Source: Bacillota bacterium (lineage in GTDB: Bacteria > Bacillota > Dethiobacteria > DTU022 > UBA8154). Taken from it: a stretch of DNA of 64,000 bases. A program made the translations under genes and the position numbers. The notes beneath the pieces were generated by a model. That model worked only from the letters and a program-made list of their open reading frames with translations, did no database searches and was not told where the DNA came from. How positions within the stretch are numbered: the stretch's first letter is position 1; every line of letters starts with the position of its first letter. This document shows, in pieces, positions 1-64,000 of the stretch. The stretch spans positions 7,866 through 71,865 of the forward strand of contig JAAYRR010000115.1 in assembly GCA_012518675.1 (NCBI GenBank). Direction: 5' to 3'.

Positions 1-645
1 CACTGTATTGCGCGTAATCCCTTCCAGAATACCTAAATAGGACGGCGGGGTCAATAGCTCACCTTTTTTATTGACAATGAAGATGTTTGAACCGGAACCC
101 TCGACCACAAAACCCTGGTCATTCAAAACAACAGCTTCCATAGAACCGGTTTGACTGGCCTCGATCTTTACCAGTATATTATTCAGATAATTCAGAGACT
201 TAATGCGGGGTTCCTGGGTATTGGCCGACCGCTGCCGCGTCGTTACCGTCATGATTTTCAGACCTTTTTCATAAAGCTCCTGCGGAAAAAGGGAGATCTT
301 ATCGGCAATAATCACCACTGTAGCCAAGGAACACTTTTGGGGATCGAGCCCCAAATCTCCGGGACCGCGAGAAACCACGGTGCGAATATAGGCGTCTTGC
401 AGTTTGTTCCGGCGCACTGTTTCCAGGGTGGCTGCCGCCAGCTCTTCCTCTGTTAGGGGAATTTGCAACAAAATATGGTGGGCGGATTCAAAAAGCCGCG
501 CCACATGTTCTTTTAATTTAAAAATACGCCCATTATAAACCCTGGTCCCTTCAAATACACCGTCACCATAGAGGAAACCGTGATCAAATACAGATATTTT
601 AGCCTCCTCACGGGATAAAAACTGACCATCAAGATAAATTTGCAT
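1..645 (-). CDS. ilvE: Branched-chain amino acid aminotransferase (class IV), 3' end truncated by window edge
   Basis: Reverse-strand translation from ATG at 645 gives MQIYLDGQFLSREEAKISVFDHGFLYGDGVFEGTRVYNGRIFKLKEHVARL..., which aligns residue-for-residue with IlvE/DAAT-family N-termini. The ORF runs off the window start, so it is absent from the ORF track. A T-box leader lies upstream. Confidence 0.85.
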   Translation of the reverse strand, partial: MQIYLDGQFLSREEAKISVFDHGFLYGDGVFEGTRVYNGRIFKLKEHVARLFESAHHILLQIPLTEEELAAATLETVRRNKLQDAYIRTVVSRGPGDLGLDPQKCSLATVVIIADKISLFPQELYEKGLKIMTVTTRQRSANTQEPRIKSLNYLNNILVKIEASQTGSMEAVVLNDQGFVVEGSGSNIFIVNKKGELLTPPSYLGILEGITRNTV

Positions 646-699
646 GATTTTACTTAGTCTGGCTGCCGTCTAACCGGCCGGCCAGACTTGCACCTCCCC

Positions 700-1005
700 T
701 CTTTTTTGTTTCAATTTACACGGGATAAAGATAAAAAGCTCCTTCATCCCCGGCAAGGGACGAAGGAGCTTACTCCGCGGTACCACCCTTGTTGCCTTTT
801 TTATAAAAAAAGACCACTTTAAAAACCTGCTTGGTTAACGGCCCAACACCGTCCCTCCTTACACAGCAGCATCAACTGTTTTCGGGAAGGCACTCCAGGG
901 TGACCGGGAGAACAGCTTCCCCGCCGGCTTGCACCAGGGTGCCGGCTCTCTGCAGAAGAAGGTTGTTTCCTTATATCCCCATCATTGTTTTCCGGAAAAT
1001 TATTG
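700..1005 (-). promoter_or_regulatory. T-box riboswitch leader with intrinsic terminator, upstream of ilvE
   Basis: The minus strand carries AGAGAG and GGUGCAAG (Stem-I distal elements), then the canonical T-box sequence AACAAGGGUGGUACCGCGG (plus-strand 775-793). This is immediately followed by a 10-bp perfect hairpin (736-771) and a U-run (terminator/antiterminator arrangement). A -10-like TATATAAT lies near 1012-1019. Confidence 0.75.
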
Positions 1006-1117
1006 TTTTTTATTATATATGCAGACTATTTTTTTGTCAACCACTGCGGCACCCGCCGGTGTCCAAACCGGCCGGTAACCGGAGGGACGAACCTATGCCT
1101 GGGGCCCTCTGCCGGGC

Positions 1118-2605
1118 TCAGCAGGGATACGTATAGTAGACCTTGGTTTCCCTGTATTCCAGGTAAAGAAGATTTTCGTCAATGGTCTGTAGTCTATCCA
1201 GCCGCAAAGCGGCGTTTTTGTCTTGATAGGGGTTGGCGGCCGAGCCCCCCGCCAAACCGGCAGCCGGTTTGGGTTGGCCTTTATTTTCAAAAAATGCTGT
1301 CGCTACCGGTGGGAAAAGAATGTAGGAAAGCAGATCTTCTTCACGCTGCAGCTTGTTTTTCATTTCCTCTCTGGTCTTTTCCATCTGCGGTTCCAACAAA
1401 TCGGCCGGCCGGCCCTGAAAAGGTTCTTCCCCGGGCAGTATTTTTTTCAGCAGATCCGGGTCAATTTCCCCGGGTGGTTTACCGTAAAGCCCTTTCAGGT
1501 AATTTTTAACTTCCTTAAGAACAACCTTGTAACGTTCCCCGGTGAGCACATTCATGACCGCCTGCGTACCGACGATCTGGCTGGATGGTGTAACCAGCGG
1601 CGGGTAACCCAGCTCTGCCCTGACCCGCGGCACTTCCTGCAAAACATCTTCCAGCAAGTGCAGGGATTTTTGGGCAGCCAGCTGGGAGGTCAGGTTGGAG
1701 ATCATCCCGCCGGGAATCTGGTAACTGAGTACCGCCGTATCCACGCCCATCACCAATTCTGCAGGCAGATCATAATGGGACCGCACATTTTTAAAATAGG
1801 CCCCAATCCGGGCAATGCGTTCCAAGTCGAGTCCTGTATCGTAAGGCGTGCCCCGGAGGGCTGCCACCAGGCTGTCAGTTGCCGGCTGGGAAGGGCCCAG
1901 AGAAAGGGTGGAAATAGCTGTATCCACTACATCGCAACCTGCTTCAATGCCTTTCAGATAAGCCATACCGGCCATTCCACTGGTAAAATGGCAGTGCAGT
2001 TGTACGGGAATTTTTAATTTTTGCTTGCATTTAGTCACTAGATCAAAAGCATCATAGGGGGCCAGCAGGCCGGCCATATCCTTGATGCAGATCGAATCAG
2101 CGCCCTTTTTTTCCAGTTCCACCGCCAGTTCCACAAAGTGATCGTTATTGTGCAAAGGGCTGATTGTATAGCTGATCGTAGCCTGTACATGGGCCCCGGC
2201 TTTTTGGGTGGCCCGGATAGCCGTTTCCATATTGCGGATGTCGTTTAGGGCGTCAAAGATTCGGATAATATCAATGCCGTTTTTAACGGCGCACTGCACA
2301 AAAGCTTCCACCACGTCATCAGCATAATGGCGGTAACCAACCAGATTTTGGCCGCGCAGCAGCATCTGCAATTTGGACTGGGGCAGGTGTGCGCGCAGTT
2401 GGCGCAGCCTTTCCCAAGGATCTTCATCCAGAAAACGCAGACAGGAATCAAAGGTGGCGCCGCCCCAGATTTCCAGGGAATGATAGCCTACCCGGTCAAT
2501 TTCTGCAGCAATAGGCAGCATCTCTGCGGTGCGCATCCGGGTCGCCAACAGCGACTGGTGTGCGTCCCGCAATGTTGTATCAGTAATACCTACTATTCTT
2601 TTCAT
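1118..2605 (-). CDS. pycB: Pyruvate carboxylase subunit B / oxaloacetate decarboxylase alpha-like carboxyltransferase (no biotinyl domain)
   Basis: 497-aa ORF; N-terminus KRIVGITDTTLRDAHQSLLATRM... is the conserved HMGL-like/carboxyltransferase start of OadA/PycB. No C-terminal AMKM biotin-attachment motif. ATG at 2605 preceded by AGGAGGGAGAGG. Confidence 0.85.
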   Translation of the reverse strand: MKRIVGITDTTLRDAHQSLLATRMRTAEMLPIAAEIDRVGYHSLEIWGGATFDSCLRFLDEDPWERLRQLRAHLPQSKLQMLLRGQNLVGYRHYADDVVEAFVQCAVKNGIDIIRIFDALNDIRNMETAIRATQKAGAHVQATISYTISPLHNNDHFVELAVELEKKGADSICIKDMAGLLAPYDAFDLVTKCKQKLKIPVQLHCHFTSGMAGMAYLKGIEAGCDVVDTAISTLSLGPSQPATDSLVAALRGTPYDTGLDLERIARIGAYFKNVRSHYDLPAELVMGVDTAVLSYQIPGGMISNLTSQLAAQKSLHLLEDVLQEVPRVRAELGYPPLVTPSSQIVGTQAVMNVLTGERYKVVLKEVKNYLKGLYGKPPGEIDPDLLKKILPGEEPFQGRPADLLEPQMEKTREEMKNKLQREEDLLSYILFPPVATAFFENKGQPKPAAGLAGGSAANPYQDKNAALRLDRLQTIDENLLYLEYRETKVYYTYPC

Positions 2606-2670
2606 TTCCAAACCTCTCCCTCCTTTTCACTTTCTACTTTTACATTTTATGATTATTTGTTTTTCCCCAT

Positions 2671-4098
2671 TCAACGCCCGGCATATTCAGCCGCATACCG
2701 GCCGGCCAGCCCGGCGGTAAAGATGGTTTCACTGAGGGCCATACCGGGCAACAGCGCCTCCCCATGCAGCCCGCCTACAATCTCACCGGCGGCATAAAGG
2801 CCCGGCACTGCTTCCCCATTCCGCTTTACTTCTCCGTGAGGGGTGATGGCCAAGCCCCCCAGGGTATAGGCCACCCCGGCTTTCAATCCTGCTGCATAAT
2901 AAGGGGGCCCGGGCAAACGTCGTCCGGCAAATAAACTGCCGGCCGGCAGGCCGCTTTGTTCCCATTCTTGGTAGGTGGCATATTCCCGGAAACAGGTCCC
3001 GTAAGCGGCAGCGCGTTCACCAGAGACTGAAACATAGGCTTCATCCGGTGGGGAATGAAGAACAAGGTTGATTATTTCCGGCAAAGAAGCTTCATTGCCG
3101 CCTAAAACCCGGTCTTTGCCATTAAAATAAATTGCTTCCGGCCAGGGATCCGGGGATAAAAAAACACTTTGCCCTGCTGCCGGCGAAGTCAACAGGAGCC
3201 TCATTTCCATAAAGTCCATCTGTACCAAGTCCAGCCCCAGATCCTTCGCCTGGCGCAGCCCCTGGCCCTGCTGGGCGGGCCGCAGGTTTTGCAGGTTTTC
3301 CCGGGACAGGTGGCTGTGCCAGTAAGAAACATCACCGCTGTAACCGCCATCGGCCAAAACTACAGCCTGCACATAAAATGGAACACTTTCCCCGGCAGGA
3401 TTTTCAATTACCAAAGCCTCCACCTGTCCTGCGGGTGTCAGGGCAATGCTTTTCACCTTTTCTTCCCTGATGATCACCCCGGCCCTGGCAACTTCTTGAC
3501 AAAGATTTTCCTTAAACAACATGCCGGCCCCCGGTTCCTGGCTGTAATGCAGGTAAGGTCTCTGTTCCGGCAGGGGAAGCAGTGCAAAGGAAATACCGCC
3601 TAATTTTTCTGCCTGCTGAAACAAAGCCGGTGCTGCAGAGCGAAAGGAAACCAGTAAAAGCGGGTCGTTGATCCCGCCCCCGCATTCCCTAAGATATGCA
3701 ACCAGCAGTTCAGGTGTAAACTCCATACCCCGTTCCAGTTGCGGGGGTGTGGTAGCAGCCGCCAAACCATCGTCCACCAGCCGGGTACAATCCTCTCCCA
3801 AGACCTGTTCGTTGGGAAAAATAAAAACCTGTGCGCCGTTGGCGGCGGCTTCCCAAGCTGTCAAAAGAGCAGCCGTTGTGCCGCCGATAACTGCCAGGTC
3901 ACCCCCTGCAGGAACCGGCAGGGGGTTTTCTCCCGCACTGCGTCCCTGCAGAAAAAATTGAAATATAAACACCAGGAAAAAAGATACAAACAAGAGGACC
4001 ACAATGGTTGCATAATTTCCCCTTTTTTGGATAACCCCCTCCCTTCCCTTTAACCTGAAAAATGCTGATCCCGGAACCAACCCGGTACTGCGACACAA
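2671..4098 (-). CDS. Membrane-anchored FAD-dependent oxidoreductase (fumarate reductase/succinate dehydrogenase flavoprotein-like)
   Basis: N-terminal hydrophobic segment (IVVLLFVSFFLVFIFQFFL) followed by a dinucleotide-binding motif DLAVIGGTTAALLTAWEAAANGAQVFIF. C-terminal GLYAAGEIVGGLHGEALLPGMALSETIFTAGLAG is typical of FAD flavoprotein reductases. The true start is probably internal (GTG near 4002, preceded by a GGGAAGGGAGGGGG-rich stretch). Confidence 0.65.
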   Translation of the reverse strand: MCRSTGLVPGSAFFRLKGREGVIQKRGNYATIVVLLFVSFFLVFIFQFFLQGRSAGENPLPVPAGGDLAVIGGTTAALLTAWEAAANGAQVFIFPNEQVLGEDCTRLVDDGLAAATTPPQLERGMEFTPELLVAYLRECGGGINDPLLLVSFRSAAPALFQQAEKLGGISFALLPLPEQRPYLHYSQEPGAGMLFKENLCQEVARAGVIIREEKVKSIALTPAGQVEALVIENPAGESVPFYVQAVVLADGGYSGDVSYWHSHLSRENLQNLRPAQQGQGLRQAKDLGLDLVQMDFMEMRLLLTSPAAGQSVFLSPDPWPEAIYFNGKDRVLGGNEASLPEIINLVLHSPPDEAYVSVSGERAAAYGTCFREYATYQEWEQSGLPAGSLFAGRRLPGPPYYAAGLKAGVAYTLGGLAITPHGEVKRNGEAVPGLYAAGEIVGGLHGEALLPGMALSETIFTAGLAGRYAAEYAGR

Positions 4099-4131
4099 AC
4101 CGTTTATAACTGCAGCAAGATCCCGGGGCTG

Positions 4132-6624
4132 TTAATCCTTGGTTACGGCTGCAATTTTCACAACTTTGTCCTCCGGTGCAAGCCGGATGAGGGTTACACC
4201 CCGGGCATAGCGCCCTTGAAAGGGAACCGAGGATATTTTGGCCCGCATCACCAGGCCCCGGGCCGTAATCGCCATAATCTCCTCTTTTTTGCGCACGGTG
4301 AGAAAACTGACCAGAAATCCTTCTCTTTTTTGGTATTTGAAGGCTAAAAGACCTTTGCCGCCGCGGTTTTGTGAACGAAATTTTTCCATTTTAGTTCTCT
4401 TAGCATAACCGTTTTCGGTCACAAACAGAAAACCGCTTTTTTCTGCCGGGGAAACGATGTTCATACCGATCACTGTATCCCCCGGGGAAAGATTAATCCC
4501 TTTGACTCCCCGTGCCGTCCGCCCCAAGGTCCGCAGCTGCCCGGCAGAAAAACGGATCAGCAGCCCTTGTGCCGTGGCAATACAGATATCGGGTTCTTCC
4601 TCGGATTTTCCGGCTTCCGTTTGCTTCAAAGCGGCAAAATCCTGTTCTGCATCGGCTTCCCCATTTCTCAGCTGGCGGACAGTAATCAGTTCATCACCTT
4701 CCATCAGATTGATGGCAATCAGGCCAAAACGCCTTGCTGTCGCATATTCACTGAGGCTGGTCCTTTTAACAATCCCTTTTTGGGTAACCATAATGATATG
4801 ATCTTCGTCTCCATATTCCCGCAGGGGAAATACCGCCGTAATATATTCCCCGTTTTCCAGGGGCAACAGGTTAACAATGGCCGTCCCCCGGGCCTGGCGT
4901 CCGGCCTCGGGGATTTCATAAACCTTCAACGGAAATACCTTTCCCCGGCTGCAGAAAAACAACAGTTTATCCTTAGTGGAGGAAATAAACAGGTTTTCAA
5001 TAAGATCGGATTCCCGGATAGAATGCCCCCTGATACCCACGCCCCCCCGCCCCTGGCTGCGGTAGGTGTTCAGCGGCAGACGCTTAATGTAGCCGTCACG
5101 TGTCAGGGTAATAACCACCTCTTCATCCTCAATCAGATCTTCCAAGTTAATTTCCCCTTCATCGGGGACGATTTTGGTGCGGCGCTCATCGCCATATTTC
5201 TTTTTAATTTCCAGCAGATCCTGTCTGATCTCCTGCAAGATTAGTTTTTCATCAGCCAATAAGGTTTCCAGACGTTCTATTTCTGCTATCAGGGAACGGT
5301 GTTCGTCTTCCAACTTATGTCTTTCCAAAGCCGTCAGGCGTTGCAAGCGCATCTCCAAAATCGCCCGGGCCTGTTCCTCACTCAGGCTGAATTCCTGCAT
5401 CAGCCCTGCCCGGGCTTTTTCCACATCAGCTGAACCGCGAATCAGGGCTATAATCCGATCTATGTTGTGCAAAGCAATTAACAGGCCTTCGACCAAGTGC
5501 GCCCTTTCCCGGGCCCGGCGTAACAAATACCGGGACCGCCGGGTGATTATTTCTTTTTGGTGATCCAGATAGGCTTTCAGAAAATCCCGGAGCGGCAAAA
5601 CACGGGGCACATCATCCACTAAAGCCAACATTATTACACCAAAGGTTTGTTGTAAAGGCGTAAATTTATAAAGCTGGTTGAGAATTACCTGGGAATTAAA
5701 ACCTTTTTTTATTTCCATCACAATGCGGACACCGTCGCGATCGGATTCGTCCCGCAGTGCCGTAATACCAACAACCTTTTTTTCCCGGACCAGCCCGGCA
5801 ATTCTTTCAATTAAGCGGGCCTTGTTTTGCAAATAGGGTATTTCTGTAATAATTAATTTTTCCCTGCCGTCTTTTTTGGTTTCAACCCGGGCCTGGCCCC
5901 GCAGGCGAATTCTGCCCCGGCCGGTGGTATAAGCCTCCTGGATGCCTTTATGCCCAGAAATGATCCCTCCGGTCGGAAAATCGGGGCCCTGCATATAGGT
6001 CATCAGCTCCTGGGAGGAGGCAGAAGGTTTTTCGATCAACCAGATCAGCGCATCGATCGTTTCCGTAAGATTATGCGGGGGAATATTGGTGGCCATCCCC
6101 ACAGCAATACCGGCCGAACCGTTGACCAGCAGGTTGGGAAAACGTGAGGGTAAAACCACGGGCTCTTCCAGGGTTTCATCAAAATTAAGCCTGAAGTCCA
6201 CCGTTTCCTTATCCAAGTCGCGCAGCATTTCCAGCGCCAAAGGTGTCAGGCGGGCCTCCGTGTAACGCATAGCTGCCGGGGAATCACCGTCCATGGAACC
6301 AAAGTTACCCTGGCCGTCCACCAAAGGGTAACGGATGGTAAAATCCTGGGCCATGCGCACCATGGCATCATAAACAGCCTGGTCACCGTGGGGATGATAT
6401 TTTCCCAACACTTCCCCGACCAGGCGGGCCGATTTTTTATGCGGTTTGTCCGGGGTCATCCCCAATTCCCGCATAGCATAAAGGATGCGCCTGTGCACGG
6501 GCTTCAGACCATCGCGGATATCAGGTAGAGCCCGGCTGACAATTACACTCATGGCATAATCCAAAAAGGAACTTTGAACTTCCTTGTGAATAGGAATAGC
6601 CGTTGTTCTTTCTTGTTCCGGCAT
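4132..6624 (-). CDS. gyrA: DNA gyrase subunit A
   Basis: 830 aa; N-terminus ...[26 protein letters not shown]...GKYHPHGD matches GyrA, including the QRDR-region motif. Confidence 0.97.
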
Positions 6625-6780
6625 TGATACTGTAAGGGCCTCCTTATGTTGCTGTTTCCAGTTTGATCAACAAAAAAACGTTGTCCTTCTATGGTACCTG
6701 TACCGGCACTGCAAGAAAAAAACAGGCTTGACCAGGTACCTTATCCTTAATTTTAACATATAGTTTAACATATTATAAAG

Positions 6781-8703
<1,923 letters not shown>

Positions 8704-8728
8704 TTACCCTCCGACCCTAAGCCTGAAC

Positions 8729-8971
8729 TTATAATTTTCTTGTTTTTTCAATTCTTTTTTGTAAAGTTAAAGAAGAAATAGGCGAATAAAAGACTTTGTC
8801 CGTAGTAATGACAAAAGCATTATTTTTTTCATTTTCTGCTGCACCGACTTGTTCCCGGGAATTACTTTCCAAAAACTGGGTATTATCCTGGTTTTCTTTG
8901 ATTTCCAAATTAAAAATACCGACTATGTCCTGCAAATGGACAACACGTGAATTGCCGATATGTAAAAACAT
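8729..8971 (-). CDS. remB: DUF370 family protein (RemB/YaaB-like)
   Basis: Internal ATG at 8971 (MFLHIGNSRVVHLQDIVGIFNLE...) preceded by AAAGGAGTGGGG. DUF370 signature; conserved position between recF and gyrB as in Bacillus. Confidence 0.7.
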   Translation of the reverse strand: MFLHIGNSRVVHLQDIVGIFNLEIKENQDNTQFLESNSREQVGAAENEKNNAFVITTDKVFYSPISSLTLQKRIEKTRKL

Positions 8972-9038
8972 TTTTTTTCCCCACTCCTTTAGATTTTGAC
9001 GGCATAAAAATAAATTATACACTGTACTGTATATACTA

Positions 9039-9938
9039 TCAAATACAACTGTATAAAAGCTGATAAAGTCCCGGAAAATTTTTTAACGCCTTAAAAATAT
9101 CCTCTTGTTTGATGTAGGGTGGCTCCTTGGCGGTAACAAGTAGGATATGGTTTTGTACCAATCCTTTTAAACTTTCTTTTTGCCGGCTGTCCCGGGGCCG
9201 GTTTTCTGTTAAACAAGCCGTAATTTGTTGGGCAGAACTATCGATCAGCCTTTTTTTATAGAGTGCAAACATCTTTTTATCCAATAAAGGGTGTTTACTA
9301 TGAATTTCACAATATTTACCCCAAGGGGTCTGCTGAAAAAAATTTTGCAGAACGGCTGACCAGGATTCATAGTCATGCCAACAAAGTTCACAAAAACCTG
9401 CTTGTAACGTAAATGTTAACCTGCGACACCTTTCACAAGCCCGGGCACCTTCTATTTCTTTGCCTTTTTGTTGCAGGTAATAATTTTTAAAAATTTTTTG
9501 CAGCCGGGCTTGTAAAAATTCAGGAGCTTGCTGTATAATTTTTTCCAATTCCTGTTCTTCTTCTTTTTCCAACTGTACCCTGCCTGTTTCTGGTTTTTCA
9601 GCAAAAAAAGTCCCTTGTTTTGTTTTTTCCGGTTGCTGTTGCCAGCCGGATTTGAAGTCAGCGTTAATGAATTTAATTTCCTGCAAAATTTTCGCACCCG
9701 CAAAAGTATTAAAATCTGTTATTATTTTATGTTTTAAAAGGGTCAGGTGATAAAGCCAGGTGCTGTCGTTTACTTCTACAGTCATCTTTTGCCGGCTGAT
9801 GTTTACCGGGCGGGTATAAGCAGCAACCTGCCGGCCAACCACAGTAGGCCACAGCTGGAGGTAACGGCGTTTTTCCAATTGTTTCTCAAGGCCGCACTTT
9901 TTTAACAGGGACTGCAGGGGTTTGGCTAATTTATCCAT
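9039..9938 (-). CDS. DUF721 (DciA-like) domain protein with C-terminal zinc-ribbon extension
   Basis: The N-terminal ~90 aa (LWPTVVGRQVAAYTRPVNISRQKMTVEVNDSTWLYHLTLLKHKII) fit the DUF721/DciA signature. The C-terminal ~200 aa are extra and include CERCRR...CELCW (a CxxC-x16-CxxC pair). The gene sits between recF and gyrB, as dciA does in many bacteria. Confidence 0.6.
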   Translation of the reverse strand: MDKLAKPLQSLLKKCGLEKQLEKRRYLQLWPTVVGRQVAAYTRPVNISRQKMTVEVNDSTWLYHLTLLKHKIITDFNTFAGAKILQEIKFINADFKSGWQQQPEKTKQGTFFAEKPETGRVQLEKEEEQELEKIIQQAPEFLQARLQKIFKNYYLQQKGKEIEGARACERCRRLTFTLQAGFCELCWHDYESWSAVLQNFFQQTPWGKYCEIHSKHPLLDKKMFALYKKRLIDSSAQQITACLTENRPRDSRQKESLKGLVQNHILLVTAKEPPYIKQEDIFKALKNFPGLYQLLYSCI

Positions 9939-9941
9939 ACC

Positions 9942-11069
9942 TTATTCCTCTCTCCTAGCCCGGCCCCGCTGCACATGAAAAACAGAAGGAACAGCAAATT
10001 GCTGCCGGAACGTAGCAAACCCGGCCTCTTTTTTGGTCATTGTCAAAAAAACCTGGCCGGCATCCTTAAAAAGATTAAAACATTCCTGCCTGCGCTGTGC
10101 ATCCAGTTCTGAAAAAACATCGTCCAATATAAAAACAGGTTTTTCTTTTTGCTGATTGTAATGCTGCAGCTGTGCAGCTTTCAGGGCAATAACAGCACTA
10201 CGCTGCTGTCCGTGTGAAGCATAGCGCCGGGCTTCCCGCTCGTCCAACAAAAAGGAAAGATCATCACGATGGGGCCCGACAAGAGAAAACCCCCTTTGCA
10301 GTTCTTCTGCAGCCGCAGCAGCCAGCCGTGCTTTAAAGGCCGCCTCAATTTCCTCCGGCTGGGCGGCCAAAAGATCTTTGTTTAAAAAGGTAACATATTT
10401 TATTTGCAGCCGGGGACCTTTGTTAAAAAGGAGGCTGTAATTGCGGGCCGCCAATTTACCCCAGGCTGCAACAGCATGTGCCCTTTGTTTTATAATTCTG
10501 CTCCCAAAATAGATTAGCTGTTTATTCCAAACCTTTAAAAATTCGCCGCTGTGGGCCGAATGCCAGTTTTCTTTTAAAGCACGGTTTTTCTGGTAAACAA
10601 CACGGTTATAGCGGCTCAACCAGTCGCCATAAAGGGGATAAAGCTGGCTTATTTCCCGATCCAGAAAACGTCTTCTTTCCTCCGGGCCCCTGCGGATCAG
10701 TTCTAGATCTTCAGGTACAAAACAAACCAGCGGGCAGCGCCCTTCAAGACCGGCTCGTTTTACAACTTTCCCATCTATTTTGATCACTTTCCTTTTTTTT
10801 TGTGCTTCATAGCCCACTTCCAATTTATAAAAGCGCTGCTGTAAAAAGATGGTGCCCCGCAGGTAGTAATAAGGGGTATCCCAGCGAACAAGATCGTTTT
10901 CTTTATAGTTTCTGAAAGAACGGGCAAAACAAAGACAGTAAATAGCTTCCAAAAGGTTGCTTTTACCCTGGCCGTTGTCCCCCCGGATTACACAGATTCC
11001 CGGTTCAAACTGGAGCTCTTCCCGTTCATAATTACGAAAATTGAGGAGATGAAGTTCCTTAATAAACAA
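9942..11069 (-). CDS. recF: DNA replication and repair protein RecF
   Basis: 375 aa; Walker A GDNGQGKSNLLEAI and the SMC-like signature. Confidence 0.95.
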   Translation of the reverse strand: MFIKELHLLNFRNYEREELQFEPGICVIRGDNGQGKSNLLEAIYCLCFARSFRNYKENDLVRWDTPYYYLRGTIFLQQRFYKLEVGYEAQKKRKVIKIDGKVVKRAGLEGRCPLVCFVPEDLELIRRGPEERRRFLDREISQLYPLYGDWLSRYNRVVYQKNRALKENWHSAHSGEFLKVWNKQLIYFGSRIIKQRAHAVAAWGKLAARNYSLLFNKGPRLQIKYVTFLNKDLLAAQPEEIEAAFKARLAAAAAEELQRGFSLVGPHRDDLSFLLDEREARRYASHGQQRSAVIALKAAQLQHYNQQKEKPVFILDDVFSELDAQRRQECFNLFKDAGQVFLTMTKKEAGFATFRQQFAVPSVFHVQRGRARREE

Positions 11070-11111
11070 AACGTGCTCCTTCCCGGTTGCCCTGTATTTT
11101 TTGTCAAATTA

Positions 11112-12248
11112 TTAATCCGGTTTGATGGGTAAAACCAAATAGCGGTAATTTTCCCAGCTGTCTTCCCTTTCTCGGCGGTGTTGAAAAATACACGGGCCTA
11201 AAGGGCCGTTAAACTGTACTTCAACAGACTCTTCTTTCCAAATACGCAATACGTCCAGAAAAAAGCGGGAATTAATTAAAATTTCATCCAGGTCATCCCC
11301 TTCCTTGCCTGTAAGTTCTATTTCTTCCTCCATTTTGCCAATTTCAGAATTCGATCGTACCTGCAGTGTTTCTCCCCTTACCCCCAGGGCGATCATACGG
11401 TTTTCCCCCTGGGCCAGCAAAGCCGCCCTGCTAACTGTTTTTTCCAGCAGTTCCGTCGGTAATACTATCTTTGTAACAAAACCCTGGGGAAAAGCTGTCA
11501 ATAAGTCCGGATATTTATCCTCCAGTAGTCTGCTGGAAAAAACATATTGTTTATGCACGAAAATAATTTCATCCTTTTGAAAATAACAAGCCACTGTTTC
11601 CTGTGCGTCACCCAGGATCCTGGCTATTTCTCCTAAGGATTTACCGGGAATTAAGAGGCGAAAAGGTTGAAAATTACTGTTCCCGCTGAAAGATTTTTCA
11701 AAACAGGCCAGCCGGTATGTATCTGAAGACAAACAAAGAAGTTGTCCCTGTGCATCGGCTTCCAATAGAATCCCCCGGAACGAAGGTTTATTTTCATCCT
11801 GGGAAACAGCAAAAAGCACCTGTCGCAGAATATCCATAATTTCCGGCGCAGCAAAGGTTAAATTAGTCCATTGTTGCCATTCCTGTTCAGCGGTTAAATT
11901 TGGAAACTGCTCGGCATCAGTACCGTACAGGGAAAAGCAAGCTGTACCGCTTTGTATAGAAACACGCAGCTCTTTGTCATCTAAATTAATTTCTATCTCC
12001 TCAGCAGGTACCTGCCTGACAATATCAAAAAATTTTGCCGGTAAGATCACACTGCCCTGCCGTGATATTTTTGCTGGGCAATACGTTTTTAAAGTCATAT
12101 CCAAACTGCTGGTGGTTAAAAGCAAATGATCGTCTGTAGTTTCAATTTTCACACCTTGTAAAAATGCCAGCGGTGTGCGGGTGGGGATTATTTTTTCCAA
12201 GGTATTTAGATTTTCCATCAATTTATTTTTATGGAGAAGAAGCTGCAT
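11112..12248 (-). CDS. dnaN: DNA polymerase III beta sliding clamp
   Basis: 378 aa; three-domain beta-clamp architecture, in the conserved dnaA-dnaN position. Confidence 0.93.
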   Translation of the reverse strand: MQLLLHKNKLMENLNTLEKIIPTRTPLAFLQGVKIETTDDHLLLTTSSLDMTLKTYCPAKISRQGSVILPAKFFDIVRQVPAEEIEINLDDKELRVSIQSGTACFSLYGTDAEQFPNLTAEQEWQQWTNLTFAAPEIMDILRQVLFAVSQDENKPSFRGILLEADAQGQLLCLSSDTYRLACFEKSFSGNSNFQPFRLLIPGKSLGEIARILGDAQETVACYFQKDEIIFVHKQYVFSSRLLEDKYPDLLTAFPQGFVTKIVLPTELLEKTVSRAALLAQGENRMIALGVRGETLQVRSNSEIGKMEEEIELTGKEGDDLDEILINSRFFLDVLRIWKEESVEVQFNGPLGPCIFQHRREREDSWENYRYLVLPIKPD

Positions 12249-12535
12249 TTTATTTTTTTCCTCCTATTTTTTTGATAATCCCCAAATGACTACTTTATGA
12301 TTAGCATTAACTAATATTTAATAATAAATAAGTAATAGTAGTCATAAGGTTTGTGAATATGTGTATAAGTGTTTTATATCCCGGTTTTATGGCAAATGTT
12401 AGTGTGGAAAACTTGTGGATAACTTAAAAAGGTTACCCACAAAACCCACAAGTCTTAAATTTCTACAAGCAAGTGGTGAAAGTTACCCACAGTTTTAATT
12501 TTTATTAACAACCTTTCAACAGGCCTGTCCACAAC
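12249..12535. other. oriC DnaA-box cluster (dnaA-dnaN spacer)
   Basis: A perfect TTATCCACA (reverse orientation, 12414-12422) plus at least four one-mismatch boxes (TTACCCACA x2, AAACCCACA, TGTCCACAA) within 130 nt. The spacer is AT-rich. Confidence 0.75.
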
Positions 12536-13906
12536 TCAGTAGCTTAAAAGATTTTTGATTTCATTAACGTGGCGCAAGAGGCTGTCGTCCTTTTTTATAT
12601 GCGCAGAAATCTTTCTATGGGCATGCATAACAGTGGTATGATCTTTGCCCCCGAAGTCATCCCCAATTTTGGGCAGGGATAAATCTGTAAGTTCGCGGCA
12701 GAGATACATGGCAATTTGACGCGGCAGGGAAATGTTTTGTGTTCTTCTGCGGGATTTAATATCCCGGGTTGTTATTTTAAAATAAGAAGCTGTTACCGAC
12801 ATAATATGTTCTGCATTCAGGTTTTTTTGCTTGGGGGTTAGAAAATCTTTAAGTGCTTCTTCAGCCAAGGGCAGATCGATTTTTTTATTTTCCAGGGAAG
12901 CATAGGCAATAATACGAATTAGAGCTCCTTCCAGCTCCCGGATGTTATTTTCTATTTTTTGCGCAATGAAGAGCAACACATCATCTGTAAACATTATTCC
13001 TTCCAAAGAACTTTTCTTGCGTAAAATGGCAATTCTTGTTTCCAGGTCCGGGGATTGGATGTCTGTAATCAAACCCCATTCGAAACGTGAACGCAGGCGA
13101 TCTTCGAGTGTTGGTATCTCTTTGGGCGGGCGATCACTGGAAATGACAATTTGTTTGCTGTTTTCATGGAGGGCATTGAAAGTGTGAAAAAATTCCTCCT
13201 GCGTCTGTTCTTTTTTTGCTAAGAATTGGATATCATCAATTAGGAGGACATCGACATTGCGGTAGATATTGCGAAATTCTTCGGTTTTGTTGTCCCGGAT
13301 GGCGTTAATAAATTGGTTGGTGAATTTTTCTGATGAAAGGTAGTTCACTTTTTCACTGATATTGTGAGAAACAACATAATGGCCGATAGCATGCATAAGA
13401 TGGGTCTTACCCAATCCTACACCACCGTAAATAAACAGGGGATTATAAGCCTTGGAGGGGGCTTCCGCGACGGCCAAAGAAGCAGCATGGGCCAAGCGGT
13501 TGCTGCCACCGATTACAAAACTACTGAATGTATACTTAGGGTTTAGCCACTTACAAGTTACGGAAAGAGCCTTTTTGTTAGTATTTTCCGACTTTGGGGG
13601 GAGATTAACAGCTTTTAGATTATGCAAAGACGTTCTTTTTTCCTGGAAGTCAATATTCTGGGGTGTTACAAAATGTATGTAGTAGGGAGAATCGCTAATT
13701 TTTTTTAAGGCAAAGGATAGTGATTCACGGTAATGGTTTTTTAACCAATTGCGGGTAAAATCATTTGGGACTTCCACAACAATGGTACTGTCCTGTATCG
13801 CAATAAGCTTTGTTGTTTTTAACCAGGTTTCAAAACTTGGTTTACTAAGTGTTTTTTTCATTTCAGAAAGAACCGCATGCCAGATGGCAGGCAGGGAATC
13901 TTCCAT
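12536..13906 (-). CDS. dnaA: Chromosomal replication initiator DnaA
   Basis: AAA+ Walker A ([10 protein letters not shown]) and the C-terminal DnaA-box-binding domain. Start taken at the internal ATG 13906 ([12 protein letters not shown]...), preceded by GGAGGG; the longer ORF-track start would overlap the oriC palindrome. Confidence 0.95.
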
Positions 13907-14140
13907 ATAAAACCCTCCATAAATAAAGTTATTCACAAATATCTCATAGTTATCCACAAAAGTTGTGGATAACTATGAGATATGCTGCTTGTTGGTGGTT
14001 CATCAATATAATAACAGATGAAACATCTTGCTGCAATGAAAACGCCTGTGCATAACTACCTGTTTTTATCGTGTATTTCTATTTTGTTCTAAAATGATAT
14101 TAATTTATTTGTAAATTTTTTAAGGGCCGCTGGCGGGTCA
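13907..14140. other. oriC upstream of dnaA: DnaA boxes including a 19-nt perfect inverted repeat, plus an AT-rich unwinding element
   Basis: ATCTCATAGTTATCCACAA-aag-TTGTGGATAACTATGAGAT (13941-13981) contains two perfect DnaA boxes in inverted orientation. An additional TTATTCACA lies at 13929. 14041-14130 is strongly AT-rich (DUE-like). Confidence 0.75.
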
Positions 14141-14160
14141 AAAAGAGGGCCGCACTGTAG

Positions 14161-14189
14161 TTGCATGTGGGGATAAGATACGTTATAAT
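14161..14189 (+). promoter_or_regulatory. Sigma-A-type promoter for rpmH-rnpA
   Basis: TTGCAT (14161-14166), then 17 nt, then TATAAT (14184-14189). Confidence 0.5.
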
Positions 14190-14249
14190 GAATTTCAGTG
14201 TTTTACGGGTTAAAATTAACAAATTTGCCTAAAGGAAGGGTTTCAGGAG

Positions 14250-14384
14250 ATGAAAAGAACATACCAACCAAAAGTAAGAAAACGCAAGCGAAGTCATGGT
14301 TTTTTGAAAAGAATGTCCACCCCGGGAGGACGGCGAATTATTAAAAGGAGAAGAAGAAAAGCAAAAAGAAATTTGTCTGCTTAA
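14250..14384 (+). CDS. rpmH: 50S ribosomal protein L34
   Basis: Translates to [44 protein letters not shown] (44 aa), preceded by AGGAG. Below the ORF-track size cutoff. Confidence 0.95.
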
Positions 14385-14385
14385 G

Positions 14386-14775
14386 GTGATGAAAAAAGCA
14401 AAGACTGTGCAACAGCATGTCTGGCCTGAAATCGGGGCTAAAAAGATGGAAAGATTGCGTAAGAATTATCAATTTCAAAAGGTTTACCGTCAAGGCCGTT
14501 CTTTATCCACAGCTAAAACTGTTTTATATTACCGAAAAAACAGGGAGAAATATAACCGGTTGGGAATAGTTGTTAGTAAGAAGGTGGGTAAAAGTGTGGT
14601 CAGACATCGTTTAAAAAGGCTTTACAGGGAAGCAATGCGCTCTTTACAAGGCCGCATCAAGCGAACAGGATATGATTTGGTTATTATAGCCAGAAAGGGT
14701 GCCGGCAACCTTACGTATCAGGATGCGGTGCGCGACCTGCAGCGGCTGATGTTAAGAGGAAAGTTAAGCAGTTAA
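14386..14775 (+). CDS. rnpA: Ribonuclease P protein component
   Basis: Basic protein with the RnpA core ([20 protein letters not shown]...); start could also be the ATG at 14446. Confidence 0.9.
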
Positions 14776-14906
14776 ATTTTCCGGGGGCTGCAAAACAACA
14801 GGCAAACCCTAGTTTATGCAAAAATTGTGCGGCGTCTGTCAAGGATTGTCAGGATAAGGTACGCAGGAAGAGACTTTTTTCATGTGAATTTGGGGGCACC
14901 TGGAAT

Positions 14907-15122
14907 ATGAAAAAAATATTATTGTTGGTAATTGGATTTTATATTAAAGTTGTTTCCCCGTTGTTGCCTCCGCGGTGCCGCTTTTATCCTTCATGTTCCC
15001 GGTACAGTTATGAAGCTGTTAATAAATTTGGCATCAAAAAGGGAATTATTTTAAGTTTTAAAAGAATTATACGTTGTCATCCTTTTCATCCAGGCGGATA
15101 TGATCCTTTGCCTGGGGATTGA
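14907..15122 (+). CDS. yidD: Membrane protein insertion efficiency factor YidD
   Basis: 71 aa; [14 protein letters not shown]...HPGGYDP motif. Confidence 0.9.
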
Positions 15123-15158
15123 GCGGGCAGGAAGGCAGTATAATAAGGGGGAGTCGCG

Positions 15159-15995
15159 ATGATTCAAGCCCTGAGCGGGTATATTAATATAATTTTAAGC
15201 TATTTTTATAATTTAGCCAATAATAATTACGGCCTGGCGATTATTATGCTTACTATCTTGGTTAATATTATAACTTTTCCCTTAACCAAAAAACAAATGG
15301 AATCGTCCAAAAAAATGCAAGATATTCAGCCTGAATTAAAAAGGTTACAGGACAAGTATAAAAACGACAAAGAAACCTATAACAAAGTGACTATGGAATT
15401 TATGCAGAAAAACAAGGTTAACCCCCTAGGGGGCTGCCTTCCTCTTTTGATACAATTTCCCATTATGATTGCGGTATTTACACTTTTAAGGGAACCCGCT
15501 CAAATTATTGAAGCCGTAGAAGCCATGGGTAAAACATTTAACCCTAATTTTCTCTGGCTGGATTTAACAAAACAGGATCCCTATTATATTTTGCCGGTCC
15601 TGGCAGCAGCGGCGACCTTTTTTCATCAGCGAATGGTTATTACAGATCCTCAACAAAAGATGATGCTCTATATTTTTCCGGTGATGATCGCCGGTATTAG
15701 CATCAGGTTTCCGGCCGGGCTGGTGCTCTACTGGTTTACAAATTCATTATTTTCTGCTGGAAACCAACTTTTCATTTTTAGCAAGGGTAAAAAAAATAAA
15801 AATGAAGGTTTAACAAGTATTCAGGAGAAAACGTCTACCGGGGAACAGCAAACCGGTAAAGAAAAAAATTCACAAACAGGTAAGTCCGGGAAAGAGAAGA
15901 AAACAGGAAATTTAGTGGGAGAAAAAACGAAAGCCCCCAAGGTAAAGCGGAAAACTGCCAAAAGAAAGAAGAAAGGGGCGAAAAGGAAAAGATGA
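15159..15995 (+). CDS. yidC: Membrane protein insertase YidC/SpoIIIJ with a long lysine-rich C-terminal tail
   Basis: YidC/Oxa1 core (FPLTKKQMESSKKMQDIQPEL...GGCLPLLIQFPI). The last ~70 aa are highly basic (KRKTAKRKKKGAKRKR). Confidence 0.92.
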   Translation: MIQALSGYINIILSYFYNLANNNYGLAIIMLTILVNIITFPLTKKQMESSKKMQDIQPELKRLQDKYKNDKETYNKVTMEFMQKNKVNPLGGCLPLLIQFPIMIAVFTLLREPAQIIEAVEAMGKTFNPNFLWLDLTKQDPYYILPVLAAAATFFHQRMVITDPQQKMMLYIFPVMIAGISIRFPAGLVLYWFTNSLFSAGNQLFIFSKGKKNKNEGLTSIQEKTSTGEQQTGKEKNSQTGKSGKEKKTGNLVGEKTKAPKVKRKTAKRKKKGAKRKR

Positions 15996-16615
15996 CCTCC
16001 ATTGAGGTTAGCGCCAAAACAGTTGAAGAAGCTCTAGAAAAAGGGTTAAAACAGTTGGGTGTAAAAAAAGAAAATGTGCAAACTGAAATCTTAAGTGAAC
16101 CGGCCCAGGGGCTTTTTAAATTTTTGGGGTCAAAAACTGCAAAGTTAAGATTAACAGTAATTAAGGATACAGAAGAATATATTAAAGATTTTTTGGAAAA
16201 AATCGTGAATATTATCGGGGTTAACGGCCATATTAATGTTGTACCCAATGATGAGGGAAATCTGCATGTGGAAATTAAGGGTGAAGATTTAGGTGTCCTT
16301 ATTGGTAAGCGGGGAAATACATTAAATGCGCTACAATATCTTGCTAATGTTGTTCTGTACAGGCAATTTACTGCACCCAACTGCCGGGTGCTGGTAGATA
16401 TAGAAAATTATCGTTCCAAGCGTAAGAAAACATTGGAAAACCTGGCCAGAAATCTTGCACAAAAAGTTTTGCGGACAAAAAAAGAGCTTGCTTTAGAACC
16501 CATGAACCCGCAGGAAAGGCGCATTATTCATCTTACTTTAAAAAATTACCGGGATGTGGTGACCTCCAGTCAAGGGGAAGAACCTTATCGTAAAATAATA
16601 ATTTCACCACGTTGA
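15992..16615 (+). CDS. jag: Jag/KhpB-like KH+R3H RNA-binding protein
   Basis: 207 aa, overlaps the yidC stop by 4 nt; R3H region (ERRIIHLTLK) present. Confidence 0.88.
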   Translation: MTSIEVSAKTVEEALEKGLKQLGVKKENVQTEILSEPAQGLFKFLGSKTAKLRLTVIKDTEEYIKDFLEKIVNIIGVNGHINVVPNDEGNLHVEIKGEDLGVLIGKRGNTLNALQYLANVVLYRQFTAPNCRVLVDIENYRSKRKKTLENLARNLAQKVLRTKKELALEPMNPQERRIIHLTLKNYRDVVTSSQGEEPYRKIIISPR

Positions 16616-16714
16616 AATATTGCCGGGGAAATGATAGATTTTTGTCTAAAGATACAGGGAGTTCTTGGGAACTTCCTTATTTTTTATCAGGACTTTTCAA
16701 GGGGGGGTCTGCCT

Positions 16715-18136
16715 GTGGATAATGCCGCTGATACTATCGTGGCTGTTTCAACACCACCCGGTGAGGGCGGTATTGGCATTGTGCGCCTTAGCGGCAGTGA
16801 AGCTTTGAAAATTGGTTTAAAAATTTTTTCCCGCAAGCATAAACACGGGCAATCTGTTCCCTTGCGGCGCTCTTTTAAACCTGCGGCCCGCAAACTTTAT
16901 TATGGGCATATTGTAGACGATCAGGGTATTGAGCTTGATGAAGTGTTATTTAGCTTTATGCCGGGTCCCCGCTCCTATACCTGTGAGGATGTTGTTGAAA
17001 TTAATGCCCATGGCGGTGCTGTCCCTTTAAAAAATATATTGGAACTGGCCTTAAAAAAGGGGGCCCGTCTGGCTGCACCGGGTGAATTTACAAAGCGGGC
17101 CTTTTTAAACGGACGCCTGGACTTAATACAGGCGGAGAGTGTTTTAGCCCTGATCAGGGCTAAAACAGACAAGGCCCTCAAGGCGGCAATACGGAGTTTG
17201 GAAGGGGCTCTTTCGGGTGAAATTGCAAAAATACGGGCCGGGATTGCCGCCCTTTTAGCACAAATTGAAGTAGAAATAGATTTTGCACACGAGGATGCCG
17301 ATTTAGCGCCGGCAGGGGATAACCATATTGGTGAAAGCATAGAACGGCTTCTAAAAAAAATGAAAAGGTTGCTGCAAAAGAGATTTCAGGGCAGGGTTTT
17401 ACAGGAGGGGCTAAAAACAGTTATTATGGGCAGGCCCAACGTTGGCAAGTCATCCCTTTATAATTATTTAGTCCGGGAGGAACGTGCTATTGTTACAGAG
17501 ATTCCCGGCACAACAAGGGATCTTTTAAGGGAATACATTAACGTCAAAGGAATTCCCTTGCAGTTGGTTGATACTGCCGGTTTGCGCCGGGCAGGGGATG
17601 TGGTAGAAAAAATAGGCATGGATTTTTCCTGGAAAGCCATTCAAGAAGCTGATCTATTATTGTTTATGTTGGATGCTGCGCAGGAGATAACCCCAGAGGA
17701 CTATTACATTTATGAACGTATACCCCGGAATAGCGGACCGGCGGTTCTCTTTATACTGAACAAAATTGATCTGTCCAGAAAACTGTCTCCCCAAGAGGTT
17801 AAAGAAAAATTTTCTGTAAAAAACGTTTTGGAAATTTCTTTGCTACAGGGTGACGGGCTTGAAAAACTGGAGGCAGCAATCAGTAATATGGTTTTTTCCG
17901 GTGAAGCAGCTGCAGAAGAAAGTGTGCTGCTTTTAGAGGCCCGGCAGGGGGAGTTGATGCAGCAGGCCCTTATTTGTATGACAGAGGCGTGGGAAGCCTT
18001 GGCAAAGAAATTGCCCTTGGATCTGATTAGCATTGACTTACGTCAGGCGCAGCAGTTTTTAGGTGAGCTGGTCGGGGAGGAAATTGGTACAGAGGTGTTA
18101 GATCTTGTTTTTCAAAAGTTTTGCATTGGCAAGTGA
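16715..18136 (+). CDS. mnmE: tRNA modification GTPase MnmE
   Basis: GTG start after GGGGGG; DTIVAVSTPPGEGGIGIVRLSG N-terminus, G-domain GRPNVGKSSL, C-terminal CIGK. Confidence 0.93.
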   Translation: MDNAADTIVAVSTPPGEGGIGIVRLSGSEALKIGLKIFSRKHKHGQSVPLRRSFKPAARKLYYGHIVDDQGIELDEVLFSFMPGPRSYTCEDVVEINAHGGAVPLKNILELALKKGARLAAPGEFTKRAFLNGRLDLIQAESVLALIRAKTDKALKAAIRSLEGALSGEIAKIRAGIAALLAQIEVEIDFAHEDADLAPAGDNHIGESIERLLKKMKRLLQKRFQGRVLQEGLKTVIMGRPNVGKSSLYNYLVREERAIVTEIPGTTRDLLREYINVKGIPLQLVDTAGLRRAGDVVEKIGMDFSWKAIQEADLLLFMLDAAQEITPEDYYIYERIPRNSGPAVLFILNKIDLSRKLSPQEVKEKFSVKNVLEISLLQGDGLEKLEAAISNMVFSGEAAAEESVLLLEARQGELMQQALICMTEAWEALAKKLPLDLISIDLRQAQQFLGELVGEEIGTEVLDLVFQKFCIGK

Positions 18137-18156
18137 TGTAAAGGCGGCTTGAAAAA

Positions 18157-18879
18157 ATGGAGATAGAACAGATAATGTCATATTTTTCGTCCTGCGGCCT
18201 ACCCTTGAACACAGAAAAGGCGCTTCAATTTAGACAATACCAGGCCTTAATCCGGCAGGAAAATAGAAAACTAAATTTAACACGTATTTTGCAACCCCAG
18301 GCCATTTTGGAGGAACATTTCTATGATGCTCTTGCCTGGTTGCCGGCCGGCAGGTTACAGCCGGCGGCAAGGCTTTTGGACTTGGGCACCGGCGCTGGTT
18401 TTCCTGGTATTCCGTTAAAAATTGTTTTACCGTCTTTAAAAATGTACCTTCTAGAAGCTACTCGGAAAAAAATTATTTTTTTAAAGAAGGTAATAAAGGA
18501 ATTAAACCTAAGAGAGGTCACTTTGTTTCAACAGAGGGCTGAAGTTTTGGCCAGGGGAGAATTGCGGGAAAGTTTTGCCTGGGTTACGGCACGGGCTTTA
18601 GCCCCCCTGGCTGCAGCCCTGGAATTAGCTTTACCTCTTGTCCGGGTTGGGGGTTTTTTTTGGGCCTGGAAGGGTCCCGCTGTCTTCCAGGAACTGGCAC
18701 AGGCGGAGCATATACTGGCCCGCTGTGGCGGAAAACTCATTGATCAGTTTAATTATAGGTTGCCGCAGGGTAATAAAGAAAGAACTATTTTAATTTTTAA
18801 AAAGGTAGCCCCGGCAGAAGATTATTTTCCACGCAGGGACGGCATCCCCCAAAAAAGGCCTTTGTTTAATAAAAATTAA
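18157..18879 (+). CDS. rsmG: 16S rRNA (guanine527-N7)-methyltransferase RsmG
   Basis: 240 aa; SAM-binding LDLGTGAGFPGIPL. Lies directly after mnmE with no mnmG in between. Confidence 0.9.
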   Translation: MEIEQIMSYFSSCGLPLNTEKALQFRQYQALIRQENRKLNLTRILQPQAILEEHFYDALAWLPAGRLQPAARLLDLGTGAGFPGIPLKIVLPSLKMYLLEATRKKIIFLKKVIKELNLREVTLFQQRAEVLARGELRESFAWVTARALAPLAAALELALPLVRVGGFFWAWKGPAVFQELAQAEHILARCGGKLIDQFNYRLPQGNKERTILIFKKVAPAEDYFPRRDGIPQKRPLFNKN

Positions 18880-19021
18880 TAAAAAGAAGGAAAAAAAATC
18901 CTCATGTCGAATTATTACAGCAAATACAAAATTTAACACAAGTGCGCCAAGAATTGTGCATAAAACAAAAAAGCCGGCAAAAACATCTAAAGAAAATAAA
19001 TGTAAACCGGGGGTGTCCTCT

Positions 19022-19861
19022 ATGTGGGATTTAAAAGGAAAAAAATTAGGTTTAGAACAGGGAGAGAAAGTTACCGAGGATATTCGAAATGTCAGCATGG
19101 AGCGCGTACAAAACAATCCCTATCAGCCGCGGGTAATCTTCGAAGAGGAAAAAATAAAAGAGTTGGCCCAATCCATAAAAACCTATGGTTTACTGCAGCC
19201 AATTATTTTAACCCCGGAAAAAGACGGTTATTATATTGTAGCTGGTGAACGACGCTTTTTAGCATGTGAAATGCTGGGTTGGTCGGAAATACCTGCTATT
19301 ATCAGGGATTATCAGGGTAGTTCACTGGCTGCGGTAGCATTGATAGAAAACCTGCAGAGAGAAAACCTTAACTTTATGGAGGAAGCACACGGATATAAAC
19401 GCCTCATGGAAGAATTTAATTTAACGCAGGAGGTATTGGCCCAGAGGCTTGGCAAAAGCCAGTCTACCATTGCCAATAAACTTAGGTTATTAAAATTACC
19501 CCTGGAAGTTAAAGATATTTTACGCAAAGGCAACCTTACAGAGCGGCATGCCAGGGCTCTACTTAAACTAGAAACAGCAGAAAAACAACTTGAAGTTGTA
19601 GAAATCATCTTAGAATTGGATTTGAATGTTAAAGAAGCAGAGGAATTAATACAAAAAATCTGCCAGGACGGTGTGAAATCTCCAAAAAACACTGCGACAC
19701 AACGTAAAGTTATCATTAAGGACTTAAGAATATTTTTAAATACGATCAGACAAGCCTTAGGTATTATTCGCAAAGCTGGTATTAAGCCTTCGGTAGAGGA
19801 AATAGAACAGGAAAAATTTTGGGAAATTCGTATTCGCCTACCCAAAGATCAACAAAATTAA
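19022..19861 (+). CDS. noc: ParB-family nucleoid occlusion protein
   Basis: ParB N-terminal box (LLQPIILTPEKDGYYIVAGERRFLA) and HTH; first ParB paralogue after rsmG, as for noc in Firmicutes. Confidence 0.8.
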   Translation: MWDLKGKKLGLEQGEKVTEDIRNVSMERVQNNPYQPRVIFEEEKIKELAQSIKTYGLLQPIILTPEKDGYYIVAGERRFLACEMLGWSEIPAIIRDYQGSSLAAVALIENLQRENLNFMEEAHGYKRLMEEFNLTQEVLAQRLGKSQSTIANKLRLLKLPLEVKDILRKGNLTERHARALLKLETAEKQLEVVEIILELDLNVKEAEELIQKICQDGVKSPKNTATQRKVIIKDLRIFLNTIRQALGIIRKAGIKPSVEEIEQEKFWEIRIRLPKDQQN

Positions 19862-19909
19862 GTTTACAGGACTAAATTAAGCGTACAATAATAAATATAT
19901 TATTTTATG

Positions 19910-19940
19910 GGCTGCAGGGTTTTAACAGCCCGTTTTTTAT
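19910..19940 (+). terminator. Intrinsic terminator after noc
   Basis: GGGCTG-cagggttttaa-CAGCCC followed by TTTTTT. Confidence 0.7.
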
Positions 19941-20063
19941 TGTCCGGCATGGTTTTGGAAATAGTTGCACAAAGTGGTGCCCGGCCCAAGCCCTGCCCGG
20001 GAAGGAACTATTTTCATCTTTAACGAATAAGTAGATTATCTTCCTAAAATACACGGTCGGGGA

Positions 20064-20837
20064 ATGTGGGGTGAAAAAGTGGAAGGAATTATAGCAGTTG
20101 TTAATCAAAAAGGCGGGGTGGGCAAGACAACAACAGCTGTGAATTTAAGTGCCTGCTTAGCTGCATTGGGTAGCAAAGTTTTATTGATGGATCTGGATCC
20201 TCAGGGTAACGCAACCAGTGGCGTCGGCCTTGACAAAGAAAAGGTAAAAATTTGTGTGTATGATGCCCTGATTAACGAATTTCCTGTAGAAAAAGTTGTT
20301 TATAATACTAAACAAAAAAACTTGGACTGTATACCGGCTACCATTCAACTTGCCGGGGCTGAGATAGAATTGGTGCCGACTATCTCACGTGAAGTACGGT
20401 TGCGCCGCATGGTTAAACCCTTATTGGACAGGTATAAACATATTATTATCGATTGTCCGCCTTCCTTGGGTTTGCTAACTTTAAATGCCCTCACTGCTGC
20501 AGATATGGTGCTTGTGCCGATTCAATGTGAATATTATGCTTTGGAAGGATTGGGACAACTGGTTAAAACGATCGACTTGGTAAAACAACACTTAAACAGC
20601 GCTTTAAAAATAGGCGGTGTGCTATTAACAATGTATGATCAGCGAACCAACCTTTCAGCACAGGTAGCTGCTGAAGTGCGAAAATATTTTGGGCAGCTTG
20701 TTTTTAACGCAGTTATTCCCAGAAATGTTCGGCTTAGCGAGGCTCCCAGCCACGGCAAGCCTGTCATTGAATACGATCCGCGCAGTAAAGGGGCAGAGAT
20801 GTATAAAAAAATGGCAAAGGAGGTTATGCAACGGTGA
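20064..20837 (+). CDS. soj: Chromosome partitioning ATPase ParA/Soj
   Basis: Deviant Walker A NQKGGVGKTTTAVNL. Confidence 0.93.
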   Translation: MWGEKVEGIIAVVNQKGGVGKTTTAVNLSACLAALGSKVLLMDLDPQGNATSGVGLDKEKVKICVYDALINEFPVEKVVYNTKQKNLDCIPATIQLAGAEIELVPTISREVRLRRMVKPLLDRYKHIIIDCPPSLGLLTLNALTAADMVLVPIQCEYYALEGLGQLVKTIDLVKQHLNSALKIGGVLLTMYDQRTNLSAQVAAEVRKYFGQLVFNAVIPRNVRLSEAPSHGKPVIEYDPRSKGAEMYKKMAKEVMQR

Positions 20838-21730
20838 GTAGACAAAAATTGGGGTTGGGCAAAGGACTGGGGGCTTTGATCCCTGAACTGCACACGGGGG
20901 CTGCTTCTACAGAGGGTAATGCCCGGGATAGCACGGTCGAAATTCCCCTAAGTAAAATTAAACCTAACCCCCACCAACCAAGAAAAGACTTTGATAAGGA
21001 AAAATTAAAGGAATTGGCAGAAACAATTCAACAATATGGGGTTTTACAACCTGTGATTGTCCAAAAAGCAGCCGAAGGATTCCTTTTGGTTACCGGTGAA
21101 AGAAGGTATCGTGCCGCGTTACAAGCTGGGCTGCAAACAATTCCCGCTTTGATTCGCGAATATGATACCCGTCAAATTATGGAGATTGCGCTTGTGGAAA
21201 ACCTGCAGCGGGAGGATTTGAATCCTTTGGAAGAGGCCACGGCTTATAAAAAACTTTTAGAAGAATATAATTACCTGCAGGAGGATTTAGCACAAAAACT
21301 GGGCCGTAGCCGGGCCGCAATTGCTAATACAGTCCGTTTATTAGCCCTGGATGAAGATGTACAAAATTATTTGGCAGCAGGCAGTTTGAATGCTGGACAG
21401 GCCCGGCCGTTGTTGGCTCTCAGCAGCGCCGATGAACAGCGTACCTTTGCTGCTAAAATAATAAAAGAAAAACTGAGTGTGAGACAAGTTGAGAAACTAG
21501 TGAAGGCCCATCTCAAAAAGGATGCGCTGCAAAATAAAATTCCGGAACCATCTTCGGAAAAACAGATCCAGGAATTATATCTAAAAGAATGTGCAGAAAA
21601 ATTGCGCAGATCCTACGGGACCCGGGTAGTGATCAAGCATGGCCCGCGGGAGGGCAAGGTGGAACTATCTTTTTATGGGGAAGAGGATCTGGAAAGATTA
21701 ATGGAGATATTGTTAAACGCCAGTTCATAA
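20834..21730 (+). CDS. spo0J: Chromosome partitioning protein ParB/Spo0J
   Basis: ParB box GERRYRAA and HTH; overlaps the soj stop. Confidence 0.93.
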   Translation: MSRQKLGLGKGLGALIPELHTGAASTEGNARDSTVEIPLSKIKPNPHQPRKDFDKEKLKELAETIQQYGVLQPVIVQKAAEGFLLVTGERRYRAALQAGLQTIPALIREYDTRQIMEIALVENLQREDLNPLEEATAYKKLLEEYNYLQEDLAQKLGRSRAAIANTVRLLALDEDVQNYLAAGSLNAGQARPLLALSSADEQRTFAAKIIKEKLSVRQVEKLVKAHLKKDALQNKIPEPSSEKQIQELYLKECAEKLRRSYGTRVVIKHGPREGKVELSFYGEEDLERLMEILLNASS

Positions 21731-21746
21731 TGTTTCACGTGAAACA
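21731..21746. promoter_or_regulatory. parS centromere-like site
   Basis: Perfect palindromic TGTTTCACGTGAAACA immediately after the spo0J stop. Confidence 0.85.
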
Positions 21747-21772
21747 TTATTTGGTGGGGGCGGCCAGCTTGC

Positions 21773-22378
21773 TTAAAGGGGAGAAAGCCATTCTGTTGTA
21801 GAGACAGCTTTAAAGATGCCCCTGCTGATAAATTGTGCCAATGGAAAAACAACACCCAGACGGGTGCTTTGCAGAATTAGCGCATCAAGAAAACCGCCGA
21901 CATTAACGACACCGGTAATATAAAAATCGCCGACGGGTGGGAGTTTTTTTTGAACAGCAGCACCGGGCAGAATGCTGCCCCGGCCAATTTCCAGGTAGCC
22001 GACTTTATTTTTTTGTCCCAAACAGGCATCTATGGCTAATATGGCAGCAGAATCAAAGTCTTTGGCCAGTAAATTCTGCGTTTCTTCCAAATTTAGGGCA
22101 TGTACCGGTCGGGAAAGGGTGCCCATCACAGTAACCTTTTGATGGCGGCAAAGAAGGCCTTCCAGATGGTGTCCCACCAGGGGGCCCAAAGAATCACCGG
22201 TGGAACGATCGCTACCAATGCCCAGGATAAGCAGCTGCGCAAAGCTGTCTTTAAATTCGTTAAACAGGGATACCAGAAGCCGGACAAAGTTACGGTGGGC
22301 GCCAATTGCCTGTGGATCAATATTTACAGGCAGGCCCAGATCGGTTTTTGGCACGGTTTTAAGGGTCAGGGAATGCAT
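21773..22378 (-). CDS. yyaC: Sporulation protein YyaC (GPR-like protease family)
   Basis: 201 aa; GIGSDRSTGDSLGP motif typical of YyaC/DUF1256; conserved origin-proximal location. Confidence 0.8.
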   Translation of the reverse strand: MHSLTLKTVPKTDLGLPVNIDPQAIGAHRNFVRLLVSLFNEFKDSFAQLLILGIGSDRSTGDSLGPLVGHHLEGLLCRHQKVTVMGTLSRPVHALNLEETQNLLAKDFDSAAILAIDACLGQKNKVGYLEIGRGSILPGAAVQKKLPPVGDFYITGVVNVGGFLDALILQSTRLGVVFPLAQFISRGIFKAVSTTEWLSPL

Positions 22379-22794
22379 GTAAAAACCTCTTTCCAGTCAT
22401 AAGCGGGGAAAATTAGAATAAATTGCAAGTAAAATTCTATTCCAGTCCCCATGAAAAGCGTTGCTTGTAGTGTTCGTCAGTATTTTCAGGGCAGGCATTG
22501 AGTTTATACGAAACTAGTGTTATGTTTGGCACAACAGTTGTTTTAGCAAACAAAGCTCCTAAAATTTTTTAAACAGGCACTGCCACTTTATAATGGCCTA
22601 ATAAAAAGAAAATTATGTGTTTCTACAGCAGGATTTTAAAAAACAGCGGAGAAACATGTACGCAGGCACAAAGGTTTAATGAAAACCCGTCAGGCGGGTA
22701 GGCTTGCCGGGGAAAGGGCTGGGTGGGAGTAAACTTTATCTACCCCGTTATTAATTTTCCGAAAATATTTAAAAAATGCGGAGGAGGAATTTTA

Positions 22795-23448
22795 ATGCTA
22801 ATTGTCATCATGGGGCCTCCCGGTGCGGGCAAGGGAACACAGGCCGAAAAATTGGCGAAAGAATTTGCTTTACCTCATATTTCCACCGGCGATATTTTTC
22901 GCAGCGCAGTAAAAGAAGGTACGGAAATGGGTAAAAAAGCAAAAGAATATATGGATAAAGGCATGTTGATTCCAGATGAAATTGTAATTGGGATTGTTAA
23001 GGAGAGGTTGTCCAAACCGGATTGCAGTGCAGGCGTTCTTTTAGACGGGTTTCCCCGTACAGTAGAACAAGCTGAAGCACTTGATGAGGTTCTGGACGAA
23101 CTCCAGCTAAAAATTAGTGCGGTAGTGAATGTTGATGTCCATGAGGAAGAACTGATCGGCCGTTTAACAGGCAGAAGGGTTTGTCGGAACTGTGGGGCTA
23201 CTTATCATCTTAAATTTAACCCTCCCAAGGTGCGCAATATCTGCGATCATTGTAGCGGCGAACTCTATCAACGGAGCGATGATACCATCGACACCGTGAA
23301 GGAAAGGCTGGCTATTTACCAAAAGCAGACCTTCCCGATTATTGAGTATTATGAACACCAGGATCTTTTTAAAAATATAGATGGCGCGCGTGATATTGAT
23401 GCAGTGTTTGCAGATCTTGCAGATCATTTAAAAAAGACTAAGGACTAA
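22795..23448 (+). CDS. adk: Adenylate kinase (Zn-lid type)
   Basis: ATG after GGAGGAGG; [17 protein letters not shown]-loop; LID domain CRNCGATYH...CDHCSG (Cys4). Confidence 0.93.
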
Positions 23449-23664
23449 TTTTTTTTAGAGAAACGGTGTTTCAGGCCAACGGTTTATTTTCGGCGGTCCT
23501 GCCCTGGTATTTTTTAGCGTAGGATGTAAAGGGTACTAATAAAAAGATAATTTAAACTGGCAGCTTTGGCGCGCCGAAATTAATTTTTATAGGCGGAATG
23601 TATTTCCCGCCTTATTCTTATTCTAAATTTTTTACAGTTCAGATAAAACTTAAGGTGAGGGATT

Positions 23665-23856
23665 ATGTACAAGTTAGGGCAAATTGTTCGTATGCGAAAA
23701 GCCCACCCCTGCGGTGGGGAACTGTGGCGCATTATCCGGATCGGCATGGATTTTCGTATTAAATGCTTGAAATGTGGCCGCAGTGTACTTTTGCCCAGGG
23801 CAAGGTTTGAACGAAAGGTAAAGGAAATTGTGGCCGCAACAGAGGAACAAGAATAA
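23665..23856 (+). CDS. DUF951 family small protein (YyzM-like)
   Basis: 63 aa, MYKLGQIVRMRKAHPCGGELWRIIRIGMDFRIKCLKCGRSVLLPRARFERKVK; conserved partner of ychF. Confidence 0.75.
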   Translation: MYKLGQIVRMRKAHPCGGELWRIIRIGMDFRIKCLKCGRSVLLPRARFERKVKEIVAATEEQE

Positions 23857-23874
23857 AAAATAAGGGGGAGAACC

Positions 23875-24972
23875 GTGGGTTTTAAATGTGGGCTAGTCGG
23901 GTTACCCAATGTTGGCAAGTCAACCCTGTTTACAGCTCTTTCCAGTTTGCCGGTGGAAAGGGCCAAATATCCCTTTGCAACTGTAGAGCCCAACAGGGCT
24001 GTTGTTCCGGTTTTGGATCAGCGTTTGCTAAAAGTTGCCAGCCTGGCTTCTTCTACGGAGATTACACCGGCTACGCTCATTATTGTGGACATTGCCGGCC
24101 TGATTACAGGTGCCAGCAAAGGGGAGGGCCTGGGAAACCGCTTTTTAGCCCACATCCGGGAAATGGATCTGCTTCTCCATGTGGTACGGGGTTTTAAGGC
24201 ACCGGATGTTCCGCATCTGGCAGGCGAACCTGATCCGCGCCGGGATAAGGAAATTGTTGAACTGGAATTAATCTTGGCTGATTTGGATGTCTTGGAAAGA
24301 AGGCTCGAAAAGGTGCAGCGCAGTGCCAAAGCTTTGCCCAGGGAGGCGGCAGCAGAGGAAAAAATTTTATTAAGGTTGCACAACCATCTTTCAGGGGGTA
24401 AAACAGCCCGCAGTCTTGACCTGCCGGCAAAGGAAAAAACTGTGTTGGCCCCTTTACAGCTCTTAACAGCCAAGCCTGTTGTCTATGTGGTTAATTTAGA
24501 CGAGGAAGATCTTTCTGCAAAGGAACCGGCAGCCGTTAAGGAACTAAAAATAATGGCAGAAGCAGAAGGGGCACCTGTAATCGGCGTGTGCGCCTCTTTG
24601 GAGGGTGAACTGGAGGAGATGGAAGAGGAGGAAAAAAAACTGTTTCTGCAGGAATACGGGCTGCAAGAAACAAGTTTAAACAGGCTGGTCAGGGTAGGTT
24701 ATAATTTTTTGGATTTAATCACCTTTTTTACAATCAAAGGTACCGAGGCCCGGGCCTGGACCGTAAAAAAGGGTGCTACCGCCCGCCAAGGGGCAGGGGA
24801 AGTGCACAGCGATATGGAAAGGGGGTTTATTGCTGCTGAAGTTATTAACTGGGAAGAGCTGCTCCGGGCCGGTTCTGTGGCAGCTGCTAAGGAACAGGGA
24901 ATTTTAAGGCTGGAAGGCAAGGAATACTGCCTGCAAGACGGAGATGTGGTCTCTTTTCGTTTCAATATTTAG
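23875..24972 (+). CDS. ychF: Ribosome-binding ATPase YchF
   Basis: GTG start; MGFKCGLVGLPNVGKSTLF, with C-terminal TGS domain. Confidence 0.95.
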   Translation: MGFKCGLVGLPNVGKSTLFTALSSLPVERAKYPFATVEPNRAVVPVLDQRLLKVASLASSTEITPATLIIVDIAGLITGASKGEGLGNRFLAHIREMDLLLHVVRGFKAPDVPHLAGEPDPRRDKEIVELELILADLDVLERRLEKVQRSAKALPREAAAEEKILLRLHNHLSGGKTARSLDLPAKEKTVLAPLQLLTAKPVVYVVNLDEEDLSAKEPAAVKELKIMAEAEGAPVIGVCASLEGELEEMEEEEKKLFLQEYGLQETSLNRLVRVGYNFLDLITFFTIKGTEARAWTVKKGATARQGAGEVHSDMERGFIAAEVINWEELLRAGSVAAAKEQGILRLEGKEYCLQDGDVVSFRFNI

Positions 24973-24999
24973 CACCCTGGAAAGGAAAGCAGAAAGTTA

Positions 25000-26037
25000 A
25001 TGAAAAGCATAACAGCTAAGGATTTAACTAAAATTATTATTTTGGTAGCTTTTTTAGCCGGCCTGGCCTGGTTTCTGGGCCGTATTTCCTGGGTAATACA
25101 ACTGTTGATCATCAGTCTTTTAATTGTTTACGTTCTTTTTCCCCTCACAGAGCTGTTGGAAAACCGTTACAGGTTTCCCCATTTTCCTGCGGTGGGAGTT
25201 GTTTTTTTATTTTTTTTATTGGTAATCATCGCTATCATCAGCCTGATTATTCCTGTTTTGCAAAAGGAAACCAAGGATATAATCCGGGATTTCCCTTTCT
25301 ACCTCAAGCAGTTTCAGTTTTATTTGGAGGAAGTTTCTAATTACCTCACCAATATTGACTTAAGTCCGGATTTAATGAATGCCCTCTTACAGCTGCCGTC
25401 AAAACTCCAGCCTGCTCTGGAGGAATTTGCATCCTATAGTATTTCGCTGGTATTCAGTGTGGTAGATATATTTTTTATTTTATTCATTGTTTTCTATTTG
25501 TTGTATGACTTTCGGAGTGTCCGTCAGGCTATACTCAAACTGGTACCCGCAGTATATACACGTTATGCACGGGACGTTCTACAGATTATTGATCGTAACA
25601 TGGGCGGTTATATACGGGGTAATATTGTGCGTTGTTCGGTAGTGGGTATTCTTACCGGGGTTGTCCTTTCTATTTTGGGGATGCCCTACGCGCTGCTTTT
25701 GGGCATTATCGCGGGTATTTTAAATATTGTTCTTTACATTGGCCCCTATGTTGCTGCCATACCGGCAGTTATTTTAAGTTTTTCCAGCAATACGCCTTCC
25801 ACCTTAGTTACAATCATTGTTTATATTGCTGTCCAAACTATAGACGGTATCATTTTATCACCACTGCTATTGGGCCGGGCTGTAAGGCTGAAACCTATAA
25901 CTGTAATTTTTAGTTTGTTGGTCGGGCAGCAGCTGGCCGGGGTTTTGGGTATGATTTTAGGGGTGCCCCTTGCCGGGATTATTAGAAGCCTGCTCATTTA
26001 CGTGGAGGAAGAAAGAAAAAAGACAGGTACAATTTGA
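25000..26037 (+). CDS. AI-2E family transporter (PerM/UPF0118)
   Basis: 345 aa polytopic membrane protein with the AI-2E topology and characteristic C-terminal region. Confidence 0.8.
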   Translation: MKSITAKDLTKIIILVAFLAGLAWFLGRISWVIQLLIISLLIVYVLFPLTELLENRYRFPHFPAVGVVFLFFLLVIIAIISLIIPVLQKETKDIIRDFPFYLKQFQFYLEEVSNYLTNIDLSPDLMNALLQLPSKLQPALEEFASYSISLVFSVVDIFFILFIVFYLLYDFRSVRQAILKLVPAVYTRYARDVLQIIDRNMGGYIRGNIVRCSVVGILTGVVLSILGMPYALLLGIIAGILNIVLYIGPYVAAIPAVILSFSSNTPSTLVTIIVYIAVQTIDGIILSPLLLGRAVRLKPITVIFSLLVGQQLAGVLGMILGVPLAGIIRSLLIYVEEERKKTGTI

Positions 26038-26192
26038 AAACAATAACTGTGATTACCATCAAAGTATATTTATTGCCTTTTTATTTTTGTATTTTGTAAG
26101 GTGATGTGTTAAAATTGTGCTTGTATTATCCAATAATATCCCTGCTCCTATGGGAAATGGGGGCCGTGTAGACCAGAGGGAGGTGAAAAAGA

Positions 26193-26672
26193 ATGTCATT
26201 GTATGAAATTATGTTTATCGTCCAACCTGATCGGGAAGGGGAGGCCCTGGAAGAGGCTGTTTTCAAAGTTAAAGAGGTGGTTGAAAGGGAAAACGGCGAA
26301 GTGGTTTCTCTTAAGAAATTAGGCAAAAGAAGGCTGGCCTATGAGATCAACGAACATCGCGAGGGTTCCTATATTCTGGCCCATGTGCAAGCCGGTAAGG
26401 AAGTTATCCCTGTGCTGGAACACTTTTTTAAGGTAAATGAAGGCTATTTGCGCTACATCGTGATTCGTTTGGATGAAGAAAAACAGGAACAAGCAGGTGT
26501 ATCTGCTACCGGGGAAAACATTCTCTTGGAAAAGGAAGCGGTTGAAGAATCGACTGCAGATAATGTACAGGCAGAAGTTGCCCCGGTTGAGGCCGCCCCT
26601 GTGGAAAGCACTGTTGAAAAAGAGACGGGAGCTGCGGGGGAGGCACAAAACGAAGGCCAGGGTACAGCATAG
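26193..26672 (+). CDS. rpsF: 30S ribosomal protein S6 with acidic C-terminal extension
   Basis: MSLYEIMFIVQPD...RRLAYEIN core, followed by a ~60 aa Glu/Ala-rich tail. Confidence 0.92.
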   Translation: MSLYEIMFIVQPDREGEALEEAVFKVKEVVERENGEVVSLKKLGKRRLAYEINEHREGSYILAHVQAGKEVIPVLEHFFKVNEGYLRYIVIRLDEEKQEQAGVSATGENILLEKEAVEESTADNVQAEVAPVEAAPVESTVEKETGAAGEAQNEGQGTA

Positions 26673-26719
26673 CCTTCTTTTTTTCTTTACTGTAAAGATG
26701 AGTATTATGGGGTGAAACA

Positions 26720-27127
26720 ATGAATTGCGTAAATTTAATCGGGCACCTGGCGCAGGATCCGGAATTACGATACACGCCCGGGGAAGGGACTGCCGTTGCC
26801 AACTTTACATTGGCGGTTAACCGCCCTTTTCTAAACCAGAAAGGGGAAAGGGAGGCAGATTTTATCAGGATAGTAACCTGGAGAAAACTTGCCGAAAGTT
26901 GTGCACGCAATCTTTCCAAGGGCAGGCAGGTGGCCGTGGAAGGACGTTTACAGATTCGTTCCTATGATGACCGGGAAGGTATCCGGCGGATAGCGGCGGA
27001 GGTTGTAGCCCGCAGTGTTCATTTTCTGGGCGGGCGCCGCGAACAAGCACCGGCTGCCCGTGACGGTCTGGATGATACTTTCATAGAGGACGGTGTGGAA
27101 ATTAAAGATGAAGATGTTCCTTTTTAG
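26720..27127 (+). CDS. ssb: Single-stranded DNA-binding protein
   Basis: OB-fold (VNLIGHLAQDPELRYTPGEGTAVANFTLAV) and acidic tip DEDVPF. Confidence 0.93.
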   Translation: MNCVNLIGHLAQDPELRYTPGEGTAVANFTLAVNRPFLNQKGEREADFIRIVTWRKLAESCARNLSKGRQVAVEGRLQIRSYDDREGIRRIAAEVVARSVHFLGGRREQAPAARDGLDDTFIEDGVEIKDEDVPF

Positions 27128-27248
27128 GTAAAAATGGTCGTTATAAAAACGACTGTTAAGGGGAACGTGGAAGGGAGGTTAAACCAGCCCTTACAGGTAG
27201 AGGCTGTTTCCAGTAGGCTGCAGCATGTGCAGTAGGGCTGTAAATAAT

Positions 27249-27476
27249 ATGCGCAGGGAAAGACGCAGAGGTAGAAGAAGAGTATGTGCGTTTTGTGTAG
27301 ATAAGGTAGATACAATCGATTATAAACAAGCCGACAAGTTGCGCCGTTTTATTACGGAAAGAGGGAAGATCTTGCCGCGACGTATTTCCGGGAACTGTGC
27401 CCGGCATCAGCGGCAACTGACTGTGGCCATCAAGCGGGCCAGGCAGATGGCTTTGTTGCCGTATACTTCAGAATAG
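27249..27476 (+). CDS. rpsR: 30S ribosomal protein S18
   Basis: [16 protein letters not shown]...[35 protein letters not shown]. Confidence 0.92.
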
Positions 27477-27479
27477 GCG

Positions 27480-27830
27480 GGGACGCCCTGCCGGAAAAGG
27501 TTAGGCGGTGTTTTTGCGGCGGGCAGCAGGGCTCGGCTACAGTCTGCGGGTGCCTGCCGGGGGGGCTCCCTTCCAGGGTCGCCCCCCGGCTGCCGACCTC
27601 TTGTCGTCAGGCCTTCCTGCGCCCCGGGCCTTGTTCGCGCCTTCATGCCGGGCGGACGATACACTTTTTCTGCCGGGCGTTCCCCGGTGTGGTTTAAGGG
27701 CAGGGGCCCAAGCCCGCCGGTGGCAGGAAAAGGATAGGCGGCGTTGTTGGCGGTGGGCTGCCGGGCGGTGGTTTTCGGTATTTAATTCCTACCGGGGGAA
27801 GGCAGGAGATCTGGTAAACGCAGCGAAATT
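27480..27830. repeat. GC-rich (~70%) non-coding island bounded by ~35-nt imperfect direct repeats
   Basis: Direct repeat 1 at 27491-27526 (CCGGAAAAGGTTAGGCGGTGTTTTTGCGGCGGGCAG) and direct repeat 2 at 27724-27760 (CAGGAAAAGGATAGGCGGCGTTGTTGGCGGTGGGCTG), about 29/33 identical. The intervening 200 nt is extremely GC-rich. ORFs here have Arg/Ala/Gly-dominated composition typical of noise. Confidence 0.6.
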
Positions 27831-27850
27831 TTAACGGGGAGGGCGCCGGT

Positions 27851-28162
27851 GTGGATGATGTAGAGCTGATTAAAAATATTCGTTTGATCGAACGCTTAAA
27901 ATGCGGCCTCCTGCAGTGGTTGGCTGATCTTTTTTTTGCCCTTCACGACAAACCGGAGCAGATGATTATAGATGCCTTAAGCAGCCTGGTTCTTTATTGT
28001 TACCTTTTAGGCAACCGGGTGGGAATTAGTTTTAACCGTCTTGATCGGGCTATTCGGGAAAAAGTGAAGACTTACCTGCAGACGGAAGAATTGCAGGAAC
28101 ATGGGATACCTGCTGCAGAGTTGGTAGATTTTTTACGTTACCGGGAAAGTTTGCGCAGTTGA
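27851..28162 (+). CDS. Hypothetical small protein (103 aa; possibly MazG-like family)
   Basis: GTG start 8 nt after GGGGAGGG; no motif recognised with confidence. It occupies the rpsR-rplI interval where Firmicutes usually carry yybS/gdpP. Confidence 0.5.
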   Translation: MDDVELIKNIRLIERLKCGLLQWLADLFFALHDKPEQMIIDALSSLVLYCYLLGNRVGISFNRLDRAIREKVKTYLQTEELQEHGIPAAELVDFLRYRESLRS

Positions 28163-28234
28163 TTTTAAGATATCTGCGCAGGCCTGTTTGCCGGCCGTAT
28201 ATTTGTCTAGTTTTAAGAAAGGGGCTGGTAAAAA

Positions 28235-28687
28235 GTGAAGGTTATTTTTTTGGAGGAGGTCCCCAACGTAGGGGAAAAAGGAGAGATTAAGGATGTAGCT
28301 GCGGGCTATGCACGCAACTATCTAATCCCGAAAGGCCTGGCCCAACGGGCTACGCCCGGTCGTCTTAAAGATTTAAAAATGCAGGCTGAAGCCAAGGCCC
28401 GGAAAACTGCCAAGGAAATTCAGGCAGCCCAGAAAATAGTGGCCAAGCTGGCAGGGAAACAAGTTAACATTAAGGTAAAAGCCGGGGAGGAAGGGCGTCT
28501 GTTTGGTTCTGTTACCTCTGCTGATATTGCCCAAGCGCTTGTGGCACAAGGTATTAAGGTGGATAAGAAAAAAATTGAACTGGGAGATTACATTAAATCC
28601 CTGGGAGACTATACAGTGCAGATTAAACTGCATCCGGAGGTAGCTGCTTCTATAAATGTAATTGTAGAAAAAGCTGAAGAGGAATAA
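28235..28687 (+). CDS. rplI: 50S ribosomal protein L9
   Basis: [32 protein letters not shown]. Confidence 0.95.
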
Positions 28688-28753
28688 GGATACTCCTGGA
28701 AAGGAGGTTGGCGGGGGATATAGCTTCTTGCGGCTATATCTTTCGCTGCTGTT

Positions 28754-30748
28754 ATGCAAAAATATTCAAACAATTTACTTCCTGTCTTTCCTAAGCTTAG
28801 CAGGGAAGGTTTGCAGAAAAAAATTAAAGCTTTTTATGAACTGCTGACTACAATTTATGGTGCTGATAAACTGATTTTAAAGGCTACAAAATTTGAAGCC
28901 TTAAAGCTGATACAATCCCCGCGCTTGGAAGAAAAGGTGCTGGGTTTGCAGAAAATTGTTTTTGAGGATCCGACGCTGGATCAAATTCCCCCGTTTAAAA
29001 AAGTGCCGGCTGTTTTAGATGAACTGGAGGAACAGGCGGCTGAAATAATGGCCCGCCGCCTGCTTAAAGAATCTCTTGAAAAAAGGGTTAACCTTAAACT
29101 GCAGGAACGGCATGAAGATTATATCAGGGAAGTAAAAGAACAGCTGCTTAAAGAAGAGGCGGGTCCGGAAAATTCCCGGACGCTGAAAAAATATGCCCTG
29201 TTGGAGAAAATGTTTGCCGAGGAACTTTCTCATTCTGCACTGGAGTTTTTACGACCGGCCAGCCTTAAGGAAATAGTGGGGCAGGAGAGGGGTATCCGGG
29301 CGTTGATGTCCAAGTTGGCTTCACCTTTTCCCCAGCATCTAATTATCTACGGGCCGCCCGGTGTGGGAAAAACAGCAGCAGCCCGCCTGGCACTGGAGAC
29401 TGCTAAAAAAACAGCCCATGCTCCTTTTAGCAGTGCGGCCCCCTTTGTTGAGGTTGACGCCGCTACGTTGCGCTGGGACCCCCGGGAAACGGCCAACCCC
29501 CTTCTGGGTTCCGTGCATGATCCCATCTACCAGGGGGCCAGGCGGGAACTGGGTGAAGGGGGTATTCCCGAACCAAAACCGGGCCTGGTGAGCGAGGCCC
29601 ACGGCGGGGTACTTTTTATTGATGAAATCGGGGAGATGGATCTGCGGCTGCAAAACAAGCTGCTTAAAGTTCTGGAGGATAAACGCGTTTATTTTGATTC
29701 AGCTTATTATGATCCCGCTGCCTCCCAGGTACCGAAATATATTCATAAATTATTTGCAGAGGGCGCGCCGGCGGATTTTGTTTTAGTGGGGGCTACTACC
29801 AAAGCTTCAGCGGAGATCTCCCCGGCCTTGAAATCAAGGTGCAGTGCAGTATACTTTGAGCCTCTTTCCCCGGAGGATATTCAAAAAATTGTAAAGAACG
29901 CCGCTAAAAGGTTGGCGGTAAAAATATCCCCTGCTGCGGTGGAACTGATTTCCCGTTATACAAGTGAGGGGAGAAGTGCAATTAAACTGTTGGCGGATGC
30001 TTACGGGCTGGCGCTCTACAGCTTATCGGAAACAAAGAGCGGCGGCAACGGTTTCCTTGCAGGTACCGGCAAAAATGGCCTCCAGGCTTCAGCACATAAA
30101 AACCGGCCTGGGAAACCCCAACAGGTTGTGCTGGGCAAGGAAATTATGGAGGAGGTTATCCAAAGTAACCGCCTGCTGCCGCTGGTTTGGCAGCGGCATA
30201 CAGCTGAGGCACAAATCGGGAAGATTTATGGCCTGGCAGCGGCAGGTTATTTGGGGACGGTATTGGAAATTGAAGCCATCTCCTTCAAGGCCTCCCAACC
30301 CGGCAAGGGTAAAATAAGGTTTAATGAGGCTGCCGGCGTGATGGCCCGGGACTCTGTTTTTAACGCTGCTTCTGTGTTGCGCAAGGTTTGTGGCCTGGAT
30401 ATCAGTGAATACGATCTACATATTAATGTAATCGGCGGTGCCAACATAGAAGGCCCTTCCGCCGGTGCAGCCTTGTTTCTGGCTCTGTATAGTGCCTTAA
30501 AACAGGTGCCGCTGCGCCAGGATGTTGCTGTCAGCGGTGAACTGTCCCTGCAAGGCAAGATTAAGTCCGTCGGGGGGCTGTCGGAAAAACTGTATGGCGC
30601 CCGGATAGCAGGCGTGCGTGAGGTTTTTTTACCGCAAGAAAATTATAACGAATTGTTTTTTTCCCTGCAGGGTATCAAAATTAATTACGTGGCCGGCGTA
30701 GAAGATTTGCTGCCCCTTGTCTTGGTACAGGAGGCTGAAGAAAAATGA
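28754..30748 (+). CDS. lonC: Lon-family ATP-dependent protease, LonC-like (sporeformer type)
   Basis: AAA+ Walker A GPPGVGKTAAARL; Lon proteolytic domain with catalytic Ser in GPSAGAA. Located between rplI and dnaB as described for LonC. Confidence 0.8.
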   Translation: MQKYSNNLLPVFPKLSREGLQKKIKAFYELLTTIYGADKLILKATKFEALKLIQSPRLEEKVLGLQKIVFEDPTLDQIPPFKKVPAVLDELEEQAAEIMARRLLKESLEKRVNLKLQERHEDYIREVKEQLLKEEAGPENSRTLKKYALLEKMFAEELSHSALEFLRPASLKEIVGQERGIRALMSKLASPFPQHLIIYGPPGVGKTAAARLALETAKKTAHAPFSSAAPFVEVDAATLRWDPRETANPLLGSVHDPIYQGARRELGEGGIPEPKPGLVSEAHGGVLFIDEIGEMDLRLQNKLLKVLEDKRVYFDSAYYDPAASQVPKYIHKLFAEGAPADFVLVGATTKASAEISPALKSRCSAVYFEPLSPEDIQKIVKNAAKRLAVKISPAAVELISRYTSEGRSAIKLLADAYGLALYSLSETKSGGNGFLAGTGKNGLQASAHKNRPGKPQQVVLGKEIMEEVIQSNRLLPLVWQRHTAEAQIGKIYGLAAAGYLGTVLEIEAISFKASQPGKGKIRFNEAAGVMARDSVFNAASVLRKVCGLDISEYDLHINVIGGANIEGPSAGAALFLALYSALKQVPLRQDVAVSGELSLQGKIKSVGGLSEKLYGARIAGVREVFLPQENYNELFFSLQGIKINYVAGVEDLLPLVLVQEAEEK

Positions 30749-32076
30749 AAGAACCTGCCCAGCGTTTGCCACCGCAAAATATAGAGGCGGAGCAATCAGT
30801 TTTGGGAGCCATGTTGTTGGACACTGAAGCTTTGGTTGAAGTTGCCGAGGTTCTTTCCTACCGGGATTTTTACCGGGAAACGCACCAGCATATTTTTGAG
30901 GCATTGCTCGATCTTTTCAACAGGGGTGAGGCTGTAGATTTAGTGACGGTCTGTGAAGAGCTGGAAAACAAAGACTTGCTGGAAAGAGCGGGGGGTGCGG
31001 TCTACCTGGCCACCCTGGCCAACATGACCCCTACAGCGGCCCATGCCCGCTACTATGCCGGGATTGTCAAAGAAAAAGCACTGTTGCGGGCCTTGATTCG
31101 TTCCGCTACAGATATTGTGGAAAAATCTTACGGCTATGTGGAAAATATTGAGGAATTTTTGGATGAAGCAGAACAGCTGATTTTTGATGTAGCCCGCAAA
31201 AAAGATACACAAAGTTTTATACACCTGCGGGAAGCCTTGGAACAGACCTTTGAAAAGCTGGAAAGGCTTTATGAAAGAAAAAGCGGGTTGACGGGTCTGT
31301 CTACCGGCTTTCCTGATTTAGATAATATTACCTCTGGTTTTCAGGCAGCGGATCTGATTATTATCGCTGCCCGCCCCAGTATGGGCAAGACAACCCTGGC
31401 GGTTAACATTGCCCAACAGATGGCGGTTACTGAAGGGACGCCGGTGGCTTTTTTTAGTTTGGAGATGTCCAGTGAACAGCTCGCGCAAAGGATGCTCTGT
31501 TCTTCGGCGGAAATAGATGCCCAAAGACTGCGCCGCGGCTTTCTTTCCGCAGAAGACTGGCCGCGTCTAACCCAGACAGTAGGCCCGCTTTCCGAACTTC
31601 CTTTGTACATTGATGATACACCGTCTATTTCTGTAATGGAGATGCGTGCTAAAGCGCGCCGTTTGAAACTGGAAAAGGGATTAGGTGCAGTTTTTGTTGA
31701 TTACCTGCAGTTGATGCGCGGCAGCGACAGGGCTGAAAACAGGCAGCAGGAGATTTCCGGCATTTCCCGGGCCCTGAAAGCCCTTGCTAAGGAGCTGAAC
31801 TGCCCGGTAATTGCGCTCTCCCAATTAAGCAGGGCCGTTGAACAGCGTCAGGATAAACGTCCTATTTTAAGTGATTTACTTGATTCAGGCGGCATTGAAG
31901 CCAATGCGGACATGGTTATTTTTATTTACAGGGATGATTATTATTTTCCCGAAACAGAAAAAAAACATGTTACAGAAATACTTATTTCCAAACAAAGAAA
32001 TGGACCGACCGGCAAAGTTGAACTTTATTTTATGGACCGCTACACCAAGTTTGTCAGTATTTCCCACCAAAACTAA
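30745..32076 (+). CDS. dnaB: Replicative DNA helicase DnaB (DnaC in Bacillus nomenclature)
   Basis: N-terminal QNIEAEQSVLGAML; RecA-like domain ARPSMGKTTLA; no intein. Confidence 0.95.
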   Translation: MKEPAQRLPPQNIEAEQSVLGAMLLDTEALVEVAEVLSYRDFYRETHQHIFEALLDLFNRGEAVDLVTVCEELENKDLLERAGGAVYLATLANMTPTAAHARYYAGIVKEKALLRALIRSATDIVEKSYGYVENIEEFLDEAEQLIFDVARKKDTQSFIHLREALEQTFEKLERLYERKSGLTGLSTGFPDLDNITSGFQAADLIIIAARPSMGKTTLAVNIAQQMAVTEGTPVAFFSLEMSSEQLAQRMLCSSAEIDAQRLRRGFLSAEDWPRLTQTVGPLSELPLYIDDTPSISVMEMRAKARRLKLEKGLGAVFVDYLQLMRGSDRAENRQQEISGISRALKALAKELNCPVIALSQLSRAVEQRQDKRPILSDLLDSGGIEANADMVIFIYRDDYYFPETEKKHVTEILISKQRNGPTGKVELYFMDRYTKFVSISHQN

Positions 32077-32331
32077 AATTTTTATTTCTTAATGGAACAT
32101 TTACCTATCCCCTGTGATATGTTGGAATATATCCTTCACTTTTCGACCAATTTATTATTTATTTTCAAATCATCTATATTTTGGGCAGGAATTCCGCCTT
32201 CAAGAGCGAACTAATACTACTTGTTAAGACTCCTTAACAAACTAAATAACATTTCTACATATTCTTAATATTTATACACCGGTTATTTATAATTACAGCC
32301 AGTAGTTCGTTTTCTGAAGGAGGGTTTAGTT

Positions 32332-33714
32332 TTGTTACCTTTGAAAATAATATTTCCTGTCCTCACCAAAATGAAAAAAAATGCCAACTTATATTTCTTG
32401 TTGGGCAGTGCGTTTGCGCTTTGGGGTATTTTAAGTTTTTACAGTGTCTGGTCTGGAACCTTTTATGCTGTAGCTGTTAACGGCTTGGAGGCCGGCCTGC
32501 TTAAAAAACAGGAGGAGCTGCCGGCAATCCTTGAGGAACTGCAGTCTAAGGCTGCAGATTATTATGACTTGCCGGTGGTTTTAGTGGAAGATGTTACCTT
32601 GGAAAAGGTTTTCCGCCCCTCTGCAGAAGCTGATGCGCAGCAGGTGACTTCCCAGTTGCGTCATCTGTTAAGCTACAAGGTTGCCGCCCAGATGGTCACT
32701 GTTAACGAACGGGATGTTTTTCCCGTAAAGACAGAAAAAGAAGTTGAAAAAGTGATCGAACTGGTCCGGGACGCATATATTACCTGCCAGGAGAATGTAT
32801 CGCTGGAAAAGGTACTCATCGGGGAAAAAATTTCTTTCAGGAGCTGTTATGTTTATCCTGAAAAACTTTATACTGCAGAAACTTTGGTTTCTTTTTTGCT
32901 CCAGGGAACAAAACGCCGGGAGGTTTACCTGGTTTCCCGGGGGGATTCCCTTTGGAAAATTGCCAGGGACAACAACTTGTCGGTAGATACCCTCAAGGAG
33001 GCCAATCCGCAACTTAATGGTGACGCCCTGCAGGAAGGTGATGAAATAAGTTTGGTCGTTGCCGAGCCGCTGGTTAATGTCACAACCGTGGAACGTTTGC
33101 ACGCTGAAGAAAGCATTCCCTTTGAAACGGAATATACCTATGATAGCAACCTCTGGCGAACACAATCCCGGGTGGTGAAAAACGGGGTTTTGGGGCAAAA
33201 GGAGGTTGTTTATCAGGTTACCAAGGAAAACGGTGTGGAAATTAAACGGGAAAAGTTGCAGGAAAACGTTCTGAAGGAACCGGAAGCACGGGTTATCGCA
33301 GCCGGGCTTTCACAGATACCGTCGCAGGGGACCGGGAGTTTTTCCTGGCCGGTGCGGGGCGGGGGGCGCATTTCTTCCGGCTACGGCTGGCGCAACGGCG
33401 GTTTTCATGCCGGTGTGGATATCGCCGCGCCAACGGGGACTCCGGTTTTGGCCGCTGACAGCGGGGTGGTAGTCTTTCAGGGCTGGGACGGGGGTTACGG
33501 CCTGTGTGTAGTTGTCAACCATGGCCAATATTGTACCCGCTATGCCCATAATTCGCGCAACCTTGTGAATACCGGACAAGCGGTTAGCAAAGGACAGGTT
33601 ATCGCCAGCATAGGTTCGACGGGGCAAAGCACGGGTTCACACCTTCATTTTGAAATTCGCAGCGGCGGCATGCATGGTTCAACGGTGAACCCCCTTAACT
33701 TTTTCCGCCCGTAA
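32332..33714 (+). CDS. LysM-domain M23 (LytM-type) metalloendopeptidase
   Basis: TTG start after GGAGGG; N-terminal TM; LysM (GDSLWKIARDNNLSVDTLKEAN); C-terminal M23 HxxxD...HLHFE. Confidence 0.85.
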   Translation: MLPLKIIFPVLTKMKKNANLYFLLGSAFALWGILSFYSVWSGTFYAVAVNGLEAGLLKKQEELPAILEELQSKAADYYDLPVVLVEDVTLEKVFRPSAEADAQQVTSQLRHLLSYKVAAQMVTVNERDVFPVKTEKEVEKVIELVRDAYITCQENVSLEKVLIGEKISFRSCYVYPEKLYTAETLVSFLLQGTKRREVYLVSRGDSLWKIARDNNLSVDTLKEANPQLNGDALQEGDEISLVVAEPLVNVTTVERLHAEESIPFETEYTYDSNLWRTQSRVVKNGVLGQKEVVYQVTKENGVEIKREKLQENVLKEPEARVIAAGLSQIPSQGTGSFSWPVRGGGRISSGYGWRNGGFHAGVDIAAPTGTPVLAADSGVVVFQGWDGGYGLCVVVNHGQYCTRYAHNSRNLVNTGQAVSKGQVIASIGSTGQSTGSHLHFEIRSGGMHGSTVNPLNFFRP

Positions 33715-33747
33715 GGAACTGTTAAAAAGGAAAATATTTTTTATACG

Positions 33748-33778
33748 GCTGCTTTGTTTGTGCAAAAGCAGCTTTTTT
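33748..33778 (+). terminator. Intrinsic terminator after the M23 peptidase gene
   Basis: GCTGCTTT...AAAGCAGC followed by TTTTTT. Confidence 0.65.
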
Positions 33779-33890
33779 GTATCTCTTTTAGGTTTGTTAC
33801 CATAAAATAAAGTATCTGTAATATTGCTGTAACATTGGAATGGTATTATTTTTAAAGAGTTGACCCCCTCTTAAATATAATTTTTTCTCT

Positions 33891-33919
33891 CACGTGGCCA
33901 TCAGGCCACGTTTTTTTTT
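33891..33919 (+). terminator. Strong hairpin plus T9 (second terminator)
   Basis: CACGTGGCC-atca-GGCCACGT followed by TTTTTTTTT. Confidence 0.7.
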
Positions 33920-34045
33920 GCCGGGCAGGAGTTTACCCGCTCTGTACGGAAATATTTATTATGTTAAATAGGATTATATTAAAGCAGAATTTTTAAAGGA
34001 TCTTTGCAGGAAGCTTTGCTTTTTATATACACAGGGGGCAGGGAT

Positions 34046-34732
34046 TTGAAAACCAAAGTGCTGGTGGTTGATGATGAAAAGCCTATTGCTGAAATATTAA
34101 AATATAATCTGGAAGCGGAAGGGTTCGCGGTTTTGGTTGCCTACGACGGGGAAGAGGCCCTGCAACTGGCCTTTCGGGAACAGCCGGATCTTATTTTACT
34201 GGATATCATGTTGCCGCGGCTGGACGGCTACAGCGTCTGCCGGCAAATTCGCCAAAAGCTGGATATACCGATTATCATGCTCACCGCCCGGGAAACAGAA
34301 TTCGACAAGGTGCTGGGTCTGGAATTGGGGGCCGATGATTATGTTACCAAACCTTTCAGTATTCGCGAACTGCTGGCCAGAATTAAAGCTGCGTTGCGCC
34401 GGGTTAAAATGCAGGAAAAAGACCCGAAAATTATAACCTGCGGCCAGCTGACACTCGATCCCGGTAAAATGGAATTAAAGAAGGAAGACAAACAAATTGA
34501 ACTGACCTACAGGGAATTTACACTGCTGTCCTTTCTATTAAAAAATGTTGGCTACGTATTTAGCCGTGACAAACTATTAAAAGAGGTCTGGGGCTATGAT
34601 TACAGCGGTGATGTCCGGACTGTTGATGTTACCGTCAGGCGGTTAAGGGAAAAAATTGAGGACGATCCGGGGAACCCTCGTTATCTGCGTACCCGGCGGG
34701 GGGCCGGCTATTACCTAAGGAGGCCGCAATAG
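34046..34732 (+). CDS. walR: OmpR-family response regulator WalR/YycF
   Basis: TTG start after GGGGG; [15 protein letters not shown]...DIMLP receiver domain and winged-helix output domain; followed by walK, yycH and yycI. Confidence 0.92.
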
Positions 34733-34819
34733 ATGCCGTCTGCAGACAGGAAAAAAGCCCAGCCTTTTGCAGCGACCAGGCCTAAAGAGCCGGCAAAGGC
34801 CGGCAAGGTGTGTTGGGGC

Positions 34820-36634
34820 ATGCAGGCTAAAATTGTCCTGCTTTATTCTCTGTTGATTTTTTTTGCCTTGCAACTGAGCGGTGTCTACCTTGTAAAATCC
34901 TTGGAAAGTTATTACCTGCGCAATTATGCCAATAACCAGTTGGCCCAGGGGGAGCTGTTGGGCAGTTTTATCCGCCGTTATCTGCTGGAGGACGAACAGC
35001 AGGGCGAGTTGATCTCCAGCTTAGTGGCTGAATTTGGGGGAGGAATACCGGGAACAGAAACCGTCACCATGGTTTTGGATCGTCACGGCCGCCTGTTGGG
35101 GGGGCCGGAACAAAAATCGCTTTTTTTTCTTAAGGAACGTGTTATCCAGGACGATATTTTGCTGGCCCTTACCGGAAACAAGGTGGAAGCCATCCGGGTA
35201 GATCCGGAAACGGGAGCGCGCTATTATTTTTTGGCGTTGCCGATTAAGGATCTTTCCACCGTGGTAGGGGTTGTTTTTTTAAGAGGTTCCCTGGAACATA
35301 TTTATCTGACCTTAAAAGAGATTAAAGTCATGTTGATTAGCGGCTGGGTGGTGGTCATTGCTATTGCCATAGCTATCAGTTTTTTGTTAACTAGGACCAT
35401 TACCAGGCCTATTAGGGAGGTTACTTCCCGGGCGGCAGCTCTGGCCCAGGGCGATTTTACAAGGTTAATTGAAATCCATGCCACAGATGAAATTGGGGAA
35501 CTGGGCAAAATGTTTAATTTCCTGACCAAACGTCTGCAAGAAACTTTAAAGGAGATCTCCACTGAAAAAAACAAGGTAGAGGCTATTTTAAATTATATGA
35601 CCGATGGTGTGGTTGCTTTTAACAAAGATGGGCAGGCCATCCATGTTAATCCCGCTGCCAAAGCGATTTTCCAGGAGGCGGGTTTGCCGGCCGGCCAGAG
35701 GTTGACCTGGGAAACCATGTCTGAAACACTTTTTCAGAAAGGGGAACAGCCCGCATTGTTTCCGGCAGGGGAACCGGCGACCCAGGAGATTCACCTGGGG
35801 CAGGCTGTGGAAAATATTTTGCAGGTGCATTTTGCCCCCTTTAAAGAAAAAGGGGAGCGGCAGGGGATGCTTGTTGTCCTGCATGATGTGACCAGGGAAA
35901 GGAGCCTGTCGCGCCTGCAGCAGGAATTTGTGGCCAATGTTTCCCATGAACTGCGAACCCCCCTGACCACCATTAAAAATTATATTGAAACACTTTTAAA
36001 CGGGGCACAGGAAGACCCCCGGGTGCGGACACGTTTTTTAGAGGTGGTGGAAAAGGAAACGGAACGCATGGTTAAGCTGGTCAGGGATTTGCTGGTCCTT
36101 TCACGTTTTGATTATAAAGAGGTCCAGTGGGTAAAAGAAAAGGCTGACCTGGGCCTCCTGCTGGTAGATGTTTTGCACCAGGTTGAACATGCCTGCCGGG
36201 AAAAAGATGTTTCCTTGGCGGTGACTCTGCCGGAGGAAAGCTGCCAGGTATTTTTAGATAAAGACAAAATACGCCAGGTGTTGTTAAATTTACTGGAAAA
36301 CGCTTATAAATTCACCCCAGCAGGCGGCGAAATTACGATCAGGGTTTTCCCCGGCGACGAATGCAGCATCTGTGTGGCCATTTGTGACACAGGGGCCGGA
36401 ATTCCCCCGGCAGATCAGGAACGTGTTTTTGAACGATTTTACCGCGTGGACAAAACCCGTTCCCGTGCATCCGGGGGTACGGGCCTGGGTTTGCCGATTG
36501 CCAAACAGATTATCGAGGCGCACGGGGGGAAGATTACCCTGAAAAGTAAACCCGGGGAAGGGACGGAGATGCAATTTTGCCTGCCTGTGAACGGGAATCA
36601 TGATTGCGCCGGTAAAAAAAACAGCAAGGCTTGA
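34820..36634 (+). CDS. walK: Sensor histidine kinase WalK/YycG
   Basis: Two TM segments, HAMP, PAS, HisKA (SHELRTPLT) and HATPase_c. Start chosen at MQAKIVLLYSLLIFF by alignment with WalK N-termini. Confidence 0.9.
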   Translation: MQAKIVLLYSLLIFFALQLSGVYLVKSLESYYLRNYANNQLAQGELLGSFIRRYLLEDEQQGELISSLVAEFGGGIPGTETVTMVLDRHGRLLGGPEQKSLFFLKERVIQDDILLALTGNKVEAIRVDPETGARYYFLALPIKDLSTVVGVVFLRGSLEHIYLTLKEIKVMLISGWVVVIAIAIAISFLLTRTITRPIREVTSRAAALAQGDFTRLIEIHATDEIGELGKMFNFLTKRLQETLKEISTEKNKVEAILNYMTDGVVAFNKDGQAIHVNPAAKAIFQEAGLPAGQRLTWETMSETLFQKGEQPALFPAGEPATQEIHLGQAVENILQVHFAPFKEKGERQGMLVVLHDVTRERSLSRLQQEFVANVSHELRTPLTTIKNYIETLLNGAQEDPRVRTRFLEVVEKETERMVKLVRDLLVLSRFDYKEVQWVKEKADLGLLLVDVLHQVEHACREKDVSLAVTLPEESCQVFLDKDKIRQVLLNLLENAYKFTPAGGEITIRVFPGDECSICVAICDTGAGIPPADQERVFERFYRVDKTRSRASGGTGLGLPIAKQIIEAHGGKITLKSKPGEGTEMQFCLPVNGNHDCAGKKNSKA

Positions 36635-36670
36635 ACAGCTGAAGGTGTTTTTGCAAAGGGGTGTTGTGCA

Positions 36671-38086
36671 TTGCGGGAAAAATTTAAAGGGATCCTACTA
36701 ATTTTTTTAGTTATGTGCAGTATGGGGTTAACATACCGGTTATGGTTTGGCCGCCCCCCGCTGGAAGAAGGAACCGCCCCCCGCTATGAATACGCTTATT
36801 TTACACCTTTGCCTCCTTTGTCCGAAGTTGTACGGCCTAAGGAAATAATTTTTTGCGGGGGGGAAAAACCGCATCTTTACCGGCGCGGGGAGGAAGAATA
36901 CCGGCGGTTATGGTCCCGCGGCCGGAGAACATTGGCCCAGGTGCTGGATCCGGAAAAAATGAAACGCTGTAGCAGCGAAGAGCTGGAAGCAGCCCGGGAA
37001 AAAGCTGCTTTTAAACTCGTCTATGCTTTTGACCCTCCTTTCCCTTTGGAATTTAGCAGTGAACGGCTGGCGACAACGGGGGTTGATGCCCGTGTAATTA
37101 CCTTTTTATGGGGAAAGGACAGTCGGGCGATTTTCATGGAAGGAAATGAAATTTATGGCCTGCCCCTGCCCGAGGAAGCCTGGTCGCAGGATGAATTTTT
37201 ACCGACTGCTGTCAAACCGGGTTTGCAGTTGCCCCCCGTGTTGGTTTTAAACGTTGTCGATGAACAAGCTGGGGAAACGGGCTGCAACAGTTTTGAAACT
37301 GCGGAAACACCGGGGGAAACAGGCTCTCTTTCCTTAGGAATTGCAGGTAATGCCGGCACTGCACAGGGGGAAAGTTATGAGATTAGGGTTTCAGGGGAAA
37401 TTTTTATAGAAGAAGAGGGTTTAACAGCGGCTGAAATTATGTTGGAAAAGGAAGACTTGCAGCGTGAAGAATTAGTTAAGGCATTTTTTTTGGATTTATC
37501 TATGGCCCGGCGCATAGAAGAAAAAGACGGCGCGTTTTATTATACAAACGGTGAAAAAGGACTGCGCATCTATACCTCCGGCCTGGTTGAGTTTACCGCC
37601 CCACGGCTGGACAGTTCCCTGCAACAGCGGATGCCTTATAGCCAGGCCCTGCAAAAAGGGATTGAAAACCTCAGCCTTTACGGGGGGTGCCCGCCGAGCG
37701 CCTATTTATGTGCAGCCCGGAATAGCGGCAACGGTTACAGGCTATCCTGGTGCCAGGTAACCGACGGCTTGGTGTGGGTGGGCGAAAATGCCGGGTGTGA
37801 AATTGTGCTTAATGAACAGGGGGTCACTTTCTACCGGCGCAATTTTCCGGTTGCCGGCGCAGAAATCGCCGCACGCCGTCCTTTTCGCCCCTATGAAGAT
37901 GCGCTCCGCCAGGCCGTATGTTTATACCGGGACGAGTTGCCGGGAAAAAAGGCCACCCTTTTGTCCCTCAGACCGGTGTATTACCTTACCGCCGGTAAAA
38001 ATGGACAGGCTGTCCCGGCGTGGGCGGTTGATTTTGCCGAAACCGGGGTTATTTACCTGCATTGGTCCACTTTAAAACCGCTTTAA
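36671..38086 (+). CDS. yycH: Two-component regulatory protein YycH (WalH)
   Basis: 471 aa, N-terminal TM anchor, in the conserved position after walK. Confidence 0.8.
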   Translation: MREKFKGILLIFLVMCSMGLTYRLWFGRPPLEEGTAPRYEYAYFTPLPPLSEVVRPKEIIFCGGEKPHLYRRGEEEYRRLWSRGRRTLAQVLDPEKMKRCSSEELEAAREKAAFKLVYAFDPPFPLEFSSERLATTGVDARVITFLWGKDSRAIFMEGNEIYGLPLPEEAWSQDEFLPTAVKPGLQLPPVLVLNVVDEQAGETGCNSFETAETPGETGSLSLGIAGNAGTAQGESYEIRVSGEIFIEEEGLTAAEIMLEKEDLQREELVKAFFLDLSMARRIEEKDGAFYYTNGEKGLRIYTSGLVEFTAPRLDSSLQQRMPYSQALQKGIENLSLYGGCPPSAYLCAARNSGNGYRLSWCQVTDGLVWVGENAGCEIVLNEQGVTFYRRNFPVAGAEIAARRPFRPYEDALRQAVCLYRDELPGKKATLLSLRPVYYLTAGKNGQAVPAWAVDFAETGVIYLHWSTLKPL

Positions 38087-38115
38087 AAAAATAGATATAA
38101 CCGGATGGTGTCTAT

Positions 38116-39015
38116 ATGGATTTTTCCAGGGCCAGAACAGTTCTTATCTGGGTATTTTTGTTTTTAAACTTTTTCCTGCTTGATCAGATTTGGCAGGGTG
38201 AAGGTGGCGGCAGTTATATTTTCCCGGGGTGGCAGGAGGAGGCCTCGCGCTTGGAAACGGCGCTGCAGGCAGCAGGCTTTTCCCTGGAAACCACCCTGCC
38301 GCGGGGTGGCACCCGTTTGGCCCACTTAGTGGTGAAACCCGGGGAACCTGCGGTGGAGGAATTCATTTATTCTGTATGGCAGGTTTTGGAAAATGGCAGG
38401 GAAGATTTTCCCATGCCGGTACCGGAAAAAAGTCCAAACGGGGAAAAAGGGGTGGCAGGCAGAAAATCCTATTATTTTGGGGACTACTGCCTGCATGCTG
38501 AAAAAAAGGGTTTGCTGGTCCTGGAGGCGAATAAAAAAAATATTTCACACCAAAAAAATACCTCCGGTGGGGAAATGCTGCCGGTTCTGCAGGGTTTTAT
38601 CAGGAAAGATCCCTTTTTAAAGGGTTTTATTTACGACTATACCCAGGAGACACAGCAAGGCACTGTAGTCCATTACAGGCAGGGTTACGAAGGCTTTCCC
38701 CTTTATGGCGGTTTTTTGGAACTGATGTCGGGCAAGGAAGGTGACTTTGTTTTTACCCTTTACCGCCTGGAACCCTTAGGGTTTGCTGCACAAACGCGGG
38801 AAGTGATTTCACCTGCGGCCTCCCTTTTGCGTTTTTTGGAGGTATACGAAACAAATCAGGAACCGGTAAAAAAAAGCATCATAGATTTAGCCTTAGGCTA
38901 CTATAGTTGCGGTTATGATGCTGAAAAGTGGGAAATTCCACCGGTGTGGAGGATTCGCCTGCACAATGGTGAAGTATACTACATTAACGCTTTTACCGGT
39001 CATTTAGAAAAATAA
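38116..39015 (+). CDS. yycI: Two-component regulatory protein YycI (WalI)
   Basis: 299 aa, N-terminal TM anchor, in the conserved position after yycH. Confidence 0.8.
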   Translation: MDFSRARTVLIWVFLFLNFFLLDQIWQGEGGGSYIFPGWQEEASRLETALQAAGFSLETTLPRGGTRLAHLVVKPGEPAVEEFIYSVWQVLENGREDFPMPVPEKSPNGEKGVAGRKSYYFGDYCLHAEKKGLLVLEANKKNISHQKNTSGGEMLPVLQGFIRKDPFLKGFIYDYTQETQQGTVVHYRQGYEGFPLYGGFLELMSGKEGDFVFTLYRLEPLGFAAQTREVISPAASLLRFLEVYETNQEPVKKSIIDLALGYYSCGYDAEKWEIPPVWRIRLHNGEVYYINAFTGHLEK

Positions 39016-39078
39016 ACAGTTCTTTAAAGATATGGTTTTATATTTTCCCACAAAGTAAAAACAAGGGGGCATGTCGCA

Positions 39079-40356
39079 TTGGAGCGCCTGGTAATTAAAG
39101 GCAAACAAAGACTTAAAGGAGCAACCAGGGTAAATGGTGCAAAAAACGCTGCAGTAGCGGTTATACCGGCGTCTTTGTTGACCTCATCCCAAGTAAAAAT
39201 TGAAAATATACCGCATATTACCGACATTGAATGGTTAATCGAAATTTTAAAAGCCTTAGGTGCCAAAGTTTCCCGCCTGGGAAAAGGCGGCTTGCTGGTT
39301 GATTCTTCAGGGGTAAACAGTTTTACACCACCGCATGAACTTGCAGATAAATTTCGTGCCTCCTACTATCTGATGGGTGCCCTGCTGGGTCGCTGCGGGC
39401 AGGTGGAAATTCCCATGCCCGGCGGTTGCAACTTAGGGCCGCGCCCTATCGATCAGCATATTAAAGGTTTCACTGCTTTGGGGGCAAATGTTAATTTGGA
39501 GCATGGTCTGGTGAAAATTAAGGCAAGTAAGTTAAAGGGCGCGCATATATATTTAGATGTGGTCAGTGTGGGCGCCACGATCAATATTATGTTGGCAGCA
39601 GCACGGGCTGAAGGAAAAACAGTGATTGAAAATGCAGCTAAAGAGCCGGAAATTGTAGATGTGGCAAATTTTTTGAATGCGATGGGGGCCCGGGTGGTCG
39701 GGACGGGTACGGACATTATCAAAATTAGGGGTGTGCCCTCCTTAGGCGGGGTGGAGCACAGTGTCATTCCAGACCGTATTGAAGCCGGGACCTTCATGAT
39801 TGCCGCAGCGGCCACACAGGGCGAAGTGTTGATAGAAGATGTGATTCCTAAACATCTGGATCCTGTGATTGCCAAATTAAAGGAGGTCGGTGTGCCGCTT
39901 GAAATCGGCCCCGACTGGATTAAAGTGCTGGCGGGCAACAGTTGCTCCCCGGCAGATGTGAAAACGTTTCCCTACCCGGGTTTTCCCACCGACCTGCAGG
40001 CCCCGATGATGGTTTTATTGACACAGGCACCGGGAACGAGCATCGTTTCTGAAAACGTTTTTGAAGGCCGCTTTCGCCATGTGGCAGAACTGAAAAAAAT
40101 GGGGGCCCGGATTAAACTGGAAGGACGGGCGGCGATTATTGAAGGGGGGCGAGAGCTGATTAGCGCACCCTTGAAGGCTGCCGACTTGCGCGGGGGGGCT
40201 GCCCTGGTAATAGCCGGCATGATTTCCCGGGGGGAAACTATTGTAGAAGGAATTGAACATATTGATCGGGGTTACGAACATCTGGAAGAACGGTTTAACC
40301 GCTTGGGGGCCAAAATTGCACGAAAAAAGGTGACGGAAAGTGTATTTCCCGGGTAA
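39079..40356 (+). CDS. murA: UDP-N-acetylglucosamine 1-carboxyvinyltransferase
   Basis: TTG start after GGGGG; active-site Cys loop GGCNLGPRPIDQH; EPSP-synthase fold. Confidence 0.93.
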   Translation: MERLVIKGKQRLKGATRVNGAKNAAVAVIPASLLTSSQVKIENIPHITDIEWLIEILKALGAKVSRLGKGGLLVDSSGVNSFTPPHELADKFRASYYLMGALLGRCGQVEIPMPGGCNLGPRPIDQHIKGFTALGANVNLEHGLVKIKASKLKGAHIYLDVVSVGATINIMLAAARAEGKTVIENAAKEPEIVDVANFLNAMGARVVGTGTDIIKIRGVPSLGGVEHSVIPDRIEAGTFMIAAAATQGEVLIEDVIPKHLDPVIAKLKEVGVPLEIGPDWIKVLAGNSCSPADVKTFPYPGFPTDLQAPMMVLLTQAPGTSIVSENVFEGRFRHVAELKKMGARIKLEGRAAIIEGGRELISAPLKAADLRGGAALVIAGMISRGETIVEGIEHIDRGYEHLEERFNRLGAKIARKKVTESVFPG

Positions 40357-40395
40357 TAATTTGTATTATTATGCCTAAGAATGTTAGGTGATGCG

Positions 40396-41028
40396 ATGGA
40401 AATCTGGCTTGTGCGCCATGCTGTGACAGAGGCCAACTTAGAAGGAAGATTGCAGGGGCAGCTGGAATACCCTTTGAGCAAGGAAGGGCGCAAGCAGGCT
40501 TTTGCCCTGGCCCGGCGCCTAAAAAAACAACCCTTTTGTGCTTTTTTCAGCAGCGATTTGCAGCGGACTAAAGAAACATCTTACCTGATCAGCTCTCTGC
40601 AAAAAGGCCCGCACCCTCTTTATTCATCACTGCTGCGGGAATACTGTTTTGGCAAGATCCAGGGGTTGACTAAAAAGGAGATTCGTGCCCGTGACCCCCG
40701 GCTTGCCGCTTGTTTGCAACATGATTTTTACCATACAGAGATACCCGGGGCTGAAGGGCTGCCGGGGCTATTCCGGCGGGTTAGGGTTTTTTATCATTTT
40801 TTGTCCCGGTTTGCAGAAAAAAACAGCCCCTCACGGCCGGTGTTGGTTGTGAGCCACGGGCGTTTTCTGCAGGCTTTTGTGATTCATTTTTTAAAATACG
40901 ATCTGCGGGAGCCCTGGCCCTTTTCTTTCAGTCCGGCTTCCCTCACCATTTTAGAAGGAAATTTTAAAAACAAAAGGCGCCTGAAACTTTTCAATGATAC
41001 CTGCCATTTAAAATGGCCGGTGAGGTAG
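40396..41028 (+). CDS. Histidine phosphatase (phosphoglycerate mutase family) protein
   Basis: ATG after AGGTGA; catalytic LVRHAVTE...; second His in VVSHGRF. Confidence 0.8.
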   Translation: MEIWLVRHAVTEANLEGRLQGQLEYPLSKEGRKQAFALARRLKKQPFCAFFSSDLQRTKETSYLISSLQKGPHPLYSSLLREYCFGKIQGLTKKEIRARDPRLAACLQHDFYHTEIPGAEGLPGLFRRVRVFYHFLSRFAEKNSPSRPVLVVSHGRFLQAFVIHFLKYDLREPWPFSFSPASLTILEGNFKNKRRLKLFNDTCHLKWPVR

Positions 41029-41314
41029 TTGTTTTGCGGGGGCTAAGCATAGTTATGCAGGGGGTTGTTGCGAACCCCACCGTAAATATAAAGATAAAGC
41101 GTGCAGCGGGCAGACCGGGATGCCTGCATCAGCAGCCGGTTATTTTTTACACCGGCTGCATTTGTTACTGTGCCCGGGGTCGGACAGGGAAACTTTTGTA
41201 ATTTTATATAATTGGCAACAAGGATCCTGTTTCTGCTTTTGTTTTCTTTACAACAGAATTAAATTTGTATAAACTGTAGGACAAGAACAGGAAGTATTTT
41301 TATCGTGCAAAGAG

Positions 41315-42520
41315 GTGGCAGCGATGCAGGATTTTTATCAGGATTATACAGATACGCCGAAGCGGCCTTCTTTTTTTTGGCGGGGAATGATTGCCGGAGC
41401 CGTCGTTATGGGTTTGTTGCTGTTATTGTTTTTTTCACAATATGGTAAAGCATGGTGGCCGGCCGGGGAAGACAGCGAACGGCAGCCCCCTTTGCCTTGG
41501 GAAGAAAACAACGGCCCCCGCAACACCGCGCCCGGGGACGATGAACAGCTCAATATTTCGCCGGAAGCCCGGGATTATTATTTGGCTGTTGCCCGGGCTG
41601 CGGAGCGGGTTACCCCTTCGGTGGTGGGTATCGGCAACTATGGGCTGGTCTATGATCTGTGGGGGAGAAGCCAGTTGCAGGAAAGGGCCACCGGTTCAGG
41701 TGTAATCATCAGCAGTGAAGGTTACATTGTTACCAACTACCACGTTATTGAAAACGCCCGGGAACTGAGCGTTAGTTTTGGTTCCGGGGAAGAGCTGCCG
41801 GCAGAGGTGGTTGGCGCTGACCCCCCCACTGATTTGGCAGTGATTAAGGTTGACAAAAAGGGGCTCCCGGCAGCAGAATTTGCCGACTCTGATAACCTGA
41901 AGGTGGGGGAACCGGCGATCGCCATCGGTAACCCGCTGGGAATTGCTTTCCAGCAGTCCGTAACCAAGGGGGTTGTCAGTGCCCGTGAGCGTTCAATTAC
42001 CATTCAGGGGCAAAAATTTACTTTTATCCAGACCGATGCAGCGATTAATGACGGCAACAGCGGTGGGGCGCTGGTTAATATCAACGGCCGGGTGATCGGT
42101 ATTAACACAGCAAAAATTAAGATCTCCGGGGTGGAGGGCATGGGGTTTGCCATTCCCAGCAATACGGTCCGGCAGATTACAGCCGAACTGGTGAAAAAAG
42201 GGCGTGTTGAACGGCCCTGGCTGGGTGTCACCATTAAAACGCTGACTCCCCTGGAAGCCCAGCGCCTGCAGATTAATGTGGACTATGGTGTGCTGGTTGA
42301 TGAAGTGGTTGCCGGCAGTCCTGCTTTTCAGGCTGGAATTAGACCGCTGGATGTCATTGTCGCCCTGGAGGGGAAAAAAACCAGCGACAGTGCTGCCTTG
42401 CAGAATGCCCTTTACCAATTTAAGATCGGCCAAAAAATAAAGGTAACCGTTTTCAGGGAAAACAAAGAATTTGACCTGGAATTGACCTTGGAAAAGATGC
42501 CCGGGAACTTAGGCGAATAA
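41315..42520 (+). CDS. htrC: HtrA-like serine protease (S1C) with PDZ domain (YycK/HtrC-like)
   Basis: N-terminal TM; catalytic triad context (TNYHVI, D in DLAVIKV, GNSGGAL); C-terminal PDZ. Confidence 0.88.
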   Translation: MAAMQDFYQDYTDTPKRPSFFWRGMIAGAVVMGLLLLLFFSQYGKAWWPAGEDSERQPPLPWEENNGPRNTAPGDDEQLNISPEARDYYLAVARAAERVTPSVVGIGNYGLVYDLWGRSQLQERATGSGVIISSEGYIVTNYHVIENARELSVSFGSGEELPAEVVGADPPTDLAVIKVDKKGLPAAEFADSDNLKVGEPAIAIGNPLGIAFQQSVTKGVVSARERSITIQGQKFTFIQTDAAINDGNSGGALVNINGRVIGINTAKIKISGVEGMGFAIPSNTVRQITAELVKKGRVERPWLGVTIKTLTPLEAQRLQINVDYGVLVDEVVAGSPAFQAGIRPLDVIVALEGKKTSDSAALQNALYQFKIGQKIKVTVFRENKEFDLELTLEKMPGNLGE

Positions 42521-42703
42521 AATAACCAAGGGGTGGGGAAGGACCCTTTATTGCTTTGTTGTATGTTAAATGGGCAGCTATTTTCTTGGGGCCGTCCCGG
42601 CTGCAGGTTGGCGCCGGGCCTAAAAATTTAATTGGCGGGATGCAGTTGGCAGTCCCGGCAGTTGGGGTGGCTTTTTTGGTTAACGCCGGTTTTTTAAAGT
42701 GAG

Positions 42704-43189
42704 GTGCCGCAGATCAATATTTGTATTTTAGCTGTTGGCAAGATCAAAGAACATTTTTACCAGACGGGCATTGCACATTATTCGATCAGGGTTAAACCGT
42801 ACTGTAATTTAAAAATAACCGAACTGCCGGAAGCAAAATGGAAAAACAAGGGGCGGTTTTCGGTAAAAAATGCCCTGCAGGAAGAAGCTGCGGCCCTGGG
42901 CAGATATATCCGTGAAGATGCACATGTGGTGGCCCTTGCCGCCGAAGGCCGGCAAATGAATTCCGAGGATTTTGCCTTTTACCTGGAAAGGCTGCTTATT
43001 GCCGGACAGCCCAAAGTAGATTTTATAATCGGCGGCCCGTCAGGGTTGGATGAAGGGATCAAAAAAAAGGCAGACCTATGCCTCTCCCTTTCCAGCCTGA
43101 CCTTCCCCCACCGCATGGTCAGGTTAGTTCTTTTGGAGCAACTTTACCGCAGTTTTAAAATCATCAGGGGCGAACCGTACCATAAATAA
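42704..43189 (+). CDS. rlmH: 23S rRNA (pseudouridine1915-N3)-methyltransferase RlmH
   Basis: SPOUT-family YbeA motif (INICILAVGKIKEH...IIGGPSGLDE). Exact start codon uncertain. Confidence 0.85.
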   Translation: MPQINICILAVGKIKEHFYQTGIAHYSIRVKPYCNLKITELPEAKWKNKGRFSVKNALQEEAAALGRYIREDAHVVALAAEGRQMNSEDFAFYLERLLIAGQPKVDFIIGGPSGLDEGIKKKADLCLSLSSLTFPHRMVRLVLLEQLYRSFKIIRGEPYHK

Positions 43190-43435
43190 AGAAACCGGCT
43201 CTGCCTCTGTAAGGCAGGACCGGTACAATACAAGTATAGTCCCTGTAGGACTGCCGATCTGACGCCGTGTAAACCTTGGCTTGAAAAGGTCTAAGTATGT
43301 TTAACGCAGTTGTCCTGTAGTTTGTTCTGCCCAAAACGGCTGCAACGGCTGCAACAGAAAAATAATAGGTTTTTCTGCAGGGCGACGGTTACTTTAAGCC
43401 GCATATCAAAAGCTTATAATATTTTTATGGCTGGT

Positions 43436-44545
43436 TCAAAGTTCAGTTTCCCGGCGTTCTATGCTGATGTTGCGGCGGGCCAGCTCTTGTATAAATTCTG
43501 CAGGGTTAACTGCATCCGGCGCTTCGGGGGCGAAAACACCGAAGCGTTTTATTTTTCCCCGGGCCAACATGCTGGCGCCGATACTTAAAGGAATCCCGGT
43601 CAACCTGCGCATCCGATCTGCTGCGGTATAAGAAATCCGGATTTTGTGGCCGCTGCGCCTGCCGGTGATATCCACCCTGATGCCGGAAAGGTTGCGGCCC
43701 GGAGCCGCAGGGAAAAGCGGCAGCATCCTTTTCATAAGCAGGCCCAACCTTTGCCTGCGGGAGGCTGTGGCGGTTAGGCCCAGGGCCACGCAAATTTTGG
43801 CCAGGCTGTGCAGGTAGTTTTCAGCCAGGCCTCCTTTGAGGGTTATTTCCTTAACGCCGGGCAGGTAGCGCGGCAGGGTAACCGGTTCCGGGTGGCCCAG
43901 GTGAAAAACGGTTATCTTGCCCAGCGGTGCCGGGAAGGTGACGGTTTCCTTCCCTGAACCGGCCTGCACCATGACAGACCGGCCCTCCTGGAAGGAGGTT
44001 GCCTCACCGGTAAATATATGCAAGGTATGCAGGATTACAGCAAGGCCTGTGGAGTCGCCGGCACTGCCGCTCCAGTATACCTGTATCTTTTCGACGTTGT
44101 CCAGTTCGTTATAACCCTTGCGGGCCAGCAGGTTGGTGATGCCGGGTGTCCAGCCCAAGCCGGTCAAAATTTTGCGTCCCTTTGCGGTCGCCAGTTGATC
44201 CAGTGCCAGCACGGCTTCTGCGGCGTCATGATCATCGCAGATGCTTACATAGTCTACCCCGGCGGTTAAGGCGGCTTCAACAAGCGGTTTTTCAAAATGG
44301 TAAAACGGTCCCAGGGCGCCGGCTGCAACATCATGTCCCTGCATGACCCTGACCAGAGCAGCCGGTGATGTTGCCTCCACTTTTTGCACAACAGCACGCC
44401 GATCGCCGAGTGTGGCGACCAACTTTTCTGCGGCGGCGGTGTTCCGGGCAGCGACGGTAACCTGCTGCACTGCTGTGTTTTGGAGCAGATCCCGGACAGC
44501 TGCTGCACCCATGTCACCGGTCCCCCCCAGGACGACAATTTTCAT
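43436..44545 (-). CDS. Saccharopine dehydrogenase-like NAD(P)-binding protein
   Basis: N-terminal Rossmann MKIVVLGGTGDMGAAAVRDLL; Sacchrp_dh family layout. SD AGGAGAGG 8 nt upstream. Confidence 0.75.
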   Translation of the reverse strand: MKIVVLGGTGDMGAAAVRDLLQNTAVQQVTVAARNTAAAEKLVATLGDRRAVVQKVEATSPAALVRVMQGHDVAAGALGPFYHFEKPLVEAALTAGVDYVSICDDHDAAEAVLALDQLATAKGRKILTGLGWTPGITNLLARKGYNELDNVEKIQVYWSGSAGDSTGLAVILHTLHIFTGEATSFQEGRSVMVQAGSGKETVTFPAPLGKITVFHLGHPEPVTLPRYLPGVKEITLKGGLAENYLHSLAKICVALGLTATASRRQRLGLLMKRMLPLFPAAPGRNLSGIRVDITGRRSGHKIRISYTAADRMRRLTGIPLSIGASMLARGKIKRFGVFAPEAPDAVNPAEFIQELARRNISIERRETEL

Positions 44546-44832
44546 TTTATGACCTCTCCTTCAGGATACAAATGAAATAATTTCAGGCACTACCCTGTAA
44601 AATATTCGCAACTGGCACAAATATTCCCTGCTCCGGCGTCATTTTTACCTGCAATGAAGTTAAAAAGGGGGCCCGGCAGTTGCCACCCGGCAGGAAAGGT
44701 TTTAATTCCAGGATCAGGGGAAAAATATCTTAGAGTGGCCAGGATTGTTTGCCCGAAAAATGACGGCAGCGGTTGCATTATTTCACCCGTTTGCTAAAAT
44801 ATGATATTATAGGATTAAAAAGGGGCAAAGAT

Positions 44833-46344
44833 ATGAAGATCCTTTTGGTTTACCCAAAATACTCGGAAAGCTTTTGGAGTTTTAAGCATGCCTTAAAGTT
44901 TATTGGCCTTCGGGCTGCCCTGCCGCCCTTGGGGTTATTGAGTATTGCAGCATTGCTCCCGGAGGAATGGGATAAGAAGCTGGTGGATATGAACGTGCGC
45001 AAATTAAAGGACGCCGACTTGAAACGGGCGGACTATGTAATGATCAGCGCGATGTCTATCCAGCAACAGTCTGTGCGGGAGGTGATCGCCCGTTGTCAGG
45101 CCCTGGGGGTGAAGACTGTGGCCGGGGGTCCCCTTTTTACCGCGGAACCGGAAAAATTTGATGATGTAGATCACCTGATTCTCGACGAAGGGGAACTGAC
45201 CCTGCCTCTCTTTCTGCAAGATTTGGCAGAAGGCCGCCCTGCACATCTTTACACTACGCCTGAAAAACCTTCTTTGACACAAACACCGATCCCTCTTTGG
45301 GAATTAATCAACCTGTGGGATTATGCGACCATGAGTGTACAGTTTTCCCGCGGCTGTCCTTATGACTGTGAATTTTGTGATATTACCGCCCTATTCGGGC
45401 GCAAACCGCGGTTAAAAACCGCTGCCCAGGTTATTCAGGAACTGGAGGCGCTTTACAATCACGGCTGGAGGGGTGCCATCTTTATTGTTGACGATAACTT
45501 TATCGGCAACAAGGCCTATTTAAAAAAGGAAATTCTGCCCGCCATGATCAGTTGGATGCAGAAACATAAAAATCCCTTTTGGTATATTACAGAGGCTTCG
45601 GTTAATATGGCCGATGATGAAGAACTGATGCTGCTTATGCAGCAGGCAGGTTTCATTTCTGTTTTTGTCGGCATTGAAACCCCCAGTGAAGAAAGCTTAA
45701 AGGAATGTAACAAGTATCATAATGTAAACCGGGATCTGATTGCCAGTGTCAAAAAGATCCAAAATTTTGGGATGCAGGTTACCGGCGGGTTTATTGTTGG
45801 TTTTGACAGTGATACACCTTCTATTTTTGAAAGACAGATTAATTTTATCCAGAAGAGCGGGATCGTTACGGCCATGGTAGGGCTCTTGCAAGCCCCGGTA
45901 GGCACCAAACTTTTCCAACGCCTTAAAAAGGAAAAACGCCTGCTGCCGGATCGTGATTTTAGCGGAAACAATACAGAGCTGGCCCTGAACTTTATCCCCA
46001 AGATGAATGTTCAAAAGCTGACAGAGGGCTACCAGAAAATTGTAACCACCATCTACGAACCCCAACACTACTATGCCCGCGTACAGGAGTTTTTTAAAGA
46101 ATTTAAGCCTGTTTACAAACGCAGCCTTTCTTCGCTCCGCCTTTGTTACGCCAAGGCACTTTTTCATTCCTTGTTTACCCTGGGGTTTAAAGAAAAGGGG
46201 CGCCGCTACTACTGGAAACATCTTTTTCAGACCCTGGTTAAATACCCGCGTTTTCTGCCGGAGGCGGTTACCTTTGCCATTTACGGGCACCATTTTCGCA
46301 AGTTTTTTCATATTAACCGTCCTTTACTACAAAATAAACACTAG
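44833..46344 (+). CDS. B12-binding radical SAM protein with C-terminal DUF4070-like region
   Basis: N-terminal cobalamin-binding Rossmann segment (MKILLVYPKY...MISAMS) and radical SAM CxxxCxxC (CPYDCEFC). ATG after AAAGGGG. Confidence 0.8.
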   Translation: MKILLVYPKYSESFWSFKHALKFIGLRAALPPLGLLSIAALLPEEWDKKLVDMNVRKLKDADLKRADYVMISAMSIQQQSVREVIARCQALGVKTVAGGPLFTAEPEKFDDVDHLILDEGELTLPLFLQDLAEGRPAHLYTTPEKPSLTQTPIPLWELINLWDYATMSVQFSRGCPYDCEFCDITALFGRKPRLKTAAQVIQELEALYNHGWRGAIFIVDDNFIGNKAYLKKEILPAMISWMQKHKNPFWYITEASVNMADDEELMLLMQQAGFISVFVGIETPSEESLKECNKYHNVNRDLIASVKKIQNFGMQVTGGFIVGFDSDTPSIFERQINFIQKSGIVTAMVGLLQAPVGTKLFQRLKKEKRLLPDRDFSGNNTELALNFIPKMNVQKLTEGYQKIVTTIYEPQHYYARVQEFFKEFKPVYKRSLSSLRLCYAKALFHSLFTLGFKEKGRRYYWKHLFQTLVKYPRFLPEAVTFAIYGHHFRKFFHINRPLLQNKH

Positions 46345-46480
46345 ATAAAACAGGGGTTATTCCTTTCCTTTGAATCCTATACTTGGGAATCTGTAACCCA
46401 TTTTAACTGTAGAAAGGAGGCAGTCTTTTTCTGTAGCAGCAGGCAAAACTTTTACGCTGTTTACGGGACAAGGCGAAATT

Positions 46481-47098
46481 TTGCTTTTAGAAAGAATGGC
46501 GGTGGGCCCTTTTGCTACAAATTGCTATCTGGTGGCTTGTCCGGAAACAAAAGAAGCAATAATAATTGATCCGGGAGCCGCTGGGGAACGAATTATTTTG
46601 CGGGTGCAAGAATTGAAGTTAAAGGTTAGATATGTGGTGAATACCCATGCCCATATTGACCATATCGGTGCCAATGAAGAGGTCAGAAGGGCCTTTCAGG
46701 TGCCGTTGCTGGCCCACAAGGCAGATCTGCAAAGGTACCACAGCCCCCAGGCCGGTATAGCCCTGTTCATGGAAAAAGTGGAGGTTGAACCGCCGGACGA
46801 TTTTATCCAGGAGGGGGACAGTTTACAGGTGGGCACCCTGCAGGTAAAGGTGTTGGATACGCCCGGGCATTCCCCCGGGGGAATCACCCTCGATATTAAC
46901 GGTGTCCTTTTTGCAGGGGACACCCTTTTTGCAGGTTCAATCGGCCGGACAGACTTCCCCGGGGGGTCTTTCCCGCAACTGATACAAAGTATTAAGGACA
47001 AAATTTTGTCTTATCCTGACGATACCAAAGTTTACCCCGGTCATGGACCGCCGACTACGGTAGGCGATGAACGGCGTTATAACCCCTTTTTAACATGA
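46481..47098 (+). CDS. MBL-fold metallo-hydrolase (glyoxalase II-like)
   Basis: THAHIDHIG motif, D in GDTLF, H in GHGP. Confidence 0.85.
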   Translation: MLLERMAVGPFATNCYLVACPETKEAIIIDPGAAGERIILRVQELKLKVRYVVNTHAHIDHIGANEEVRRAFQVPLLAHKADLQRYHSPQAGIALFMEKVEVEPPDDFIQEGDSLQVGTLQVKVLDTPGHSPGGITLDINGVLFAGDTLFAGSIGRTDFPGGSFPQLIQSIKDKILSYPDDTKVYPGHGPPTTVGDERRYNPFLT

Positions 47099-47237
47099 TC
47101 AACTTTCAATTAAGTTTTTAGCTGTCCGCTGCCCCAAAAATCTTTTTGCTGAATACCGGCAGTTTTTCCAAGGAAATGGTTTCTTTAAATATAATACCTC
47201 CCGCACGGCAAATTCTGTTTCTTTTTAGATCCCATTT

Positions 47238-47246
47238 TGGTATAAT
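47238..47246 (+). promoter_or_regulatory. Extended -10 promoter element (TGgTATAAT) for the pdaD-speE-speB operon
   Basis: TGGTATAAT lies 40 nt upstream of the pdaD ATG. Confidence 0.45.
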
Positions 47247-47288
47247 TGCAGCAGTGTATTTCAGGCAGAAGAAAGGGGTGACCCAGCG

Positions 47289-47747
47289 ATGCTGATAAAA
47301 CCGGAAAGATTCGTTATTAATGCCGCGGCAGCCGCAGCCAACCATGCCCTGACAGCTTTTGATGCCGCACTTTTAAAGGCCGGCCTGGGGAACGTTAATT
47401 TAGTCAGGTTGAGCAGTATTCTTCCCCCCGGGTGCAAGGAAGCTGCAAACGGCATTGAATTTCCGCCCGGCTCCTTTGTGCCGACCGCATATGGGGCCGT
47501 GTTGAGTGAAAAAAAAGGGGAATTGATCGCCGCTGCAGTGGGTATTGGTTTTTCTGCAGACAGTTTTGGTGTTATAATGGAACATGCCGGCAACTGCAGT
47601 GCAGAAAAGGCCCGGGCCAAGGTAGAGGCCATGCTAAAAGAAGCGTTTTCCAACCGCGGCCTGGAATTGAAGGGTATGCTGGTAAAAAGTGCCGCACACC
47701 GGGTGGAAAAAGCCGGTGCAGTTCTTGCTGCAGTGTCACTCTGGTAA
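47289..47747 (+). CDS. pdaD: Pyruvoyl-dependent arginine decarboxylase
   Basis: 152 aa; PvlArgDC family with a self-cleavage Ser-Ser site (VRLSSILPP). Confidence 0.88.
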   Translation: MLIKPERFVINAAAAAANHALTAFDAALLKAGLGNVNLVRLSSILPPGCKEAANGIEFPPGSFVPTAYGAVLSEKKGELIAAAVGIGFSADSFGVIMEHAGNCSAEKARAKVEAMLKEAFSNRGLELKGMLVKSAAHRVEKAGAVLAAVSLW

Positions 47748-47786
47748 GGGAAAAATATGATTAGACCGGTGGAGGCTGATAGCACC

Positions 47787-48614
47787 ATGGAACTGTGGTA
47801 TACAGAAAAGCAGACCCCTGCTTTGGGGTTTTCCTGTAAAGTTAAAGAAACTTTATACCGGGCCCAAACGGACTACCAGGAAATTGCCGTCCTGGACACC
47901 TTTCAGTTTGGAAGGATGCTGGTGCTCGACGGCATGGTACAGACCACGGTGGCAGATGAATTTATTTACCATGAAATGATTGTTCATATTCCCTTACGGA
48001 CCCATCCCCAGCCCCGTTCTGTCCTGGTGATCGGCGGCGGGGACGGCGGCGCAGTGCGTGAAATAAGCAAGTACCCCCAGGTGGAAAGGATAACTTTGGC
48101 AGAAATTGATCTGCAGGTTGTAGAGGCAGCCAAACGGTTTCTGCCGGAAATCAGCTCTGCACTGGAAGATTTCCGCCTGGAAATTAAAATTGTGGATGGT
48201 ATTGAATATATCCGTTCCCTGCAGGCGGCTTATGATATTATAATAGTGGATTCCACAGAACCGGTGGGGCCGGCAGTAGGTCTTTTTGCTTCCTCTTTTT
48301 ATGAAGCGGTTTATAGGGCTTTGAAACCGGAGGGTATTATTGTGGCCCAAACTGAATCGCCTTTTTTAAACGCTGCACTGATTCGCACTGTATTTCGCCG
48401 GCTAAAAGCAATTTTTCCCCAAACCAGCCTTTATCTGGCCCCTGTACCGACCTATCCCAGCGGGCTTTGGAGTTTTTCCCTGGGTTCCAAGTGTTATGAT
48501 CCCCTGCAACCTCAGGGAAAACTTTTGCCGCGGGATACCAGGTATTATACACCCCAGGTACACCGCAGTGCTTTCTCCTTACCCCGTTTTGTGCAGGAAC
48601 TGCTGGAGGAATGA
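47787..48614 (+). CDS. speE: Spermidine synthase (aminopropyltransferase)
   Basis: MELWYTE...VLVIGGGDGGAVREI...DSTEP motifs. Confidence 0.92.
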   Translation: MELWYTEKQTPALGFSCKVKETLYRAQTDYQEIAVLDTFQFGRMLVLDGMVQTTVADEFIYHEMIVHIPLRTHPQPRSVLVIGGGDGGAVREISKYPQVERITLAEIDLQVVEAAKRFLPEISSALEDFRLEIKIVDGIEYIRSLQAAYDIIIVDSTEPVGPAVGLFASSFYEAVYRALKPEGIIVAQTESPFLNAALIRTVFRRLKAIFPQTSLYLAPVPTYPSGLWSFSLGSKCYDPLQPQGKLLPRDTRYYTPQVHRSAFSLPRFVQELLEE

Positions 48615-48679
48615 GTGGTTTTTTCTGCAATTCAGATCTATAATGAAATTATGTTTAGGCAGAAGGGGCGGATGAGAAG

Positions 48680-49546
48680 TTGGGTTTTGACGCAGGCCCC
48701 CCGACCACCAGGCCGGGTGTTTTTCTGGCAACTGGTCGCAGGGAAAAGGCTGCCGGGGTAATTCTGGGGGCCCCTTTGGATGATACCAGCTCATTCCGGC
48801 CGGGCAGCCGGTTTGCTCCGCAGGCCGTACGTGCAGCCTCCCACGCCCTGGAGGAATACAGTGTTTACTGTCAAAGGGATCTGCGGGATCTCCCTTTTTT
48901 TGACGCCGGGGATCTTGTGTTACCGCCTGGAGATACATTCGCATCGCTGGCAACCATCGCTGACAGCGTGGCCTTTTTTTTAAAGCGGGGGCAAAAACCT
49001 TTTCTTATCGGCGGGGAACATACCCTCAGCTTTGGTGCTGTAAAGGGCTGCCTGCAGGTTTACCCTGAAATTACCGTAATCTACATTGATGCTCATGCCG
49101 ACAGGCGCCCTGCCTACCAGGGCGTTGCTTATTCCCATGCTTCTGCAGCCTACCTTTTGCAGCAGTTGGCAGGGGTAACCCTTTATCAATTTGGGGTGCG
49201 TTCAGCCGATCGGGAAGAAATGCCGGCCTTGCAGGCGGGCAACGTCTCGTTTTTTTCGCTGGCGGCACCTTTGGAGCGAACCCTGCCTTCTTTAAAGGGC
49301 CGGGACTTATATATTACCCTGGATATTGATGTGGTCGATCCGGCCTTTGCCCCGGGGGTAACCGCACCGGAACCCGGGGGAATTACCCCGGGAGAATTGA
49401 TAGAAATCTTCACCTTTCTGGAAGGCTTTAAGGACCGGGTGATTGCTTTCGACCTGGTTGAAATCTGCCCCCCTTACGATCAAGCTCAGATTACCGCCCT
49501 CTTGGGGGCCAAAATTATGCGTGAGGCGCTGCTAACCCTGCTTTAA
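48680..49546 (+). CDS. speB: Agmatinase (ureohydrolase family)
   Basis: GGEHTLSF, DAHADRR and DIDVVDPAFAPG manganese-binding motifs. Confidence 0.9.
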   Translation: MGFDAGPPTTRPGVFLATGRREKAAGVILGAPLDDTSSFRPGSRFAPQAVRAASHALEEYSVYCQRDLRDLPFFDAGDLVLPPGDTFASLATIADSVAFFLKRGQKPFLIGGEHTLSFGAVKGCLQVYPEITVIYIDAHADRRPAYQGVAYSHASAAYLLQQLAGVTLYQFGVRSADREEMPALQAGNVSFFSLAAPLERTLPSLKGRDLYITLDIDVVDPAFAPGVTAPEPGGITPGELIEIFTFLEGFKDRVIAFDLVEICPPYDQAQITALLGAKIMREALLTLL

Positions 49547-51217
<1,671 letters not shown>

Positions 51218-51441
51218 GTTTAAGATGTCCCGGATGGGGGATATTTATTGAAGAAGGTGTTTTCATTTATAGTTCGTTTTTAAGCAATAAGCAGGAATGA
51301 ATTTACAAAGGTAGAAATAGTATTTAATATCAAAACGTATAAAACGGTGTATTCCCCTGTGGTGCCGCTGTCCCTTCGGGGGCAAAGCACCCTTGCCTGC
51401 CGGTTATCTGCACAGTCCTAAGCCGGTCTAAAAAACTTTCA

Positions 51442-51471
51442 TTGATGTGCCTCTTTTGCCTGCATTATACT
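51442..51471 (+). promoter_or_regulatory. Candidate sigma-A promoter in the pyrG-sppA spacer
   Basis: TTGATG, then 18 nt, then TATACT; downstream leader contains a short hairpin plus T6 (51562-51580). Confidence 0.4.
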
Positions 51472-51650
51472 GGATCGCAGGGTAAGGGGGCCGCTCACCT
51501 GCTCCTATAACTTTTTTACAACCATTTAATGACGTACCAGGTATTGATAGACAGTTTTTTTACGCCGGTGGCGTTTTTTCCTGGTTGGAAAACACTTTGC
51601 TTATAAAAAATCCAAAAGGGGGGCTTTTTATCCGCCGGGAACATATTTTT

Positions 51651-52538
51651 ATGGCTGTCGTTTTTGTGGTCCTCTTGTTTGCTGTTTTTATGGGGATCCG
51701 GGAGATTTTTTCTCCCTTTTCTTCAGGGAAACGCCGTTTAGTTCCTACTGCTGAAAATACAATTGGTTTAATCACTGTGGAGGGCACAATTGCTGCCGGG
51801 GGAGGGGGACTGTTTTCTGGTGAAGGCGGGGGAGACCAGCTGCTGGAAAATATCCGCCGTGCCGGGGATGACCCCATCAAGGCCCTGGTTGTACGCATCA
51901 ACAGCCCCGGGGGGTCGGCAGCCGCCTCGCAGGAGATTTATGCTGAACTTAAAAAAATCCGGGAAAAGGGCAAAATTGTCGTTGTTTCCATGGCGGATAT
52001 GGCTGCTTCAGGGGGATACCTGATCGCCTGTGCAGCCGACTATATAGTAGCCAACCCGGCCACCGTTACAGGCAGCATTGGTGTTATTATCGACGCTACT
52101 AATACACAGGGTCTTTATGATCTTCTGGGCATTGAATACGAAGTGATTAAAAGCGGTGAATTTAAAGATACCTTGCACCCGGCCCGCCCCCTTACAGATG
52201 CAGAAAAAGAACTGCTGGCAGTGATAGTTGGTGATATTTATGACCAATTTGTGGACACAGTGGTAGAAGGGCGGGGCCTGGGCCGCGCAAAGGTGCTCAC
52301 CTATGCCGACGGGCGCGTTCTAACCGGGCGACAGGCCTTGGAAATAGGTTTGGTGGACGAATTGGGTAATCTTTATGATGCTTTGGATATTGCTGCAGAA
52401 AAGGCGGATATCAAGGGAAAACCGCAGGTTCACCGTTACGGCAGCCAAAACCTTTGGAACATGTTATTTTCAGGTTCACAGCTGAATTTTGAACCTTTTT
52501 CTTTTATTTTAGGGGAACGAAATTTGTTGCTGCAGTAG
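51651..52538 (+). CDS. sppA: Signal peptide peptidase SppA (S49, 36K type)
   Basis: N-terminal TM; catalytic Ser in MAASGGY; Lys region; start taken at MAVVFVVLL. Confidence 0.88.
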   Translation: MAVVFVVLLFAVFMGIREIFSPFSSGKRRLVPTAENTIGLITVEGTIAAGGGGLFSGEGGGDQLLENIRRAGDDPIKALVVRINSPGGSAAASQEIYAELKKIREKGKIVVVSMADMAASGGYLIACAADYIVANPATVTGSIGVIIDATNTQGLYDLLGIEYEVIKSGEFKDTLHPARPLTDAEKELLAVIVGDIYDQFVDTVVEGRGLGRAKVLTYADGRVLTGRQALEIGLVDELGNLYDALDIAAEKADIKGKPQVHRYGSQNLWNMLFSGSQLNFEPFSFILGERNLLLQ

Positions 52539-52553
52539 ATAGGAGGGGGAGCT

Positions 52554-53231
52554 ATGTTTAAGGATTTTTTTGATGATTTTTATGATCTGTTCTTTAATTC
52601 CTCCCGGGGCCTGTCCCGTGTAGCCCGTACAAGAAATATCTGGAACGGGCTGGCGGTTTACCTGCTGGTGAGTTTGATTGTATCCTTGGCTACCGTGAAC
52701 TTTAATTTGGGTTACAGGATGGAACAGGACCTGTTTTCAGTGCCGCCGGAAATCGTTCCTTTTTTTTCCCCGGAAATGGGGGCCGGGGTGTCCCGGTTTG
52801 TTCCCCTGGTTACGTTGTTAACACAGCTTGTTTTTGGGCCACTTTACTTTCTGTTGACGGTGGCGGTAAGAAACTTTACGGCAGAACTTTTAGGAGGGCG
52901 CAGCAACCCTGGCGGGTTGGGAGCAGTTTTGGGGTACGGGCAGTTACCCTATTTGGTGGTGGCCTTAGGCGGCCTGTTAAACCGTTATACCGCTTTTAAT
53001 ACGGTGGGCTTACTTACCCTTGCCGCCCTGCTCTGGTCTTTATGGCTAAAAATTGCCGGCCTGCGGATTGTGCATGAATTTACCTGGGGGCGGGCAGTGC
53101 TTTGTTATTTTATGCCCTTGTTGGCTGTTTTAACAGCATTTGTATTATTTCTTTTGTTGGCGGTGGTTTTTTTGTTTCCTGTGGCGCTGCAGTTTGTGGA
53201 AAAGGTGCCTGGGGCACCTGCTTTGTTTTAG
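52554..53231 (+). CDS. Yip1-domain membrane protein
   Basis: 225 aa, five predicted TM segments, Yip1-like; SD GGAGGGGGAG. Confidence 0.7.
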   Translation: MFKDFFDDFYDLFFNSSRGLSRVARTRNIWNGLAVYLLVSLIVSLATVNFNLGYRMEQDLFSVPPEIVPFFSPEMGAGVSRFVPLVTLLTQLVFGPLYFLLTVAVRNFTAELLGGRSNPGGLGAVLGYGQLPYLVVALGGLLNRYTAFNTVGLLTLAALLWSLWLKIAGLRIVHEFTWGRAVLCYFMPLLAVLTAFVLFLLLAVVFLFPVALQFVEKVPGAPALF

Positions 53232-53319
53232 GCAGGGCCGGGTTTCAACCAGGCGGCAAAGGAAAAGGTTTGTTTTCGTTTGGTAAAGGTTTTATTGCCG
53301 GGAGAAAGGAGAAGGAAAA

Positions 53320-54174
53320 ATGAATTTGGTAAGCTTAAGGGAAGTTCTGGAACCGGCTGCAGAGGGAGGTTATGCTGTAGGGGCCTTTAATGCCAACAAT
53401 ATGGAAATTGTGCAGGCCATCATCGAGGCTGCAGCAGAAGAGAACTCTCCGGTGATCGTGCAGGCCAGCCAGGGCGCGATTAGATATGCCGGGCTGGATT
53501 TTATTGTAGCCATGGTCAAAGCTGCGGCGGGGGGTGTAAAAATACCCGTAGTTTTGCATCTGGACCACGGGACTGACTATGAACAGGTGATTCGTTGTAT
53601 CCGTTATGGGTTTAGTTCGGTCATGTATGACGGTTCCCAGCTGCCCCTGGAGGAAAACATAGCTATGACCAGGCGGGTGGTGGAGATTGCCCGCGCCGTA
53701 GGCGTTTCGGTAGAAGGGGAATTGGGGAAAATAGGGGGCACCGAAGATGACGTTACCGTAGAAGAACGGGAGGCGCTTTTAACCGAACCGGCAGAAGCGG
53801 TGCGTTTTGTGCAAGAAACAGAGGTGGATGCACTTGCTGTCGCGGTGGGGACAGCTCACGGTCCTTATAAATTTGAACCCGCACTGGACTATCCCCGTTT
53901 GCAGCAGATTAAAGAACTGGTCAGTGCTTCGATCGTGCTCCACGGTTCCTCCGGGGTGCCGGATGAGGCGATCAAAAAGGCGGTGGCCTTGGGTGTGACC
54001 AAATTCAATATCGACACCCAGATCCGCCAGGCCTTTGTGCAGGCTGTTTCCGCCTACATGCAGGCCAACCCGGAAGATATTGATCCCCGTAAAATACTGG
54101 CTCCAGGGAAAGCAGCGGCCAAAGAGATCATCAAGGAAAAAATGCGCCTGTTCGGTTGTGCCGGTAAAGCATAA
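53320..54174 (+). CDS. fba: Class II fructose-bisphosphate aldolase
   Basis: AVGAFNANNMEI...LHLDHGT...HGSSG motifs. Confidence 0.93.
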   Translation: MNLVSLREVLEPAAEGGYAVGAFNANNMEIVQAIIEAAAEENSPVIVQASQGAIRYAGLDFIVAMVKAAAGGVKIPVVLHLDHGTDYEQVIRCIRYGFSSVMYDGSQLPLEENIAMTRRVVEIARAVGVSVEGELGKIGGTEDDVTVEEREALLTEPAEAVRFVQETEVDALAVAVGTAHGPYKFEPALDYPRLQQIKELVSASIVLHGSSGVPDEAIKKAVALGVTKFNIDTQIRQAFVQAVSAYMQANPEDIDPRKILAPGKAAAKEIIKEKMRLFGCAGKA

Positions 54175-54198
54175 AAGAAATTATTGGAGGAATATATA

Positions 54199-54855
54199 GT
54201 GCAGCTTTATCTTGATTCAGCTAACCTGCAGGAAATTACTACTGCGGTTTCCTGGGGAGTGATCGGCGGTTTGACGACCAATCCCACATTGGTGGCCCGG
54301 GAAACCGGTTCTTTCGAGGATTTAATCCGGCAAATCTGCCGGTTAGTGGGGGAAGAACGGCCGGTCAGCGTGGAGGTAATCGGAACCACCGCTGAAGCAA
54401 TGGAAAAAGAGGCGCGCCTGTTGGCGGAACTGGCGCCCAATGTTGTCATTAAAATTCCGATCGGCATTGAGGGCCTCAAAGCTGTACACAGGCTTAGTCA
54501 GGGCCCCAAAAAGATTGACTGTAACGTAACCCTAATTTTTTCTACAAACCAAGCCCTGCTTGCAGCAAGGGCCGGTGCGGCCTATGTCAGCCCCTTTGTC
54601 GGCCGGCTTGACGATATTGGCTGGGACGGTATGGGCCTGGTGCGGGAAATGGTTGAAATTTTAGGCAAACACCGGTTGGAAGCCCAGGTTATCGCCGCCA
54701 GCATCCGCCATCCCCGCCATGTGCACGAAGCTGCCTTGGCAGGGGCCCAGATTGCCACCATTCCTTTCAAGGTTTTGGAACAGATGACGCAGCACCCCCT
54801 AACGGATTTGGGAATAGAACGTTTTTTGGCGGACTGGAACCGTAAACAGGAATAG
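54199..54855 (+). CDS. tal: Transaldolase / fructose-6-phosphate aldolase family protein
   Basis: GTG after GGAGG; LYLDSANL...TTNP...KIP(Schiff-base Lys) motifs; ~218 aa TalC/Fsa-type. Confidence 0.9.
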   Translation: MQLYLDSANLQEITTAVSWGVIGGLTTNPTLVARETGSFEDLIRQICRLVGEERPVSVEVIGTTAEAMEKEARLLAELAPNVVIKIPIGIEGLKAVHRLSQGPKKIDCNVTLIFSTNQALLAARAGAAYVSPFVGRLDDIGWDGMGLVREMVEILGKHRLEAQVIAASIRHPRHVHEAALAGAQIATIPFKVLEQMTQHPLTDLGIERFLADWNRKQE

Positions 54856-54935
54856 GTCAAAAGTCGACAGGGATTTTTATTTACAAAGAAAAATATTGGT
54901 AGGAGGTCATTAAACAGGAGGAGGAACAAGGATTT

Positions 54936-55928
54936 ATGGAACGGGAACTGGCACTGGAATTTGTGCGTGTGACCGAGGCGGCTGCACTGGCAACAGGCAG
55001 GTTTATGGGGCGGGGGGATAAAATTGCGGCTGATAACGCTGCCGTGGAAGCAATGCGGATTGCGTTTGATACAGTGTATATCGACGGGGTAGTGGTGATT
55101 GGTGAAGGAGAAATGGACCATGCGCCAATGCTTTATATTGGCGAAAAAGTGGGTGCGGGGGTGCCCCCGCAGGTGGATGTGGCTGTCGATCCCTTAGAGG
55201 GTACAAACCTGATCGCCAACGGTTTACCCAACGCTCTTTCTGTTTTGGCAGTCGCACCGCGCAATTGTTTATTGCACGCCCCTGATATTTATATGAATAA
55301 AATTGCTGTGGGCCCGCAAGCCAAGGGTTACATTAACCTTGATGCTTCGGTTGAGGAAAACGTCCGCCAGGTGGCCAAAGCCTTGGGCAAGAAGGTTAAG
55401 GATATTGTGGCTATTATTCTGGACCGCCCCCGGCACAAGCATATTATTCAGGAGCTACGCCGCCTGGGGACACGGGTAAAACTGATCAGCGACGGCGATG
55501 TTTCGGCAGCCATTGCTACTGCTGTGGAATGGACGGGCGTGGACATCCTTTTCGGTGCCGGCGGCGCCCCGGAAGGGGTTTTGGCGGCGGCCGCATTGAA
55601 ATGCCTGGACGGGGAGCTGCAGGGAAGGCTCCTCCCGGAAAATGAAAAGGATCGGCAAAGGATTAAAGAAATGGGGATGGCTGATCCCGGGCAGTTGTTA
55701 AAGATGAAGGACCTTATTAAAGGAAATGACGTTATCTTTGCGGCAACCGGTATTACAGACGGGGATTTATTGCAGGGTGTAAGGTACAGCGGCAGCCGGG
55801 CCACTACCCATTCTGTGGTGATGCGCAGCATGACCGGCACGGTCCGCTTTATCCAGGCGACGCACTGCCTGGATATAAAGCCTCACTATGTCGCCCGCAA
55901 CAGTGTTGTCAACAATAGTGAGAATTAG
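54936..55928 (+). CDS. glpX: Fructose-1,6-bisphosphatase class II
   Basis: 330 aa GlpX family ([19 protein letters not shown]). Confidence 0.92.
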
Positions 55929-56524
55929 CTGAAGGTGCCGTTCAAACCGGGCTGTACTACATAGGGGTGCCGGAAACGGACGGAGACCACTGAAAAACCG
56001 GCGTATTTTTACTGTTTGTTTTTAAAGTAATTTAGAAAAACACGCGGTTTTTTTCCATTGATGCAACGCCCTTAAATGTTATCCAAGTTGATAAAATGGG
56101 GTTTTTTAGTGATCTCGGACGATCCGGCCTGCTTTTCCGGATAGTTACTGACTGTCTTCCCTAAAATTTTGACTAAAAGGCCGGCATTTACTGCGGGTGG
56201 GCTTATAATTCGGGTTCAACCGGGGTATAGTATCGCCTGTCCGGGTTTGTGCCGGAGGCGTGCCTGTCTTCCGGTGGCTTGCAGCGCGGCAGCGGTTCCG
56301 GACAGTGTTAACACCCACAGCAAGATACCCTTCTGACTGACCCCGAGGCCCCGTTTCCGGGTGGCCGGCCCTTTGCAGCCCGACTAAAGGAATCTTGATG
56401 CTGACTGCTTTTTTCAACATCAGTGTAACCCCTTACGGTTAACTTTTAACCCCTATGAAACAATAATATGCTTATAAACTTAAAGAAAAGAAAAACAACA
56501 GGTTAGAAAGTGGGAGAATTGTTT

Positions 56525-57769
56525 ATGCGTTTAAGCGAAATGGAAACCATGAACCTGGATGAACTGCACAGTATAGCCCGGGAAAACGATATTAAAGGCA
56601 CCAGTACAATGAAAAAAAAGGAGCTGATGTTTGCCCTGCTTAAACAGGGGGCAGAAGCAGAAGGGCTTTCTTTTTCCCAGGGTGTTTTGGAAATTATGCC
56701 CGACGGTTACGGTTTTTTACGGCGGGTAAACTACCTGCCGCACGAAGATGACATCTATATTTCTGCCTCACAAATCCGGCGTTTCGGACTGCGGACAGGG
56801 GATTTAGTGGCCGGGAAGGTGCGCCCCCCCAAGGAAAACGAACGCTATTTTGCCCTGCTGCAGGTGAAGGCGGTAAACAATGAAGACCCTGAAAAGGCGG
56901 CAGATCGCCCTGTTTTTACCGAGCTGACGCCGATTCACCCGCATGAACAGCTGACCTTGGAAATAAACCCGGATGATTTTGCCACCAGGATTATTGACTT
57001 GCTGATCCCCGTGGGCAAAGGCCAGCGCGGGTTGATTGTTTCCCCCCCCAAGGCCGGCAAAACAATGCTCCTAAAAAAGATTGCCAACAGTTTGACAGAA
57101 AATTATACAGATTTGGCACTGATTGTCTTGCTAATTGATGAAAGACCGGAAGAAGTGACGGATATGCGCCGTTCGGTGCGGGGGGAGGTTTTAAGCTCCA
57201 CCTTTGACGAAAGGCCGGAAAACCACATCCGGCTGACTGAACTGGTTTTGGAAAGGGCGCAGCGGATGGTTGAACAGGGCCTGGATGTCGTCATTTTACT
57301 GGACAGCATTACGAGGATGACCCGTGCCTATAACTTGGTAATCCCCCCCAGCGGCAGGACGCTTTCCGGGGGCATCGATCCCGCAGCATTCTATAAACCC
57401 AAGCGTTTCTTTGGTGCTGCCCGCAAAATTGAAGAGGGGGGCAGCCTGACAATGCTGGCTACAGCCCTGATTGACACCGGCAGCCGGATGGATGATGTCA
57501 TCTACGAGGAATTTAAGGGTACCGGCAACTGGGAATTGCACTTGGATCGCAAACTGGCTGAACGGCGTCGTTTCCCGGCGATTGATATTACCCGCTCCGG
57601 GACCCGGCGGGAGGAGCTGCTGCTCGATGAGGCGACAATTGAGCTGATGTGGGCTTTAAGGCGGACGATGAATTCCACCTCCTCTACAGATTTTCTGGAG
57701 GCGATGATTGGGCGGCTTAAAAAAACAAAGAATAACGCTTCTTTCTTGGAAAATTTGCATAATTTATAA
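56525..57769 (+). CDS. rho: Transcription termination factor Rho
   Basis: N-terminal domain plus CSD-like RNA-binding and RecA-type ATPase ([15 protein letters not shown]). ATG after GGGAG; ~595-nt upstream leader. Confidence 0.96.
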
Positions 57770-57919
57770 AAAGCCTCCTGTCCCCCGGTTTAAAAGTCTG
57801 CAGGCAGTATAAAATGCTACAAATTGGCTGTCTTTTCAACATTTTCAAGTAATTTTATGTATATTTATTTCTTGAAGGTAAAAAATAGTAGCATACCAAT
57901 TTATGGAGTGTGCGTCATG

Positions 57920-58939
57920 CTACATTTTTACCTTGGAGCCAAACGTTTGCTTTGTAATGTTAAAAAAATACTTTTTACAAGCAAAATCTTACCGGTTTGC
58001 TTAGCCTTGCTGTTTGCAGCAGGAACCGTTTTAAGCCTGTTTCCCGGCCGGGCGGGCGCCCGGAAACTGCCGCCAGGAACAGGACAGCCTTCCTATTTGA
58101 AACAGCTTAAAAAATACAGGGCCGGTATTGAACAGCACAAAAAAGAACAAGAAAAGATAAAGAGGAAAGAAACCTTAAGCAAAGCTATTCAACAACATAT
58201 TGTACAACCGGGGGAAACCCTGACACATATTGCCCGGGACTACCAGCTTGATCTGGAAGCGCTGATCTGTTGGAACGGGTTAACCGATCCCCATCTGATT
58301 TTCCCCGGGGAGGCCCTGGATCTTTTGTCGGTCGAGGGCTCAATGCATACTGTAAATCAGGGTGATACCGTGGAATCTATTGCTGAACTTTACCAAAGCG
58401 AGCCCCAGTTAATTACCGCTTTTAACCTGTTGGGAGAAGAAAGGAATTTAACCCCGGGCGAAAAATTAGTGATTCCCGGCGGGACGCTGCCTGCGGCAGA
58501 AAAAAAAGCGGTGCAGGCCGCCCTGTTAACTTCCCGCTATGGTCTGCGTGACAACCTGCCGGCAAGCCCGGCTTTTGACTGGCCTGTAAGCGGAAGGATC
58601 AGCTCTCCTTATGGCTGGCGCCAGGGCACCTTCCATTACGGCCTGGATATTGCTGTTCCCCACGGCAGTACAATCCGGGCTGCAGCGGCCGGTGTTGTAG
58701 CGGAAACAGGTACAAAACAAGGCTATGGGCTGATGTTGATCCTTGATCATCGCGATAACTGGAAAACGCTTTATGCCCATTGTTCGCGTTTGCTGGTACA
58801 GGAAAATGAAAAGGTATCCCAAGGACAGCCTGTAGCCCTGATCGGGGCCACCGGCAATGCTACCGGTCCCCACCTCCATCTGGAAATTCGCCATGGGAAA
58901 CAGCGCTTTGATCCACAACTTTATCTGCCGGGAACTTAG
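57920..58939 (+). CDS. Two-LysM-domain M23 metalloendopeptidase
   Basis: LysM x2 (QPGETLTHIARDY..., NQGDTVESIAELY...) and C-terminal M23 (HYGLDIAV...HLHLEIR). Confidence 0.85.
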   Translation, partial: LHFYLGAKRLLCNVKKILFTSKILPVCLALLFAAGTVLSLFPGRAGARKLPPGTGQPSYLKQLKKYRAGIEQHKKEQEKIKRKETLSKAIQQHIVQPGETLTHIARDYQLDLEALICWNGLTDPHLIFPGEALDLLSVEGSMHTVNQGDTVESIAELYQSEPQLITAFNLLGEERNLTPGEKLVIPGGTLPAAEKKAVQAALLTSRYGLRDNLPASPAFDWPVSGRISSPYGWRQGTFHYGLDIAVPHGSTIRAAAAGVVAETGTKQGYGLMLILDHRDNWKTLYAHCSRLLVQENEKVSQGQPVALIGATGNATGPHLHLEIRHGKQRFDPQLYLPGT

Positions 58940-59082
58940 GGTGAATATTTTTTTCAGGTAAAAGAAAAACGCGGCCTTGCCCTTGTCAAAGGCTGCTTTT
59001 TTATGTTAAAATTATGTTTGTGCTATAAATTCTTAGCCGGTTCTTCGACCGGCGGCCTGGAATTAGAAAAGAGGTGAACAGA

Positions 59083-59283
59083 GTGAAAAAAGGAATACAC
59101 CCTGAATATGTAAAGAGCACAATTACCTGTGCCTGCGGTTCAACCTATGAGGTGGCTTCCATCAAAAAGGAACTGCGGGTGGAGATCTGTTCCAACTGTC
59201 ATCCTTTTTTTACCGGTAAACAAAAATTTATTGATACCGGTGGCCGGGTGGAAAGGTTTAAACGTAAGTACGGCCTTGAATAA
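59083..59283 (+). CDS. rpmE: 50S ribosomal protein L31 (Zn-binding type)
   Basis: GTG after AGAGGTG; MKKGIHPEY...CACGS...CSNCHPF. Confidence 0.92.
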
Positions 59284-59291
59284 GAGTACTG

Positions 59292-59325
59292 GCAGGGCTC
59301 CTCTTTTGCAGCCCTGTTTTCTTCT
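59292..59325 (+). terminator. Intrinsic terminator after rpmE
   Basis: CAGGGCT-cctcttttg-AGCCCTG followed by TTTTCTTC. Confidence 0.7.
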
Positions 59326-59326
59326 A

Positions 59327-59381
59327 TTAATTAATAAGACTAATTAATAAAACTGATTAATAAAAAAACTGATTAATAAAA
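59327..59381. repeat. AT-rich tandem repeat (~4 units of ~13-16 nt containing ATTAATAAAA)
   Basis: attaattaataag / ctaattaataaaa / ctgattaataaaaaaa / ctgattaataaaa. Confidence 0.6.
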
Positions 59382-59470
59382 CCTGCCTGTAACCCGGCAG
59401 GGGCTATTTTCCTGGCAGGGAAGCAGCATAAATAAGCTCTGTCAGCTCCAAAAAGGCGGTGGGTGGCAGG

Positions 59471-60379
59471 ATGTCCCGGGAAAAACTGAGCGTAGGCGGC
59501 CAAGCCGTAATTGAAGGGGTGATGATGCGTAATAAGTCCCTGATTGCTGTTGCTGTGCGGCAGGAAGGGGGGGGCATTAGCGTGCAGAAAAAAGTATTTC
59601 GCCCCCTGGGTGAACGCTGCCGCCTCTTAAAATGGCCCCTTTTTAGGGGAATGGCTGCCTTTATCGAGGCCCTGATTTTGGGGTTTCAGTCTCTTTCCCT
59701 CTCTGCCGAAGAGGCCCTGGGGGAAGCGGAGGAAGAGCTGCACGGGTGGGAACTGCCTTTGACGCTGGTAATTTCGTTAGCAGCGGGCATCGGTCTTTTT
59801 ATTCTTTTGCCAACAATTTTAATGGGTTTGCTGAAACAGTGGGTGGAAACGTCGCTGCTGCTTTATTTGGGGGAAGGCTTGCTACGCCTGTTTATTTTTC
59901 TCAGCTATATTTTTGCCATTTCGCGCTGGCGGGAGATCGAGCGTGTTTTTCAGTATCATGGGGCGGAGCATAGGGCGATTGCCTGTTTTGAAGCAGGCCG
60001 GCCGCTTACGGTGGAACATGCACGTTGCTTCAGCACGCTGCACCCGCGCTGTGGTACCAATTTTTTGTTGGTAGTGATGGTGATCAGCATCCTGCTCTTT
60101 TCATTTTTTGGTTGGCCTCCGGTGTGGCAGCGGATTTTAATCAGGCTTTTGCTTTTACCTTTAGTGGCCGGGCTTTCTTATGAAGTGATCAGGTTGGCCG
60201 GTGCCCGGGATAACCTGGTGACCAGAATTATTTCCCAGCCCGGCTTGTGGTTGCAGCTTTTGACAACAAAGGCACCGGCTGATGATCAGATGGAAGTGGC
60301 GATCTGTGCCCTGCAGGCTGTTTTGCCGGCAGCAGAAATCAAGGCCGGGGCTCTTTCGCCGCAGGGTGTTTCGATTTAA
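59471..60379 (+). CDS. DUF1385 (YqhQ-like) membrane protein
   Basis: GGQAVIEGVMMR N-terminus and HGAEH motif; conserved between rpmE and prfA in Clostridia. Confidence 0.8.
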   Translation: MSREKLSVGGQAVIEGVMMRNKSLIAVAVRQEGGGISVQKKVFRPLGERCRLLKWPLFRGMAAFIEALILGFQSLSLSAEEALGEAEEELHGWELPLTLVISLAAGIGLFILLPTILMGLLKQWVETSLLLYLGEGLLRLFIFLSYIFAISRWREIERVFQYHGAEHRAIACFEAGRPLTVEHARCFSTLHPRCGTNFLLVVMVISILLFSFFGWPPVWQRILIRLLLLPLVAGLSYEVIRLAGARDNLVTRIISQPGLWLQLLTTKAPADDQMEVAICALQAVLPAAEIKAGALSPQGVSI

Positions 60380-60468
60380 ATTAATGAACTGGGCAACCCG
60401 CTTGAAAGGAGGTTGCCTTTTACCGTTTGCCCCGCAAGGGGTTACGGTGATGGAGGTTATAAGGTCAA

Positions 60469-61536
60469 ATGTGGGAAAAGTTAAAAACCTTGGAGGATTA
60501 TTTTAATTCCTTGGAAACAAAACTCAGCGCCCCGGAAATAATCAAGGATCAGCAACAGTGGCAGAAACTTGCACGGGAACATGCCGGGCTGAGCGAACTG
60601 GTGGAAAACTATCGCCTTTGGCGTAAAATAAACGGGGAACTGCAGGACGCCCGGGAAATGTCTCAAGAAAAATTGGACGATGAAATGCTTGCGTTTCTAA
60701 GGGAAGAAATTGCCGGGCTGACCAAAAAGAAGGAAAAGCTGGAAGACAAATTAAAAATACTGTTGCTTCCCAAGGATCCCCATGATGAAAAAGATGTTAT
60801 TATTGAAATCCGTGCCGGGACGGGTGGTGAAGAGGCTGCTTTGTTTGCCGCGGATTTACTGCGCATGTACCTGCGTTTTGCAGAACGGCAAGGCTGGGGC
60901 ATGGAAGTGCTAAATTCCAGCCCGACGGATATCGGCGGGATGAAGGAGATCGTCTTTGCCATCAAGGGGCAAAACGCTTACAGCCGGTTAAAATTTGAAA
61001 AAGGGGTGCACCGTGTGCAGAGGATTCCCGTCACGGAATCGGGGGGCCGCATTCATACTTCGGCGGCTACGGTGGCCGTGCTGCCGGAGATCGATGAAGT
61101 CGAACTGAAAATTAACCCCCAGGATCTGCGCATCGACACTTTTTGTTCTACCGGGCCGGGCGGCCAAAGTGTAAATACCACACAATCTGCGGTCCGGATT
61201 ACGCATCTGCCCACCAATACAACTGTTTCCTGCCAGGATGAAAAATCGCAGCTAAAAAACCGTGAAAAAGCCATGCGTGTCTTAAGGGCACGCTTGATGG
61301 AAAAAATGGTTGCTGAACAGCAGGCCGAACAGGCTTTGGAAAGGCGCAGCCAGGTCGGTTCCGGTGATCGCAGCGAAAGAATCCGCACCTATAATTTTCC
61401 ACAAAACCGGGTTACCGACCATCGCATCGGCTTGACACTGCACAGGCTTGAACAGGTGTTGGATGGCGATTTAAATGACGTTATTGAAGCCCTAATCACT
61501 TACGAGCGGGCTGAACAGCTAAAGTATGCCACTTGA
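60469..61536 (+). CDS. prfA: Peptide chain release factor 1
   Basis: GGQ motif ([12 protein letters not shown]) and RF1-type P(V)T tripeptide region. Confidence 0.96.
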
Positions 61537-61664
61537 AAGCATCCCGGGGCAGATCCTTTCCCGGGTTGTGTTTTTGGGTTGTATTATTTTAATGCGCCGG
61601 CCCGGTGCGGCGCATCTTTAACCGGCAGGGCAAGGTTTTATAAGACTCTTTGGGGGTAGACAGG

Positions 61665-62567
61665 ATGGGGATCTGCATTAAAAAGGCCTTGCAGGAGGCC
61701 GCTTCTTTTTTACGCCGGCGGGGAATTGCGGCGCCGCGCCGCGAAGCGGAAGTCATGTTGGCTTTTTTACTGGGGCAGGGGGCGGCTTACCTTTATGCCC
61801 ACGGCGAAAAAGAACTTTCCGGTGAACTGCGGGGCAAATATGCTGTTTTACTGCAGCGCCGGGGTGAAAATGTGCCCTTAGCCTACCTGACGGGGGAAAA
61901 AGAATTTATGGGCCTGCCCTTTAGGGTTCAAGCAGGCGTGCTTATCCCCCGTCCGGAAACAGAACACCTGGTGGAAACGGCCCTTCAATGGTGCCGAGAA
62001 ACTTTCCCGCAGGTGGCCCGGGGTCAGCAGTTGCATATACTTGACTTGGGGACAGGCTGTGGAAACATTGCCGTTTCTTTGGCTTATTTTTTACCCGCAG
62101 CGTCTGTTTTGGGGGTGGATTGCAGCGCAAAGGCGCTGGCTGTAGCACGGTTGAATGCGCAAAAGATGGGGGTGGCTCCCCGTGTCCATTTCTTTTGTGG
62201 CGCATTCGGGACTTTTTTTGCCTACAAAAGGCAGCGTTTTCATGTGGTTGTGGCCAACCCCCCGTACGTCCCCCGTCCGGAGCTGCCTGTTTTGCCTCCA
62301 GAGGTCCAAAAAGAGCCTTCTTTGGCTCTGGACGGAGGGGAGGACGGGTTGGCCGCTTACCGGCAGATTTTTTCCTGCATTCAGAAGTTTCTTTTCCCCG
62401 GGGGTTTGCTTGCCCTGGAGGTGGGGGCAAACCAGGCGGGCGCGGTGCTTTCCTTAGGGCGGGCAGCCGGCCTTACCGGAAAAACCGAAATTGTGCCCGA
62501 TTTGGCCGGACACGAACGGGTTGTAACTTTTCGTGCCGGTCAGGGCCGGCGGGCGGGGCACTTTTGA
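61665..62567 (+). CDS. prmC: Release factor glutamine N5-methyltransferase PrmC/HemK
   Basis: SAM motif LDLGTGCGNIA and NPPY (VVANPPYVP). Confidence 0.93.
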   Translation: MGICIKKALQEAASFLRRRGIAAPRREAEVMLAFLLGQGAAYLYAHGEKELSGELRGKYAVLLQRRGENVPLAYLTGEKEFMGLPFRVQAGVLIPRPETEHLVETALQWCRETFPQVARGQQLHILDLGTGCGNIAVSLAYFLPAASVLGVDCSAKALAVARLNAQKMGVAPRVHFFCGAFGTFFAYKRQRFHVVVANPPYVPRPELPVLPPEVQKEPSLALDGGEDGLAAYRQIFSCIQKFLFPGGLLALEVGANQAGAVLSLGRAAGLTGKTEIVPDLAGHERVVTFRAGQGRRAGHF

Positions 62568-62737
62568 TCGCTGTTTTCCGCTGTTTGCCCTGTGAAGGCA
62601 GGGTAACAGTGCAATTTTGTTTTAATGCCTAAAATTTATAGTTGGCGCTAGGAAGAAGTTTGGCGGCCGGCTATTGGCGGTGCGGGCCCTGACCGGCATA
62701 TTTAGAACCGGCAGGGCTTTGTTTGTAAGCCACATAT

Positions 62738-63157
62738 TTATTTCAGGTTTTCACCAGTGGAAGTAATCGTTAGCTGCCCATGTTTAACCCCTTTGATGCT
62801 AATCAGGCGTTCGGCTACTTCTCGGATTTCCTTGGTTGCCCCCTGAATAGCCAATACCTCCAGGCAGTTGTAATGATCAAGATGCAGATGCATTGTGGAC
62901 AGGATTAAATCATGGTAGTCATGTTGGACTTCTAAAAGCTGGTTACTCAGCCCCCGCACATGGTGGTCATAGATGAGTGTGATAGTGCCGGCCACCTTTG
63001 CCGCCCCTTGTTCCCATTCAGTTTCTACAAGTTGGTTACGAATTAAGTCCCGAATTGCTTCGGAACGGTTATTGTACCCTTTTTTCATAATTACCTTGTC
63101 AAATGTTTCCAACAGCCCTGCGCTGATGGAAACACCAAAGCGGACAAGTTCGCTCAT
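62738..63157 (-). CDS. nikR: NikR-family nickel-responsive regulator (RHH plus metal-binding domain)
   Basis: N-terminal ribbon-helix-helix ([15 protein letters not shown]); C-terminal HLHLDHYNC high-affinity Ni-site pattern; SD GGGGGG. Confidence 0.85.
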
Positions 63158-63263
63158 TTTTGGCCCCCCATTTATTTTTCAGAATTTTACCTGCAGCATA
63201 CCTGCAGCCTACCAATGTTTTCAAACAGAACATCCACCCTTCAATTATAACATACTTTGCAAT

Positions 63264-63293
63264 GTCTAAAAAATGGAAATACAGTGCATACTA
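63264..63293 (+). promoter_or_regulatory. Candidate forespore-type (sigma-F/G) promoter upstream of sigG
   Basis: GTCTA, then 18 nt, then CATACTA. The -10 matches the sigma-G consensus CATnnTA; the -35 is only an approximate match. Confidence 0.35.
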
Positions 63294-63327
63294 GACAGTA
63301 GAAAGTACTTTAGTCCGGGGGGTTGGA

Positions 63328-64000
63328 ATGAGATGCGTAGATTTAAAAAAGTGGAAATCAGCGGGGTCAACACCTATGAGCTGCCTACTATACCCTGGGA
63401 ACAAATGAAGGTTCTTTTCCAACGTTTGAATGCCGGGGAAACAGGGGTCAGGGAAGAACTGATTAAGGGTAATTTAAAATTAGTGTTAAGTGTGCTTAAA
63501 AATTTTACCAACCGCGGCGAAAATATGGATGATCTTTTTCAGATCGGGACGATCGGTTTGATGAAGGCCATCGATAATTTTTCCCTGGAACACGGCGTTC
63601 ACTTTTCCACGTATGCCGTGCCTATGATTTTGGGGGAAGTCAGGCGCTATCTCCGTGATAATAATTATATCCATATCAGCCGTTCCTTAAAAACCACGGC
63701 CCACCGTATTCAAGCAGCCCGGGAAAGTTTTCTGCAAAAAAATCAAAAGGAGCCGACTTTGACAGAGCTGGCGGCAGAAACGGATTTAACGCCGGAAGAA
63801 ATAGTATTTGCCTATAATGCCAATGCGGAACCGGTATCTTTTTTTGAACCGGTCTTTAAGGATAGCACAGATCCCCTGCAGGTGATCGATCTCTTGCCGG
63901 ACGATCAAAATGAAGATGAACGCCTGCTGGCAAAAATTGCATTGCAGGAGGCCTTGGGTAAACTGGAGCCCCGGGAGAGGTATATTTTGGTGGCACGGTT
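63328..64000 (+). CDS. sigG: Sporulation sigma factor SigG (SigF/SigG family), 3' end truncated by window edge
   Basis: The translation MRCVDLKKVEISGVNTYELP...LVLSVLKNFTNRGENMDDLFQIGTIGLMKAIDNF...STYAVPMILGEVRRYLRDNNYIHISRSL...KEPTLTELA...EEIVFAYNANAEPVSFFEPVF aligns closely with B. subtilis SigG. The ORF runs off the window end, so it is absent from the ORF track. Confidence 0.85.

Follow-up and report, generated by a model that had tools for sequence, protein, structure and literature searches.

A DciA-family protein with a conserved four-cysteine C-terminal extension in the origin operon of a Dethiobacteria-class Firmicute

The gene located between recF and remB in the origin operon of a Dethiobacteria-class Firmicute encodes a genuine DciA with a rare, conserved, and structurally orphan C-terminal domain, and does not represent a new replication system. 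It occupies positions 9039..9938 (minus strand) of the window, that is, the whole stretch of 64,000 nucleotides analyzed here, and appears in the list of open reading frames with 299 codons plus a stop and an ATG start. Among bacterial helicase loaders, DciA is the ancestral one and the most widespread, and its mechanism of DnaB loading has yet to be fully established. To our knowledge, all mechanistic work on DciA has so far been done with proteins that bind DnaB through a short, disordered "lasso". According to the reading that we favor, with moderate confidence, the window protein would be a DciA-type helicase operator (loader) whose extension forms a pre-folded, zinc-stabilized DnaB-docking unit.

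The gene belongs to a minus-strand series headed by dnaA (12536-13957) and followed by dnaN (11112-12248), recF (9942..11069; PF02463 SMC_N, E 2.4e-21), dciA, remB (8729..9022), gyrB (6781-8694), and gyrA (4132-6624). The recF gene lies directly upstream of dciA with a gap of 3 nt, and both are probably co-transcribed; in the Natranaerobius and Vulcanimicrobiota loci, these two genes overlap by 20 nt. Directly downstream, remB (DUF370/RemA-like) is recognized by the NCBIfam model MtxRegRemB (E 8.6e-19) and by PF04025 (E 4.4e-7), and because the profile match begins at residue 18, translation of remB probably starts from the ATG at 8971. Two clusters of DnaA boxes correspond to the halves of the origin, one in the dnaA-dnaN spacer (12360..12491, no strand), with five boxes of at most one mismatch, and the other upstream of dnaA (13929..14176, no strand), with five boxes, two of them perfect. 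In the whole window, 36 matches to the DnaA box with at most one mismatch are found versus 13.1 expected, a count reached by none of 100 shuffles, and the GC skew switches sign at 12-14 kb. The oriC of the window has the bipartite organization of Firmicute origins and is situated ~2.4 kb from the dciA gene. Coordinates, gene order, DnaA boxes, and GC skew all agree with the preliminary description, which had placed a DUF721-like ORF beside oriC and between recF and the DUF370/gyrB genes. Moreover, dciA has been reported between recF and gyrB in 15 phyla, Firmicutes included, and this expected operon placement (Brezellec et al. 2016, PMC5109545) is present in the window and at L009, L010, L011, L012, and L013. 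Full-length orthologues of the window product (46-99% identity) show the same gene order at related loci.

The N-terminal domain of the protein belongs to the DciA family. This KH-like DUF721 domain comprises residues 4-92 (9663..9929, minus strand) and is delimited by PF05258, Foldseek, and the family profile. Residues 4-90 match the Pfam DciA model PF05258 with an E-value of 9.8e-18 and 64.6 bits, the gathering score being 24, and the alignment spans profile positions 2-89 of 89; the same domain is present in all 40 aligned long-form members of the family. From NCBIfam, the window protein obtains weak matches only, to actinobacterial DUF721 equivalogs. In the AlphaFold2 model of the full protein, helices at residues 5-39, strands at 42-48 and 51-56, helices at 59-80, and a strand at 87-92 are predicted, giving the succession of helix, strand, strand, kinked helix, and strand expected for DciA. 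[quoted passage not shown] Also, a profile built from 40 family members matches 7ykm with an E-value of 9.8e-18. The dN/dS of the domain is 0.08-0.09 in two orthologue comparisons, and W30 and W61 are near-invariant in the family; a reliable residue-level mapping of the critical mycobacterial W113 onto W30 or W61 was not obtained. The earlier assignment of the N-terminal ~90 residues to DUF721/DciA is borne out by the PF05258 HMM match and by the predicted fold.

A flexible linker, residues 93-121 (9576..9662, minus strand), follows the KH-like domain and is characterized by low pLDDT, variability, and a dN/dS of 0.46. Residues 96-121 have pLDDT values below 50 in the AlphaFold2 model of the full protein and are predicted to be disordered, and the linker differs in both length and sequence across the family. 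The extension then opens with two helices, residues 122-163 (9450..9575, minus strand), defined in the extension-only model, where helices 125-136 and 140-162 reach pLDDT values of 95-97. The second of them, directly before the cysteine finger, is basic, with a mean net charge of +3.1 and 28% K/R in the family. The Cys4 finger (9378..9449, minus strand) is delimited by conservation, the model, and weak profile matches, and contains C168, C171, C183, and C186 in a CxxC-x11-CxxC arrangement, being CERC-RRLTFTLQAGF-CELC in the window protein. These four cysteines are invariant in 40 divergent sequences with a mean column identity of 24%, and the motif is real, far beyond chance. The spacing between the CxxC pairs ranges from 9 to 16 across the family, 10 being the commonest.

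In the finger model, a zinc knuckle is followed by a beta-hairpin, and the second CxxC lies at the N-terminus of a long helix (residues 184-203), so that the predicted site, with zinc as its presumed ligand, would be nearer to a treble-clef finger than to a classical two-hairpin zinc ribbon. The region had previously been described as a CxxC-x16-CxxC zinc ribbon: the two CxxC pairs stand and are invariant, whereas the spacing is x11 and the modeled site is treble-clef-like. The CxxC knuckle, the beta-hairpin, and the CxxC at the start of a helix are the same as in treble-clef Cys4 sites of the FmdE C-terminal, RecR, and uS14 type Z kinds, and fingers of this class often have basic residues ahead of the finger, as occurs in the window family. 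However, the zinc-finger matches of the window protein itself fall below threshold, and the surrounding helical domain is without counterpart in FmdE, RecR, or uS14. For the window protein itself, the best of the curated zinc-finger families is zf-DBF (E 0.87, a weak match). Other family members match zf-Tbcl_FmdE (PF23475) at ~5e-7, Zn_ribbon_3 at 5e-4, and DZR at 1.6e-3, together with a weak match to RecR_ZnF, and the family profile searched against the PDB gives ribosomal uS14 type Z at an E-value of ~0.005, also weak. The likeness of the window protein's own zinc site to known fingers has E-values of about 0.005 or worse.

The remainder of the protein, residues 188-299 (9042..9377, minus strand), is a C-terminal helical domain delimited by pLDDT values of 88-98, conservation, and a dN/dS of 0.17. 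All 40 sequences have P205, and nearly all have W206 and P273, the latter within a conserved K-E-P273. The motif FPGLYxxLY is invariant in the close group only, and distant members are without it. The conserved-looking C-terminal segment of the preliminary description is therefore real. A beta-clamp-binding motif in 'FPGLYQLLY' was considered and rejected because the sequence is absent from distant members and sits in a predicted helix of the fold. When the extension alone (residues 118-299) was modeled with a diverse alignment, a mean pLDDT of 94.8 and a pTM of 0.84 were obtained, with the order two helices, knuckle, beta-hairpin, long helix, and then a bundle of further helices. No relative of the C-terminal helical domain was detected in Pfam, PDB, BFVD, or PHROG; a phage origin of the extension was rejected, the best BFVD match having an E-value of 0.99 and PHROG giving none. 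In the comparison with L001, the closest orthologue, the KH domain has a dN/dS of 0.09, the linker one of 0.46, and the extension one of 0.19; with L002, both the KH domain and the extension give 0.08, although here the dS of 2.6 is near saturation and makes the values less reliable. Purifying selection acts on the KH domain and the extension and is relaxed on the linker, in agreement with the domain partition.

The distribution of the extension was established with a profile made from an extension-only alignment and searched in a set of 1.84 billion cluster representatives. In this set, 46 proteins are matched at E <= 1e-3, 11 of them at 1e-10, and nearly all the matches are proteins of 280-320 residues in which the match begins near residue 110-130. 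The long form is, as previously proposed, unlike the standard DUF721 architecture, its extension being found in 46 representatives among 1.84 billion. A word-indexed search with the extension profile gave eight matches and no further taxa, and in a genome scan with the alignment of the close group, all matches came from Dethiobacteria-like MAGs. The extension is seen only fused to DciA. A stand-alone extension protein was considered and rejected, since the short matches look like fragments at gene or contig edges: in the contig check of two of them, P0037 begins at base 1 and P0032 at base 16 of the contig, and P0022, P0024, and P0043 are truncated. The searched DciA literature contains no description of a zinc-finger/helical extension.

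Distant long-form members include the cultured Natranaerobius trueperi (WP_158212392.1/OWZ83468.1) and a Vulcanimicrobiota MAG (MFP4496793.1). Natranaerobius thermophilus has a 300-aa orthologue encoded on a chromosome of 3.17 Mb (B2A2Z0_NATTJ), which is only 25% identical to the window protein in an alignment of 285 residues (E 9e-22) and shares its long architecture, keeping the Cys4 and P-W residues. The order of the locus in Dethiobacteria relatives is the same as in the window, and N. trueperi, with dnaA-dnaN-S4-recF-dciA-remB-gyrB-gyrA, shares the recF-dciA-remB-gyrB order; in one distant lineage, the locus reads dnaA-dnaN-dciA-gyrB-gyrA, and in the Vulcanimicrobiota MAG recF-dciA is kept within a scattered operon.

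However, two relatives have DciA proteins reduced to the KH domain. L007, from genome DUQX01, encodes a protein of 104 aa at the same locus, with remB 10 nt after it and a KH domain 49% identical to that of the window (tblastn), and L008, from genome CAZQVX01, encodes one of 99 aa at the same position. The GyrB of L007 is 78.8% identical to that of the window and is closer to it than the GyrB of the long-form L005 (75.6%), L006 (74.7%), N. trueperi (64%), and L009 (56%), so by this yardstick the short form has arisen by a secondary deletion of the extension inside the clade. In some lineages, those of L007 and L008, the extension can thus be dispensed with or replaced. Both belong with the group-4 KH-only DciAs, also known from Bacteroides, Thermotoga, and Rickettsia, which have the same KH domain as the window protein but, unlike it, neither linker nor extension; KH-only DciAs are thought to be sufficient elsewhere.

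The presence of DciA in a Firmicute had been regarded as a clash with the DnaI/DnaB/DnaD paradigm of helicase loading, a view that finds no support in this form because DciA-using Firmicutes devoid of DnaI are already on record (PMC5109545), and the general picture of replication initiation in Firmicutes is not overturned. The distinct helicase-loading function suggested in the preliminary description may nevertheless exist. According to the Supplementary Data of that work, Natranaerobius thermophilus and Acetohalobium arabaticum have one DciA and zero DnaC/DnaI-type AAA+ proteins, whereas AAA-CI proteins and DciA occur together in Thermosediminibacter oceani. Considering this listing and the long form of N. 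thermophilus, the window lineage is one of the deep-branching Firmicutes where DciA is expected. What is new with respect to the 2016 record, where the N. thermophilus protein was counted simply as PF05258 and its extension left undescribed, is that the DciAs of Natranaerobius and Dethiobacteria have the long architecture.

The presumed client of the window protein, a DnaB-type replicative helicase, is encoded at 30745..32076 (plus strand; PF00772 and PF03796, E 2e-111), and its best solved match is DnaB from G. stearothermophilus (PDB code: 2r6a, E 1.7e-153). No DnaD, DnaB(Bs), DnaI, or IstB-like gene was found within the 64-kb window; DnaI would also be absent from the rest of the genome. 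DnaB_2/DnaD-like domains (PF07261 and relatives) are present neither in the window protein nor elsewhere in the window, and the window protein and 35 extension sequences give no match at E <= 1 to AAA+ (PF01695-type) or DnaI_N (PF07319). At the determinant position of the helicase (W+5, DH helix), the window DnaB has Q, that of Geobacillus M, and that of Thermus D. Geobacillus is a Bacillus relative whose DnaB is presumably served by DnaI, and we take the Thermus DnaB to be served by DciA. The Ser/Gly rule for this residue was derived only within Enterobacterales and Alteromonadales (Marsin 2021) and, being limited to these two gammaproteobacterial orders, is uninformative for typing the window DnaB.

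In the published plan of group-2 DciAs, the KH domain is followed by an unstructured linker and one or two helices that bind the LH-DH element of DnaB. The DciAs of Vibrio cholerae (8a3v) and Pseudomonas aeruginosa, which act on a DnaB-type helicase, resemble the window protein in having a KH-like DUF721 domain, an unstructured linker, and two helices, and the predicted fold of its N-terminal domain matches that of DciA in 8a3v. However, the V. cholerae and P. aeruginosa proteins have ~150 residues, end after the two helices, and are disordered in this part until bound to the LH-DH of DnaB, whereas in the window protein, a folded domain of ~180 residues is predicted to comprise both helices, the Cys4 finger, and five more helices. 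With regard to the lasso, then, a disordered linker and two helices are present, and the helices are predicted to be integrated in a compact domain (pTM 0.84). The two extension helices would occupy the place of the DnaB-binding helical hairpin of group 2, a correspondence of position only, and the family profile shows no sequence similarity to V. cholerae DciA beyond the KH domain. A comparison with the other Firmicute loader is also instructive, since the N-terminal zinc-binding domain of Bacillus subtilis DnaI contacts the helicase. Both proteins would be loaders with a zinc-binding module, predicted in the case of the window protein, although the analogy is functional only: the window protein is without an AAA+ domain, and its zinc module is at the opposite end and on an unrelated core. 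Kinship of the extension with the zinc domain of DnaI was considered and rejected, as neither a sequence nor a fold match was found, including no structural match of the extension to DnaI.

Based on these comparisons, the following mechanism can be proposed. [quoted passage not shown] A predicted disordered linker of ~30 residues would join this domain to the C-terminal module. At that position, the group-2 counterpart has the lasso, which is disordered and becomes a hairpin of two helices on binding the LH-DH of DnaB; in the window protein, both helices would already be locked into a compact domain by the Cys4 finger and the five-helix bundle, and the extension would act as a pre-formed, zinc-stabilized DnaB-docking unit. 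Moreover, the basic helix and the finger may provide a further surface for binding nucleic acids, including the ssDNA onto which the helicase is threaded, and so help in placing the helicase on the unwound origin DNA. Zinc binding, binding of the extension to DnaB, and DNA binding are proposed here from position, conservation, and analogy. In favor of the DciA identity are the PF05258 match, the superposition with 7ykm and 8a3v, and the presence of PF05258 in 40 of the 40 members. In favor of the loader reading are the conserved locus, the purifying selection, and the fusion to DciA only; the long form being the only DciA of N. thermophilus, which is listed with 0 AAA-CI proteins (PMC5109545); and a DnaB-type helicase in the window with no DnaD, DnaB(Bs), or DnaI within 64 kb. 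Against this reading, the helices packed in the predicted domain may not be free to bind LH-DH like the Vibrio hairpin; KH-only relatives exist (L007 and L008), the zinc site resembles known fingers only weakly, and Thermosediminibacter shows that DciA and AAA-CI can coexist in a Firmicute.

The main alternative, possible though unlikely, is that the extension tethers the loader to the origin, with the basic helix and the Cys4 finger binding either DnaA or the DNA of the unwound oriC (ssDNA or dsDNA), while the KH domain alone handles DnaB; the protein would then have a built-in adaptor role comparable to that of DnaD/DnaB(Bs) in Bacilli. This is consistent with the basic helix (+3.1, 28% K/R) directly ahead of the finger, with weak likenesses that point to nucleic-acid-binding zinc modules (uS14 type Z and the RecR zinc finger), and with the KH-only DciAs of relatives, which suggest that the KH domain can suffice for helicase contact. 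Also, in Caulobacter and mycobacteria, regions of DciA other than the lasso are reported to bind DNA. In a wider formulation, the extension would be a DciA-specific functional domain giving the loader a capability that other DciAs lack, either the tether to origin DNA or DnaA or a rigid, zinc-dependent grip on DnaB, an idea that we regard as doubtful and hold a little less firmly than the tether. If it were right, a rigid grip would imply a changed loading mechanism, with initiation perhaps sensitive to zinc or redox conditions; a tether to DnaA or origin DNA would unite loader and adaptor in one polypeptide; and the repeated loss of the extension in sister lineages would mark switches of loading strategy.

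It is distinctly improbable, in our view, that the DciA domain is a relic or that the protein moonlights in another role, the helicase being loaded by a DnaI/DnaC- or DopE-type protein from another part of the genome and the long tail taking part, for example, in regulation by redox or zinc sensing, or the KH fold in RNA binding. The coexistence of AAA-CI proteins and DciA in Thermosediminibacter oceani (PMC5109545) gives this explanation a precedent, and the architecture is evolutionarily labile, since L007 and L008 have lost the tail. However, strong purifying selection acts on both halves of the protein, lineages with a GyrB identity of only 56-64% keep the position in the origin operon, no AAA-CI protein is reported (PMC5109545) for N. 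thermophilus, whose DciA is also of the long form, and the 64-kb origin region has no DnaD, DnaI, or IstB-like gene. An artefact of annotation or assembly, in which a frameshift or spurious read-through had joined two genes, would explain the unusual length, which alone speaks for it (the median length of DciA is 148 aa), and has a negligible probability: at least 40 independent cluster representatives, some of them from cultured Natranaerobius isolates with a finished chromosome, have the uninterrupted form of ~300 residues, the extension is predicted to fold confidently, dN/dS is well below 1, and no stand-alone extension gene was found.

As a natural variant with a predicted folded, zinc-containing tail, the long form could show whether the disorder of the lasso is essential to the mechanism, and its complex with DnaB could be easier to trap for structural work. 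The architecture is shared by Dethiobacteria and Natranaerobiales, which form one deep-branching Firmicute group, and by at least one Vulcanimicrobiota lineage; cultured representatives for biochemistry are available in Natranaerobius and Dethiobacter, and the close relatives with the extension deleted offer a natural comparison set for its contribution. Finally, Dethiobacteria MAGs and bins labeled Bacillota or Syntrophomonadaceae are the sources of the nearest relatives of the window protein (46-99% identity), and one near-relative bin labeled Desulfovibrionaceae is probably mis-assigned.

A KH-only DciA, the short form without the linker and the extension, is encoded in two relatives that lie within or close to the clade of the window, being 104 residues long in L007 (8001-8315) and 99 residues in L008 (3827-4126). 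In both loci, the gene occupies the same recF-dciA-(remB)-gyrB slot as in the window. Moreover, when the loci are ranked by GyrB identity, L007 is surrounded by long-form lineages, and from this nested position it follows that the extension of ~200 codons was lost in L007 by a clean deletion. The contig L004 (CAZRVU010000002.1), whose label reads "uncultured Desulfovibrionaceae bacterium", also encodes the long form, and its GyrB is 83% identical to that of the window; together, both features point to a Dethiobacteria-like contig that would have been mis-binned or mislabelled.

At the start of dciA, a DnaA box with one mismatch (TTATCCATA, 9931-9939) covers the start codon and the recF-dciA junction, although this single site may well be a chance match. 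For dnaA (12536-13957, minus strand) and remB (8729-9022, minus strand), the mechanical ORF starts probably lie too far upstream. In the window, the DnaA ORF comprises 473 residues, and its tblastn matches start at about residue 14-17; as called in L010 and L011, both Dethiobacteria loci, the orthologue has 456. For remB, the family match starts at residue 18, so the ATG at 8971 is likely the true start.

Elsewhere in the window, a gene for a Lon-like protein of 664 residues with AAA+ and Lon_C proteolytic domains (28754-30748, plus strand) lies between rplI (28235-28687) and the dnaB helicase gene. Its stop shares 4 nt with the helicase start (30745), which suggests that translation of the Lon-like protease and DnaB is coupled. 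A ParA/Soj gene (20064-20837) stands between two genes of the ParB family (18956-19861 and 20834-21730), the Noc/Spo0J-type arrangement (18956-21730) that typifies Firmicute origin regions.

Finally, rsmG (18157-18879) comes straight after mnmE (16631-18136), mnmG/gidA being absent from the interval, in the window (16631-18879) as in L010 and L011, whereas in Natranaerobius trueperi (L013) gidA adjoins mnmE. The dnaN-recF junction of the window (11069-11112) lacks the S4-domain yaaA-like gene that N. trueperi carries between dnaN and recF (L013:8634-8855).

Follow-up and report, generated by a model that had tools for sequence, protein, structure and literature searches.

The window, by which we mean the whole 64-kb stretch of DNA analysed, carries a conserved ribosomal-protein locus on its + strand. 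The genes rpsF (26193-26672), ssb (26720-27127) and rpsR (27225-27476; ribosomal protein S18, PF01084, E = 1.5e-27) follow one another there, and rpsR, which closes the rpsF-ssb-rpsR group, ends with a TAG stop codon at 27474-27476. Farther downstream, on the same strand, lie a 103-aa MazG-like gene with a GTG start (27851-28162; PF12643, E = 2.7e-18) and rplI (28235-28687; ribosomal protein L9, PF01281 and PF03948), followed by lonC (TIGR02903) and dnaB. The spacer between rpsR and the MazG-like gene, positions 27477-27850 of the + strand, is 67% GC, and its GC-rich part, which ends ahead of a promoter-like block, is referred to below as the island. It contains an element that abuts the rpsR stop codon and that leaves the MazG-like gene outside as a neighbour.

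An earlier sequence-only reading had singled out this spacer as a non-coding, high-GC island in a context of about 48% GC, and both parts of that description were borne out. The GC content is 69% over 27477-27775, compared with 47.6% across the window, and rises to 0.73-0.74 in 100-nt segments of the island. The highest 200-nt GC peak of the 64 kb is the island itself (0.715); the runner-up, at 33255-33548, falls inside a 460-aa ORF, leaving the island as the sole non-coding GC peak. The recurrence of short motifs inside the island was likewise found as described, with three of the five occurrences of GCCGGGCG in the 64 kb, and four of the 32 of TGCCGGG, falling within it. Since the island was assembled, with the same set of proteins, independently in eight metagenome contigs of the window species (L001-L006, L090 and L109, with biogas fermenters among the sources), it is not an assembly artefact. 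The islands of these contigs differ solely by one SNP and by a 14-nt tandem duplication after 27665.

Neither ORF of the island (108 aa and 85 aa) gave a Pfam or NCBIfam match. Indels that separate the islands of different species (1, 2 and 6 nt, scattered) are mostly not multiples of three, and these, together with the 14-nt strain indel and the lack of a family match, exclude a coding role. We also considered and rejected a protein-coding gene or pseudogene, including a remnant of yybS or gdpP, because of the missing homology, the frame-breaking indels and the position of DUF2232 and GdpP elsewhere. The expectation that yybS and gdpP normally occupy the rpsR-rplI interval is right for other Bacillota: the order is rpsR, MazG-like gene, DUF2232, GdpP, rplI in L019 and MazG-like gene, DUF2232, rplI in L014. 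Where present, however, DUF2232 (YybS) and GdpP sit downstream of the MazG-like gene and not at the position of the island.

The island also matched no known RNA family. A search of the whole window against Rfam at the gathering score returned only a T-box at 753-994, a search over 27100-28300 at E <= 10 returned nothing above noise, and two related loci (L088 and L127) gave no match at E <= 1. A search for tRNA and tmRNA with ARAGORN found none for the island.

Arms, tip and tandem units of the element

The two imperfect direct repeats that had been noticed in the island were confirmed at 27490-27516 and 27723-27749, with a spacing of 233 nt. Their identity is 85% over 27 nt and 82% when the comparison is extended to 44 nt; their core pattern occurs in only two places in the 64-kb window, where none is expected by chance. 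They had been taken to bracket the island, and this part of the claim did not stand, because the second repeat duplicates the 5' arm of a long hairpin. The order of the element is 5' arm, tip, inverted arm (the 3' arm), linker and 5'-arm copy, that is, three copies of one segment with the middle one inverted, the layout of a tandem-inversion-duplication-like element.

By the RNAalifold consensus, which in alignment A6 joins columns 2-63 to columns 154-213, the 5' arm (A1B1) extends over 27478-27538 on the + strand and holds the first direct-repeat copy. The tip (27539-27626, +) consists of two adjacent predicted stem-loops, 27556-27590 and 27590-27610, and contains a 16-nt inverted repeat that is 81% complementary. 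It is the best conserved part of the element, with an identity of 78-85% between species, and its local fold has z = -2.1 in the window and -1.7 and -2.8 in relatives. At the tip the C fraction reaches 0.46 over 78 nt, the + strand maximum of the 64-kb window. This C-richest stretch led us to consider a Rho-dependent terminator, a candidate that was set aside as the same stretch is strongly paired. The 3' arm (27627-27686, +), which pairs with the 5' arm in the consensus, carries in L003 and L006 the 14-nt tandem duplication mentioned above; segregation of this duplication in the window species fits a release of constraint there. The linker that follows (27687-27722, +) has undergone heavy AT-to-GC change in the window species, so that TTTAAAAGCAAAGGCTTAAATCC of the sister species corresponds to TTTAAGGGCAGGGGCCCAAGCCC in the window. 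The second direct copy of the 5' arm (A2B2; 27723-27775, +) holds the other direct repeat.

Between the arm copy and the MazG-like gene lies a candidate promoter and ribosome-binding block (27776-27850, +), 79-82% identical to that of L088. It comprises TATTTAATTCC, the motif GCAGGAGAT (27802-27810), an 11-nt gap, AGCGAAAT (27822-27829) and GGGGAGGG (27836-27843). The promoter-like motif, which may resemble the sigma-H consensus, was also spotted by eye in L007, L008, L010-L013, L091, L095-L100 and L122-L132. The block is common to most of the Dethiobacteria loci inspected, whether the element is present or not.

The direct arm copies within a genome are 98% identical in L126, 88% in L088 and 82% (over 44 nt) in the window, compared with 74-80% identity of orthologous arms between species. 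The greater likeness of copies within a genome shows that they evolve in concert. The inverted pair is less alike: in L088 and L126, aligning the 5' arm with the reverse-complemented 3' arm gives 70-72% identity over ~56 nt, and in the window this pair is reduced to 12 of 15 matching nucleotides.

The repeated arms accompany changes in copy number among strains that are ~95% identical. In L087, Tandem Repeats Finder (TRF) reported a period of 233, 2.0 copies and 96% matches, to which a partial unit is added (2.3 units); this allele is possibly misassembled, since short reads are prone to misassembly over a tandem repeat of 233 nt. In L088 there are 1.3 units, and L007 and L129-L131, which come from four assemblies, one of them apparently a long-read metagenome-assembled genome (MAG), have 0.3, that is, a single arm only. 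The junction at this single arm fits recombination between two arm copies. The flanking DNA of these loci is 93-97% identical, and the element behaves among them as a variable-number tandem repeat. The window has 1.3 diverged units, in which TRF detects no array.

The ~215-nt unit was folded in the window and in its relatives. In L088 it reached a minimum free energy (MFE) of -121.6 kcal/mol, with z = -7.8 on the + strand and z = -6.8 on the - strand; the corresponding values in L126 were -116.2 kcal/mol, z = -4.2 (+) and z = -5.8 (-). These models predict that the element of both genomes is one long imperfect hairpin of ~215 nt with a branched tip. The equivalent stretch of the window, 27477-27692, has an MFE of -114.2 kcal/mol and z = -1.45 (+); the tip stem-loops and the outer stem persist in its predicted fold, and the arms are partly re-paired locally. 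The whole island, folded in the window, was no better than shuffled sequence on either strand. The window fold alone had first suggested no structure at all, and it was the folding of the relatives that changed this picture.

A consensus structure of 68 pairs was derived from an alignment of five sequences from three species, and 95.4% of its cells form standard pairs. Seven consensus pairs have changed on both sides, compared with 4.0 +/- 1.3 in column shuffles; seven double changes were reached in 13 of 500 shuffles, and slid-partner controls gave 0-3. The RNAalifold covariation term was slightly unfavourable (+0.48 and +0.64). With a structure derived from the same sequences, and three species, these double changes are suggestive of pairing kept across species. 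In the relatives both strands fold equally well, indicating that the complementarity is Watson-Crick at the DNA level and carries no strand signal.

Terminator replacement and rates of change

Conservation in related genomes, whose absence, together with that of a transcript, would have counted against the observation, was found: collinear copies of the element occur in two further Dethiobacteria species, where they are 55-61% GC. The first, the sister species of the window (L122 and L126-L128), has a LonC 89% and an S18 97.6% identical to those of the window. The other is represented by L087, L088 and L089, with a MazG-like protein 75% identical to that of the window; L007, which belongs to the same or a sister species of L087-L089, has a LonC ~84% identical. 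The window is placed in the Dethiobacteria by its LonC, whose best species-representative match is 84% identical. Identities give the tree ((window, L126), (L007/L087, L132)), joined next by L091 and then by L008. The non-coding element is known only at the rpsR-rplI locus of these few uncultured Dethiobacteria.

The state of the locus in more distant, Dethiobacter-type genomes (L008 and L095-L100; L010-L013, which have no MazG-like gene) is a compact spacer of ~120 nt. It consists of the rpsR stop codon, a terminator hairpin with a T-tract, TTCGGAATTTACTTCC, a GCAGGAAAT-N11-AGCGAAT motif and a ribosome-binding site. The rpsR stop codon of the relatives is TAA (TGA in L132, TAG in L097), and the terminator hairpin that comes next in them is absent in the window. 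A canonical rpsR terminator was found in L008, L010-L013, L095-L100 and L132, and in the carriers of a full unit it is disrupted or absent. In L087 and L088 the terminator hairpin is kept and its T-tract is replaced by the element, whereas in the window and in L122 and L126-L128 the hairpin is gone and the element begins 1-2 nt past the TAG stop codon. A terminator scan found no canonical + strand terminator in the spacers of L126 and L088, and one weak terminator-like site in the window, at 27757-27780. Lacking a U-tract 3' of its hairpin, the element is not itself a canonical terminator. The comparison of these spacers shows that the element has taken exactly the place of the rpsR terminator.

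The element and the MazG-like gene have separate histories. In the sister species the gene is fully deleted, apparently between two GCCGG repeats (L122 and L126-L128), and the element is kept, which indicates that the element is independent of the gene. Elsewhere the gene is truncated (L007 and L129) or persists as a remnant in L132, read by eye and without a tblastn match. The element has been lost, and is thus dispensable, in the L007-type strains. In L132 the intact terminator is followed by one short spacer, and its lack of the element may be either a further loss or an older state, or may reflect a more complicated history. A notion that the 5' arm is the native spacer was dropped: its similarity to the single spacers of L132 and L091 is weak (scores 9-12), and L132 groups with the L007 and L087 species and may be a case of secondary loss.

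Changes between the window and L126 were polarised with the third species. In the island, 38 changes fell on the window lineage and 7 on the sister lineage, compared with 161 and 173, respectively, in the flanking genes (island versus flanks, Fisher p = 2.5e-6). On the sister lineage the island changed at 0.024 per site and four-fold sites at 0.121 (p = 2e-6), and this five-fold slower rate shows that the element is constrained there by purifying selection. Identity between L126 and L088 is 84% for the single-copy tip and 55% for four-fold sites. On the window lineage the island changed at 0.131 per site and four-fold sites at 0.113 (p = 0.48); the element evolves at the synonymous-site rate, and the constraint on it has been released.

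The direction of change differs as well. On the window lineage the ratio of AT-to-GC to GC-to-AT changes is 19:8 in the island and 67:76 in the flanks (p = 0.035). Given this bias and the 55-61% GC of the orthologues, the high GC content of the window island is derived in place. The AT-to-GC bias made the GC island and eroded the long-hairpin fold in the window lineage. The idea of a horizontally acquired scar is therefore not supported. That of a structured RNA survives in part: the hairpins of the relatives, the double pair changes and the constraint on the sister lineage speak for it, and the window fold, which is no better than chance, and the missing strand signal speak against it.

Origin and possible role of the hairpin

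The layout of the element suggests an origin by template switching. In replication, such a switch would generate a local inverted-plus-direct duplication and hence the order arm, inverted arm, arm. Template switching is known to create and maintain the stems of hairpins, including by multi-base compensatory changes (PMC8794818). As to function, RNA polymerase would read out of rpsR into the element, and the long double-stranded stem would act as a 3'-end, stabilising or RNase III-type processing structure that takes over from the lost terminator. The hairpin would thereby separate the rpsF-ssb-rpsR message from that of rplI-lonC-dnaB. The candidate function that we infer is that the element probably serves as an RNA 3'-end or processing hairpin standing in for the terminator. 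The joint account, in which a lineage-specific hairpin element sits in the terminator's place, has lost its constraint in the window and has a probable role at an RNA 3' end, stands in our judgement at even chances.

A serious rival, though one that we consider rather unlikely, sees the element as a DNA quasi-palindrome that has a direct repeat and no function; it would have arisen by template switching, and gene conversion or further template switching would keep its arms alike. The apparent compensatory changes would then be by-products of the mutation process, as expected from the multi-base compensatory changes that template switching yields (PMC8794818). Several observations are consistent with this reading: both strands fold equally well, direct copies are 82-98% alike within a genome compared with 74-80% for orthologous arms, the element was lost without obvious harm in L007-type strains, and it decays neutrally in the window species. 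However, the best conserved part is the single-copy tip (84% compared with 55% at four-fold sites), which conversion between arms cannot protect, and in the sister lineage the island has changed at one-fifth of the rate of four-fold sites (p = 2e-6). A mobile palindrome of the REPIN, ERIC or MITE kind, inserted in an ancestor into the T-tract of the rpsR terminator and with other copies outside the searched sequence, seems to us very unlikely. The element is indeed a long imperfect intergenic palindrome beside a stop codon, like REPINs, its insertion point is the terminator T-tract, and assemblies break at the repeat (L089, L090 and L109). Nevertheless, no second copy was found in the 64-kb window by BLAST, by the core pattern or by a covariance model of the tip with filters off, and the covariance model of the twin-hairpin tip detected no further copy in 94 related loci (747 kb). 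A scan of viral contigs and BLAST searches of plasmids and phages gave no copy either, and an inverted-repeat scan across the window found no other GC-rich hairpin family. When a metagenome collection was scanned with a 20-base core pattern, 20 of the 21 matches were chance matches in high-GC contigs, and the scan yielded the same locus of the window species only. The junctions, by inspection, have no short target-site duplication, and the only flanking direct repeat is the arm copy of 50-75 nt. In the sequences searched, namely the window, the 94 related loci and the metagenome, viral, plasmid and phage collections, the element is a single-locus element and not a dispersed repeat, which speaks against ordinary genome-wide REP-like repeats; across a complete carrier genome it may still be a low-copy repeat.

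Other readings give the arms an active role in RNA. In a transcription attenuator, two partners would compete for the 3' arm: the upstream arm and the downstream copy, the latter adjoining the U-rich UAUUUAAUU; the choice of partner would set transcription from rpsR into rplI-lonC-dnaB, and termination would be expected at the TATTTAATT block. Fragments of L126 and L088 folded on their own adopt the alternative hairpin (z = -1.9 each), the arm copies of these genomes are nearly identical (98% and 88%), and the window offers the weak terminator-like site at 27757-27780. In the window and in L126, moreover, the hairpin base lies 1-2 nt past the rpsR stop codon, and a terminating ribosome would open the hairpin. 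Against an attenuator, the window sequence fails to adopt the alternative hairpin (z = -0.17), the poor U-rich tail is set off from the stem by ~5 nt, the hairpin base of L088 is ~50 nt from the stop codon, and the scan found no terminator-like site in L126 and L088. A switch in the pairing of the 3' arm is thus possible in L126 and L088 and not in the window, and as an explanation of the element we hold the attenuator to be very doubtful. A related proposal, which we think improbable, is a so far undescribed rod-shaped regulatory RNA that would link rpsF-ssb-rpsR to rplI-lonC-dnaB and whose 3' arm would alternate in its pairing, now with the upstream arm, now with the downstream copy. Ribosomes that reach the end of rpsR might decide the state of this switch at the stop codon; it would control read-through or processing near the replication origin, and the window species would be a natural knock-down with a decaying switch. 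The readings closest to the initial suggestions, namely an independent gene for a small RNA, a long leader serving the MazG-like gene or a scar of acquired GC-rich DNA, are highly improbable. They draw on the GC richness of the region relative to the genome, on the lack of protein homologues and on the position of the island directly upstream of the 103-aa gene. Yet Rfam gave no match at any threshold and no tRNA or tmRNA was found; no pair of promoter-like and terminator-like sites frames the island. An unusually long leader of the 103-aa gene is contradicted by the sister species, which keeps the element without the MazG-like gene, and by the conserved promoter-like block downstream of the island, and a scar by the orthologues of 55-61% GC and by an excess of GC that came from window-lineage substitutions.

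Comparison with known systems

This hairpin in the place of the rpsR terminator shows that a striking GC island, even one within a conserved locus of ribosomal-protein genes, can be neither foreign DNA nor a catalogued RNA. The element is young and limited to one group, and three species suffice to trace its history: it came to occupy the terminator's place, was constrained in one lineage, and in another was released and altered by GC-biased change. Its repeats also allow it to gain and lose units. Should the hairpin act at the RNA level, the locus would offer a compact natural example of how another kind of 3'-end structure can supplant a terminator, and of how template switching can build a stem with a function. 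Practical consequences are limited, because only a few uncultured Dethiobacteria, living in digesters and habitats of that sort, are known to have the element.

Among known elements, the shape of REPs, REPINs and MITEs, an imperfect palindrome that forms a long hairpin, is found in L088 and L126. REPINs are described as two inverted REPs forming a long hairpin (PMC3116915, PMC3337134). The likeness to REPINs, REP doublets, ERIC and Correia-type MITEs lies in a long imperfect palindrome, a hairpin of 100-200 nt, and an intergenic position beside a stop codon; the element is also co-oriented with the flanking operon and could plausibly affect mRNA ends or stability. REPINs, ERIC and MITEs, however, are present in tens to hundreds of dispersed copies and depend on a transposase (RAYT or IS) with short target duplications, whereas the element occupied one locus in every search run and is flanked by an extra arm copy of 50-75 nt.

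In its three copies with the middle one inverted, its concerted evolution, its kept pairing and its unstable copy number, the element resembles the products of template switching and tandem inversion duplications. In bacteria, the classical duplications of this type span kilobases and exist under selection as short-lived intermediates. The arms of the element, in contrast, are ~60 nt long, and it has outlasted the splitting of three species, with purifying selection acting on it in one lineage or more.

A position at the end of a ribosomal-protein operon, in a terminator's place, and a long double-stranded stem suited to the protection or cutting of RNA recall intrinsic terminators, as well as the hairpins between cistrons that form 3' ends or are processed by RNase III, of which the rpsO-pnp spacer is an example. 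The element, however, has no U-tract and is far longer than a terminator. The mycobacterial MIRUs are intergenic variable-number tandem repeats that form a multi-locus family with small overlapping ORFs. Like them, the element lies between genes of the same direction and varies in copy number among close strains (0.3, 1.3 and 2.3 units); in contrast to them, its unit is 233 nt long and is itself a hairpin, it occupies a single locus, and it has no small overlapping ORFs. We file the element as an intergenic hairpin probably built by template switching.

Replication origin and T-box leader in the window

The region of the chromosomal replication origin lies within the window, at 12414-16722. 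The dnaA gene (12536-13957, minus strand) and dnaN (11112-12248, minus strand) are transcribed away from rnpA (14386-14775, plus strand), yidC, mnmE, parA and parB, giving a divergent layout. Five perfect DnaA boxes (TTATCCACA) were observed where chance alone would give 0.48, and a pair of these boxes makes up a perfect 21-nt inverted repeat at 13939-13983. About 13.5 kb separates this region from the GC-rich island that follows rpsR, which lies on the same strand as all of the genes nearby. The only Rfam match above the gathering score in the window was a T-box leader at 753-994 on the minus strand (99.5 bits; threshold, 93).

The rpsR gene and its 3' end

Although the ORF is intact, rpsR is missing from the recorded gene calls of several contigs: two from the species of the window (L001 and L004) and one from a strain with a single-arm remnant of the island (L129). 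The longest rpsR ORF carries an unusually Arg-rich N-terminal extension (start at 27225 versus 27249). Comparison of window positions 27470-27485 with L007 3168-3222, from another single-arm strain, revealed different 3' ends. In L007 and in L088, a close relative with the full unit, rpsR stops at TAA, followed by a hairpin and then TTAATAG, whereas in the window and the sister-species locus L126 the stop is TAG and the terminator hairpin is absent. From these sequences, it looks as if a deletion of ~45 nt between two AATA repeats removed the terminator hairpin and created the new TAG stop.

Repeated loss of the MazG-like gene

This clade shows recurrent loss of the MazG-like gene adjoining the island (27851-28162). 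The gene is wholly deleted in the sister species (L126, about 2455-2470), apparently between two GCCGG repeats corresponding to window positions 27845-27849 and 28190-28194. In L007-type strains the gene (L007 3363-3446) has suffered an internal deletion of 262 nt, and the more distant L010-L013 lack it. The related locus L132 appears, as read by eye, to retain just a remnant (about 2340-2440), for which tblastn gave no match.

A conserved motif upstream of rplI

The motif GCAGGA(A/G)AT, an 11-nt gap and AGCGAA(A)T is found at 27802-27829, 5' of the MazG-like gene; in loci lacking this gene it precedes rplI. It is kept in most of the inspected Dethiobacteria loci (L007, L008, L010-L013, L091, L095-L100 and L122-L132). 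The motif was not evident on inspection of the same position in L009, a Dethiobacteria-related MAG labelled Syntrophomonadaceae (CSSed11_109). The L009 contig begins 245 nt 5' of rplI, and this stretch (1-245) is GC-rich at its start and shows no similarity to the island element. That the contig breaks here could point to a further repeat, or to a spacer that is difficult to assemble, at this locus. The arrangement of AGGA, 17 nt and GAAT resembles the Bacillus sigma-H promoter, as at spoVG, and the motif is a candidate sigma-H-type promoter ahead of rplI-lonC-dnaB.
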